From Callorhinchus milii (lineage: Eukaryota): a stretch of 64,000 bases of DNA. Below the pieces are notes generated by a model that made no database searches, was not told the origin of the DNA, and saw only the letters and a list, made by a program, of their open reading frames with translations. Made by a program: the position numbers and the translations under genes. The stretch is taken from NCBI RefSeq assembly GCF_018977255.1, contig NW_024704742.1, positions 131,814,001 to 131,878,000 on the forward strand, written 5' to 3'. Position 1 is the first letter of the stretch; each line of letters opens with the position of its first letter. Positions 1 through 64,000 of the stretch are shown in pieces.

Positions 1-60
1 CACTCCAATGGATATAGCGATATTACAATAATCCTTGCATTTGATATATCACCTTATGGG

Positions 61-403
61 TGGATTCCTGCAGTTAGGCGAGAGACTTGGGTTTGATCAC
101 GGCCAGGTCGAAATGTTGGGCAAGTTTCCTTACTCCACATGCTTCTCTTTACCTAGCAGTAAGTAGGAACCGGGTTGTTAGTCGATTGGAGGATCGCTTT
201 TCCGGGGGGGTATTAATTCCTTAAAAAAAATTGGTCATTTCAATCCACAACTGTTTTGGGACATTGGTGTGTGCAATTGGCTACTGCGTTTCTCCCACAA
301 AATATACAGTCAATTCACTTTACAGTATATTCTATGAAACGCTTTGAGACGTATCGAAGACATAATCATGGGTTATATTAAATGCAAGAATTTTTATTAT
401 TAT
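61..403 (+). mobile_element. Composite tRNA/CORE-like/Deu SINE, older long form
   Basis: Degenerate tRNA head, then TTGGGCAAGTTTCCTTACTCCAC...TTTACCTAGCAGTAAGTAGGAACC, Deu-type GGGACATTGGTGTGTGCAATTGGCT, L2-type tail ending AAATGCAAG + (TTA)n. Confidence 0.8.
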
Positions 404-565
404 CAACACAAAGGAGCTCGGACAGGAGGGGTTGAACAGATTCAGCCTTGAGATCCTACGGCCTAATATCTGCAACTCCCTGTATCAATTTCTCTGCCTC
501 GCCACTCTTTATCTATCTTTAAGTAGATACTCCAGTGCAATGCTGAGAGACTGCTGCATATATAG

Positions 566-1907
566 CTAGAGACTATAATCTGGGACAAAATAAATTTTCA
601 TTTAGTAAAATATGGGTTAATAAAAGACAGCCAACATGGATTTGTTAAAGGTAAATCATGTCTAACAAACCTGATAGAGTTTTTTGATGAAGTAACGGAG
701 GGTGAATGAAGGTAGTGCAGTTGATGTAGTTTATAAGGATTTTAAAAAGGCATTTGATAACGTGCCACATAAGTGAATGTCAGCAAATTAGAAGCCCATG
801 ATATTAAAGGGATAGTGGCAGCATGGATACAGAACTGGCTGGGAGACAGAAAGTGGAGAGTGGTGGTGAACGGTCGTTTTTTGACTGGAGGGAAATGTGT
901 AGTGGTGTCCCCCAGGGGTCAGTATTAGGACAACTACTGTTTTTGATTTATTTCAATGACCTGAACTTGGGTATAGGGAGTACAATTTCCAAGTCTGCAG
1001 ATGATACTAAGCTAGGAAAAGTAGTAACCAGTGAGGACGATAGTAGCAGACTGCAAATGAACATAGACAGACTGGTAAAATGGGCAGACACGGGGCAGAT
1101 GAAGTTTAATGTGGAGAAATACAAAGTGATGCATTTTGGGAGGAAGAATGAGGAGAGGCAATATAAGCTGATGGTACAATCTTAAAGGGGTGAAGGAACA
1201 GAGAGGGTTCATATAAATAAATCTTTGAAAGTGGCAGGACAGGTAGATAAAGCTGTTAGAAAAGTATACAGCATACTAGGCTTTATAAAAAAGGGGCACA
1301 GAATACAAAAGTTAGGAAGTTATGATAAACCTTTATAAAACACTGGTTAGGCCTCAGCGAGAGACTGTGTTCAGTTCTGGGCACCACACTTTAGGAAAGA
1401 TGTCAAGGCATTGGAGAGGGTGCAAAGGAGATTTACCAGGATGGTACCAGGAATGAGGGATTTCAGTTATCAGGAGTGGCTAGAGACGCTAGGATTATTC
1501 TCCTTGGAGCAGAGAAGGTGAAGAGGAGACTTACAGAAATTTTCAAAATTATGAGGGGATTCGATAAGGTGAACAAGGAGAAATTATTTTCAATGGCTGG
1601 TGGGTCGGTAACCCGAGGACACCGATTTAAAATAGTTGTTAAAAGAAACAGAGAGGAGGTGAGCGGAAAAATTTTCACACAGTTAGTTGCTCTGATTTGG
1701 AATGCATTACCTGGAAGGGTGGTGGAAGCCAATTGGATAACAACTTTTAAGAGAGAAATAAATAATTATTTGGGGAGGACAAGTTTACAGGGCTTGGGAA
1801 GAGACTGGGGGAGTGGGATTGATTTGGATAGTTCTTTTCAAAGAGCCGCCACAGACACAATGGGCCACATGGCCTCCTTCTGTACTGTATAATTCTATGA
1901 TTCTATG
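566..1907 (+). mobile_element. CR1 LINE, 5'-truncated, defective RT C-terminal half + 3' UTR
   Basis: RT motifs GVPQGSVLG, SADDTKLG, QMKFNVEK, RGHRFKI, WNALP in ORFs 823-1185 and 1476-1892; ends in CR1 octamer repeat ATTCTATGATTCTATG. Inserted into a Deu SINE (halves at ~525-560 and 1908-2210). Confidence 0.95.
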
Positions 1908-2210
1908 GTCAGAAATGCCTTCCTACAGATGAGACATTAAAACAAGATCCTATCTGCCTGTTCAGGTGGATGTTAAATAACCCAAGGCTCTGTTCGAAAA
2001 GAGAAGGGAGTTTCTCCCGATGTCCTGGCCAACAAGCCCACACATAAAAATCGTCCATGGCTGTTTTGTGGACATTGCAGTGTGCAATTGTGCTACCGCA
2101 TTCACCTACAATATATACAGTAACTCCATTTCGTAGTAAATTCTGTGAAGCATTTTGAGACGTTTTTCTGACGTGATATGGTGCTATATCAAATGCAAGG
2201 ATTATTATTA
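1908..2210 (+). mobile_element. Old Deu-domain SINE (SacSINE1/AmnSINE1-like), 3' part
   Basis: GATGAGACATTAAA...CTGTTCAGGTGGATGTTAAA...TGTCCTGGCCAA...GACATTGCAGTGTGCAATTG and L2-type tail with (TTA)n. Confidence 0.85.
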
Positions 2211-2509
2211 CATTATCATAAATCTCACCTGAACATTTACCTCTTCGACAGTGTCTAAGGTCACTACCCCCCCAACAACCTTGCTCGGTGTCCAACAACA
2301 CTATTGTGCCTTGCTCCGAGATGTTATGCTATGTGAAGGGCGTTGTATCAAGGCAAGGTGGTGTTGCTGAGTGTAACAAAGAAAAGTGGTTAAATAGTCT
2401 AAATCTGCTCCTAAGCAGGTTGTGAACATAAAAAAGTGACTCATCATCATTTAAAGAAAGCTTTGTTCCTTTGGTTTAACATACTTTTTTTTATGTGTTT
2501 TGATAAAAA

Positions 2510-2660
2510 TAGATTTTTTTTCAGATCAGCTGAATCTGGCAAACATGGAAACCCATCACCATGCTTAAGAGCATTGCTGGACCAGACTGAGAGTTCTATC
2601 TACATATGCCACATACACATGGAAATTTATCTTTGTTTGCAATAGAGTGCCCACTCTCCA
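2510..2660 (-). repeat. Unclassified interspersed repeat, copy 1
   Basis: Reverse complement contains CTCTTAAGCATGGTGATGGGTTTCC, matching copies at ~19.8, 25.5, 27.6, 32.0 and 56.9 kb. Confidence 0.65.
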
Positions 2661-2733
2661 CCTTGCTTAACTTAGATTGTACTGTTGGCCAAGACACTGG
2701 GAGAAATTCCCTTCTCTTTCTCTAATACTGCTA

Positions 2734-3053
2734 TGGAGTCCTGTAGCTCAGTGTTTAGTGCACTTTGCAAGCGAGAGACCTAAGTTCAATTCCAGGCAGG
2801 GCGAAACCTTGGGCAAGTTTCCTTACTCCACACGCCTTATAATAATCCCTCCAACAAAATAATAATAAATTGGTCATTTTCAATCTACGACTGTTTGTGG
2901 GACATTGCTGTGCGCAATTGGCTGCCGCGTTCGCCCACAAATATACAGTCAATTCACTTTACAGTGTGTTCTGTGAAGCGCTTTGGGACGTCCTCCCGAC
3001 GTGAAAAGCACTATATCAAATGCAAGGATTATTATTATTATTATTATTATTAT
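2734..3053 (+). mobile_element. Young composite SINE (short form), full length, nested in an older Deu SINE
   Basis: TGGAGTCCTGTAGCTCAG head with A/B boxes, Deu core, tail GCGCTTTGGGACGTCCTCCCGACGTGAAAAGC, (TTA)n. Flanks rejoin as TACTGCTAT|GGGATCT of a minus-strand Deu SINE. Confidence 0.95.
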
Positions 3054-3844
3054 GGGATCTTAAGCGTCCACCTGAACAGGTAGACAGGACTTCAATTTGA
3101 CAATACAGGGTTTCCCTAATATTTTATTGAAGAATCAGGCTAGGATACCTCAACTCACTCCCCTACAACCCACAAGCTCCTGACTCAGAGGCAAGAGTGC
3201 TGCCAATTGAGCCTGTTTGACAGCTAGCTTTTCTTGCTCCTCTTGTTGGTGATAGGCGAAGCTATACTTTGGAGCCAATGATAGATTTGTTTTTCCCCAT
3301 ATCCCCATTTTGTTAGTCAAAGATGCAGGAAACAAGAACCTTTAATTCATTACTAACTGGAAGAATATAGCATGAATACATTATTCATTAGTCAGCTATT
3401 GCACAACTTCGGATAAATATCTGCACTTTCAGCCGTCGGCTCAGTTTGCCTGATATTAATGCTCCATCATGAAGGATATGAGTGAAGGCTGCTGAATAAT
3501 GTATCATTATGAGGTTTATGTTAACATGTTCAGTGATACAATTCAATCCGATTGATATTTATATAACATTCTTCACGTTGGGAGGATGTCTCAAAGCTCT
3601 TCACAGGATTTACTGTAAAGTTCAGTGATTGTGTATTTTGTAAAGCAATCAATACAGCGTTCCTTCATTTTACTCTAGTGTAAGTTTTCTGCTTCAGTGT
3701 AGAGCACTGTATTACAATGAATTTTATTGAATTAAAAATAGTAAATGTACATTGGATTTTCCTTTATTACCTGTTGCTCAACCCTTTTTTTTGGAATTTG
3801 TCTGCAAAATTTCCCTCCAAAAGTCCATCACCCCTATCTTTACT

Positions 3845-4220
3845 CAGCTCCCAAACACCTAATAGATCAAATTGAAGATTCTCATTCTCACCTTCAAATC
3901 TCTCCACAGTCTCACCCCACCTGACCCCTGCAAATTCCTTCAACCCCACCGAACCAGGCGTTCCCTTCAATCAGCAAACACAGGCTTGCTTCAAGTTCCC
4001 CGCCCCATTATTGGCAGACAGGGTTTAATTTATTCTGCCCCATTCTCCCTCCCCCCCTCACCTCCTTCAAGGTGTGTCTCAATATGTATTTCTATTGGTT
4101 GTATTTTCTTCCTCACCGCTATGGGCTTCTACCTCCCACCCTGGTACCCTGCCACCAATGTTAAACTCTTTGAGACACTCTCCTGCCACAAAAGCAACCG
4201 TATCAAATCTGATTATTATT
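3845..4220 (+). mobile_element. L2 LINE 3' fragment, degenerate
   Basis: KILILTFKSLHSLTP...RSLQSANTGLLQVP (L2 ORF2 C-terminus). Confidence 0.75.
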
Positions 4221-5409
4221 TTCATAACCATAGTAAGGCTGTTCCCAATAAATGGATGTATCAGGCTCTCAAGTGAACTTACACCTTGAAAGATACAAAA
4301 CAGCATCACAACTGACCCTAAATATAAAGGAGATGAGCTGTGGAGAAAGATTAGAGAGTGTTAAGATTGATAGACTTGAAATAAGACAGTTAAGCCGGAA
4401 ATCTTATTGGAACATATCAAATACTAAACAATATAGATAAGATAAACATAGACTAAAGAAAGCCAAATAAGAAAGCTGGAGGACAAAACCGGATATTAGT
4501 TGATATTAGTTGAACAACAAATTCAGAACAGGCATCAAAAATATAATTGTAATCAACCAACCAAGCAAGGTAAGGAAGGTGAAAATACTGAGGCGAATCA
4601 GAATACAATCAGATCCTAAGATTTGTTTTTCTGTCCCCATTCTCTGGAACTCCATCCCATAATCCCTTTGATTCACTCCTTTACTCACCTCATTCTGTCT
4701 CAAAATATATCTCTTTGACTGTGCTTTCAGTCATCATTCTTGTTCCACCCTCTTCAGATCCCATCCCCTGCTTGAGCGCTCTGAAATGCTGCCCTACATG
4801 AGGGATGCTATATAAATGCAAGTTGTTGTTGTGGATTTGATGCCCAGCCAACAGTCCAAGTGCTTTGTGATGTCTTCCTGATATGAAAGGTGCTTTATAA
4901 ATGTAAATGTTATTGTATCATTTCAGTCCATCTGATCTCATTCTTCCACAACACAAACCCCACTATCCTGCAATCACAGAATCAAACTATTTGCTAAGTA
5001 AACATGGCATGATTTATAGGAGGATGAATTTGAGGGAGCTGAAAAGATGTTCTCCCGATGATGTTATGTTCAGTCAAGATCAAACAATCCAAGATTTTAC
5101 TATGGTCTTCCATGGGACCCTTAGACAGCCAGAATTGTCACTGGCCTTTGTTTGACCGTATGTAACAACTATATGTGAAAGTATTCCCATCTGTGATATT
5201 GGTAAGCTTCCTTTCAAGAGGTCAATGGGCATTGGAGAGAGTGCAGAGAAGCAACAAGGATGATTACAACTCTACACCACAAGATGAAGGATATTTTGGA
5301 GTGTTTATTTGATTGGCTTTAGGGTTTAGGATCTTTACAGGAAAATGCAAGAGAAAGTTTGTTGCACCAAATAATGGCATAATAACAACAAGCTTTGATC
5401 TAGCACTTT

Positions 5410-5765
5410 CAGGCTGACACCCCAATGCCATGCCTTATATTGTTGGAGGTGCCGTCCTTTGAATGAGTCATTTAATTTTGATGTCCCATCTACCTGTTCA
5501 GGTAGATGTTAAGGATATTGTGGCACTGTTTTAAAAGAGAAGAGAGTTTTTCTGATGTCCTGGTCAACAATTCCCCCGAATAAAATTAATGTCTCAATTT
5601 ATGGCTGCTTGTGGGTCACTGCTCTGCGCAAAATGGCTACCTCGATCGCCTACAAATTTACAGTCACTACACTTCACATTAAGATCCTGTGAAGAGCTTT
5701 GAGATGTCTCGACAAGGTGATAAGATACTACATCAAATGCAAGCTCAATTATTAAGTTATTATTA
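5410..5765 (+). mobile_element. Old Deu SINE
   Basis: GGCTGACAC...GGAGGTGCCGTCCTTT...CTGTTCAGGTAGATGTTAA...TGTCCTGGTCAA...L2-type tail. Confidence 0.8.
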
Positions 5766-6674
5766 TTCCATGTAATAAGTTGCTTCCCTACAGCACAAAC
5801 ACATCCTCACAATTATACTGAAAAGCAATCATTTCTCCTTCCTATATGAGTCTCTATCGTACATTCTCACACCATTTTGAACTCTTTTATAATATAGGCA
5901 AATAAATACTATTTGCCACATAGCCAGTATAAGTACTTTCACACACTTACATAGGTTGAGTTGAACAAGTTTTGAATATCAGTTCAATGGGCACTCGGTA
6001 ATTTTTAAATCTCTGCATCATAGTTATTTCACTTATCCCAAAGTGTTCATTTCCTTCCTGTTACATGCCAGCAACCCTCCTTTTAGTATCGTTTTTAAAT
6101 TATTGAATATTGCAGAGGTGTTAAAATTCAATAAGAGATGATTTTTAATTAAAACACTAAATGGCATTTTGAGAGCTTCTTGGATAAACAGAACAAATGT
6201 CTTTCTTTGTGAAGCAACAGACTTCTCGTGAACATCTGGATGTGAGTGGACGTCATTCATTAATTTTAATGTAGGAAATCATGAAAGATGATGACTGATA
6301 TTATGACACACTAATAAGTGATTAACATATGACATTCCAATCAATCTTACTGTCTTATTATTGCTCTTGTGACCATGAACAAGTGTCTATTTTGTGGACT
6401 TTGGAGGCTTGTCAGCCAAACATTTAACATTCTGCTCAAGCAGCTTCCCTAATAAACTAAGTTTACTGCGGATCAGCCTGAGCCGTAATTAGTTTGGGAT
6501 TACTTACAATCAACACCAGTACAATGTCACTACAGGAAATGTTCGATTGCTCTATAGCGATAATAATATTAATAATCCTTGCATTAGATATAGTGTGTCA
6601 TTATCACGTCGTTGAGACGTCTCAAAGCACTCCATAGGATATACTATACTGTATATTTTGTGGGAGAAATGCTA

Positions 6675-7025
6675 CAACAACAACACAATTACATTTGTAT
6701 GGCGCCTTTCATGTCGGGAGGACATCCCAAGGTATTGGACAATCAATGTTTCAGACTCGAGCTGGGAATCGGGATTGGGGAGGGTGGAGGGTAGTGGGGG
6801 GGAAGGAGGGTGATCGAAAGCACGTTGGAATGGGAGGGCCTTGAGACAGGTCTTGAAGGAGGCAAAGGAGGGGGCAAGGCTGAAGGACTGCAAGATGGAG
6901 TTCCAGAGGGTGGAGACAGAGTGGCAGAACGCTCACCCCCCCAATTGTGGGGCGGGTGAGACGGGAGATGTGAAGCAGACCAGAGCCCGCTGAGCAAAGG
7001 GAGCCGACAGGTTGGTAGGGGGTTA
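6675..7025 (-). mobile_element. L2 LINE 3' end
   Basis: Minus-strand peptides SAGSGLLHI, RPTIGG, SFKTCLKALPFQRAF; (TTG)n tail at 6675. Confidence 0.85.
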
Positions 7026-8707
7026 GGATGGATGTGGGGTGCAATTGCGCACAGCAGTGTCCCACAAATAGTCATGGGTTGAGTGACCAATTTGTTACTG
7101 GGGGAATTTGTCAGCCAGGACACTTGGAGAAGCTCTCTTCTCTTTTCGAATACTGCCATGGGTTCTTTAACAACCACCTGAACAGGCAGTCTGCAGATTC
7201 CAAAACCCACCATATGGCTTTAACCCACAACCTTCTGACTGAGAGGCGAGAGTGAATATTGTGGGTTTGAATCCCATGTTGGGACTTGAACTCTCATAGT
7301 CTAAGCTGACACTCCAATGCAATGCTGGGGAAAGGGGTTGCATTGTCAGAGATGCCATCCTTTGGATGAGACATTACATTTTTGACCCTTTTTTTCTTTT
7401 CTGACCTAATAAACAATACTTTTGGAGGCACTAAGACAATAATAATAATAATAATAGTACTACCACCACTACTACTAATAGTAATGATAATACTACCAAA
7501 ACGGGGAGAAAATGGATGTGATCGTAGGCACAAATAAAGAGAAAAGTCTTCCAGTGGGATGTGAAGAAGGTTAAAGAGGGGCAAGGCATAGGGATTCAGG
7601 CAGGGAATTCTTGAGGGTCTAGGCAAAGTGGCTGAAGGTCAGCACACAGTAAACTATTCCATTCCAAAGGTGGGAGTGCGACCACTGAGGCCCAGGTGAC
7701 AATCAATACAGTCATATAGAACTTGTGATCAGTTGAATGGTGAAATAAAGCATTTCTAGAAACAAAATTAAGTGGGACATTTCCTTTAACTATGGAGCAC
7801 CGACTCTTACATGTTGCAGTCAAGACACTCTGGGAGGTAAATACGGGGCAATTACTCCCTGAGTACTGAGTGTAAGTTCCTGCTTTTCTCTGTCTTCATT
7901 TACTGCGCCACTACCTTCAGCATCCAATGGAACATTAGGTGTAATTATCCAAATTAAACAGTTTAATAACAGGAAATTAACCACTTGATCTTTGTTAATG
8001 AGTCAGACTTAATTGGCAGCAGCATTAACAAGAATAAAACCACATTAAGGCACTGAGCCACGTGTTAATGCGGCAGCAGTTCTGTTTTTTATTTTAAGAA
8101 GTTTCCAAAATGTAAGAAGCAATTATGGGTTTGGGAGTCTTGTGCCCACATCAAGCAAGAGTTCAAATAAGAATAATTCTTGCATTTGATATAGTGGCAT
8201 TCATGTCAGGGGGACATCCCAAAGCACTTCACAGACTATATAAGTTCCAAGTCCTGGCCTGATGCTTGAACGCCAACCTTTGAAGTGAGAATGCTACCAA
8301 TTGTGCCAGGCTGACACAAAATACCTTGAATAAAAAGTAATCAGACCCAAAAAGACCTAAAAGAAGCGATAATTTAAGAGTCAGTATATTAAGGTCTAGG
8401 AAATAATACCAAGAGAACAGTACTGTGGATAAGTGTTCTATCACAAAGAATGGTGGTCATTCTGCTCCATGGAGGAGAACACCAGGTACTATACCAAATA
8501 CAAATGCAAGGATTATTATGGATGCACTCAACTGATGATGGTGAGAAGTTTCCTTTTTGAAATTACATATTATCACATCATGCATTATTCAAAATAATTC
8601 ATTAACAATAACTTGCATTTATTTAGGAGAAGCAACACAGAGGTAAAGGGGGAGGTGACCAAAGGCATGATTGAAGAGGTAAATTTTTAAACATGATTTA
8701 AAGACAG

Positions 8708-9056
8708 ATAACAATAATAATAATCCTTGCTTTTGATATAGTGCCTTATCATGTCGTTGAGATGTCTCAAAGGGGTTCACAGAATATATTATAAAGTGGA
8801 TAGATTGTGTATTCTGTGGGTGAAATGCAATATATTGTGCACAACAGTGTCCCACAAACAGTCATGGATTGAGTGGCAAAGTTATTATTATTATTATCTT
8901 TTTTTGGAGGGATTTTTATGGCTGGAAAAGCGATCCGACAATTGACTAACAAACGGGTTCCTACTTACTGCTAGGTAAACAGAGGCGTGTGGAGTAAGGA
9001 AACTTGGAATCAAATGGGAATCAAACCCAGGTTTCTTGCTGAGCTACAGGACTCCA
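8708..9056 (-). mobile_element. Composite SINE, older long form
   Basis: Reverse complement: TGGAGTCCTGTAGCTCAG...TTACTCCACACGCCTCTGTTTACCTAGCAGTAAGTAGGAACCC...Deu core...tail. Confidence 0.85.
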
Positions 9057-9884
9057 TAGCTCATTAGCTCAGATAGAGAGAAGGGGAGGTGGAAGATGGA
9101 GGGGTGTAGAGGGCTGGAGTTCCAAAGGTTAGGGGAGAAAGCTTGGTCCCAGATGCTAGTGTAGAACGCACAGTAGGCACAAATTAGCCAGGTGAAGAAG
9201 AGTGAAGGAGGAGAGGATCACATGATAACATGATCTCTGGGTAGAAGTTCCACTCAGGTTCCGATCCACCGCATTAACGTCGCATCTCAGAATATCCACT
9301 AATTTATCAAATTCTTAAATAAAATCTTTCATTTTGAAGCAGAATTTTTGTAAGTTTCTTTTAAGAACTACAGAAAATGGGCCTCAGAATTAAACCAGAA
9401 TTCAACAATTTGCCAAATTCCCCCTCTGAAACGTTCTATTAATAAAGTAAATATCTTTGACTGTGTCTATAATGGTCTCCTCCCGCTCCTCCTTCTCCTT
9501 TGCTCAGCATCCATTAACTTAAATCCCTAACTGACCAGGGCCTTGGAACGTCCTTCCAATGTAAAAGGTGCTATATAAATGTCATTTTGTTATTGTTGTT
9601 TTTGTTGTCCAACCTCCTGTCACTGTGTAGTACTCCAAGATGCTCTCCTGCATGAACGCTTCTATATAAACGCAGGTTATTGTAAATCTAGACCTGGTGG
9701 AAATTTGCTCCACCTAGAAACTGCGGTCTCTAGTTGTCAGTTAAGGATAGCCATGAGTAGATGGTGGACATATGCTTAACTAGCGTCCATAGAAACGCAC
9801 ACCAGCAAAAAGCAGAGGCATCATTTTTAATTAAACATCTGTTTCATTCTTTAATTAGTGACTTAACTGGTGATTTCTATTTGA

Positions 9885-10530
9885 GTAATAATTCCTAATG
9901 CTTATGTTTAATTCAAAGTGCAAAATACACGTTTGCAGTAAACATTTAACATGTTTAATCTCCATGCTCGGTTTAATGTCTATGCCAAGTTTAATCACCA
10001 CACCACGTTCTCCAACAAATATACAGTCACTACATTTTATAATAAATCCTGTGAAGCACTTTGAAACATTCGATAGTGATATAGTATCAAGTGTAAACAT
10101 TAGTATTATAGGTTCACTGACAATACAAAGTTTATGATGATACTGGTTTAGCAGCTATATTATGTTTAATGACAATATTAAGATTCTGGCTACAACAACA
10201 ACTTGCATTAATATAGTGCCCTTCACACTGGGCAGTGTCTTGGAGCGCTTAAGTAGCGACTATACTAGGTTTAATGATAAGATTAGTTTTATAGCAATGT
10301 GAGGTTTAATAGCTATGCAAAGTTTAATGATAATACTAGGCTGTTGACTACGCTAGGTTTTAATGCCTAAACTCGGTTTAATGATGATAATGCTAGGTTT
10401 AATGACTGTGCAAGATTTAATGAATATCCTAGGTTTAATGATGATAATTCAAGGTTTATTGACTATACTAGGTACATTGACTACTAGTTTTAATGACTAC
10501 ACTAGGTTTATGACAACACTCGCTTTAATA
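9885..10530. repeat. Degenerate minisatellite, ~18-19 bp unit (CTAGGTTTAATGACTATA-like), interrupted by two SINE/L2 tail fragments
   Basis: Recurrent GGTTTAATGA at ~18-19 bp spacing, clearest at 10255-10530; insertions at ~10005-10110 and ~10190-10250. Confidence 0.8.
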
Positions 10531-11039
10531 CCCATTGATTGTATCTGTTGAGTGCTAATGGTAGAAATTTTTCATAGATAGTTCACCTTCACTAATCACA
10601 TCTGAAGATCTGTGGATTTGTTAACCAAAGCAATCTAATTCCAGAATATGTTTTCCTTAAATCCAATAAATCCTGTGCTGTGAAAAATAATAAAATTTCA
10701 TCTTACTTATTGCAGATGCTTGAACTTTATTGGAGCATTCAATCAATTACCTCACTCTATAGGATAAAGAGGGAGATAAAGTGCACAATCTGTCTTTATT
10801 GCAAAGCTCTTTTTATACTTAAATCATACTCGGATTAAATTCACTGGAAATTATGAATACATAAAATAGCTCAAAACAGACACAAAATAAACACTCTAAA
10901 ATGGATGCAGAAACAGTATAGCACTTATTTCAATCATTACAGAATAGAAGAGACAGTAAGCAAAGGAATTTAATTTTAACAAAATACACTATATTTGTTC
11001 CGTCTGTATTAATTTATATCTTTCCACTGGATTCTATAA

Positions 11040-11615
11040 TACAACAACAACAACAAGATTCCATTTATTGAGCGCCTTTCACGTCGGGAGGGAGGACAGT
11101 TGGGTCAGGACCCGAGCAAGGGGGAAATGGTCAGGGTGAGGGGAGGGAAGGGAGGGAGCGAGGAGGGGGTAGAGAGTCGAGAGGGGAGCTGAAGGCACAG
11201 TCAAAGAGAAGAGAAGAACAACTTGCATTAATATAGTGCCCTTCATGTGGGGTAGCGTCCCAGAACGCTTGACAGTGGTGGAGTCTGACCCTGAGCCAGG
11301 GAGAGAGGTAGAGGGAACATGACCCGTAAGCATGATCAAAACGGAAAGTGGGGAGGGAGGGGGCAAGATTGAGAGAGAGAGAGAATTTCAGAGCTTCGGG
11401 GCATGGCGGCTGAAAGCACGGCCTTCGAATGTGGAGCGGAGGGGGCGAGGGATAAACAGGAGGCCAGAGCTGGCCGAGTGGAGACAGTGGGTGATGGAGT
11501 GGGTGGTAAACAAATCGGATAGGTAGTGAGGTGCAAGGGCATGAAGGGATTTGAAATGGAATGAAAGGATCTTGAAGTCGATCCGTTCGGTAAATGGGAG
11601 CCAGTACAGCACAGA
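11040..11615 (-). mobile_element. Two adjacent L2 3' ends
   Basis: Young tail at 11040-11200 (same subfamily as 33189 and 55685), followed by an older piece reading WLPFTERIDFKI...APHYLSDL...FSRHAPKL. Confidence 0.85.
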
Positions 11616-11985
11616 AAGGACTCCCATGCAGTGCTGGGGGAGTACTGCAATGTCAGAGGTACCGTATCTCAAATGAAACATTAAACTAAGAGCTCATTTG
11701 CCTGTTTGAGTGGACTTTGAAGATCACATGGCACTACTCAAAAAGAGGAGAAAGTTTCGCCCTGTGTCCTGGTCAACAAATTACCAGATAAAATTGATTG
11801 TTCAGTTTATGTCATTTTTTTTTGTGGGGGGGAACATTACTATATGCAGTACTGTCTGTCTGTGTTGTTCGCCCACAAAATGCACGGTCACTACACTTTG
11901 CAGCATAAATCGTGTGAAGCAGTTTGAGACATTTGGACAACATGGTAAGGCGTCTACATCAAATGCAAGGATTATTAAAGATTAT
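11615..11985 (+). mobile_element. Old Deu SINE
   Basis: GCAGTGCTGGGGGAGTACTGCAATGTCAGAGGTACC...ATGGCACTA...TGTCCTGGTCAA...tail. Confidence 0.75.
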
Positions 11986-12354
11986 ATTATTAAATAGATG
12001 TCAAAGATGTAAGTATGGAATTTGGCTTGGACTGTGGACTGTGAAGACAGAATTAAAGCATATTACAAGTCTTGAGCTTGACTTCAAAATTAGAAGAATA
12101 TCTCAAACCCCCTCTTCCCCATAGAACAGTGGTTCTGGAAATGACTCCCAACAAAAGCAACTAACTGTGTTAATAATAACAATAATAGTAACAATAATAA
12201 TAATAATCCATGCATTTGATATAGCGCCTCATCACATCTTCGAGATGTCCCAAGGCGCTTCACAGGATATAGTAAAGTGGTTTGACTGTATATTGTTGTG
12301 GGCGAATGTGGATTGAGTGACCATATTTTTTTTAATTTTTGAAGGGATTATACA

Positions 12355-12835
12355 ACGACAACTTGGATTTATATAACGCCCTCCAAGCCAGACGAGTCTC
12401 AGAGCGCTTAACAGTAACGGATCCCAGGGCCGAGCCAGAGGGAGGTGGAGGAAGGTGACCAAAGGCCCGGCAGAAAAGAAAGGTCTTCAGCCGAGATCTG
12501 AAAATAGAAAGGGGGGGGGGAGGCGAGGAGAAGGGAGTGAAGAAGGGAGCTCCAGAGCTTTGGGGCATAGCGTCTGAAGACACGGCTGCCGAGGGTGGAG
12601 CGGACAACTCGGGGGACAAGGAGCAGGCCAGAACCGGTGGAACGAAGGCAACGGGCACTGTTTTGAGGAGAGAGGAGGTCAAAGGTAGGGGAGTACAAGT
12701 ACAGAGGAGTGGAGGGATTTGAAGACAAAGGTGAGGATCTTGAAGTCGATCCTCTCTGGGACAGGCAGCCAGTGCAGTCTGGCAAGGACTGGGGTGATCG
12801 GGGAATGGACTTTGGTGTGGGTGAGAATGCGATCA
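12355..12835 (-). mobile_element. L2 LINE 3' fragment
   Basis: [50 protein letters not shown]. Confidence 0.9.
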
Positions 12836-13034
12836 AAAGTTGGACAAAGAAGGGGCAAGGTGGAGGGGTTGAGGAAGGGAATTTCAGAGGTTAAAGGGCA
12901 CATTTCATCAAATACAAGCTTGTTCTTCACTAGAATCTACATGTCTCTTGTTTCAATTCAGTAACCTGTCTTGTTTGTTACAAAGGTTGCAAAGCCTCGG
13001 CCTTTTGTTAAACCATGTGCTGAGTTTCAAATCC

Positions 13035-13330
13035 ATAATAAGAATAATAATTCTTACATCTGATGTAATGCCTTTTACATCAAGAGGATAGTTGGAAGAG
13101 CTTCACATGATTTACTTTGCAGTAAATGTAGTAACTGTGTATTTTTGGAGGCAAACAAAGCAGCCAATTTGCCATAGTAATGTCCCACAAAAAGCCTTGA
13201 AGTGGGTGACCAATTTTATGTGGAGGATTGTTGGCCAGGACACTGGGAGAAACTCCCTTCTCTTTTTGAATAGTGCCACAGGATCTTTAACGGCCAACTG
13301 AACAGGCAGACGAGACCTTAGTTTAAGGTT
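13035..13330 (-). mobile_element. Old Deu SINE
   Basis: TTGGCCAGGACACTGGGAGAAACTCCC...TAGTGCCACAGGATCTTTAAC (reverse complement of the SINE body). Confidence 0.8.
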
Positions 13331-13339
13331 GCTAAACCA

Positions 13340-14557
13340 CGTTTACTTTATCTCTTCAAACGGTTTCTCCTCCTGCCCCCGCCCGGTCACCTGTGGTGTA
13401 CCCAGTGCTCCATCCTTGGCCTCCTCCTCTTCCTCATCTATATGCTCCCTCTTGGCGATGTCATTCGCAGAGATGGGGTAAACTTCCACATTTATGCGAA
13501 TGACGTACAAATCTACTTCTCCTCCTCCAGCTGCGATTCTAGATGTTCTCTCAGCTTGTCTGGCATACATCAGAACCTAGGTGAGTGAAAATTTCTTGCA
13601 ACTAATGTTGACAAGGCGGAAGCCATACTCAATGGCTCCCGTCAATGTCTTCTATCCTGTGGCTCTGACCTCCTCAACCTCCCTGTCCCTTGTGCTATCC
13701 GTTCAACCATCAGTGGCCACAATTTCAATCATTACACCCCGAAATTCTGAAAAACTCTTCCTCTATCCCTCTGCCTTGCCCCTTCCTTCCCCTTTTTTTG
13801 TCCAAAGCCCATTCTCAATTGTCCTCCGCACTGTGCAAATACTAGACCTGAAATTCCACTCAAACTGAGCCTACAGGACCATTTTGTCTTACAGTTTCAG
13901 ATTGCAAACAATTGTTATTCAATTGTGAATGGTGATGACCCAGTCTTACATCTCACGTCAAGGCTCAATTACGGGAACTCCCTCCTCATCGGTCTTCCCA
14001 ACTCTTCCCTTCACGAGCTGCAGATCATCCAAAACTCTGCAGCTCATGTATTCTCATGCACCAGGCTCCGTGACCCCATCACTCCCACCCTCCCCCGACT
14101 CCACTGGCTCCCCATCCCCCAGAGGATCGGGTTCAAGATTCTCATCCTCACCTTTAAGGCCATCCATGGCCTTGCCTCCTCCTACCTCTCTGACCTGCTG
14201 ACTCCCTACCAAGCTGTCCGCTCCCTCCGTTCAGCGGGCTCCAGCCGCTCCATGTCTCCTGCCCAACCCGCCCTACCATCGGTGCCCGGGCTTTCAGCCT
14301 GTCACACACTCTGGAACTCCATCCCATGGTCCCTTTTCGCCTCGCTTCCTCCCTTGCCTCCTTCAAGGCCGGTCTCAAGACCCTTCTCGTCGACTGTGCC
14401 TTTAGTCTCCCTCCCACCTCTCCGCCTTCCCTCATTCCTACACCACCCCTCCCCCATTCTTGGGCCCCGACACCTGACTGTTCATCACTTTGGGATGTTC
14501 TCCCGACATGAAAGGCGCTCTATAAATGCAATTTTGCAGTTGTTGTTGTTGTTGTTT
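13340..14557 (+). mobile_element. L2 LINE RT fragments and 3' end (interrupted ~13690-13950)
   Basis: Degenerate GVPQ and YADD-like region at 13390-13520; SRLNYGNSLL...IIQNSAA...RLHWLPIPQRIGFKIL; (TTG)n tail. Confidence 0.9.
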
Positions 14558-15777
14558 TTGTTAGAGGAATGAGCTATGAGCAATGATTAGACAAGCTACG
14601 GCTCTTCAGTCTTGAAAACAAAAGCTTTCAGAGTGGAAGTTATAGAGATGTATAAAATGTAAATGGATGTAAATGGGATTGAAAAAGTAAACCCAGAACA
14701 GTAATTTAGGGTACCCCAAGGAAGCAGAACAAGGGGACAAGGATTTAACAAGAGTTCCAAAGAGCAATTTCAGAACAGACAACAGGAAGTTTTGCTTAAC
14801 AACAACTTGCATTTATACAGCGCCCTTTATGCATGATAGCATCCCTGAGCACTTACCCAGAGGGTAATTAATGAATGGCCAGACAAGGTGGTTGATGCCA
14901 GAGAATTGGGAGTCATTTACCAAAAACAGCTTAATGCTGTGATGTGGAGATGGTAAAATCAGTATTCTGGAAGGATCAGATCAAATGGGCTGAGGGCATT
15001 CTTCATCCAAATCATTCTTGTGATGTTATGAATTGTTGAAAAAAACAATTGAACGTCAAATGAAATTCCCACCAGTTTTATGCGGAACAAAACGATCATC
15101 GATAAAGAAAAGGTGTGGGTCTCACCAATAACTTCCTCTGCCTTCCTCTTGTTAGACTTCCTGAAAGACCGAATGAGAAACTTATAATTTTCATGTGCAG
15201 TATTAAGGAAATCTGATTATTATGCTGTGGATTTTTCTGCTTTACTGGAAGAATGAGTGAACAGAATGACTTAGAATGGAAGATTCAACTGACTGATCGC
15301 TGTAATTCATAGACCTTAATTAGCTGCACAAACCATTAGGTACAATTAGACTATTATAAAACACTCGATGCTTTGTGTCAACCAAGAAATACATTTATTT
15401 GCATGACAGAGGGGTGGACTGGAGGCAGGGTGCGTTAATAAAGCATGATTTTTGATTTAAGATGTTGCCGATAGCAGTGTGGAATTAATCTCAATAGCTG
15501 TCTAATTTGTGTCGGAAAATGGTATATTTATTGTAAAATGACATTAAAGCTAAATGACTTACCTAAAGCTAAAGCACTAATGTCAGTGCCTCAAAATTCT
15601 ACTCCATATGCTATGGACCGCACAGAGAAATCTGAACGCTCCCAATGGAACACTTTCATCTCAACTCGAAACCCAGCTATGATCAGTTCCCGCTTTTGAA
15701 CGTTAAATAGAAGGGATGTAAATCATGGCGGAAGGTCAAGGTTTAGCAGGGCAAAACAAGAAAGAAATGTTTATGGA

Positions 15778-16136
15778 AATAATATTCCTTGCATTTGGTC
15801 TAGCAGCTTATCATGTCTTTGAGACATCTTCAAACGCTTCACAAAAAATACTATAAAGTCAATTTATTGTATATTTTCTGGTCAAAATGCAGCAGCCAAT
15901 TGCACGTGGCAGTGTTTCACAAACAGTCTTGAATTGAGTGACCAAATTTTTTTTAAGGGATTTTTACCACTGGAAACATTCTACCAATTGACTGACAACC
16001 ATTCCTACTTACTGCTAGGTAAACAGAGGAGTGCGGAGTAAGAAAAATTGCCTAACGTTTCGCCCGGCCTGAGAATCAAACCATGGTTCTTTCACTTGTG
16101 AGGTGAGTGCTTCAACCACTAAGCTGCAGGACTCCA
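15778..16136 (-). mobile_element. Composite SINE, older long form, full length
   Basis: CCTACTTACTGCTAGGTAAACAGAGG on + strand; head ends ...GCTGCAGGACTCCA. Confidence 0.85.
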
Positions 16137-16729
16137 AATATAGAGCGAGCCTTGCAGATCAAAGGGGAGCCAATTGAAGTGATCACTTAAAAGGTAAGTG
16201 AGGAAGGGAAAGAAATATAGAGAGTAAAAGGTGGTGGTGGTGCGGGAGAAGAAATAAGTGCAGGAAATGAGAAAAGATGGAAGAGGGGCAAACATAAGGA
16301 GAGGAAAACTGGTGAGGACAGATATGACAAATGAGGCCTAAATTTTAAATCTATTGGAAAAGTATTCCAACAATGCACACTTTTAAATTTAGGAATAAAC
16401 TTCATGACAGGAGAAATCATTATTTTTTAAGAGCCTTGGGAAACTGGTTTTCCAATTGAGGGCTGAATTTAAGAGTTCTCCAAATATCTGTATGATCTGA
16501 AAATTTAAGACAGTTGCCTTAAGGGCACAAGACCATTAGTTCATTGATAGCAGATCCACTTGAGTTTTATAGCTGGAATAAGTTGGTATTCTCTGAAGGA
16601 AGTAATGCTGAAATACTGGGACCTGCATGTCAGTCATGTTGAAAGTGATGCCGGTTGGTTCAATGACCCCAACCACCAACTATTTTCATGAAGGTGGGAG
16701 GAGATGGGGTTACATTGAGCTTGTACTCT

Positions 16730-16975
16730 AGCCTGATACTCCAATGTAGTACTGGGGTCAGTGCTGCATTGTCAGTTGCGGTCCTTCAGATTAGACTTTA
16801 AGCCGATGGCCCATCTGCTCAGTCAGGTGGACATAAACCTAATCCCCAGATAAAACCGATCAATCACTTTATGGCTGTTTGTGGGACATCGCTGTGCAAA
16901 AATTGGGTGCATTTGTGAACGAATACACAGTCACGACACGTTACAATAAAATCCCATCAAGTGCTTGGAGACGTT
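16730..16975 (+). mobile_element. Old Deu SINE, degenerate
   Basis: CTGATACTCCAATG...CAGGTGGAC...GCTGTTTGTGGGACATCGCTGTGC. Confidence 0.7.
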
Positions 16976-19771
16976 TCATTATAGAAACCAATCAACCACA
17001 GCTTCCTGCAGTGAGTTCCACATTCTCACCATCCTCTATGTGAAGAAGTTCATAAATTCGCAATTAGATCTCCTGCTAACTATTTCCGCCTAACTATCTC
17101 CCTCTTGGTTTGGCCTCACAGTGAAGAACACGAGAAAGGAATTCATGGCTGACTGATGGCTGAGGATTTTGATGAGAATTAATGGTAAAAATGCCCATTA
17201 ACCGATGCTCAAAATCAGTTTTCAATTACTTCTCAAACAAAATCAGTATTCAATTACTTATCATACAATTTAATTGTCAAAGCAGCTTACAATTTCATTG
17301 ATGGTCGAGTGATTTTGCACAGAGGAAAGATAATGTTTTTAAAAAACTTCCCATTTCACACGATACAAAACTCGAGGAAGAATTTTTTGGAGGGTCACAC
17401 AGTGAGGCCTACCTCATTATTATAACCACTTTTCTTCGTTGTTCTCTAATTATCCCAGGATTTCAAAACACCAAATGATTTCCTATTTATTGGCATATGC
17501 ACAATAATTCAGCCCCTGTTCGGAGATCCAGTTAATCCAACCAGTTAATGCCATGTATTGCTTGTAGGTTAAAAGCACCTCAATTAGCAACAACAGACAT
17601 GAATTTAATGTGCAAATTCACCTTTACACCTCTACTGTGGTGAGGAGAATGAACCATGGCTGTAGTGGAGTGGGCATCAGCATTGACTCAAAAATTAACT
17701 GCATTTTTTTCCCGAGTCAATCCCATGAATTTTCCTCTTTGCTCCGTGTGAATTTTCCTTTGGGTAACCCACCCTTTCATTGCAGTAAATTTGATTGATG
17801 AAACTACACGGACTTGGTTACTCGCAATGTCAGTCACAATGCTCTGTTCGTATTTTGTTCAGCTCACAGTAAAGGGGAGAGGTGTCAGGGAAATCACTAG
17901 GATTTCACTGTGATTCTGTTGACTACAACCTAGGGTGAACTTCAGTTCCAGAGATTGCAAATGATTCTTTTTTGTTTGGCTCCTACAGCAGAAATAAGAT
18001 TCACTTTTATTCCAAAGCAGCCCTTGCACGCGTCCCTCCGTCTCATTGCTTTTCCTAACTCATTTAAATTCCTCATTAATATGATTTGCAATGCAAGCCA
18101 CCTCCCCAGTGCATTAAGCCTTCAATAATAAAATTGGTCACTCACTTCAATGCTGTTTGTGGCACATTGCAGTGCACAAATTGGTTGCTGCGTTGGCCTG
18201 CAAATACACGGTCACCACATTTCACAGTAAAAACCTATGAAGGGCTTCGAGATAAGGTGTGATGCAAGGATTGTTGCTATTGCGCATCATGCAGAATTTT
18301 GGCACATTTTTAAAACCAGTCTAAATCTGCAAATATTTTTTATGTACTTATTACATTCACTTTGGGATTATCCACTCCCACCCCACTGACCTAAAATTGC
18401 AATCCCGAGGATGGTAAAATTGCCAATTTACACCTATAAAATAAATATTAGCAATCTGAGAGAACGAACATAACTGGTCATAGATTGACACACAAACAAG
18501 ACAGATGGCCATCAGCCTGAAATCTGCGCGTAAAACTAGATACAGAGAAAACACTTTATAATGTAAAACTCTTCTTTGAAAGCTGCAATTTGCCCTCAAG
18601 GGGAACTTATATAGACCAATTTATAAGCAACAAGAATTTTTTTTTGTTGCAATAGGAACAATAGGTCAAAAATATAACCCTCGACCGAGTTCCACACTCC
18701 AATTATCATTGGTGCATTGAGAGGACCCTTCTGTGATATTTTTCACCAGTGTGACAGAGTTAAAGGTAATATAAGAAGATAAACATTCCCTCCAATATAA
18801 AACTGAATATGCACTGCGTGGCATTTGCGCCATTTGTTTTTTTTACAACATACTTTAATATCCTGGTAAATTAATTCAAGCATTTATTTTGTGGAATTTG
18901 TACTGTTTCGCAAACGTCCTGTTCCCAAATTCAATCAGTAAATGTGGGGTGAAATTTGCCTTAATTGAGAATGTTTTTCTCATCTCATTTTCTTTCAGGA
19001 ACAAATTAGATAAAATTTAGTGTCAAGAACTAATATACAGTTTGGACATGACATGTGCATGCGACTGCCGGGGTGGTAGAAGACAAACTGGATGGACCTT
19101 GGCTTTCTTTTGCCTAACAAATTCTCATCTTCTTATGAATGCATTATGAAATGCCACAAATTCCACCCCTTTATGTGATATAGCTTCATGCTCTGCATGG
19201 CTGAGAGCATCCTATTATGGCCCTGCTTCTCTTCCGGCTCTCTCAATTTATAACTGGGCATTTATTGCACTTCCATGGTGTTGCTAATTATTCCAAGCCT
19301 ATAATGATTCACAGCATGGTTACAATCCAGCTGAATAGGTGTACCTTCCTGACAGCCTCAGGATTCAAGTGACATCAGGATGTATGATAAAGTGGCTGAC
19401 TGCATTCCAGAGTAGGACTCAACTTTTCATTCCCTTGCTAAAGATTGTTTATCCAAAAAAAACTTTGCTCCAGCTTTGCTCTTTGTATGAATTTATAGTC
19501 GTATTGAGTCATTTTAAATTTGCTGCCATGTCTGCCTGGCTCAGGATGGTATGGTATCACTGTTGCCTCTGAGTCAGAAGTTTGTGGGCTCAACCCCCAT
19601 TCCAGGACGTTTGATTTTATAACCCAGGATGATGTTATAGTGCTGGAGGTGCGCTGCATTATTGGGGGAGATGAGAAACCAAGATCCTGACTATCTGTTC
19701 AGGAGGACATGGGCACTATTCAAAAAGAGAAGAGTGTTTCTCCCAGTGTCCCGGCCAACAATCCCTCAAAT

Positions 19772-19945
19772 GTGCCTAATACTTTCTGGAATTAGGTAAG
19801 CAGGTTGTGTTTCTCCAGGGAGAGAGTGCACTTTCCATTCCAACACTCTATGTCTAGAATTTCCTTGTGTAGGTGGGATGTGTGGAATTCTCAGTTTGGT
19901 TTGGATAGTCTTGAGCACGGTGATGGGTTTTCATCTGTGTCAGAA
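19772..19945 (+). repeat. Unclassified interspersed repeat, copy 2
   Basis: TGTGCCTAATACTTTCTGGAATTAGGTAAG...GGAATTCTCAGTTTGGTTTGGATAGTCTTGAGCAC aligns to 56860-57030. Confidence 0.75.
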
Positions 19946-19996
19946 AGCCCCCTCCTCCCAAAAAATCCCTCAAATAAAATTGATAATTTGCTTCCT

Positions 19997-20256
19997 TAAT
20001 AATAATAATAATAATAATAATCCTTGCATTTGATATAGCGCTTTTCACGTCGGGAGGACGTCCCAAAGCGCTTCACAGAACACACTGTAAAGTGAATTGA
20101 CTGTATATTTGTGGGCGAACGCGGCAGCCAATTGCGCACAGCAATGTCCCACAAACAGTCGTAGATTGAAAATGACCAATTTAATTATTGTTTTTAGTTT
20201 TGGAGGGATTATTATTAGGCGTGTGGAGTAAGGAAACTTGCCCAAGGTTTCACCCT
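19997..20256 (-). mobile_element. Young composite SINE (short form), lacking tRNA head
   Basis: Near-identical to the copies at 35113 and 40020. Confidence 0.95.
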
Positions 20257-21687
20257 CTGCCTTGTTCTTTGTGGGACATTGCAGTGCACAAATTCGCTGT
20301 TGTGTTTGTTTCAAAATACGCAGCTTAGAGTAAATCTTGTGAAGCATTTTGAGACACTTTGATGATGCGATAAGGCTCTACATCAAATGCAAGGATTATT
20401 ATCATTATTAAAAAGCTCAACCCAAAGTCATGCACAAGTGCAACAAAACATGGGATAGATAAGGTATGAATGTCAATTTTTAAAATATGCCTTGTTAGGT
20501 CCAGTAATAATAATGATAATCCGCACGTTTGATACATCACATGTAATATCAGACCATCTCAACGTACTTCAAAGGCAAATGTTGTCAAATGTAGTGACTG
20601 TGTACTTGTAGGCAAACGTAGCATCCAATTCAAAGATAGAAAAGCCTCAGAAGCCACCCACAAAATGCAGTCAATTCACTTCAGAGTATATTCTGTGAAG
20701 TGATTTGAGTCATTTCAAAGACTTGATAAGGCACTGTATCAGATGCAAGGATTATTATCATTATTATGAAATTAATGATCACTTTATTTGGAGTAAGCTA
20801 CAATCAGCTATAATGGGAAAGGACAAGTAATTAGGACTGAAAGGATTGCTGAACAAGAATTGGCAAAGATATGATGGGCTGAATGACCTACTTCTATGCA
20901 GTAAATTTCTGTGGTTCCATGGTTCTACTTGTGGCCAATATACCAAGAGACACTTTATTCACTTTTCACATAGTTTTGTGGGACCTTTAACATCTAATTA
21001 AACAGGCAGACAGGATCTCACATCACTATCTCATCCAAAAAAGAGCACCTTGGACAATTCAGTACTCAAACCAGTATTCCACTTAAATGTCAGTCTAGTC
21101 AGTGAGCTGATGGTCTAACATGGGACTTGAACCCACAACCTTCAGATCCATAGACATAGAGTATCCATAGACAGATCCATAGAGTCCTATGAACTGAGCC
21201 ACAGGCATGAGTGCCACCAGCTTAGCCAAACTGAGAACAGACAGAGATACAGCTTCTCATACATACACATATATACATATATATATATATAGAGAGAGAG
21301 AGCTTAGTTTTGCTAATAAATGTTCTGCAGTTTCACACTGCTCCAAGATTTGAAATGTTTCCACAAGCCCTGGGCTGTGTGGTTCGAGCAACGACACCAT
21401 GCTTTGTTTGTTGTGTGCTGACATGCTCTGAGTACGGTCAAAGCACAGCTAAGAATCAAAGCACCAGCAGTCTGGCATATTTTGATACTGGCCAAAGCTG
21501 AGAGTCTGACCACTCGCTACTTACTGGCTTGGGAGATGAAACAAAGGCTCGAAATGCACTACCTATCATTCTACAACATCAACTAGAATTTATACAGCCT
21601 TTCACACAGGGCAACATCTCGGAGTGCTTAACAATACAGAGCTTGATGCCAGGGCACACAGAGAAGGTCGAAAACAAAGTTGTTCAG

Positions 21688-22190
21688 ATAATAATAATAA
21701 TAATAATAATCCTTGCATTTGATATAGCGCTTTTCACGTCGGGAGGACATCCCAAAGCGCTTCACAGAACACACTGTAAAGTGAATTGACTGTACATTTG
21801 TGGGCGAAGCGATCTGTAGATGGACAAGGAGGGAGGCAAGACAAAAGGATTGACGCGGAGAGTTCCAGAGTTTCACTGCATAGTGACTGAAGGCACAAAT
21901 GCCGATGGTGGAGCGGAGGCGACAAAGGACGTGCAGAGGACAGAGCCAGCTAAGTGAAGGGGATGAGAGTAGAGGAGTGGAGTGCAAGCAGACTGGAGAG
22001 TTTGGAAGGTGCTAGGGCACGTAGTGATTTGTATGAGTGTGAGGATAATTAAATCAATCTGTTCTGAAATAAGGAGTCCGTAGAGCCTGGCAAGAACTGG
22101 TGTGCTAGAGGTGCGGAGTTGGTTATGGGTAGGGATATGGGTGGCGGAGTTTTTAATTCATTGGATTTTATGAATGGTGGAGCTGGGGCA
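21688..22190 (-). mobile_element. Young SINE tail (21688-21810) joined to an old L2 fragment
   Basis: SINE tail nearly identical to the 19997 copy, then L2 peptide RSTIGICAFSHYAVKLWNS. Confidence 0.8.
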
Positions 22191-23777
22191 ATGTTGTGGA
22201 TCAGGAGAAAGGGGGAATGAGGAGGTGATCATAGCATAGTTGAAGAGGTCTTTTTTTAAGGTGGGACTTGATGCAGAGAGAGTGAGGCAGAAGGGAAGAG
22301 GCAAGGAATTCCAGAGGTTAGGGGACATGGAGTCGAAAAGCTCGGCCGCTGATGGTGGCTGTGAAAGGGTGGGGGGGTTCTTACAGCAAGACTAACTTAG
22401 GTGAGCGGAGAAGATGAGTAGAGGAGTGGGGTAGGAAGAGATTGGAGATATAGGGAGGTCCTAGGTCATGAATACTAAAGCTAACAATAATATAAATAAC
22501 ATAATAATAATCCTTACAATTGATACAGCACCTTTGACATACGGACAACATCTCAAAGCTCTTTACAAGATTTACCGCCATATCTAGTGACTTTATTTTG
22601 TAGGACAACATGGCAGCCCATTTTGTGCAAGGCAATATCCCATAAACAGCCATAAATGAATGATGAATTTTATTTGAGGGATTGTTTATTGTCTCATCCA
22701 AAGGACGGGATTGGAAAGAGTAAGGCTGGCCGACATTTCACCATATAGCCTATCTTTCTCTTTTACATTGTGATCACCTGTTGAGCAATTGTAGCACACA
22801 AAAGTCAAGAAGTAGTCAAGGAATGCCCAAAACCGAATGATTGCCCATGTTAATCGTCAAATCTCAGCCATTTCTCTTGGTGAGGATTCCCACAATTCAT
22901 GCGTCAGCTCGAACTATGGTCAATTCAATGGTTTTAATACGTGGTCCACTTGAGCACCACCATATCTATAATTTTAAAGAAAATAATCATACGGAGAAAA
23001 AAATCCACAACGATAACAGTTTGGGGTGTGACCACAGAATGAAACCATGCATCAACCTTGAAACTTCTTTTACTGTGCATTAATGGACAGCTATCTAAGT
23101 TAATGGTGAATTATCGACGGACTTTGAGGCAACCAGCTGAACATTATAATTTAGTTTAGTTTATATGCTGGAGGCAGGCATGAGCTTACACACCTCGACA
23201 GTGTGTGGTATATGACATTCATGGTTGATTCAGTCCTCACAGTGAGATTCTGTTAGTCGCAAACTAAAAAGGAAAGTTACCTACGCAGCACTGTCCCTGC
23301 AGATGTCGAAACACATCATTCCTGCCAAGCAAGAGAGTGTGCAATTCATGACTCTTGCAGGTGTGCTGTAAACACAGATTAATGGTTTGTCCAACTTCTG
23401 AAATGCCCCTTGAAATATTAATGTCAGTAAATTCAAGTGAGTGGGATTTGCTCTGGCACAGTCAAAAAGGTCACAGAGCCATTAAAAGGTTTGCAATGTT
23501 CCCACAAGTTTGTAATAGCTACTGATTGTTCTGCAGATGTCTCTGGCCTTGCTCAACAAAAGGTTATTTTTCTTTCACAAAAGTTTCCAAGACGTTTCGA
23601 TAATGTGGCTAAGCGTTTCCATCAGAAGGGAGCAATGGGGCTAATCAGAGGACATTTCTTTACACAGGTTTTTCATGCACATAGTAGTTAGGATATGGAA
23701 TGCCTTGCTGGGAACAGTGGTTGAGGCAGAATCTATATCAGCTTTCAAAAGGGAGCTAGGAAATACCTAATAATTAT

Positions 23778-25438
23778 ATAGAATCATAGAATTATACAGC
23801 ACAGAAGGAGACCATTCTGCCCATCGTGTCTGTGCCAGCTCTTTGAAAAGAGCTATCCAATTCAATCCCACTCCCCCACTCTCTCCATATAGTCCTGCAA
23901 ACTTGTCCTCCCTAACAATTATCTACTTCTCTCTTAAAAGTTGTTATCAAATCGACTTCCACCGCCTTTTCAGCAATCCATTCCAGATCCAAATAACTAC
24001 GCTATGTGAAACAATTTCTCCTCACCTCCCTTCTGTGTCTGTCAACAACTATTTTAAATCAGTGTCCTCGGGTTACCGACCCACCCACCAGTGGAAATAG
24101 TTTCTCCTTGTTCACCCTATCAAATCCCCTCATAATTTTGAAAACGTCTATTAAGTCTCCTCTTCACCTTCTCTGCTCCAAGGAGAATAATCCTAGCTTC
24201 TCTAGCCTCTCATGATAACTGAAGTCCCTCATTCCTGGTACCATCCTGGTAAATCTCCTTTGCACCCTCTCCAATGCCTTGACATTCTTCCTAAAGTGTG
24301 GTGCCCAGAACTGAACACAGTCTCTCGCTGAGGCCTAACTAGTGTTTTATAAAGGTTCATTATAACTTCCTGACTTTTGTATTCTATGCCCCTATTTATA
24401 AAGCCTAGTATCTCATATGCATTTTTAACAGCTTTATCTACCTGTCCTGACACCTTCAAAGGTTTACTTATATGAACGACCAGGTCTCTATGTTCCTTCA
24501 CGCCCTTTAAGATTGTACCATCAGCTTATATTGTCTCTCCTCATTCTTCCTCCCAAAATGCATCATTTCGCATTTCTCCACATTAAACTTCATCTGCCAC
24601 ATATCTGCCAAGTTTTTTCTATGTCCATTTGCAGTCTGCTACTATCCTCCTCACTGTTGACTACTTTTCCTCATCTGCAAAATTTGAAAATTGTACTCCG
24701 TATACCCAACTCCAGGTCATTTATATAGATAAAAAAACACCAGCGGTCCCTTCGGGACACCACTGCACACTTCCCTCCAGTCAGAAAAACAGCTGTTCAC
24801 CATCACTCTCTGCTTTCTGCCTCCCAGCCAGTTCTACATTTATGCTGCCACTGTCCCTTTAATACTGTTGGCTTCTATTTTGCTTACAAGTCTCTTAAGT
24901 GGCACTTTATCAACGCCTTTTGAAAATCCGTAAATGCTACATGAACTGCAATATCTTCATCCACCCTCTCCGGTACTTCATCAACAAAATCTAACATGTT
25001 AATTAGACAAGATTTCCCTTTAATAAACCCATGTTGGCTGTCCTGTATTAACCCATATTTTTCTAAGTGAAAATTTTAATTTGTCCCAGATTATAATCTC
25101 TAGAAGTTTCTCCACTACTGACGTCAGGCTGACTGGCTTGTAATTCCCGGGTTTATCCTTTACCCCTTTTTTGTACAGGGGAGTAACATTGGCAACCTTC
25201 CAGTCCAAAGAGGATTGAAAGATTGTGGCCAGAGCCTCCGTTATTTCCACCGTTACTTCCCTCAGTAACCTAGGATGCATCCTGTCTGGACCGGGTGATT
25301 TATCTACCTTGAGCACCGTCAACCTTTTTAGTACCTCCTCTCAGTTTAGTCTTATCTTATCCAATTTCTCTACCCTCTCCTCCGATACTGTGGCACTGGC
25401 TGCGTCTTCTTCTTTTGTGAAGACAGATGCAAAGTACT
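23778..25438 (-). mobile_element. CR1 LINE, 5'-truncated and defective; same subfamily as 566-1907
   Basis: KSPGPDRMHPRLL, NYKPVSLTS, YKTLVRPQ; tail (ATTCTATG)n at 23778. Confidence 0.95.
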
Positions 25439-25469
25439 ATGTATATAAAATATATATAGAGAAACCGGA

Positions 25470-25610
25470 TTAATCCTTCTGGGGGAGATTGTGCATTGTA
25501 TTCCAACAATCTATCTCTGGGATTTCCATGTGCAGTTGGTATTCATACAATTCTTGAGCATGGTGATAGGTTTCCGTCTGTGTTGGATACCTGGCTGACC
25601 AAAAATAAAT
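25470..25610 (+). repeat. Unclassified interspersed repeat, copy 3
   Basis: ATTCCAACAATCTATCTCTGGGATTTCCATGTG...CTTGAGCATGGTGATAGGTTTCC...CCTGGCTGACCAAAAATAAA. Confidence 0.7.
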
Positions 25611-25789
25611 GGAGATATGACAGGGAAATAGGACTGAATGGATTGCTCTTGAAAGAGACAATGCAGACACAATGGGCAAATAACGCTTCTTCAGTACTGT
25701 ACATTTCTATGGCTTCTATGGTTTCTAGGTTGTTGTTAAGGCATGGTGCATTTACCAGAAATGTCTATTGAAGCTGAAGCTTATCATGC

Positions 25790-26185
25790 TAATAATTCTT
25801 GCTTTCAATATAGTACCTGATCACTTCATTGTAATGGGCTTTATAGGATTTTATAGTGAAGTGTGGTAACTGTGCATTTGTAAGCAAAAGCGGTAGCCAA
25901 TTTGCACACAGAAATGTCCACAAACAGCCATGAAGTGAATGCCCAATTTTACCTGTGAGGTTGTTGGTCAAGACACTGGGAGAAACTCCCTTCCCTTTTT
26001 GAGTAGTGCCATGGGATTTTTAATGTTGATCTGAACATGCTGGCAGGACCTTAGTTTAACCTCTCATCCAAAGGATGGCACCATTGACAATGTAAAGCTC
26101 TCCTAATACTAATTGGAGTGTCAGCCTCGACAATGAACCCAGAATCTCTCAACACCACAATCTTCTGACTCAGCAGTGAGAGTGA
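25790..26185 (-). mobile_element. Old Deu SINE, near full length
   Basis: Reverse complement of head (CTGAGTCAGAAG), body and tail. Confidence 0.85.
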
Positions 26186-26294
26186 GAGACAGGATAAGTT
26201 TATAACAGCTTTTAAAAGTGAATTGGATAATCGCTAGGAAAAAAAATAATAAATTGCACAGGGAAAAGAGGAGAATGGATTTGGGATTGTGGTG

Positions 26295-26705
26295 TATCAG
26301 CCGGGCTCACGTGGTTGCATTCTCTGAATCAGAAGGTTGTGGGTTCAAACCTCACATCATCTAAACTGACACTCCAATGTAGTGCTAGGGCGTATTGCAA
26401 TGTCAGAGGTCCTTTGGATAAAACATTAAACCAAGCTCCTATCTGCCTGTTCACTATGGATTCTGTGGCACAACTCAAAGAGAAAAGGAAATTTCTCCCG
26501 ACATCCTGACCACCAATCCCCTATATATGATTGGTCATTCACTCCATGGCTGTTTGTGGGACATTGCTGCAATCAATTAGGCTACCATGTTCATCTACAA
26601 ACGCACAATAATTATATTTAATATAATAACCTGTGAAATGTTTTGGGACATCCTTCCGAAGTGAAAGGCGCTGTAAAAAAGTGCATGTATTATTATTATT
26701 ATTAG
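26295..26705 (+). mobile_element. Old Deu SINE, near full length
   Basis: TCAGCCGGGCTCAC...CTGAATCAGAAGGTTGTGGGTTCAAAC (A/B boxes), Deu core, tail. Confidence 0.85.
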
Positions 26706-26879
26706 ATAGCTGTCTAAGTGAAGGTCATAAGACCAGCAAAGACGCAGAGGGCTACCGTGGCTTCATTCTGTGCTGTGAATCTTCTTCAAGGGTAGAGTTT
26801 TGAAGATTCCTTTACACTTTTAGATACAAAGAGAATTGCTCGTACAACTTCTTTCCTCTCCCAGCTCCTGAATGCATGA

Positions 26880-27160
26880 CTCCACAGTATCAACTACTTA
26901 AGTGGTCATTCTTCATGTGGGAGCCTTTGACAGGGAGCGTTGGCAGGCTGTTTGATTGCAGTAGGCATCGCAGTTGAGCTCCTTCCTGTCTTCATTTGAC
27001 ATCTACGCATGCACATTTCCAGCAAGGGTCACTGAGTAGCAATCAGGAGCACTGGCTGATTCTCTATCCTTCTCAGATTTAGGACACTGTGATCAATGAT
27101 AACAGTACCATGAATCCTTTCCTGGTTGACATCAGCTAACCCAGCACAGACGTGGGAAAC
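26880..27160 (-). mobile_element. Ancient SINE, AmnSINE2-like
   Basis: Reverse complement contains TCTGTGCTGGGTTAGCTGATGTC...GCTCCTGATTGCTACTCAGTGACCCTTGCTGGAAA...CATGAAGAATGACCACTT. Family name from recollection of the consensus. Confidence 0.55.
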
Positions 27161-28409
27161 AGTTTATATAATAATATTCCTTGCTTTTGATGTACCACCT
27201 TACCGCATCCCCAAAACATCTCAAGGCGCTTCACAGGATTTACCGTAAAATGTAGTGACTGTATTTTCTATGTGAACCCAGCAGCCATTTGCATACAGCA
27301 TTCTCTCACAAACAGAAGGATGTTTGCACGTGCAAATTGGCTGCCACAGTCGCCTACAAATACAGTCACTACACTTAATATGTTTCCACTTGTTGGTGAG
27401 TAAAAAGTAAAGGTTCAAATATAATATGACCAGTAGCTAGAAAAAGGGAGTTTAAGAGGAACCTCTTTATATAGAGGATAGAATCACTGCCGTAAGCTGT
27501 GGTTGAAGCTGAAAACATCAACGCATTTAAAAGGAAATTTGATGGAGACATGAGAGAGACAAAGGAGAACCAGAGAGGGGAATAGAGAGACAGAGGCGCT
27601 CACATGGCGATATATTTTCGCATGTGGCAGTCACCTGGCTGACCCCAAAAAATATCAGAGCTTGCCTTGTAAACCAAAGCACAATTAAATTACACAGGCT
27701 AAGGACAACCACTGGTAAAAATGAACAAGGAGGAAAATTATAGTGTTGGGCTTGTCAGCTTTGGTGTAATTTGGCTCCTGAGATTCATCCACACCCACAA
27801 ATAAAGAGAAACAATATTCCAATTTCACTCCCTCTCTTCGATCTATAAGTACAGGCTATCCTTTATTTCCTGCCTCATCATCCATCATGTCAACCATTGC
27901 CAGTCTATTTGTTAATGACCAAAATTTCCTCCTGAGGTTTCGTGAGATTTTTTCCCCAAGAAAAACTGAAATCTTCAGTGAAAGCCTGAGTCAAGTGATG
28001 TATGGGGTTGCATAGATAATGTGTGTGGTGCTCATAGTCGATGCTTCACAATAAAAGGTATCACTTTGTCACATCATAGCACAAATTAACCCAGCGATAA
28101 CACAGTTCCCTTCTTTGCTTTTGTTACTGTGTGACTTTTTACCCACTGTGATCTTCTGGGCTTATAAAGTGCTTTGTTTACGCAGTTGGGAATAAAGCTG
28201 CCTTATTTCTTAGCAATAGACTCATGTGAAAAAGAAAACTGGATTTGAACTTGCAAATTTTTGGGTGTCGGAACTGAAAGGAAAGGACCCCATAGTGCAG
28301 AATCTCCAATGAGTGGTCTCACCTGCGACATCTCAAAGACCTAATAAGGTGCTATATCAAATGCAAGGATTATTTTTATAGAACACCAAAGCCAGGAGGT
28401 TATTTCTTA

Positions 28410-28678
28410 AAATAATCCTTTCATTTTGCCTTATCACGTCGTTGAGGCGTCTCAAGGCTTCACAGAACATATTATAAAGTTGATTGACTGTATTTTGTGG
28501 GTGAAACATGGCAGCCAATTGTTCACATCAATGTCCCACAAACAGTTGTGGATTGATTGACCAAATTATTATTATTATATATATTTTTGAGGGATCAACT
28601 GGGTTCCTACTTACTGCAAGTTAACAGAGAAGTGTGGAGTAAGGAAACTTGCCTAAGGTTTTGCCCCACCTGGGAACT
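28410..28678 (-). mobile_element. Composite SINE, older long form, 5'-truncated
   Basis: GGGTTCCTACTTACTGC...GTGTGGAGTAAGGAAACTTGCC plus Deu core. Confidence 0.8.
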
Positions 28679-28984
28679 AATGGTTAGCAGAAGTCCTGCT
28701 GTGCCACCAGCTCTTTGTTAATGTTGCAATGTTGTTCAGATCCATGGACTGCCAATGGATAATCCTGAGAGATTTGAACTTGACAAAGGGGAGAAAGTCC
28801 TTGGTGAAAATTTCGAGCTGTGATGTGTTAATTAATACCGAAAGCTGTCAATGGAAGATTGGAACTCAGCTGATTCAATGTGGCATGATCGGTAGATATC
28901 TAAGCCTAAGATTGCTGGGAACACTCAGTGGGTCAGGCAGCATCTATGGAGAAAATAAAATGGGCCAACATTTCCATTTCTGCC

Positions 28985-30020
28985 TCCATTTCATCTCGGC
29001 AAATGGTTTCTCCTTCCGCCCCTGCCCGGTCACCTGCAGGGTACCCCAGGGTTCCATTCTTGGCCCTCCTCTTTTCCTTATATATATGCTTCCACTGGGC
29101 GATGTCATCTGCAAATATGGGGTAAATGATACACAAATCTACTTTGCCTCCTCCAGTACCAACTTCAGGCCTGCCGCTGTTCTATCAGCTTATCTGGCAG
29201 ACATCAGGGCCTGGATGAGTGCAAACTTCCTGCAGCTGAATGTGGACAAGACAGAAGCTATCCTCCTTGGCTCCCGTCAACTTTTTCACTCCTGTGGATC
29301 TAAACTCCTGAACCTCACTGGGCTCTCCCTCAAACTCACCGAACCAGTGCGAAACTTAGGCATCGGATTCAACCCTCAGCTGTCTTTCCTACCCCACATC
29401 TGGTCCCTGACATGGACTGCCTTCTTCCACCTCCATCACATTGCCCGCCTCCGACCGTATTTTACCCCAAATGCAGCCGAAACCCTCGTGCAAACCCTCG
29501 TCACCTCCTGCCTGGATTACTCCAATGCACTCCTCGCCAGTCTCCCCAGCTCCACTATTCAAATTATCCAGCTCATTCAGAACTCTGCCTTGCACATACT
29601 GACCCGGACCACATCTCACCAGTTCTGGCCAGACTCCACTGGATCCCCATCATTGAACGGATCGATTTCAAATCCCTTCACTCCCTGGCACCTCCCTACC
29701 TTTCCGACCTCCTCACTCCCCAATTCACCACCTGGCGCCTCCACTTGACTGGCACCGACCTCCTGCTCGTCCCTCACAGCCTCCGCCCCACCATCGGAGG
29801 TCATGCTTTCAGCCGCTATGCTCCAAAACTCTGGAACACTCTCCCTCAATCCCTCTGCCTTGGCCCCTCTCTCTCTTTTTTCAAATTCTGCCTGAAAACG
29901 TTCCACTTTGACCGTGCTTACGGCCACCTTCCCCCAGCTTGGAGTCAGGTTCCACCACTGTTAAGCACTCTGAAACGCTGCCCTGTGTGGAGGGCTCTAT
30001 ATAATTGCAAGTTGTTATTG
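28985..30020 (+). mobile_element. L2 LINE RT C-terminal half + 3' tail, defective
   Basis: [62 protein letters not shown] motif damaged by a deletion. Confidence 0.95.
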
Positions 30021-31007
30021 TCCACGTGGGATAACATCTCAGAGCACTTAAAAAAGATGTCTGATGTCAGCCAGTGCATCAGTTGAGGGTGCAGGGTATT
30101 ACACTGCATCTCAACAACAATAACTAGCATTTATATAGCACCCTTCACACGGGGTAGTGTCCCAGAGCATCTCAGTGCTGGCTGGAGAATTAAGCAGGGT
30201 TTCCATTTCTGGGTTCAGAAATTCTTTCTGGTTTTAGACTTCCATTTGTTTTCTTACCGTTTTGCATGAACCTAGGGAAGGGGGGGATTCCGATTAGGTT
30301 TGAATGGAGAATATACACCAGCATGGACTAGTTGAGTCAAATAGCCTTTTTCTGTTTTGTAAATTTAGTGCAACTCCATGTAATTTCATGAGGATGCAGA
30401 ATTGTTTTCAATTCTAAAAATCACTCCTAATTTGCAAACTTGTTTCCTGCAGATTTTTTTTGAAAACCACGGAAAACAGACGCCCAAACAAAGACTCGCA
30501 AAATAAATCAACATGCCTTGAAATGAGATGTTAAAATTAAAGACTGGTCTGCCTGTTTGTTTCCCATTGAGAAGCCTGACTTCCAAATTAAAAGATTTTG
30601 TGTGCTTAATTCTGAGCAATCTTAACTTCACGATATAATAGTGGAACAGATTGGGTGGAATTTCTAAGCCCCAGGAGAGAGGTGGGGGAGAAGATTGCCA
30701 ATAAAAAGAGAGGAGAACATTGAAACAAATATAAAAAACACAACTTATTCAGTCAGGAGAATCAGATAAGCGGTTTCCATGAGATACTGCGGTGCAGGGC
30801 TGAGGAAAAACAAAGCAAACGCAGGCCTTTCTTTCTTCCTGAGATAGTTTCATTCGGCTGCACAGGTTAATGGAAAGCGTGTCCTCAGGTGATAAGAGGG
30901 TGTCTGTGCAGGTGCTGAATGCAGAGTAGCAAGTGCTTAAAGCCCAAAGTTCCACTGCTCTTCATTGTAGTCTCTTAAACAACAGCGCCTCAGAACCAAA
31001 CCACACG

Positions 31008-31340
31008 ATAATAATAATACTAATCCTTGCATAGCGCCCTACCATGTCTTCGAGACGTCTCGAAACGCTTCACAGAATATCCTCTAAATTGTATATTTTG
31101 CAGCAGCCAATTGCACACAGCAGTCCCACAAAAACAGTCACGGATTGAGTAACCAAATTATTATCATTTATTTTTAAGGGATTATTACTCCTGGAAAAGC
31201 AATCTGCCAATCGAGTGGTTCCTACTTACTTCTAGGTAAACAGAGGCATATGGAGTAAGGAAATTTCCCCAACGTTTCACCCTGCCGGGAATCGAACCAA
31301 GGTCCTCTCGTTTGTGAGGCTCGTGCTCTAACCACAGATC
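31008..31340 (-). mobile_element. Composite SINE, older long form
   Basis: GGTTCCTACTTACTTCTAGGTAAACAGAGGCATATGGAGTAAGG; B box GGTTCGATTCC on the minus strand. Confidence 0.85.
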
Positions 31341-31934
31341 ACAGAGAAGTTTGAATTGAGAAAGCCTTTTGGTCCGTTTGATCTCACTCTTCCAGAAAAA
31401 CAACCATAGGTTCTTTGTAGGCATACACTTACAAACACACAGTCACTATTCTGCAGCAGTGTGAAGCAGTTTGATTTTTTTTGCTTCTTAAATGAATCTG
31501 GTCCTTTGGCCACTCCACTCCTGTCCTTCCTAGTAAAGCACTCCAGGATGCAACCCCGTGTGAAGGGTGCTTTATAAATGCAAGTTATCATTGTTTCTGG
31601 TAAACATTGCATCTGGTTAAACGCTCTCCATACAAACTATACTTCTGGTGCCTGTAGTGAAATTCTGCTTCCCAGCTCTGAACCTTATACCCTTGTTCTG
31701 CTGCCTCAATGTATCAAACCTGTCTTCAACAACGCTCAGGAGAATAGGCCAAAGTAGCTTTTATACAAAGGTGACCTCCGAGTGGTGAGGGTGGTTGTTA
31801 ACAGGAAGTGGTTGCTAAATAGAGGTGGTTGCTTGAACAGATCTGACTGTAACTGTGTTGCTGTAGGTTTGTTTTCTCTATCCCATGCAGCATCTAAGGG
31901 CATCTCTAAGACATTTTTACTCTCTGATATGTGC

Positions 31935-32070
31935 ATTTCATACCTACAAGCTTTCTCTGGAATTTCCATGTATAGATGGGATGCATGGAATTCTCAATTT
32001 GATTTGGATACTCTTAAGCATGGTATTAGTTTTCCACATGTGTCAGACGCCTGGCTGACCAAAATAAAAG
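31935..32070 (+). repeat. Unclassified interspersed repeat, copy 5
   Basis: GGGATGCATGGAATTCTCAATTTGATTTGGATACTCTTAAGCATGG...CCTGGCTGACCAAAATAAAA. Confidence 0.75.
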
Positions 32071-33188
32071 GCAACATTTTACTGTCAAATCTGGTTCAAT
32101 CATGAAGTCAACCTGTAAGAAGTGAAATGTTCCAAATCAGTAATTGAATGCTTGCTGATCTATGATCTACTCCAATGGAATTCCCCTTTTAATGCACCAA
32201 CATTAAAATACAGGCTAAGTTTAGAAGAGTCAAAAAGTTATATGAATGTTTCATATATTTTCATGAAACCTTTAAAGATATGTTAAACTCGTAATAATGT
32301 TGGAAAAAGGAACCCGGGTATTTTAGACCAGTGCGAATTGCACTGGAATGCATCAATTTTTTATATTTCACCATTTATTTTTAAACGGGGTCCTGCAATC
32401 CTTTCAGTACATTTAAAACCAGTGAAATATGCATGCATTATTTATTGCTTTCGGATTTCCTACAGAGTGGTAGATGTGTGTAACTGATGCCCACCAAAGG
32501 CTGTGGACTCTCAACTGACAGACTGTTTGGGAAAAGTACCAGAAGCCAAAATTTCATCTGGTGTTAGAAAGCAAGACCATGGTATTTTTGAATTTAAGAT
32601 CGTGCAGGATTTTGGATAATTCTTGAGTTTTGCCTTGATTTGGAAGCCAGCTCTTTTAATAATAATAATTATAATAATCCTTACATTTGATAATAGAGCC
32701 TCATCATGTTATTGAGACTTCTCAAACAGAATATATTGTAAAGTGAATTGGCTGTGTATTTTGTGGGACAAAGTATTTTTAAATGAAAACTAATTTCTCG
32801 ATTAACCTCCAGATTAAGAACAAATTGCTGTGCACAATTGAGTTGCCGCGTTTTCCTACAAATACACAGTCATTCCATTTCACAGTAATTCCTGTGAAAT
32901 GTCTTGAGACGTCCAACTAATAACAAGTGCAAGGATTATTATTAAATTTAAGATCATGCAGAATTTTGTTAGGTCCTTGAGCTTTGCCTTAATTTGGATG
33001 TCAGTTCTTTTGAAGGAAAACTAGCTTCTAGATTGAGAACAAAGATTTAAGAATCTTTCACAATCCTACATGACTGTAAATTTTAAGACAATCAACTGGT
33101 TTTGCAGGCTAGAACTAACTGGAATATTAGGGCCTCAGTTTCTTGGAGCAGAATTGGTAGATATCGGGATAGGTACAGAGAACAGGGG

Positions 33189-33905
33189 CAACAACAACAA
33201 CAACAACAAGATTTCATTTATAAAGCGCCTTTCACGTCAGGAGGACGTCCCAAGGCGCTGCACAGTTGGGTCAGGACCCGAGCAGGGGGAAATGGTCAGG
33301 GTGAGGGGAGGGAAGGGAGGGAGCGAGGAGAGGGAAGAGAGTCGAGAGGGGAGCTGAAGGCTCGGTCACAGAGAAAGGTTTTGAGACCGGCCTTGAAGGA
33401 GGAGAGGGAGGAAGCGGCGAAGGCACTGGGGGATGGAGTTCCAGAGCCTGGGGCCTGAGAGACTGAAGGCCCGACCACCGATGGTAGGGCGATTGGGGCG
33501 GGGGACGTGGAGCAGACCGGAGCCGGAGGAACGGAGGGTACGGGCAGGTAGGTAGGGGGATAGTAGGTCAGAGAGGTAGGAGGGAGCAAGGCCGTGGATG
33601 GCCTTATAGGTGAGGATGAGGATCTTGAAATCAATCCTCTGGGGGATGGGGAGCCAGTGGAGGCGAGCGAGGGTAGTTGTGATGTGGTCCCGAAGCCTGG
33701 TGCGGGACAGTACACGAGCTGCAGAGTTCTGAATGACCTGCAGCTTGTGGAGGGAGGTGGCGGGAAGGCCGGCGAGGAGAGAGTTCCCATAGTCCAGCCT
33801 TGAGGTGACGAAGGCGTGGACCAGGGTTTCAGCAGCGTGAGGGGTGAGGTAGTGCCGTAGTCTGGCGATGTTCCGGAGGTGATGGAAGGCAGTGCCAGTT
33901 GTGGT
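33189..33905 (-). mobile_element. Young L2 LINE 3' fragment
   Basis: Clean ORF2 C-terminus AFHHLRNIARLR...FVTSRLDYGNSLL...LHWLPIPQRIDFKIL...PRLWNSIP; CpG-rich; (TTG)n tail. Confidence 0.95.
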
Positions 33906-35112
33906 GCGGATGTAAGGTAGAAAGGGGCAACCCCCTTTATAGCATGGTTGATTGGGTACAATGTCTCGGGAGCTAGATTGCAAGCCAAGCAAAAAAAAGG
34001 CTGATTTCCAGGTTATCGGGTCATTGTTGACGTCATCTCCTGTGTCTACTGGAAATCCTGTTATTGGGTTTCATGGATGTGGTGCACATATGCTGTGTTC
34101 ACAAAATGACATTAGTGACTCTTCCTAACACAGCAAAGTGGAAGTGACATCAGCAGCAACCTGACAATCCAAAGTGGGCCATCTGTTGTTGGGCTATAAA
34201 CAAATTATTGTCGGAAATGCCATTCTTCAGATGAGATGTTAACCCAAGGACATGTTTACGTGTTCAGGTGATCGTTTAAGATCGGTTGGCCTATTCGGAA
34301 AGTGAATAGAGGTTCTCTGAAGGCGATTGTTACCCTCCAGTTTCTGGGTCATTAATGGTACAGATTAGTTTGTCTGTTTGCCTTTATAACAATATTCGTT
34401 TTTTATTTCTAAAATAACTCTATTTGATAAAGCAGAAATGGTTTCAAGAATGGTTTATTTTATGTGAAAAATGCAATTTAAATGAAAGTTATTATTATAA
34501 TTTGAGAATTTAGGGAAAATGAAGATTTCTTTCCCTTTAAAGGATCCGAAGAGATTGAAAGGGAAAGTCTGAATAATCTGTACTCAGCCCCCTCAAAGGA
34601 TATTTATCTGCGAAATCGATAGTGTATTAGACCAAATAGTATGTCAGACTGTTACATTTTAGTAATGTTCTCAAACATAATTTATTAGGAAGAAATTTTA
34701 GCAGTGGTCGACCAATACAGATTAAATATAATCTTAAAAGATACATTGCTTTGCGAAGCGTTAGAATAGGGATCTTTGACATTGCATTGAGCTGTGATTG
34801 CAACATATCAGCTTGAGTGTGTAAAAAAATGATTGCACAAGACTGATGCCATGCAGTAAACAAGCAACAAAGAGCAAAATATAGATTGGAAACAAATGAA
34901 ATATTGAAAACCCGCAATGAATGATCATTCACTATAATGTGCCACGGTGCGCATTATGAAATTGGAACATATTTATGCTTTGAAAACATCTTTCAGACCT
35001 TTCTAAATTTTAAGTTGTAAGCAAACACCCGGTTGTGTTGCAAGTTAGTGCACATTCGCCTAACAAATAAACATTAATTTTACAGGAAATTCTGTCAAGC
35101 GATTTGATGTGC

Positions 35113-35442
35113 AATAATAATAATAATAATAATAATAATCCTTGCATTTGATATAGCGCTTTTCACGTCGGGAGGACGTCCCAAAGCGCTTCACAGAATA
35201 TACTGTAAAGTGAATTGACTGTATATTTGTGGGCGAACGCGGCAGCCAATTGCGCACAGCAATGTCCCACAAACAGTCGTAGATTGAAAATGACCAATTT
35301 ATTATTTTTTTTTTGGTTTTTGGAGGATTATTATTAGGCGTGTGGAGTAAGGAAACTTGCCCAAGTTTCGCCCTGCCTGGAATTGAACCCAGGTCTCTCG
35401 CTTGCAAAGCGAGTGCTCTAACCACTGAGCTACAGGACTCCA
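35113..35442 (-). mobile_element. Young composite SINE (short form), full length
   Basis: Complete tRNA head, Deu core and tail with (TTA)n. Confidence 0.95.
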
Positions 35443-35521
35443 CCAAGGTGCTACGTCAAATACAAAAATGAGATGGTGATTATATTAATATATTTTAATA
35501 GAGCACCTTTTACGTCATTTA

Positions 35522-35838
35522 AGTCCTGTAGCTCAGTGATTAGAGCACTCGCTTTGCAAGTGCGAGACCTGAGTTCAATTCCAGGCAGGGCGAAACCTTG
35601 GGCAAGTTTCCTTACTCCACACAGAGCCTAATAATAATTCCTCCAAAAAAACAAAACAATAATAAATTGGTCATTTTCAATCTACGACTGATTGTGGTTC
35701 ACTGCTGTGCGCAATTGGCTGCCGCGTTTGCCCACAAATATACAGTCAATTCACTTTACAGTCTATTCTGTGAAGCGCTTTGGGACGTCTAGAAGACGTG
35801 AAAAGGGCTATATCAAATGCAAGGATTATTACTATTAG
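35522..35838 (+). mobile_element. Young composite SINE (short form), full length
   Basis: AGTCCTGTAGCTCAG head; tail loop variant GACGTCTAGAAGACGT. Confidence 0.95.
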
Positions 35839-36197
35839 TATAAAGGTCTCAATACATGTCACAGGATTTACTTATAAACTGTAGTGACTGTGGATTATTC
35901 ACCCACAAATACACAGTTCTACTACAAGAACAGGAACTTTTATATGGTATATTTATATAGTGCCCCTCACTCAGGGTGTTTCAGAATTCTACACTTTGCA
36001 AAATATCTTGTGAAATGCTTCCCAACATCCTCCCGATATGAAAGGTGCTGTAGCAAATGCAAGAATTATTAATATAATTTACTGTGGATAGAAACCCATG
36101 TACAATTGCATTATGGTTTAGTGACATCAACAGTGCTTGAAGACCCTGGAAGTTCTGACAAGTGGTGAATCTATGATGCGATCAGTTATAATATGGG

Positions 36198-36510
36198 ATC
36201 CTTGCATCCTTGCATTTTTTTTGATATAGCGCTTTTCACGTGGAGAGGACGTCCCAAAGCGTTTCACAGTACACACTGTAAAGTGAATTGACTGTATATT
36301 TGTGGGCGAACGCGGCAGCCAATTGCGCACAGCAATGTCCCACAAACAGTCGTAGATTAAAAATGACCAATTTATATTGTTTTTGGTTTTGGAGGGATTA
36401 TTATTAGGCTCTGTGTGGAGTAAGGAAACTTTCCCAAGGTTTCGCCCTGCCTGGAATTGAACTCAGGTCTCTCGCTTGCAAAGCGAGTGGTATAACCACT
36501 GAGCTACAGG
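36198..36510 (-). mobile_element. Young composite SINE (short form)
   Basis: Same family; shares the CACACAGAGCCTAAT variant with the 35522 copy. Confidence 0.95.
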
Positions 36511-36687
36511 GATCTCTTTCTATGGATCCAACCATTGTGCTATAATGGGGTAGGACTGTAGCAACTAAAACTATACTTGCATGTTCCATTTCAGGAATTT
36601 GAATTCATGTAGTCTATGCTGACACTCCAATGCAGTGCTGGAGGTTTGCTACTTTGTTGAAGGTGCCATCCTTTGGATGAGATGTTA

Positions 36688-37045
36688 CATTAGAATACAT
36701 TAGAATATACATCACAGAAACAGGCCATTCAGCCCAACTGGTCTATGCCGGTTTTTTTATACTCCACAGAAGCCTCTTCCTGCCCTTCCTCAACTAAGCC
36801 TTCAAGCATAACCTTCTACTCCTTTCTCCCTCATGTAACTATCTAGCTTTCCCTTAAATACATCTATGCTATTTGCCTCAACAACTCCTTTTAGTAGCAA
36901 GTTCCACATTCCCACTATTCTCTGTGTGAAGAAATTTCTTCTAACTTCCCTATTTAATCTATTTGTGACTATTTTATATTGATGGCCCCTGGTTTGGGTC
37001 TCCCCCACAAGTGGAAACATCTTCCCTATGTCTACCCTATCAAAA
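36688..37045 (-). mobile_element. CR1 3' end nested in a Deu SINE
   Basis: MFPLVGETQTRGHQYKI...RRNFFTQRIVGMWN; host SINE continues on both sides (36590-36687 and 37065-37350). Confidence 0.9.
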
Positions 37046-38959
37046 GCTTATCTACCCTATCAAAACGCTGAACCAAGGTTCTGTCTGCTTGTTCAGGGCG
37101 ATTCTAAAGATCCTGTGGCACTATTGAAAAAGAGAAGGGAGTTTCTCCTGATGTCTTAGTCAATGATCCCCCAAAAAGCAATTGGTCACTTACTTCATGG
37201 TTATTTATGGAACATTGCTGTGAGCTTGTGATTGTTGTTGCTTTCACCTACAAGATGTACAGACACTGCCCTTTACAACGAATCCTTTGAAGTGCTATGA
37301 GATGTTTAAATGGTATAAAAGGCATTGTATCAAATGCAAGTGTTGTTGTAACATTAACAATTTGATAATAATGCTTGCCTTTGAAATAACACCTTATTGT
37401 GTCATCGAGATGTCTCAAAGGACTTTAGCATTATAAATGGGGGCTCACACAATGAAAATTGTGCTGGATGTCTGCTCTTGAGAAAACTACAGTTGAGCGC
37501 CACTCTTTTTTTTGCATTGCGTGCCTTTTCATGATTAGAATTATTAGATTCATCTCCTCCTATGAATCTCTTTTGGAAGACAGAATTATTATGATACGGC
37601 TCGTGGGTTTGCCAATTAAGCCCAAATAGATTTATTTCCGGATAGGGTCATTAAATAGAGATGGGTAGAGCCCTAGTTTACAGCACTGAGCACCCACGCT
37701 GTAAACTAAGGAAATCGTTGACAATTATCACAAGTGAAAAATTGGACCAGGAGCGTAGAATCTAGAATAAGTAGAATTTCCCCTTTTGTGGTGATGTGTT
37801 GTACAGTGGAGCCCCACTGTTATATGGCCATGGTTCAGATCCATATATACTGGGACACATTTGTAGACGAAAGAAAGCATTGACCATTATCACAAATGGA
37901 AAAATTGGGTCAGACAGGTAGAATTAGACCAGATGCATAGAAGGGGCAGAGGTGGGTAATTAGACTTGATATGTAAATCAGTCATGATCTAGTAGAATGG
38001 TGGAACAGGGTCGAGGGACTGATTGGCCTCCTCCTGTTCTTATTTTCCTATGCCTATAGCCAGCTGGCCAGCCAGTAGTTTCCCTGTGTGTTGGTTGGTT
38101 CCTGCGTTAAATAAAATGGGTCACTGCCTGGTCATAAAGTTGCCACCAATGTCACTTCCTGCGTACTTTGTGAGCAGAACGCGTAGGAAATGACATCGGT
38201 GGTGACTTATTGACACACAGGAAGTGATATTGGTGGTCACGCTATAACTGAGTTTGCATTATAAAGAAGCTCAATAAGAATATTGGGGTCACAAATGTTT
38301 TAACCAGACAGGGTGGCAATATCAAACAGGTGGCAATTAACTTTCTGCATACACAACAAGACACAAATGAAAGCAGCTTTAAATCTATATAATAGCACCT
38401 TTCACAGTGGGAGGACAACTCAAATCAATTCACGGGACCCAAGAGATTCAAAGCGATTGGGAGCTTGAGCTGGTGGGGGGTGGGGAGAGCTGAGGGAGGT
38501 GGAGAAGTGGAGAAAGGTGACCAAAAGTGCTGTCAAAAAGAAAGGTCTTAAGGTCATAAAGCGTACACATTCGCCTACAAAGTACACGGTCGCCACACTC
38601 CATTGTAAATCTTGTGAAGCTCTTTCCAATGCTTCACCATGATAAAGCACTACATCAAATTCTAGGATGTTTTTCATCACTAATATTTAAAACAGCTTGA
38701 ATGTTCAAGATAGTAATCCATACAGAAGGCAGCGAGGAAAATGTCACAGTTATTCAGTCTAAAATTGCAATCAAACCATTGATAATTATCCACTGGCCAT
38801 GGAGGTGAGACCATCCCACACTTCCTCACAACCCATTCACTCCCTTCCCCACCCACCATTGACTTTGGCCACAATGCTGTAGTTAGTAACCAAACTGCAC
38901 ATTATAATGGCACCTTAAGACCATTGTTTTAAAAAATGTCAGATCACCAAATCAGAGCA

Positions 38960-39435
38960 ACAATCATTGGTTAGGTTCCAATTGGAATACTGTGTCCTGT
39001 TCGAGGCACCTTGTTTCAGGAAAGATATTAGGAATGAAATATTAGGAATGAAAATATTAGGAATTTTAAAACAATCTAGAATTTGATGTACAAACTGATG
39101 AAAGATTTTGACAGCTTAAATAGAGTGATGTTATTTCTATTGATAATGACCAGTGGACTAGGCATCAGTGTTTAGAGGACATAATTAAAAGATGGCAAAA
39201 GGAGAACTTAGGAGGAATCGTTTTACCCAGAGAGTAGTTGGTATGTGGAACGTCCTGTCCAGTAGGATGATGGAGACAAAGTCTTATAGCTTTCAGGAGG
39301 TAGTAGGCAAGTATATGAAAGAGAGGGGCTTGAAGGGGTTTGGGGATAAGACAGACCAGTGGGATTTAACTGATGTCCTTGCTCTATGAGCTGGTGTGGA
39401 CTCAAAGGGCTGAATGGCCTCCTTCTGTGGTGGAG
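38960..39435 (+). mobile_element. CR1 3' fragment, degenerate
   Basis: RRNRFTQRVVGMWNVL; GGGCTGAATGGCCTCCTTCTGTG 3' motif. Confidence 0.8.
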
Positions 39436-40019
39436 ATCTCCGTTTCTATCTTACAGAATTTGGGACAATTCTTCCATTCATTCTTAATTTGGAAGCTGGT
39501 TTTCTGTAATCTCTTTTGAAGAAAAGTGAATAAAGATCCAATTAAAAAAAAGAAAAATGTTTTGGAATTGTGTGTGGCTTCAAAGTTTAAGATAATGGTC
39601 TTTAAGATAAACTGCAAGGAATTCCGTGCCTCTGAAGTCAGTGTTCAAACTGGCCTGGAGAGAATCTAGAAGAGATTGTTTTCATTTCTGGCAGGATACT
39701 TAATGCACTCATTAATGTTAAGAGATTCCAACCTATCCTCTGTTTTTTTTTCTTTCATTTAATTTGGTATTCTTTGTTCAAAGCTTCTTTGAAGAAATCA
39801 TCTTCTGAAGTGCACGCTGCTTTTTTTCCCCCTCTAACGGTTCATTTATATTGTCTGCCTTGTGAGGTGTAGCTAAAGGTGCAGTATAAATACATGGTAG
39901 GAGCCTGGCTCGGATGGTAAAAAAAAGGTAGTATTCTTGTCTCTGAGTCAGAAGGTTGTAGGTATTCTTCCCACTTAGCTCCTGTTAACCCTGCAAGTCT
40001 AGGTGGGGCTTGATAATAT

Positions 40020-40341
40020 TAATAAATAATAATAATAATAATCCTTGCATTTGATATAGCGCTTTTCACGTCGGGAGGACGTCCCAAAGCGCTTCACAGA
40101 ACACACTGTAAAGTGAATTGACTGTATATTTGTGGGCGAACGCGGCAGCCAATTGCACACAGCAATGTCCCACAAACAGTCGTAGATTGAAAATGACCAA
40201 TTTATATTGTTTTATTTTGGAGGGATTATTATTAGGCGTGTGGAGTAAGGAAACTTGCCCAAGGTTTCGCCCTGCCTGGAATTGAACCCAGGTGTCTCGC
40301 TTGCAAGGCGAGTGCTCTAATCACTGAGCTACAGGACTCCA
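40020..40341 (-). mobile_element. Young composite SINE (short form), full length
   Basis: Complete head, Deu core and tail. Confidence 0.95.
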
Positions 40342-40529
40342 CAAATGGTATCGTTACATGGATAAATTTTGTATTCCAAGATTTCTCATGTAACTTCTAC
40401 GTATCTGCAGCAGGAATGAAGCCGTGTGATATAAGAACATAAGAACATAAGAATTAGGAGCAGGAGTAGGCCATTTGGCCCCTCGAGCCTGCCCTGCCAT
40501 TCGATAAGATCATGGCTGATTTTCAGACC

Positions 40530-43516
40530 TAACTCTAATTACCTGCCCTATTTCCATATCCCCTAATCCCTCTATTTTTCAAGAATCTATCAGTCTCAGC
40601 CTTGAAAATGTTCAAGGACTGAGCATCTACAGCCTTCTGGGGTAGTGAATTCCATAAGTTCTGAGTGAAGAAATGTTTCCTCAACTCTGTTCTAAAAGGC
40701 TGACCCTTAATTTTAAGACTGTGACCCCTGGTTATAGATTCTCCTACCAGGGGAAACAGTCCCTCTGTGTCTACTTTATCAGCCCTTTAAGAATCTTATA
40801 AGTTTCAATAAGATCCCCCTAATTCTTCTGTACTCTAGAGAATACAGCCCTAGTTTATTCAGCCTATCCTCATAGGTCAGTCCCCTCATCCCAGGAACTA
40901 ACCGAGTGAATCTACGCTGCACCCCCTCTAGGGCAAGTATGTCCTTTTTTAAATAAGGAGACCAAAACTGCACACAATACTCTAGGTGTGGTCTCACCAA
41001 AGCCCTATACAGTTGCAGCAAGACTTCCCTACTCTTATATTCTAAACCTTTCGAAATGAACGCTAACATGCCGTTCGCCTTCTTAGTTGCTTGCTGCACC
41101 TGCAAACTAACTTTTTGGGACTGGTGTACAAGGACACCCAAATCCCTTTGAATACTAACACTATCTAACTTCTTCCCTTCCAGAAAATAATCTGTTCTTT
41201 TATTCTTGCTACCAAGGTGAATAATTTCACACTTGCTAACATTGAATTCCATCTGCCACCTACTTGCCCACTCCCCGAGCCTATCTATATCTTGTTGCAA
41301 TCTTTTTGCATCATCCTGAGAGCTCACTCTGCTACCTAGTTTAGTATCATCCGCGAATTTAGACACATTACATTCAATGTCCTCGTCCAGATCATTGATG
41401 TAAATGGTAAATAGCTGAGGCCCAAGCACTGATCCTTGTGGCACTCCACTAGTTACATCCTGCCAATTCGAGAATGATCCGTTTATCACTACTCTCTGCT
41501 TTCTACCCGATAGCCATTCTTCTATCCATGTTAATATTTTCCCATTAATCCGTGGGCCTTGATCTTGAGTAACAGCCTTTTGTGTGGCACCTTGTCAAAT
41601 GCCTTCCTAAAATCCAAATATACCACATCTACTGGTTCCCCCTTATCCAACCTGCTGGATACATCCTCAAAAAATTCTAAAAGGTTAGTCAAGCATGACT
41701 TCCCTTTTGTAAAGCCATGTTGACTCTGCCTAATCTTTTTATGGTCTTCCAGGTATCCCATAACTACGTCTTTTATTAAGGACTCAAGAATTTTCCCTAC
41801 AACTGACGTCAAACTAACTGGTCTATAGTTTTCCCTATTTTCTCTCCCACCCTTCTTAAATAGTGGAGTTACGTTTGCAATCTTCCAATCAATGGGAACT
41901 TTTCCAGTATCCACAGACTTTTGGAAGATTATAGACATGCCATCCACTATCTCAGTAGCCACCTCCTTTAAAACTCTCGGATGCAGACCAGGGGATTTAT
42001 CAGTTTTAAGACCTGACAATTTACCTAGAACCATCTCTTTACTAATGTTAATCTCCCTAAGTTGCTCGCTAACATTGACTTCTTGGTCCTCTATTTTTGG
42101 TATGTTTCCAGTGTCTTCTACGGTGAAGACTGTAGAAAAATACTTGTTTAATGACTCTGCCATGTCTTTGTCCCCTATTATAATTCCTCCGGTCTCTGCC
42201 TGTAATGGACCCACATTCACCCTCGCTAGCCTTTTCCTCTTTATATATTTGTAAAAACTCTTGGAGTCTGTTTTTATGTTCTTTGCTAGTTTGCCCTCGT
42301 AATCTATTTTCTCCCTCTTGATCAATTTTTTGGTCCTCCTCTGTTGTTCCCTAAAGTTCTCCCAATCCTCGGGTTTACTACTCATCTTCGCTGTTTTATA
42401 GGCTTTTTCTTTTGATTTGATACTTTCCCTAACTGCTCTAGTTAGCCATGGCTGCACCACCTTTCCCATGGCATTCTTATTCCTCAAAGGAATATGTGCT
42501 CGTTGGGAATTTTGCACTATCTCCTTGAATGTCTGCCATTGCTGGTCTACCGTCAAATCTTTAAGTTTAGTCTCCCAGTTTATTCTGGCTAAATCCTCTC
42601 TCATACCAGCAAAGTTGGCTCGATTTAAATTGAAGACTTTTGCTTCAGACTTAACTACTTCCCTCTCTAACTTAACGCTAAATTCCATCATATTATGATC
42701 GCTTTGCCCTAGAGGAGCCTTAAGTTCCAGTTTGCTGATCAGCCCTGTTTCATTACACAAAACAAGGTCTAATATGGCTTGTTCCCTGGTCGGCTCCTCA
42801 GCATATTGATCTAGAAAATTATCTCTAATACATTCTATAAACTCCTCTTCTATGTTACCTTTCCCAATTTGGTTGTCCCAGTCTATGTGCAGGTTAAAAT
42901 CACCCACAATTAGTGTCTTTCCTTTGCTACATGCTCCACTAATCTCTTGATTTATACCTTGAGCGATACTTTGACCACTGTTTGGGGGTCTATAAACTAC
43001 TCCCACTATAGTTTTCTGCCCCTTGAAGTTACGTATCTCTACCCATACTGACTCTACATCTTGCTTTTCAGATTTAAAATCTTTCCTCTCTACTGTTTTT
43101 ATCCCATCCTTTATTAGCAGGGCCACTCCCCCTCCTCGTTTACCACATCGCCTATCTTTCCTATATACCACGTAGCCGGGAATATTCAGTTCCCATCCCT
43201 GATCACCCTGTAACCATGTCTCGGTGATGGCTACTAGATCATACCGGTTTGTCTCTATTTGTGCAACTAATTCATCTATCTTGTTACGAATGCTTCGTGC
43301 ATTCAGATATAGCGCCCTTAATTCTGACTTCCGGCTATTAACCCTATTCACCAGCACTCTATCACTGTACTTCCTTTCCCTGCTTGACACACTTTGCTCT
43401 TCTCCCTTGTTAATCTGCTCTCTTGCTTTTGTTGATCTCAAGTTTAACTGTGGTGGACTATACTTTACTATGTTTTTACCTCCCCCCCTTAGTAGTTTAA
43501 AACCCTTTCTACCTCC
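40530..43516 (-). pseudogene. CR1 ORF2 (APE endonuclease + reverse transcriptase), frameshifted
   Basis: APE motifs LYLNARS, ITETWL, YRPP, GDFN, ILDLVL, SDHN; RT motifs NYRPVSLTS, QHGF, YLDFRKAFDKVPH, GVPQGSVLGP, FADD; 1-nt deletions at ~41551, ~40817 and ~40780. Confidence 0.93.
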
Positions 43517-44421
43517 CTATTTATTCGCGTAGCCAGGACATTTGTCCCAGCCCTATTTAGGTGGAGCCCATTCCTTTGGAAAAGCTCCCATCTTCCCCAA
43601 TACTCGTGCCAGTGGCCCATGAATTGGAATTCCTGCTCTCCGCACCACTCTTTTAGCCAGGCATTCAGATCTATGATCTTCTTTTGCCTGTACCAATTAG
43701 CTCCTGGCTCAGGTAACAGTCCCGATATCATCACTTTGGAAGTTCTATTCCTTAGTTTAATTCCCAATTCCCGGAACTCGCTCCTTAACTCGTCCCTACT
43801 GGTCCTACCAATGTCATTGGTCCCTATATGTACCATTACGATTGGATCCTCTCCCTCATGCCTCAAATTTATCTCCAGCCCGGCGGTGACATCCTTCACC
43901 CTGGCCCCAGGAAGACAACAGAGTCTTCTTGTCTCCCTGCTACGGCTACAGAAAACTGTATCAGTCCTCCCGACTGTCTCATCCCCAATAAGAATTACAT
44001 TTTTAACCTCCTGCACAGGGGTGTTGGGGTCAGTTTGCCCGTCTTCCTCGCAGATTTCCTTGTCCACACAGGTTGCCAATATTTCATACCTGTCAGATAA
44101 GGCTAAAGTCTGGGATTCTTCAGCCCCTCTCTTTCGGGAACGCTTGCCTGCCCACCTTACTGTCACCCAGTCATGTCTGTCGCTGCTACATTCTTCTTCC
44201 TTGGGACTCAGGGGAGTGTCCGGCTCCAGGATAAAGCTGTCCAGGAAGTTTTCTCCATCCCTAATGCTGCACAGCGTCTCCACCTGAGACTCCAGCTCAG
44301 CTACTCTCAGCTGGAGCTCTCTGATTTCCAGACACTTGCGGCAGACGAAGTCGCCCGGACTTAAGGCGCCCTCCATTGACTCCCACATGTGACAGACCTC
44401 GCAGTTTACCTGCCACACCAT
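43489..44421 (-). CDS. CR1 ORF1p: Zn-finger/leucine zipper + SGNH (esterase)-fold domain, 310 aa from first ATG
   Basis: ATG at 44421 in AAGATGG context; CEVC...CRKC, heptad LQLRVAELESQVETL, SGNH blocks VILIGDET / CCLPGA / VHIGTNDI / RNGLHLN. Confidence 0.9.
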   Translation of the reverse strand: MVWQVNCEVCHMWESMEGALSPGDFVCRKCLEIRELQLRVAELESQVETLCSIRDGENFLDSFILEPDTPLSPKEEECSSDRHDWVTVRWAGKRSRKRGAEESQTLALSDRYEILATCVDKEICEEDGQTDPNTPVQEVKNVILIGDETVGRTDTVFCSRSRETRRLCCLPGARVKDVTAGLEINLRHEGEDPIVMVHIGTNDIGRTSRDELRSEFRELGIKLRNRTSKVMISGLLPEPGANWYRQKKIIDLNAWLKEWCGEQEFQFMGHWHEYWGRWELFQRNGLHLNRAGTNVLATRINREVERVLNY

Positions 44422-44959
44422 CTTCACAAACTTTATATAGATACAAAGATATATAGCCTGCCCCCACTTCCCCCTCTGCACCTAATTCCCACTCTCACCA
44501 AAGTCCCTCACACTCTCGCCTCACTCTGGACGTAGCTCGCTCTCGCAGCTATCTCCTATTTATACTTTCTGGGTGCAACCCGTTTCTGATTTGCTCAGCA
44601 GTGATTTGGAATTAATGCCTAATCAAGTGATTAATCAATGAGTTAATTTAATCAATAAGTTATTTGTTATTGGCTAGGCTTAATTGGCTATAGCTGCTCC
44701 CTGTAAAGTTACCCCACATGACCAATGTACCAAAGGTATCAGCAATTTTAAATAACAGAAGACTTAAAACAACTACAACAAGACTTGAATAACAACAACA
44801 ACAAATTGGGTTATGTACTCACGATAGCAGTTTTCACGACACTCACAGGAGCAATTCCCACTCTCACTAAATTCCCTCACACTCTGGCCTCGCCTCACTC
44901 CGGACGTAGCTCACTCTGGGCTCTCGGCTCGGGACAGCAGCTTGCCAGACAGCTGAATT

Positions 44960-45262
44960 ATTCTGTAAAGTGTATATGTATTTGTACGTGAACATGGCAG
45001 CCAATTTGCTCAGAGCAATGTCCCACAAACAGCCACAAAGTGAATGACCGATTTTATTTATAGTATTAACAGCCAAGACACCAGGAGAAATTATTTTCTT
45101 TTGTTTTTGAATAGTATCATGGGATCTGTAATGTCCACCTTGGATTAACTTCTCATCAAAGGATGGCACCTCTTACCATGCATTGCTCACCTGACACTTC
45201 ATTAGAGTGCCAGCCTAGACTATGAGCTGAAAGTCCCAACATGGGACACGAATCCACAACTC
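44960..45262 (-). mobile_element. Old Deu SINE
   Basis: GCAGCCAATTTGCTCAGAGCAATGTCCCACAAACAGCC...GGATGGCACCTC...CAGCCTAGAC. Confidence 0.8.
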
Positions 45263-45465
45263 AGAGTTGTTACGGTCGGGAATGCACTGCCTGAAATGGT
45301 GGTGGAAGCAGATTCAATGACAACTTTCAAAAGGGTCTTGGATAGGTACATAAAAAGGAAGAATTTGCAGGGCTACAGGGAAAGAGCGTGGGAATGGGAC
45401 TAGTTGGGATAGCTCACGATGTGCCGAATGGCCTTCTTGTCTACTGTAAAGTTCTATGATTCTAA
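45263..45465 (+). mobile_element. CR1 3' end
   Basis: GGAATGCACTGCCTGAAA...GCCGAATGGCCT...TTCTATGATTCTA. Confidence 0.8.
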
Positions 45466-46898
45466 TTGTAATCAAGAGAGCTCCCAACTGAACCAGGCTG
45501 ACACACAGAGCGCAAATTGAGCCAGGAACTAGACCATAGGTTATGTGGACAAATTCCAATAACATGGGTTGGTTATTTCTTAAATCCATCTTGTGATGAT
45601 GCACTGACTCACCAGTTTGCTGCTGTCCAGTTCAGAAAAACATGCCTTTCCCTGGGATTGCAAGCCGTTTTCTTGCTGGGATTGCATTAGGATTGAAATG
45701 TTTCTAGTGCATTTTCCAATAATCTTTTTTTCTTCTCACCAAGATGTATTGTAGATGGCGAGTGCATCTTTCCCAGCAAGGCAGAGCGGAGGGGGTTTCA
45801 GACAATCTCTGTGATTTTCCAGTAATTCCTTTTGCCCAAAGATAAAACTGCACATGCTGCAGTTGCACTCTCGTTATCATTGTGTTTCCCTGTGAGGCTC
45901 AGTGAAGCCAGGGGCTTCCTTTCTCCCATCTTCTGTGTGTGTTTTTATATAATGTATTAGCTCTGGCTCGCGCAATACAATACTGCGGAGACATGACAAG
46001 GCATTGTGCTATTGTAAACAGAAAAGTTCTGTTCCAGTTCGATTGATGATATTGTTCTGCTCAGCTTGAATTCAGTAATGGGAGGATGGTAGGGCAAGTA
46101 TTATAGAATGATAATAGCAATAATCTTTGCATATGATGCAGCACCTTGCCAAAGTCTCAAAGCACTTCATAGGATTTTACTGCGAAGTGTAGTGACAGTG
46201 TATTTATAGGCGACAAGATCAGGGTGGGCTGAACCTCTGTTGTGATTTTAAAGCACATTTTAAAGCGTGCTTAGGGATGATTTTCCACTATTTCTTATTC
46301 GAATCCCAGCATACTGTGGAATGCTGCAATGTCAGAGGTACCTCCTTTCAAATGAGACCTCAACTTCCTGCCTATTCAGGTGATCATTAAAGATACCGTG
46401 GCACTATTCAAATGAGATGGGGATTTTCTCCCCCAGACAATTTGATCATTTGCTTCATGGCTGTTTGCGGGACATTGCTGTGTTCAAATTAGCTGCCACA
46501 AATATGCAGTCATTACACTTTACAGTAAATCCTGTGCTGCTCTTTGAGGCTTTTCATCAAAGAGATGAGATGATGTATCAATAATAATTATAACAATTCT
46601 TGCATTTGATATAATGTGGTCACTCAATCCACGACTGTTTGTGGGGCACTGCTATGCGCAATTGGCTGCCGCGTTTCGCCCACATAATATACAGTCAATT
46701 CACTTTATGGTATATTCCATGAAGCTGTTTAAGATGTCTCAAAGACATGATAAGGTGCTGTATCAATTGCAAGGATTATTATGTAGCACCTTACCACATC
46801 ATCGAGAAGTTTCAAAGCACTTCACGGGATGTACCGTTAAGTGTAGTGACTGGGTATTTTGTGGGCAAAATTAGAAGCAAGGATTATTATTTACCATG

Positions 46899-47010
46899 AA
46901 CAAAATGCAAAATACTGCAGATGCTGTAATCTGAAACATTGACTCACTTTCCTTTCTCCATAGATGCTGCCGGACCTGCTGAGTTTTCCCAGCTCTCTCT
47001 GTTTTTGTTT
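46899..47010. mobile_element. Penelope-like element terminal remnant
   Basis: AAAATACTGCAGATGCTG...GAAAC followed by AGATGCTGCCGGACCTGCTGAGTTTTCCCAGC...TGTTTTTGTTT, as I recall from chondrichthyan PLE termini. Confidence 0.55.
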
Positions 47011-47699
47011 ATTATTTACCATTCCTTTTCTCCAGCTGTTACTTTTACATTCGGCGAACGCATTAAAAAATAACTGACACAGAATGTGAATGCAGGTAAG
47101 TGCGAGTTACGAACTCTCGCAGTCAATGCAGCAAATTAACCAGGAAGACAGATGGGAGGGAGAAGGGGGCAAATCCTGACAGATTGCTTTTGCTGAGAGT
47201 GCCTCTTTACACGTGCTGCATCTGTACAATTACCGAGTGCCTTTTGCTTCAAACGTAATTACATAGATTTTCTGTCTTGTACACGCGGAAGGCAGCGAGT
47301 GCAGCAAGCTATGACTTACTAGGGTCTGAGAATTGGGGCTCTGATGTGGGCCAAAAATGCTTGCAGGCTTCCTATAAGGACATAATAATAATTACAGTGC
47401 TGTGTGCATGAGGCCAACATTTTCATTAAAGTTGCCAGAAGTATTAAATTATTTGATTAACACTGTATTGTAATCCACAGTAGGGGAATTATAATTTTTG
47501 CTGAAGGATTTCAGGATTAAAGTTCTTTGCAACTGATTTATGAAGAGCAGCGAGAGAATTAGCTGTTTGGCGGTTAACTCGTTCAGGCAGTTTTTTTACA
47601 CTTAACTCTTTCGCAGGTGTAACAGATTTGCTGTGATAATTTTCTCATCAATCATCCCGTGGAAACCTGGTCATTGACGGAATATTTCGGCAAAATGGA

Positions 47700-47960
47700 G
47701 TGGCTATGTATTCATAGGCAAACGCGGCAACCAATTTGCACACAGCAACTGTCATAAAATGGTGAAGAACCATTTTTTTGGGTGAGGGAAGGGAATTGTT
47801 GGCCAGGACACTATTATAAACTCCCTTCTCTTTTTGAACAGCGGCATGACATCTTTACCCACCTTAACAGGCAGACTGTTAAATGTTTCATCTAAAGGAT
47901 GGCACCTCTGACAATGCAACACTCTCCCCAGCACTGCACTGGAGCATCATGTCAGCATAG
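47700..47960 (-). mobile_element. Old Deu SINE
   Basis: GTTGGCCAGGACAC...GGATGGCACCTCTGACAATGCA...CAGCACTGCACTGGAG. Confidence 0.75.
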
Positions 47961-48609
47961 AATTGGTTCTTCAAAGAGTTAACAGAAAACTGCCTTCAAA
48001 ACCAAGGCTGTAATCAAGAAAGTACCAAATTCTGGATACCCTGAAAGGCTACAAAAATACTGTAAATCTAGACCCGGGTAGAATTTCTCCCCCATACATC
48101 AAGGTATACAAATATTATACTTATTATTACAGCAACACATGTACTTCTCTGTAATATTCATTCCAATATTTGTTGAAAACTAAACCTGAAAGAAACTCTA
48201 AGGTGTCTAGCTGTGCAGGCACGATTAGATTTTGTTGCAGTGCTGTTGTTTTAAGTGCCAGGTTTCAGTCAGCACACTGCAGAGTCCCAATGACAGCCTT
48301 GGGCTTCCTGAATAATACAGATGATGGCTCAAGACTCTCCTAGATTCATTATCTGGGAGATTACAATGGTCTTCCGAGCAATTTCCTCCCGGGTTGTTTA
48401 TCTCGATTCACAGGTGACGAATGAGGACAGTTACAAATAATCGTTTCTTATTGCAAACCAAAACGTCTTTAACCAGTTCGATATCCATGAGATGATGGCT
48501 CCACTATCCTTCCACACGTTTCTCTCCACAGAAATTATGCAGGCCTTGCCTGGATGCAAAGTTAGGTTGGGAAAATTTAAATCCAGCTTAAATGTCCTTA
48601 ACGTCCCAT

Positions 48610-49275
48610 TCAGCATGGCTCAACTGCTGATACTCTTGTTTCTGAGGCAGAAGGTTATGGGTTCAAGCATCATGTCATACATTGAGTCCAAAGTCTACAC
48701 TGGCAGTGAAGCTTTATTGGAGATTCCATACCTGTGAAAGAGATGTTAACCTGAGGTCCCGTCTGCCTGTTTAGGTGGATGGTTTGAATTAATTGCTATC
48801 AATAGCACCATTATTGTAGATTGTGACAACCAGGGTGGTAGAGGGTGAACTAGATGGACCTTGGTCTTTTTTGTCTAGAGGTTCCTATGTTCCTATGACA
48901 TTGCATATTCCATGGCACTATTCAATTAGAGAAGTAAGTTTCTCCCGGTGTCCTGGCCAACAATTTCCAAATTGATCATTCACTTCATGGCTTTATGACC
49001 AGTTTTATTTGAGGGATTATTGGCCAGGACACTGGGAGAAACTCCCTCCTCTTCAAATAGTGCCATGGGTTCTTTAACATCTACCTGAACAAGCAGATAG
49101 GACCTCGGTTTAATGTCTCATCTGAAGGACGGCAACTTAAAATTCATGCCCACCTCCCACCACGCTTCACTACATCGGACTGTCAGCCATGACTATGTGA
49201 GCTCAACATGGAAGCTTGAACCCACAACCTTATGACTCAGAGGTGAGAGTGCTACTAACATAACTAGGCTGACAA
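48610..49275. mobile_element. Tail-to-tail pair of old Deu SINEs (+ 48610-48990, interrupted by a CR1-type tail at ~48815-48897; - 48995-49275)
   Basis: CCATGGCACTATT...GTGTCCTGGCCAA followed by its reverse complement TTGGCCAGGACAC...AATAGTGCCATGG. Confidence 0.8.
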
Positions 49276-49669
49276 TGTCAAAAGGAACAACGGAACAGCA
49301 GGGAGTTTGGAATTAAAATGGGTCTGATTTATCCACCGACAAGGAATTGTTTCAACCTATTGACCTGTCTGGCTTTAGGAAGTGGATGACTGATGGTGCC
49401 ACCATTAGGCAAAACCTGGTTTTATTATAACCAGGGATTAATTCTTTGGATACAAAGTGAATAAAGGAGATAATTTCAGAGTTAAAGCTCATGTGTGCTG
49501 TGCATAATGTTCATTACACAATCTTTCTCAACATGTGGCAGCTCCTTCCTCCAAACTTCGGTGAACAGTTCCTTTTGTCAATCACCCAACTGCCTGAATC
49601 AATCACAAAATATGGAGCTGGTAACTTACAAAGAGTGGAATGGATGCAAAGAGACAGAAAATACAATAC

Positions 49670-50055
49670 AATACAAATTACATTTGTATAGCCTCTCACA
49701 TTGAGAGGATGGAGGGAGGGAGCGAGGTGAAGTTCCATTGGATGGGGTCACAAAGGCTGAAGGCCCAGCCACCGATTGTGGAGCGGGCCGGGTGTGGGAC
49801 GTGGAGCAGGCCAGAGCCTGCTGAGTGGAGGAAGCAGACAGGTTGATATGGGGTCAGCAGGTAGCAGAGGTATGGAGTGACAAGGCCGTGGAGGGCCTTG
49901 AAGGTGAGCACGAGAATTTTGATTTTGGATTCTATCCTTTAGGGGATTGGGAGCCGGGCGAGGGTGGGGGTGATGGGATCACAGAGTTCTGGATGATCTG
50001 CAGCTTGTTGAGGGAAGAGTTGGGAAGGCCAACAAGCAGTAAATTGGCATGTAGC
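49670..50055 (-). mobile_element. L2 3' fragment
   Basis: LTFKALHGL...SAGSGLLHVPHPARSTIGGWAFS. Confidence 0.85.
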
Positions 50056-50877
50056 AGTAGAAAAGGCAAAGTGAGCAAAATTATGTGTTTCCATTTTGAA
50101 AGAAAGTAAGTAAGAAAAATTGACTTGTATTTTTGAAGCTCCTAATCACATCGTAATGTCTCAAAGCACTTTTGCAGACAATAGCTATCAAATTACATAC
50201 AATTACATAGACTCTATTTAATATTATTGGCAGCATTCTGAATAGTGTTAAGAAGCAATGTCACATGTACATGTCATTGGCTTGATGGACTTACAATACA
50301 ACACAATTTACATTTATATTGAGCCTTTCACATCGAGAGATTGCTTCACACCCAAAGCTTGGGGTGTTGGGGGGAGGGTGGGGAAGGAGGTAGAAGGAAT
50401 GAAAGACCTATAAGGCACAACATACTTCACATTTCATTTTCTTCTGGTGTCCTGGCCAGTAAAACTCCAGATTTAAAAACAAATGGTGAATCGCTACATG
50501 GCTCTTTATGGGACATTACTGCATGCAAATTCGCTGTAGCGTTGGCCTGCAAATACATAGAAAACTTCACTTTACAGTAAAATCCTGTGAAGCATTTTGA
50601 GACGTCTTGATGATGTGACAAGATGCTGTTCTCACAAATAGCCGAGAGATGAATGACCAATTAATCTGGAGAAACTCCCTTCTCTTTTCAAATGGTGTTG
50701 TGTGACCTTTCTAATTGTATCAGCAGGTTGGGCCCACAGTGTTTAATATGATGCTCTCAAACAATAGAATTTTGTTTTACTGGCTGCACTGCCTGTGTCT
50801 GCCTTGACAAAGTAACATACATGATCCATAAAACTGAGCATACCAGCAGGAGCTATCACCCTTCCTGCCCCATTTGT

Positions 50878-51243
50878 AATAATAATAATCCTTGCATTTA
50901 ATATAGTGCCTTATCACGTTATTGAGGCATCTCAAAGTGCTTCACAGAGTATACTGTAAAGTGAATTGACTGTATATGTTGGGAGCGAAATGCAGCAGCC
51001 AATTGCACACAGCAGTGTCTCATGAACAGTCGCGGATTGAGTAACAAAATTATTATTATTATTATCTTTCTTAATTTTTTGAAAAAGAAGTTAATTCCTC
51101 TGGCATCGATTAACATTAGAGTTCCTTCTTGCTGCTAGGTGAACAGAGGTTCGTAGAGGAATGAAACTTGCCTAAGGTTTTGCTCTACCTGGGAATCAAA
51201 CCCAGGTCCTCTCGCTTGCAAGATGAATTCTCTAACCACTAGG
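50878..51243 (-). mobile_element. Composite SINE, older long form
   Basis: Tail, Deu core, TGCTAGGTGAACAGAGG, head. Confidence 0.8.
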
Positions 51244-51994
51244 ATACTTGCATGGTGTCCTCAGTAAGGAATGATCCCGAACTAAAGACCAAGGATTACA
51301 CACAAATTACTGAGATCCTTGCATTGACTCCAACTCTGAGGCTGCATTGGTTTCAGTGGATCAAAAGGTGAGTCTCCACCAATTAACCTGAACCGGACTG
51401 AGCAAGAGGCTGTAAATGACAACATTTGAAGTCTAACAAAATGCTTTTAGTCTGCTCGTGAAATTTGTAACCTGAAGCGAGTCCAATCAGCCTACTTGCT
51501 TCCCGGGCAATGTTGAGCAAAGTTGACCATGGCGCTTCAGCCTCTCTGCCCCAACTCTTTGGAACTCAATCCCACAATTACTTCCCTCGCTCTCTCCTTT
51601 TCAACCATTCTTCAGTCCCCCTCCTACCCCATTCCACCTGCTTTCCATCCCTCCTGATCCCAAATTCCCAACTCGGGTCCAAATCCCTAAATGTCCAGCG
51701 ACTTGGGATGTCCTCCCTACGTGAAAGATACTAAATAAATGTAATTTGTTGTTGTTTTTTGCAGATTCGTGCATTCATGAGTTCCAAATGAGACTGTGTA
51801 CGACAGGTTATGAGTGATTGAAAGGAGAATTAGCATTCTACATCCATTCAGCTCCTCGGCTGTTGCCATGGATGCACCTCCACATCTCTCTGCAAACATC
51901 AGCCGGGGATACTGTAATGTCATTGGCACTGAAGATCAGTCCGCTGAACGACACTGTCAAGCACACGGTGAGAGAAAGCTTCCTGGACTCCAGT

Positions 51995-52706
51995 GTCCAG
52001 CCTAGGCATCCAGTTCGACCCCCAACTGTCCTTCCTCTCCCACATCTGGTCTGTGACCAGGAACGCTTTCTTCCACCTCCGCCACATTGACCGTACCTTA
52101 CCCCAAATGCAGTCAAAACCCTTGTGCATGCATTTGTCACCTCCTGCCTGGATTACACCAACGCTCTCCTCGCTGGTCTCCCCAGCTCCACCATTCACAA
52201 GTTCTAGCTCATTCAAAACTCTGCTGCCTGCATACTGACCTGGACCAAACTCCAAACCCACATCTCACCAGTTCTGGTCCAGGCTCCACTGGCTCCCCAT
52301 CACTGAACAGATCGGCTTCAAGATCCTCACACTCATGTTCAAATCCATTCACTCCCTGGCACTTCCCTACCTCTCCGACCTCCTCATTCCCTAATCCACC
52401 AACCGGTGCCTCCGCTTGACTCGCGCCAGCCTCCTGCTTGACCCTCATGCCTTTTGCCCCACCCTTGGAGATTGTGTTTTTAGCCAATACGCCCCAAACT
52501 CTGGAACATTCTCCCTCAATCCCTCAGCCTTGCCCCCCCTCTCCCCTCTTTCAAGTCCCGCCTGAAACCTTTCCTGCTCGACCTTGCTTATGACCACTTC
52601 CCCCCTTCTCCCAGCTCAGAGTCAGGCTCCGCCGCGGTTAAGCGCTCTGAGACGCTATTCTGCCTGGAAGGTGCTGTATAAGTGCAAGTTGTTGTTGTTG
52701 TTGTTG
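51995..52706 (+). mobile_element. L2 3' fragment (same subfamily as 28985-30020)
   Basis: LGIQFDPQLSFLSHIWSVTRNAFFHLRHI; 3' UTR similar to 29930-30020; (TTG)n tail. Confidence 0.9.
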
Positions 52707-54009
52707 CAGCCATTCACACACAGAGCAATACAGCTGCACATGGACAAACTCTGTAAATGCAGGTGTTCGATCTTGCGCAGGAAGTGATTTGTGTAGCATT
52801 TTGATTTATGTAGCACTCTCGCCTCTGAGTCAGAAGGTTGTGGGTTCAAGCCCCACATCAGGTCTTGGAACTGATATAGTTTAAGCTGACACTCCAATTC
52901 AGTGCTGGGGTAAATGCAGGACATTGATGAGATGGTAAAATGAGCTCCCCCCTACCTGTTAAAGTATACCATGACGCTATTTCAAAAGAGAAGAGATTTT
53001 CTATCGGTGTCCCGTTTAATGCCTTTGACAGTTGCAGTGCTCCCTGTACCGCACTGACAAGTTAGCCTGGAATAGTTTAGGGTTGATTTTAATACATTGC
53101 TGTGGCAAGGTAATTGTTATCAGTTTAGGGTCTGGTTTTGTTGCATTGACGAAAATTCTTATTTTCCTGTCTCAACACCACCCCCACCCGAAAGAGAACC
53201 ATTTGAAATATACATTAATAACGCACTCCGCTGTGCAGCCTGCGTAGAAAACAAAACGAAACAGCGTTTTTTTAAAATTAATAAAGCCATTTACAGAATA
53301 GTGAAAGCACAATAATTCAATCATTTTAACACGGGGGTGTAGAATACAATACTTATTAAATGCCAGGGCAGCTTAAGGCAGTGCTGTGATGAACAGAAAC
53401 CGTACTCAGCACTGTGCCATACAAATGTTTTCTGTTTTGCTGACGGGTAGCTAGCCTGACCCAACCATTTAATAAGCCAGATTTAATGAGTGCTTCGAAA
53501 GCCTTCCCGGGTCAGCGTATAGTACTAATGAAAAAAATGACTGCAGCTAGGGAGCTCTACTACATCTAGTAAATGCATTTTCTCATATCCCAAGCACTAT
53601 TGTACTGTTTACTTGGGTTTACATCACTGGCTGGGTGTTTTGGTCAGCAAAAGGCTGACTACGGGCAGACTGAGGCATTTTCAAGATGCTCCTCTTCCAC
53701 TAATTTAAACCCAGGAGGTTAGTCATCAATAGAGAATATAATAAACCTTGAAATCTCTAAAGTTGCAATTATGGGCGTGAGGTATAATAATGATGTGCAT
53801 CAAGGTCTCTATCACTTACTCCACTTGTTGATCATGTGTCAAATGGTATATTTCTCCCCAACGTCAAACCCCAGGCACTTTTCATCACAAGTCTACTCTT
53901 ATTGAAGATGGTTTGTCTCACTAGATCATAAGATTGGTTTGGATGAAGAAGGCCCTTCGGCCCGTTTGATTTCATCCTTCCAGAACACCCACCCTACCAT
54001 CCTCCCATC

Positions 54010-55175
54010 ATAAGAATTGGTGGACGAACGAAGACCAAGATCCATCCAGTTCACCTTCCACCACCCTGGCAGTCGCATGTGCATGTCATGTCCCAAACTA
54101 TATACTGTTGCCCCATTGTGGAGTCCTGTAGCTCAGTGGTTAGAGCACTCGCTTTGCAAGTGAGAGACCTGAGTTCAATTCCAGGCAGGGCGAAACCTTG
54201 GGCAAGTTCCTTACTCCACACGTCTAATAATAATCCCTCCAAAACCAAAAACAATAATAAAATTGGTCATTTTCAATCTACGACTGTTTGTGGGACATTG
54301 CTGTGCGCAATTGGCTGCCGCGTTCGCCCACAAATATACAGTCAATTCACTTTACAGTGTGTTCTGTGAAGCTCTTTGGGACGTCCTCCCGACTTGAAAA
54401 GCGCTATATCAAATGCAAGGATTATTATTGTTATTATTATAGCACCAACCTTTCCTGGCACTCTGTTCCAGTAATTAATTACCCTCTGGGTGAAGAAAAA
54501 CTTCCTGGTATCTGTTCTGACGTTGCCCTTTGGAACTCTAAACCTATGTACTCTTGTTCCACTGTCTTGATGCATCCTAAAATATTATTTGGGGTTTACT
54601 TTTTCATTCCCGTTTAAAATATTATATACCTCTATGAGATCTCCTTTAAGCTGCCTTCTCTCAACATTGAAGAGCGTAGTTTGGCTAACCGTTATTCATT
54701 GCTCATTCCTCTAACACTTGGGATCGTCCTCATTGCTCTCCTCTGCCCTATCTCTATAATAATATGAATCCAGCATTTTTATATGGCCCCTTATGACACG
54801 TTGAGACGTCTCAAATCACTTCACAGAATATATGTGAAGTGAATTGATTGTATATCTTGTGGGCAAAACTCGGCAGCCAATTGGCACAACAATGTCCCAC
54901 AAATGTCCCACAAAAATTTGTGGATTGAGTGACTGAGTTATTTTTTTTGGAAGGATTATTAACCCCGGAAAGCGATCCGCCAATCATCTAAGGTTTGTCC
55001 AACTCCGTTGTGTTGACCAGAACATTTTGCACGACTCAAACTGTGGTCTGAACAGAATACTGTACAGCCTGAATATGATGTCTGGGACTCTAGACGCAAC
55101 CGATTTAGCAATAAAGGCCAGCATCCTTTTCGACTTGTTTATTACTGCTTCACACTGTTTTGACATCATCAGCGA
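54010..55175 (-). mobile_element. CR1-type 3' fragment split by two SINE insertions
   Basis: TRVHRFRV...RKFFFTQRVINYWN (54440-54600) and LYSILFRPQFESC (55000-55170); 3' UTR GCGACTGCCAGGGTGG...CTGGATGGA also seen at ~19050-19135 and ~48820-48897. Confidence 0.8.
54119..54440 (+). mobile_element. Young composite SINE (short form), full length
   Basis: Complete head, Deu core and tail. Confidence 0.95.
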
Positions 55176-55684
55176 TGTCCCCTTTCAATTATCTGAAACC
55201 CTCCTTCTAATGGTGTCAGTCTGGCTCAGTCGGCAACACTTTTGTATCTGGGTCAAACGGCTGATGGGATCAAACCCCCTCAATGAGACTTGAGCTCTCA
55301 GCATCAATCTGACACTTCAGTTTAGTACAAAACCAAAGCCTTTTCTGTTGTGACGATGATCATCATATTTATCACATTACACACAAGCATTTTTCGCTCC
55401 CTCTCAACTCACTCGCTTGATGTGGATTATTAACTCTCAACATTTCATTGCTCTTTGAGGTGTTTATTTCATTTTTATTTTTATTCCAATTTTAATTGAA
55501 GGTTTCGTCCTACCTGGGAATTGAAGTCGGGTCCTCTCGCTTGTGAGGGGAGTGCTCTAACCAATAGGTTATGGGACTCCATATATACTATTATCAATGA
55601 TGGACAAAGAGGTAAGCAGCTTTAGTTACAAATAGCTTCTGTCCATAAATTTTGAGCCAATTTCACCCCAGCTGCATTAAGGAT

Positions 55685-56107
55685 TCACCTACAAGGCCAT
55701 TCACGGCCTTGCCCCCTCCTACCTCTCTGACCTACTATTCCCCTACTTACCTGCCCATACCCTCCGTTCCTCTGGCTCTGGTCTGCTCCACAACCCCCGC
55801 CCCAACCGCCCTACCATCGGTGGCCGGGCCTTCAGCCTCTCAGCCCCGAGGCTCTGGAACTCTATCCCCCAGTGCCTTCGCCACCTTCTCCCTTTCCTCC
55901 TTCAAGGCCGGTCTCAAGATCTTTCTCTTTGACCGTGCCTTCAGCTCCCCTCTCGACTCTCTACCCCCTCCTCGCTCCCTCCATTCCCTCCCATAACCCT
56001 GACCATTTCCCCCCTGCTCGGGTCCTGACCCAACTGCCGAGCGCCTTGGGACGATCTCCCGACGTGAAAGGCGCTCTATAAATGGAATCTTGTTGTTGTT
56101 GTTGTTG
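55685..56107 (+). mobile_element. Young L2 3' end (same subfamily as 33189-33905)
   Basis: Near-identical 3' UTR AGCTCCCCTCTCGACTCT...CCCCTGCTCGGGTCCTGACCCAACTG; (TTG)n tail. Confidence 0.93.
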
Positions 56108-56639
56108 TAGTCAAAATAATCCACTCTCTAACCTGACTCCATCAAGGACTGCTTTTTTCTTGACTGTCTTCATGACTCTTGCGTGCCTGGTATTTCCCCC
56201 ACTCATGAGAACACATGCATTTATCATAGATCAAAAGGGGTTTGCTTTTGCATTATTGATGCCTCTGCAACCAATGGAACATGGGAGCTATGTTCAAATG
56301 CCTCCGACCTCATGAATAAAAATTAATATTTACAAACCTCATGAATAAGCATTAACATGTAGAAAGCTTTGTGGGATGAGAACATTTTGCTTATTCTCAT
56401 GTTAGTCTTTTTTACAAGGACATTCAGCATTTTAATGTTAGGCAATAACATCAAAGCACTTTGGTACCGTTGTGGATCCACAATGTTTTAAGCAATCCAA
56501 CATTCTTAGAGTGTTTGTACTTCTCCCGCCATCTATTTGTAATTTAGTTGCCTGCAGTAGACCGGTTCCTGAGCCAGGCGGGTGCACAGCGCACTGCTGA
56601 TGACAGCACAGCCGGCCTGGATCATCGGCAGGATCTGGA

Positions 56640-57035
56640 AGGGCAGACCATTCATTGGGGGCATAGAGTCATCCCACTCAGCTCCTGTTAACCCGAAGAA
56701 GCCAAAGCCTTAACAGGTAGGGTGGTCCGATCTGGACAAGCAGCAGGAAAGTTTGCCAGACAGTGATATCAATGGCAATCTATGTGGTTTTAGCAGGTTA
56801 GATTCCAGCAGTTACTCCAACACACACTCTGGGGTTCCCCAAACCTTGGCTTTTGCCAACCTGTGCCTAACACTTTCCAGAATTAGGTAAGGAGCATGTG
56901 TTCCTCCAGGGAATGTGCGTTCCATTCCAACAATGTATCTGTGGGATTTGATGTGTAGGTGGGATGCATGGAATTCTCAGTTTGGTTTGGATACTCTTAA
57001 GCATTTCTGCATGTGTCAGACACCTGGCTGAAATC
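56640..57035 (+). repeat. Unclassified interspersed repeat, longest copy
   Basis: Contains the segments shared with the 2.5, 19.8, 25.5, 27.6 and 32.0 kb copies, plus CCCACTCAGCTCCTGTTAACCC also seen at ~39970. The 5' boundary is uncertain. Confidence 0.7.
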
Positions 57036-57409
57036 CCCCCCAAAACTCCTTACCTTTTACTATGCTTGACAAGGTATGCAACAGATTCCGGCTTTCAATT
57101 TCTTTTTTGCAGAATAGTTGACCTATTCAATTTCAATAGAATTTTCGGTCTGCTCTTTGCAGCATAGAAAGTATTTACTGGCAGAGAGGTTTGGCAAGGA
57201 GCCTACTTCCTGGCCTCCAGCACGTGACACTCTGCATTCGATTTCAAAAGATGGAAGAGAATAGTTCAGGTCATTTTGCATCTGTATTGTGTCCTCTCTC
57301 TAAGCGGAAGCTGCTTACCTTCCGTTGAACACATCTATTATTAACCCAAGCAACATCCAGGAACTGAAATAATGATAAAATAATAATAATACTCATTCTT
57401 GCATTAAAG

Positions 57410-57825
57410 TGTCAGTCTGGCCCAGTGGAAGCATTCCCTGAGTCAGAAAGTTTTGGGTTCAAGTTCCACATTGGGACTTGGAATCACATTGTCTAAGATG
57501 ACACTCTAATGCTGGGGTTTGTTGCATTGTCAGAGACAACATCCTTTGGATGAGACGTTGAACTGAGGATTTATCTGCCTATTCAGGTGGACATTAAAGA
57601 TCCCATAGCACTATTTGAAAAGAAAAGGGAGTTTCTTCAGGTATCCTGGCCAAAAATTTTCCAAATAAAATTGGTCACTTACTCCTTGTTTGTTTGTGGG
57701 ACATTGCTGTGTGCAAACTGGCTGCTGTGTTTTACCACAAAACACAGTCAACCACTTTACAGTATATCCTGTGAAGCGCCTTGAGACATCTCAATGATGT
57801 GATAAGGATGAAGGATTATTATTAT
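57410..57825 (+). mobile_element. Old Deu SINE, full length
   Basis: TGTCAGTCTGGCCCAGTGG head, GGGTTCAAGTTCC B box, body, Deu core, tail. Confidence 0.88.
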
Positions 57826-58194
57826 TGCATTTGGTACAACACCTTTCATATTGATAAGCACTACACGGGAATCATTGTCAAGTGTAGTGACAGTGCATTT
57901 TGTAAACAGCTGAACGCAGTAGGCCATTTCTGCACAGCAATGTTCCACACACAGCCCCACATTGAGTGATTGATTGTATTTGGAGGAATGTTGGCCAGGA
58001 CACCTGGAGAAACTCTCATCTTATTTTATTTTTGAATAGGTTTCAGTTGATCGCTTCTGAATCAGAAGGTTGAGGTTTCACATCCCATGTCGATACCTTG
58101 AACACTCCAGTGCAGAACTGGGGGTATTCTGCATTGTTGGAGGTGCCGTCCTTCGGATGAGACATTGATACTGAGTCCCATCTGACTCCTCAGA

Positions 58195-58477
58195 AAGTGA
58201 ATTTTATATATTTTGTGGGCAAAATGCGGCAGCCAATTCATACAGCAGTATCCTACATGGATTGAGTGACCAAATCATTATTATTATTTTTTTAAGGGAG
58301 TAATACTCCCAGAAAGCAATCCACCAATCGACTAACAACTGGGTCCCAATTTGTTGCTTTGCAAACAGAGGCATGAGCAGTTAGGAAAATTGCTTAGATT
58401 TCACACTGCCCCGGAATTGAACCTGGGTCCTCTCAGTTGTGAGACGAGTGCTCAACACAGTAGGCTAGAAGACTCCA
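58195..58477 (-). mobile_element. Composite SINE, older long form, tail missing
   Basis: CAATCGACTAACAACTGGG...AAACAGAGGCATG...GGAATTGAACCTGGG...GACTCCA. Confidence 0.75.
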
Positions 58478-60454
58478 CAAAGGATGGGGTGGGAGAGGAA
58501 AGATGACCAAAAACGTAGTTTTACTGCGGGCTTTAAACATGGGGAAAGAAGGCATGAGTCAGAGAAACTTTGGGATGGAGTTCCAGAGAGTGGGTTTGTA
58601 ACAATTAATTAATAATGATTTTTTTAAAAAAATAACAAGAAGAAGGAAGCCTTTAAAACGTCCCCAGTAAACGATGAAACAAAATGACATCTCAAACAGT
58701 TTCATCTAAAAGCAAGGAGAGTGTCTAAAAGTAGTTTAGCTAAGCTCGTTTAGAGATCTCACTGGGTATAAAGAATTTCAGCTTGATAGATGATCTCTTC
58801 AATGGTTCAGATCGAGAGTAAATTGGGTGGTCAGTGCTAGGAATCGCTTTGAGGAAAAATTCCTCCTGTGGGCTGTCACTTCTTGAACGGCCCATTTATA
58901 CAGTGATTTTCTATAGTTTAAAAAGCAGATACCTTCTGGCATGTGTAAGGAGTAAATACAATGAATCCAATGGCTAACATTTGTCTCGCAAGTCAGCTTC
59001 TTTTTTCTTCCTCTCTCTATTCTGGCAGACAGATTGGAAAGTGCGCAAGGTCATAACCGATAAGACAGCCACATCGGATTTGCTTGTGTGAATTAATAGA
59101 AAGGAAAGTCTTCTCGTTATTTGGCTAAATATCATTCCTGTTACAATGTCAGATTTTTCAGTACTGTCGCTGCTCATAACCATAGCAGACAACTTGGTTC
59201 TTCAAGTCTGACTGCTCCACAATTTCAATAGGCCATACCAACTCTTTATATTTTCCTGCCCTATCATTATTTCCAAAGTATTTGTCTATCTCCTTTTTTT
59301 CCAACATATGAATCAATGATGCATTCATCAGCTCCCAGAGCAGTGCATTTCATATTCTACAATCTTTCCTGTGTTTTCAGAACTATTTTCTGGTTATACC
59401 TCTTACCTGGTTTCGCTGCTAATCATCAGAGAATTATACAATTTCGTCAGCAAATTATGTTGTTTTGTTCAGTGCTGTGAGACTCCTTCATGGGAAGGGC
59501 GATATAAAAGTGCAAGTTGTTGTTGTTATTGTTGGACATTGACATTGGAGACTGACCCAGTCACACCAAACAATGTCATTAGAGTTTTAACATTGACTGA
59601 AAACCCACATGTAAAATGAAAGTCAATTAGCTCTGGCTGGAAGGGCAAGATGAAAGTAAGAAACAGACTTTAAAGGTAAAGCTTAAACAACTGCTAAGGA
59701 CGTATCGACTCATGAGACCTTGGCCCAGAGGTGATCTCAGATTGGAGTCTAGGTCAAGATGATGTCAATGCGTTTCCCAAGTCTAGGTCCCAAGGCACCT
59801 TTTCAATCCAGCAGGCACCAATCACACTACTTCTTTCTTGGGGAGTGTCTTTGGGGAGTGTCTTTTCAATCCCAATAACAAAGCTAAGAGATATCAAGCT
59901 CCATACATTGAATCATCTCCCTGGTTTCTATGTTCCTATCCTGATAGGTTAACTTAAGAGATCCAGGATGCTACCCCGCATGAAGGGTACTATATAAATA
60001 CAAGTTGTGTTGTTGCTGCTGTTGTTATTTGCGCAGCTTTTTTTCTCCATTGCAGGATTCTCAGGAACCTTCATGCATTTCAATGGCCTACAAAACACAG
60101 TCACTACATTTTACAGTATATCCAAGAGGCATTTTGAGACCTCCTCCTGACATAAAAGGCGCAATATAAAATGCAAGAATAGTTACAATGGACAGTTTAT
60201 GCAGTGAAGTAGCTCAATCCTGTTGGAAAGACTGTGTGTGCACGTGTGCATGGACAGGACTGGGCTCAGCTACGATTCTGCTGATACTCATTGTGAAGAC
60301 TTACACATGAATATTGCCATTTTGACAATTTGCAGAGTTGCTGTACAGAAGGAACAAAGCATTTACATGCCTTCAGGAGAAGATCAGAAGGGGGGGGGGG
60401 GGGGCGAATCTGCTTAGTTGACAACATATTTGCTTCTGGGAAAGAAGGTTGTGC

Positions 60455-60925
60455 CTTCAGTCACCCTCCTACCCCTACCCTTCCTGCTCTCCACCCCTTC
60501 TGATCCCAACCACCACCTCGGGTCGGATCTCTGACTGTCCAGTGCCTTCGGGCGTCCTCCTGACGTGAAAGGCACAATACAAATGTAATTCGTTGTTGTT
60601 GTTGTGGATTCAAGTCCCACATCAGGACTTTGAGCTCATAATCTAAAATGACAATCCAGTGCAGTCAAAGATGGTGTCATTCAGATGAGATGTTATACTG
60701 AGGTACCTGTTCAGGTGGACATTAAAGATCTTATTGCACTATTTGAAAAATGGAATAAATTTCTCCTGCTGCTCTGTCGAACAATCCTCCAGCTAAAACT
60801 GATCATTCACCTCCTGGCTTTTTGTGCACAAATTGGCTGCCATGTTCATCCATAAATACACATTGACTATACTTTATAGAAAATTCTGTGAGGCATTATT
60901 GGTATTGTATGAAATGCAGGAGTCA
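60455..60925 (+). mobile_element. L2 tail followed by an old Deu SINE
   Basis: GGGCGTCCTCCTGACGTGAAAGGC + (TTG)n, then TTCAAGTCCCAC...CTGTTCAGGTGGACATTAAAGATC. Confidence 0.8.
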
Positions 60926-61517
60926 TTACACTGGAAAGGAAAATTGCCAAAAAATATACTCTTTATTTTGAAGAAAAAAGATACTGTTGGTATAATGCCA
61001 ACTTTGTTGCTCCTTTTTCTGACTGATGACATTTTCCGTGTTCCATTGCAAAATGCCTGTGTTCTTGAGATTGTAAATGATCAGTGTTGAGAAATTGCTT
61101 TGTGATGCAGAGAGAAAACTGATATTTTGACTTCCAAAGCTGTTTAATTTTGCAGCTCAAAACATTTCGCTCAGCAAATTGGGTAGTCTATGGTCTGCCT
61201 GGTTTAAATTACATGTATTAAATTGCAAGCCATCAGACCTGCTTGCATTGTTGACTCTCTCCTCTGATTCATTCTTGCCCCTTTATTTTCTTTGTGTATA
61301 TAAATAATTTCCCCTCAGGCATGGCTAATGCATGTGTTTTATTTTCAACTGGTGCCTCGGTTGTTTATGTAGCTAATATTGGTTTGAACCAGCTGGAAAT
61401 GAAATTGATTTGCCAATTCTAATGTCACTGGATGATTGAATTCTATTCAAGAAATTTCACACAAGGTCTCTATTGGGTTCAAACGCTGAAAGGTATCATA
61501 TAAGCACACAGAAGTGT

Positions 61518-61660
61518 GGGCTCCCTCTTATGGCTCAATTGATGCAGGGACAGACAGTCCTGTGTGGACATGAGCCCAGCATATCATTAAAGGTCTCAGG
61601 TATAATCCAGGGTCCATGCTAAATTATGTTCGCAACCTGTAGTGGAGTTCTATAGCATAT
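61518..61660 (+). mobile_element. AmnSINE2-like head, degenerate
   Basis: GGGCTCCCTCTTATGGCTCAATTG...CAGGTATAATCCAGGGTCCATGCTAAATTA; a related body fragment lies at ~60220-60325. Confidence 0.4.
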
Positions 61661-62379
61661 TATTTAGAGCGCTCGCCACACAAGCAAAAGAACCAGGGTT
61701 GGATTCCTGGGTGGGGCGAAACCTTCGGCAACTTTTCAGTAATGGGTCAGCCAGACCAATAACTGCCATTACATATATATATATATGAATGGATGTTATT
61801 TTTCTTAACATGTTTGAGCTTTGTAAGATAGCTACTTTTTGCAGGAGGTTGATATTTCCTTCATCTTTTTGTCAAGCCATTTCTGAATAGTTTTATGAAG
61901 ATTCCCAGTTGCACTGGTGATTATAGGAATTATGTTTGTTTTACACTGCCAGATAGGTTCGCATTCAATTTGGAGTTATTTAATTTTTGAATAACTATTA
62001 TTATTATTAAAGCACTCCAAGATGCTACCCTGTGGGAAGGGCACTATATAAACGCAAGTTGTTGTTATTATTATTATTCACTGGCTTAGAGAGAACATTC
62101 CCTTGTGAGACAAGCCAGAGGCTGGATAGCACCCTTGAATCTCACAACAGCATTAATGAATACCTTCAAGAGAGGAAGGAATCTACTGGAAAAGCCCAAA
62201 CATGTTAAAATGAGTGGGTGGTCACTTCACTTGGTATGACAATGAACTGATATAATTTCTTCACACAGAGGATTTTTTTTATTTGTCAGCTGGTGTTTGA
62301 CACACGCGGGAACCCATCATCATGCTTAATAGTTGTGAAGATGTGGAAACCTCTGTTCCAGAAAGGTGTAGAGGCTGAA

Positions 62380-62690
62380 TCAATAATAATAATAATAATA
62401 ATAATAATACTCCTTGCATTTGATGTAACGCCTTATTGTTTCTTTGAGATGTCTCAAAGCGCTTCACACAATACACGGTAAAGTGAATTGATTATATTTT
62501 GGAGCAAAAATAATAATAATAATCCTTGCATTTAATATAGCGCCTCTTCACGTCGTTGAGACGTCTCAAAGTGCTTCACAGAATATATTGTAAAGTGAAT
62601 TGACTGTATATTTTATGGGCGAAACGCGGCATCCAATAATGCCCAGTAGTGTTCCACAAACAGTTATGCATTGAGCAACCAAATTTAAGG
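62380..62690 (-). mobile_element. Two tandem SINE tails (long-form type)
   Basis: (AAT)n-TCCTTGCATTT...GAGACGTCTCAAAG...GTAAAGTGAATTGA occurs twice. Confidence 0.8.
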
Positions 62691-63279
62691 ATATTTAAAA
62701 GGGGGATAGCCAGTTAGTTGGATGGAGAAAATATTAAAGAGTGTGTGTGTGGGGGTATTGGGAGGGAGGGGGGAGCAGTGCATTGGGCTTAAAAGATCTA
62801 CCAAAATTTAATGGAACAGGCTCAACGGGCTGAATTACCTCCTCCTGTTCCTGTTTTTCTTTATTCATAGGTTGAAGGAACCTATTATATAGTCTTAGAT
62901 GAGAAAGGATATTTATATTATAATTCTTATAGTGCTTTCATAGATTCTCATTTAGGTTATCGTTCCACAGTTGTGCATTGGCTGCACATTTAACTCTCAG
63001 CTCCATTGAAGAGGTCCGAAGTGGAGCCTAGAGGATTATTTAAGATGCTAGGATGAAATGTCTGTCCTTATTTAACAATCATGGTTGTTTTATTCTAGAT
63101 CTTCAGTGAGATTTATAACCATACAATCATGTTTCAGATATTTCATTGCATGTTTAATGTATAAGTTCACAAACGGCATTGCTTTTCTGTGCAATACATA
63201 TTTTGCTCCTCATCTGTTTTACTCTGTACTTGGAGAATACTAGAATTAATAGCAGGACATTTACGGAAAAAGTCAAAAG

Positions 63280-63500
63280 AAATGCAGCAGCCAGTTGCGC
63301 TATGTCCAAATAACTGTGGAGTAAGAAACCAATTTTTTGTTGGAGGGGCGCAGGGGGCGGGATTGTTGGCCAGGACAACAGGAGAAATTCCCTTCTCTTT
63401 TCAAGTGTTGTCATGGGATCTTTAACATCCACCTGTACAGGTAGATGGGACTTCATTTAATGTCTCATCCGCAGAACATCCCCACTACTAGCACTGCATC
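63280..63500 (-). mobile_element. Old Deu SINE fragment
   Basis: TTGGCCAGGACAAC...CATGGGATCTTTAACATCCACCTG...TTTAATGTCTCATCC. Confidence 0.75.
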
Positions 63501-64000
63501 TTAGACTAATTACCCACTGAGTAAAGAAAAGTTTCCCAGTGCTATCTTCAAATTGACGTTTGCAACTTTAAACCCATGTCAACTCTAAACCTACTCTTGG
63601 TGCATCGTAAAGTATAATTCCACGTTTATTTTTTCAATCCCATTTAACATTGTATACAAATTTATGAGGTCACCAAACTTTTTGTTTCTGCTGAATCCAG
63701 CTGAAACCCTCTTCGTACTAGAGATTGGTATGTGCACTGCTGTTTGTCCAGAAAGACCCATTAGGACAATGGCTCGGATGATTGTGAGAAATTGAATGGA
63801 ACAAATCTTTTTCCCCAGTCATTGTGCCTAGTATCAATACTCCAAGTCTCATTGATGAACCAAGCAAGCTTGCACAATCATCAGTGTTGGCCTGGTACAC
63901 CTGCCTCTATCGGATATTGCAACCACAAAATAGTGTTGCACTTTCCAATATACGCTATTACTTTATTTGTTTCCTGCCCTTCTTCGAAAGACATGCCATT

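Follow-up and report, generated by a model that had tools for sequence, protein, structure and literature searches.

Results

The window, a stretch of 64,000 nucleotides, contains, on its minus strand at positions 40431 to 44934, an almost complete CR1 LINE that belongs to a young family, lineage A. The 5'-most matches to sister copies extend to 44912-44934, and the 3' repeats finish at 40431. Lineage A is young and was active recently, and its junction between the two open reading frames is 97 to 100% identical among 40 scored copies. ORF1, taken from the ORF list (43489 to 44421; 310 amino acids), encodes an N-terminal Cys motif, a region predicted to form a coiled coil and an SGNH/GDSL esterase (Pfam PF13472, E=2.4e-9); its closest named homologue is a Callorhinchus milii protein with 95% identity. 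Near its end lies the slippery heptamer U_UUA_AAC in ORF1 phase (43495 to 43501), followed one codon later by the ORF1 stop (43489 to 43491). Directly beyond are a G-rich box consisting of G7 plus AGG (43479 to 43488), which is a mutational hot spot and a candidate stimulator, and a linker of about 57 codons (43308 to 43481), basic and without an AUG, that is open in the ORF2 frame only and leads into the endonuclease.

ORF2 is present in two pieces, as the reading frame of this copy is disrupted near 41545. The first, in the -1 frame (41531 to 43516), encodes an APE endonuclease and the start of the reverse transcriptase (RT) (Pfam PF03372, PF14529, PF00078), and the second, in another frame (40779 to 41594), encodes the remaining RT (PF00078, E=6.3e-16). 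At its 3' end (40431 to 40520), the element has a GC-rich stem region and closes in short tandem repeats without poly(A); lineages D, E and H include copies with this 3' motif too. Three features of the CR1 clade are present, namely APE endonuclease and RT in ORF2, an SGNH esterase in ORF1 and a tandem-repeat 3' end, and we assigned the element to CR1 rather than L2 from this architecture and the ORF1 homologues.

The original prediction, made from this copy, was that a -1 ribosomal frameshift joins ORF1 to ORF2. Its description of the junction was largely borne out. On the minus strand, T_TTA_AAC at 43501-43495 is in X_XXY_YYZ phase with ORF1, and ORF2 lies in the -1 frame, opens past a TAG at 43519-43517, overlaps ORF1 by 28 nt and continues to 41531; seven G's start 6 nt past the heptamer. 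The ORF1 end reported as AGG GTT TTA AAC TAC TAA is correct for the window copy, but its Val codon is private, with GCT (Ala) found in 29 of the 30 closest copies; the responsible change at 43502 was confirmed by contigs from four sequencing runs. The first Met of ORF2, placed about 250 codons in, is actually codon 276 of the -1 frame (42691). Two of the four sequencing runs carried one-base insertions in the G-run. One contig, from a sequencing run that we guessed to be RNA, had 5 extra letters there. None of these contigs is informative for expression or frame.

Using a pattern blind to run length, we found G-runs of 5 to 17 nt among 57 lineage A copies, of which 19 were in the -1 class and 21 and 17 in the two other frames. 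The corresponding classes in the sister lineage D held 14, 11 and 17 of 42 copies. Because the family divides 19/21/17, the -1 phase of the window copy is a one-in-three outcome and therefore cannot carry the frameshift claim. Run length showed no trend with copy age (rho -0.02; 53 aligned lineage A copies) and varied even in the youngest copies (0.2 to 0.5% divergent), whereas three runs of 5 nt elsewhere in these copies were stable (43/43, 25/26 and 42/42). Runs of at least eight G behave like microsatellites and are expected to drift after insertion. The simplest reading of the variation would be that the long G-run slipped when the copy was inserted, afterwards or during assembly. When a run was interrupted by another base, it fell in the -1 class in 8 of 15 cases, a weak hint of a ten-G source run. 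For the element, a long unstable run within a frame that it needs is costly.

To follow the junction beyond lineage A, we used a search pattern built on the D-G-x-H motif of the ORF1 esterase, which is blind to the heptamer and gave 523 matches compared with 9 control matches. Among the 100 matches listed of these 523, the exact heptamer was present in 85 and a version with one mismatch in 11, and 4 had neither. Copies were sorted into lineages A to H, with 16 of 176 falling outside them; lineage I was added from a later pattern search of the element's own genome, and L171 is an outside contig with 47% identity that represents a single locus from metagenomes. The heptamer is in phase in all nine majority sequences (A to H and L171) and in lineage I. 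All nine end in x-Leu-Asn, written NNT TTA AAC, and in all nine the ORF1 stop follows 0 or 1 codon past the heptamer, with all three stop codons occurring across the lineages.

Codon choice at this site stands out from that in the rest of ORF1. In a right-anchored, ungapped alignment of the last 105 ORF1 codons, in which lineage F is perhaps out of register far upstream, 25 degenerate columns are invariant in amino acid, and 3 of these use a single codon: a Gly, the terminal TTA and the terminal AAC. Seven other invariant Leu columns use two to four codons and two Asn columns use both, and a Leu-Asn dipeptide 20 codons upstream is written with three Leu codons and two Asn codons; in pooled codon usage TTA accounts for 18% and AAC for 26%. 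The wobble T before the heptamer's Leu persists whether its codon specifies Ala, Gly, Asn or His, although the third base is also constant in two other variable columns (-38 and -37). At the level of sequence, the junction is a real and deeply conserved signal of the recoding type.

The frame of ORF2 can be read in lineages B, C, E and I and in the outside contig L171, all of which have a short, stable G-run. In lineages B and C, one modal spacing accounted for 88 of the 100 matches listed (of 184; taken from coordinates), and the -1 frame of the majority sequence is open to the endonuclease motif. Lineage I had its modal spacing in 14 of 19 copies, again with an open -1 frame, and in L171 the -1 frame is open and free of Met. 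In lineage E, 28 of 63 copies have the most frequent run length, which is that of the -1 frame, and the -1 class comprises 34 of 63 (P=6e-4, a value that overstates independence because the lineages are related); its majority was in another frame when 7 copies were sampled and in the -1 frame with 28. Lineages F, G and H had too few copies to fix the frame, and the majority frame of G differed between two samplings. Differences in G-run length, which the original prediction had named as evidence against itself, are in part found within lineage A, whose frame, like that of D, is made unreadable by the variable run; the lineages with a readable frame favor -1. Between the G-box and the endonuclease motif, the ORF2 frame contained no stop in 386 codons from eight lineages, compared with 33 and 49 stops in the other two frames, and length differences between the linkers of different lineages are multiples of 3.

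In the wider family, ORF1 proteins end in x-Leu-Asn in sharks, rays and frogs and also in a snake, lizards, turtles and a swallow. Among 57 distinct tails of this type, which are related rather than independent rows, x was Glu, Lys, Gln, Met or Trp, scored as the residues whose codons cannot end in U, in 1 case, compared with 73 of 342 at neighboring positions. Conservation of the heptamer in the DNA itself reaches from sharks probably as far as birds. Distant relatives end in Gln-Gly-Asn (9), Ser-Gly-Asn (1) or Ser/Ala-Lys-Asn (3), and in 9 distant relatives x-Lys-Asn occurs at the same offset with the stop located later; Ser, Thr, Ala, Arg or Gln precedes the motif in the 12 relatives of the Lys-Asn (KN) group. 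Residues with pyrimidine-only codons at the relevant position preceded Leu-Asn (LN) in 24 of 57 tails and Gly-Asn (GN) or KN in 0 of 22, while purine-only residues preceded GN or KN in 10 of 22 and LN in 1 of 57. The GN and KN endings, known here from protein alone, would fit G_GGA_AAC and A_AAA_AAC, two heptamers that a review lists, like U_UUA_AAC, among those most prone to shifting (PMC5009743).

On a quick tree of 109 domains, built with the last 10 or so residues omitted, the LN, GN and KN classes interleave, and the starred branches force at least three changes for GN and two for KN. Deeper branches may have swapped among three slippery heptamers, with 31 of 109 homologous tails fitting none of the three endings. 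DNA from other vertebrates or from the GN and KN groups was absent from the viral contigs, phages and plasmids searched, and prokaryote genomes yielded no such DNA and only distant bacterial SGNH proteins. A pattern search of the element's own genome for DNA of the GN or KN type returned only another LN lineage (I), and an atlas search with a QGN protein returned eukaryotic SGNH clusters only.

We then weighed other routes into ORF2. Ribosomes might terminate at the ORF1 stop and reinitiate at a nearby AUG or non-AUG codon, with the heptamer and G-box serving as the termination/reinitiation signal. Such a route has accepted precedents in L1, for which AUG-independent initiation is considered likely (PMC5009743), and in the stop-start overlap of SART1 (PMC3708506). 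It would also account for a stop that always lies 0 to 1 codons from the motif, for the apparently free G-run length in copies of A and D and for an in-frame Met that follows soon after in D, E and G (15 to 17 codons past the G-box). This Met is not general. The linkers of A, F and L171 contain none, the site of D's ATG reads ACA in 51 of 52 A copies, and in B, C and I the Met lies 3 residues before the Asn of the catalytic motif, at the first endonuclease strand. Even in D, E and G the codons before the Met lie in an open, conserved frame, with 4 synonymous changes in 14 codons between A and D. No near-cognate start near the junction is shared across the nine lineages, and none of the nine has an ORF2-frame AUG within 10 codons of the heptamer start, so that the SART1-type stop-start arrangement is absent. 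In all nine, the -1 frame is closed 1 to 5 codons upstream of the heptamer. With no shared start and a frame closed upstream, entry into ORF2 must therefore fall within the approximately 40 nt that hold the heptamer. Reinitiation, which also leaves the exact X_XXY_YYZ phase and the apparent three-heptamer swap unexplained, is in our judgment improbable.

We consider it less probable still that the motif is kept for another reason, whether because the protein needs its terminal Leu-Asn or because the site serves in DNA or in splicing, for instance as a TATA-like box or as the splice acceptor of a subgenomic ORF2 RNA. Asn ends 75 of 112 homologous tails and might be structural, and AG directly follows the motif in some lineages. 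However, selection on the protein has no hold on synonymous codons, the AG of an acceptor is missing from lineages with TAA, TGA or TAC, and neither the GN nor the KN variants would resemble a TATA box. The ORF2 frame is kept from 6 to 10 nt past the motif, which leaves too little room for a transcription start downstream of it. The least credible route is slippage of RNA polymerase II or the element's RT on the G-run, producing RNAs of mixed frame; in the long-run lineages at least, a fusion or read-through form would then need no slip by the ribosome. The variable run of the youngest copies beside three stable 5-nt runs speaks for this route, but the run sits past the ORF1 stop and a change in its length cannot bypass that stop, the runs of B, C and I are short and stable, and long G-runs are in any case expected to drift after insertion.

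Programmed -1 frameshifting commonly involves a downstream stimulator, and the original prediction had seen no convincing pseudoknot by eye; our folding tests also found none. The 115 nt past the heptamer in the window folded with z=+1.83, and 197 of 200 shuffled sequences folded as well or better. None of 10 sequences had a notable stem past the heptamer (z from -1.2 to +2.3), and no stem 1 of a stem-loop or pseudoknot was found 5 to 9 nt downstream by folding without a dedicated pseudoknot program. What is kept downstream is a GGG-containing box that starts 6 to 10 nt past the heptamer in all nine lineages. The likeliest stimulator would be this unstructured G-rich box, located at mRNA-entry distance and either protein bound or pausing, together with the adjacent stop; the G-box and the adjoining stop may form the pause signal. 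Two other candidates were set aside. Of 10 sequences, 5 had a predicted G-quadruplex, all of them majorities with long G-runs, so that the feature is not conserved; a 2016 review states that no natural G-quadruplex frameshift stimulator was then known (PMC5009743). In the search for a long-range partner of the G-box at the 3' end, the top match in the window fell within the 3' stem region, but 21 sequences showed no consistent best partner.

Discussion

The -1 frameshift reading is supported by conservation of the heptamer across lineages at the DNA level, by continuity of the -1 frame wherever it can be resolved and by the lack of a shared Met. We therefore regard it as likely that CR1 elements with an esterase ORF1 make an ORF1-ORF2 fusion by programmed -1 frameshifting. 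Most ribosomes would end at the ORF1 stop, 0 to 1 codons past U_UUA_AAC. A minority would slip back one base on the heptamer, with the Leu and Asn tRNAs re-pairing on UUU and AAA, and would then cross the G-rich box and basic linker into ORF2 with its endonuclease and reverse transcriptase. The product would be a gag-pol-like fusion of about 1,260 amino acids, with ...ALN-LLRGG... at the lineage A junction. That this mode of expression dates from before the shark-tetrapod split, with three heptamers swapped over time and a structure-free stimulus made of the G-box and stop, is a broader proposal toward which we lean only slightly.

We know of no protease that processes a CR1 fusion. The proposed site shares with coronavirus ORF1a/1b and retroviral gag-pol the heptamer class, a short overlap and the fusion of a structural ORF to a polymerase ORF, and, as at those sites, a G-rich stretch begins about 6 nt downstream. 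It differs from them in having no predicted pseudoknot or stem and in being hosted by a non-LTR retrotransposon. U_UUA_AAC itself is the IBV site (PMC5009743). In its proposed working, the junction resembles a retroviral or coronaviral -1 site, but it lacks the downstream structure.

In arteriviruses, the target of stimulation is a short box without structure, set at a fixed distance. That box is C-rich and the one described here is G-rich, but purely by analogy it may offer a model for the G-box. Arterivirus frameshifting is stimulated in trans by nsp1-beta plus PCBP, a poly(C)-binding protein (PMC5009743). Among LINEs, the Dictyostelium elements TRE5-A and TRE3-A, whose ORF2 is stated to need a -1 frameshift (PMC5911963), are likewise APE-type with two ORFs, but they belong to a different clade and have an unrelated ORF1. 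L1 and SART1 resemble CR1 in their bicistronic LINE RNA and low ORF2 output; their ORFs are separated by a spacer or joined by a stop-start overlap that includes an AUG, whereas the CR1 ORFs overlap across a phased heptamer with no shared AUG. For Paramecium elements, +1 shifting or reinitiation has been suggested, and the non-LTR cases named in the 2016 review include HeT-A, TART and L1 (PMC5009743). Elements of the vertebrate CR1 clade share the architecture of an esterase ORF1, an APE-RT ORF2 and short 3' tandem repeats, and the structure of the ZfL2-1 esterase is available (PMC3905857). Reviewed LINE cases lean toward reinitiation, with ORF1p and ORF2p treated as separate proteins.

Founding papers from 1997 to 2003 or Repbase notes may mention an overlap or a frameshift; those known to us that possibly hold an earlier proposal are Haas 1997, Kajikawa 1997, and Kapitonov and Jurka 2003. 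In the literature searched, CR1 was not tied to ribosomal frameshifting in the covered portions of PMC11835228, PMC5009743, PMC5405496, PMC3708506, PMC4255032, PMC6609765, PMC5006619, PMC5911963, PMC3905857, PMC4316615 and bioRxiv 10.1101/788562. The portion covered of a 2026 CR1 survey (PMC13343379) mentions no frameshift, overlap or slip, and the route by which LINE ORF2 is translated has been stated to be unclear (PMC3708506).

If the frameshift reading is true, the CR1 enzyme would be born fused to the esterase ORF1p, as Pol is to Gag, and the fusion would set the ORF1:ORF2 ratio and provide a way to achieve cis preference and membrane targeting. The esterase-ORF1 CR1 group is the dominant LINE of most non-mammalian vertebrates. 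Frameshifting in this group would be an instance of recoding in animal genomes that is both very old and widespread and that relies on a stimulator of a new kind, and the missing pseudoknot makes that stimulator interesting in itself. The unstable G-run would put about two thirds of the long-run copies out of frame. Annotated starts of CR1 ORF2 would be wrong. The one fused homologue that we found is a stingray gene model (P0031), which continues from ORF1 through F-K-L to the endonuclease.

Coding state and 5′ region of the CR1 copy

The near-full-length CR1 copy on the minus strand of the window is dead, as judged from the loss of three codons from the conserved K-S-P-G motif (41990-41980), relative to the usual form of this motif, and from breaks in the RT region at about 41545 and about 40830; its ORF1/ORF2 junction is nonetheless in frame. 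In the 5′ UTR, a unit of about 60 nt occurs twice on the same strand, near 44910-44850 and 44543-44485. When the 5′-most matches of 29 sister copies from the same young family were compared, 11 ended exactly at 44543 and 6 at 44912-44934 (minus strand). Together, the duplicated unit and the clustering of these limits suggest that transcription in this family starts at two sites, or that the promoter is monomer-like. On the plus strand, an antisense ORF of 263 codons (43496-44287) overlaps the greater part of ORF1, with its end at the candidate frameshift heptamer. Codon bias probably accounts for this ORF as a by-product.

Neighboring repeats and related CR1 sequences

Directly beyond the 3′ end of the CR1 copy lies a tRNA-like SINE (about 40340-40030, minus strand) whose tail is (ATT)n, and insertions of the same SINE occur in the junction region of several other CR1 copies (L069, L078, and L092). 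Elsewhere in the window, several decayed RT-like fragments belong to another LINE family, L2-like by eye (11131-11652, 13751-14572, 28681-30086, and 33296-34070).

Two copies of the diverged lineage H, L103 (G000:C1:58106252) and L104 (58114666), lie 8 kb apart in opposite orientation and are identical across the 80 bases compared, which suggests a local inverted duplication.

Pieces of CR1 ORF1 are also included in host gene models from sharks, rays, and others (P0024, P0029, P0030, and P0073), and a whole esterase domain forms the end of P0073. These models may be misannotations or exonized copies.
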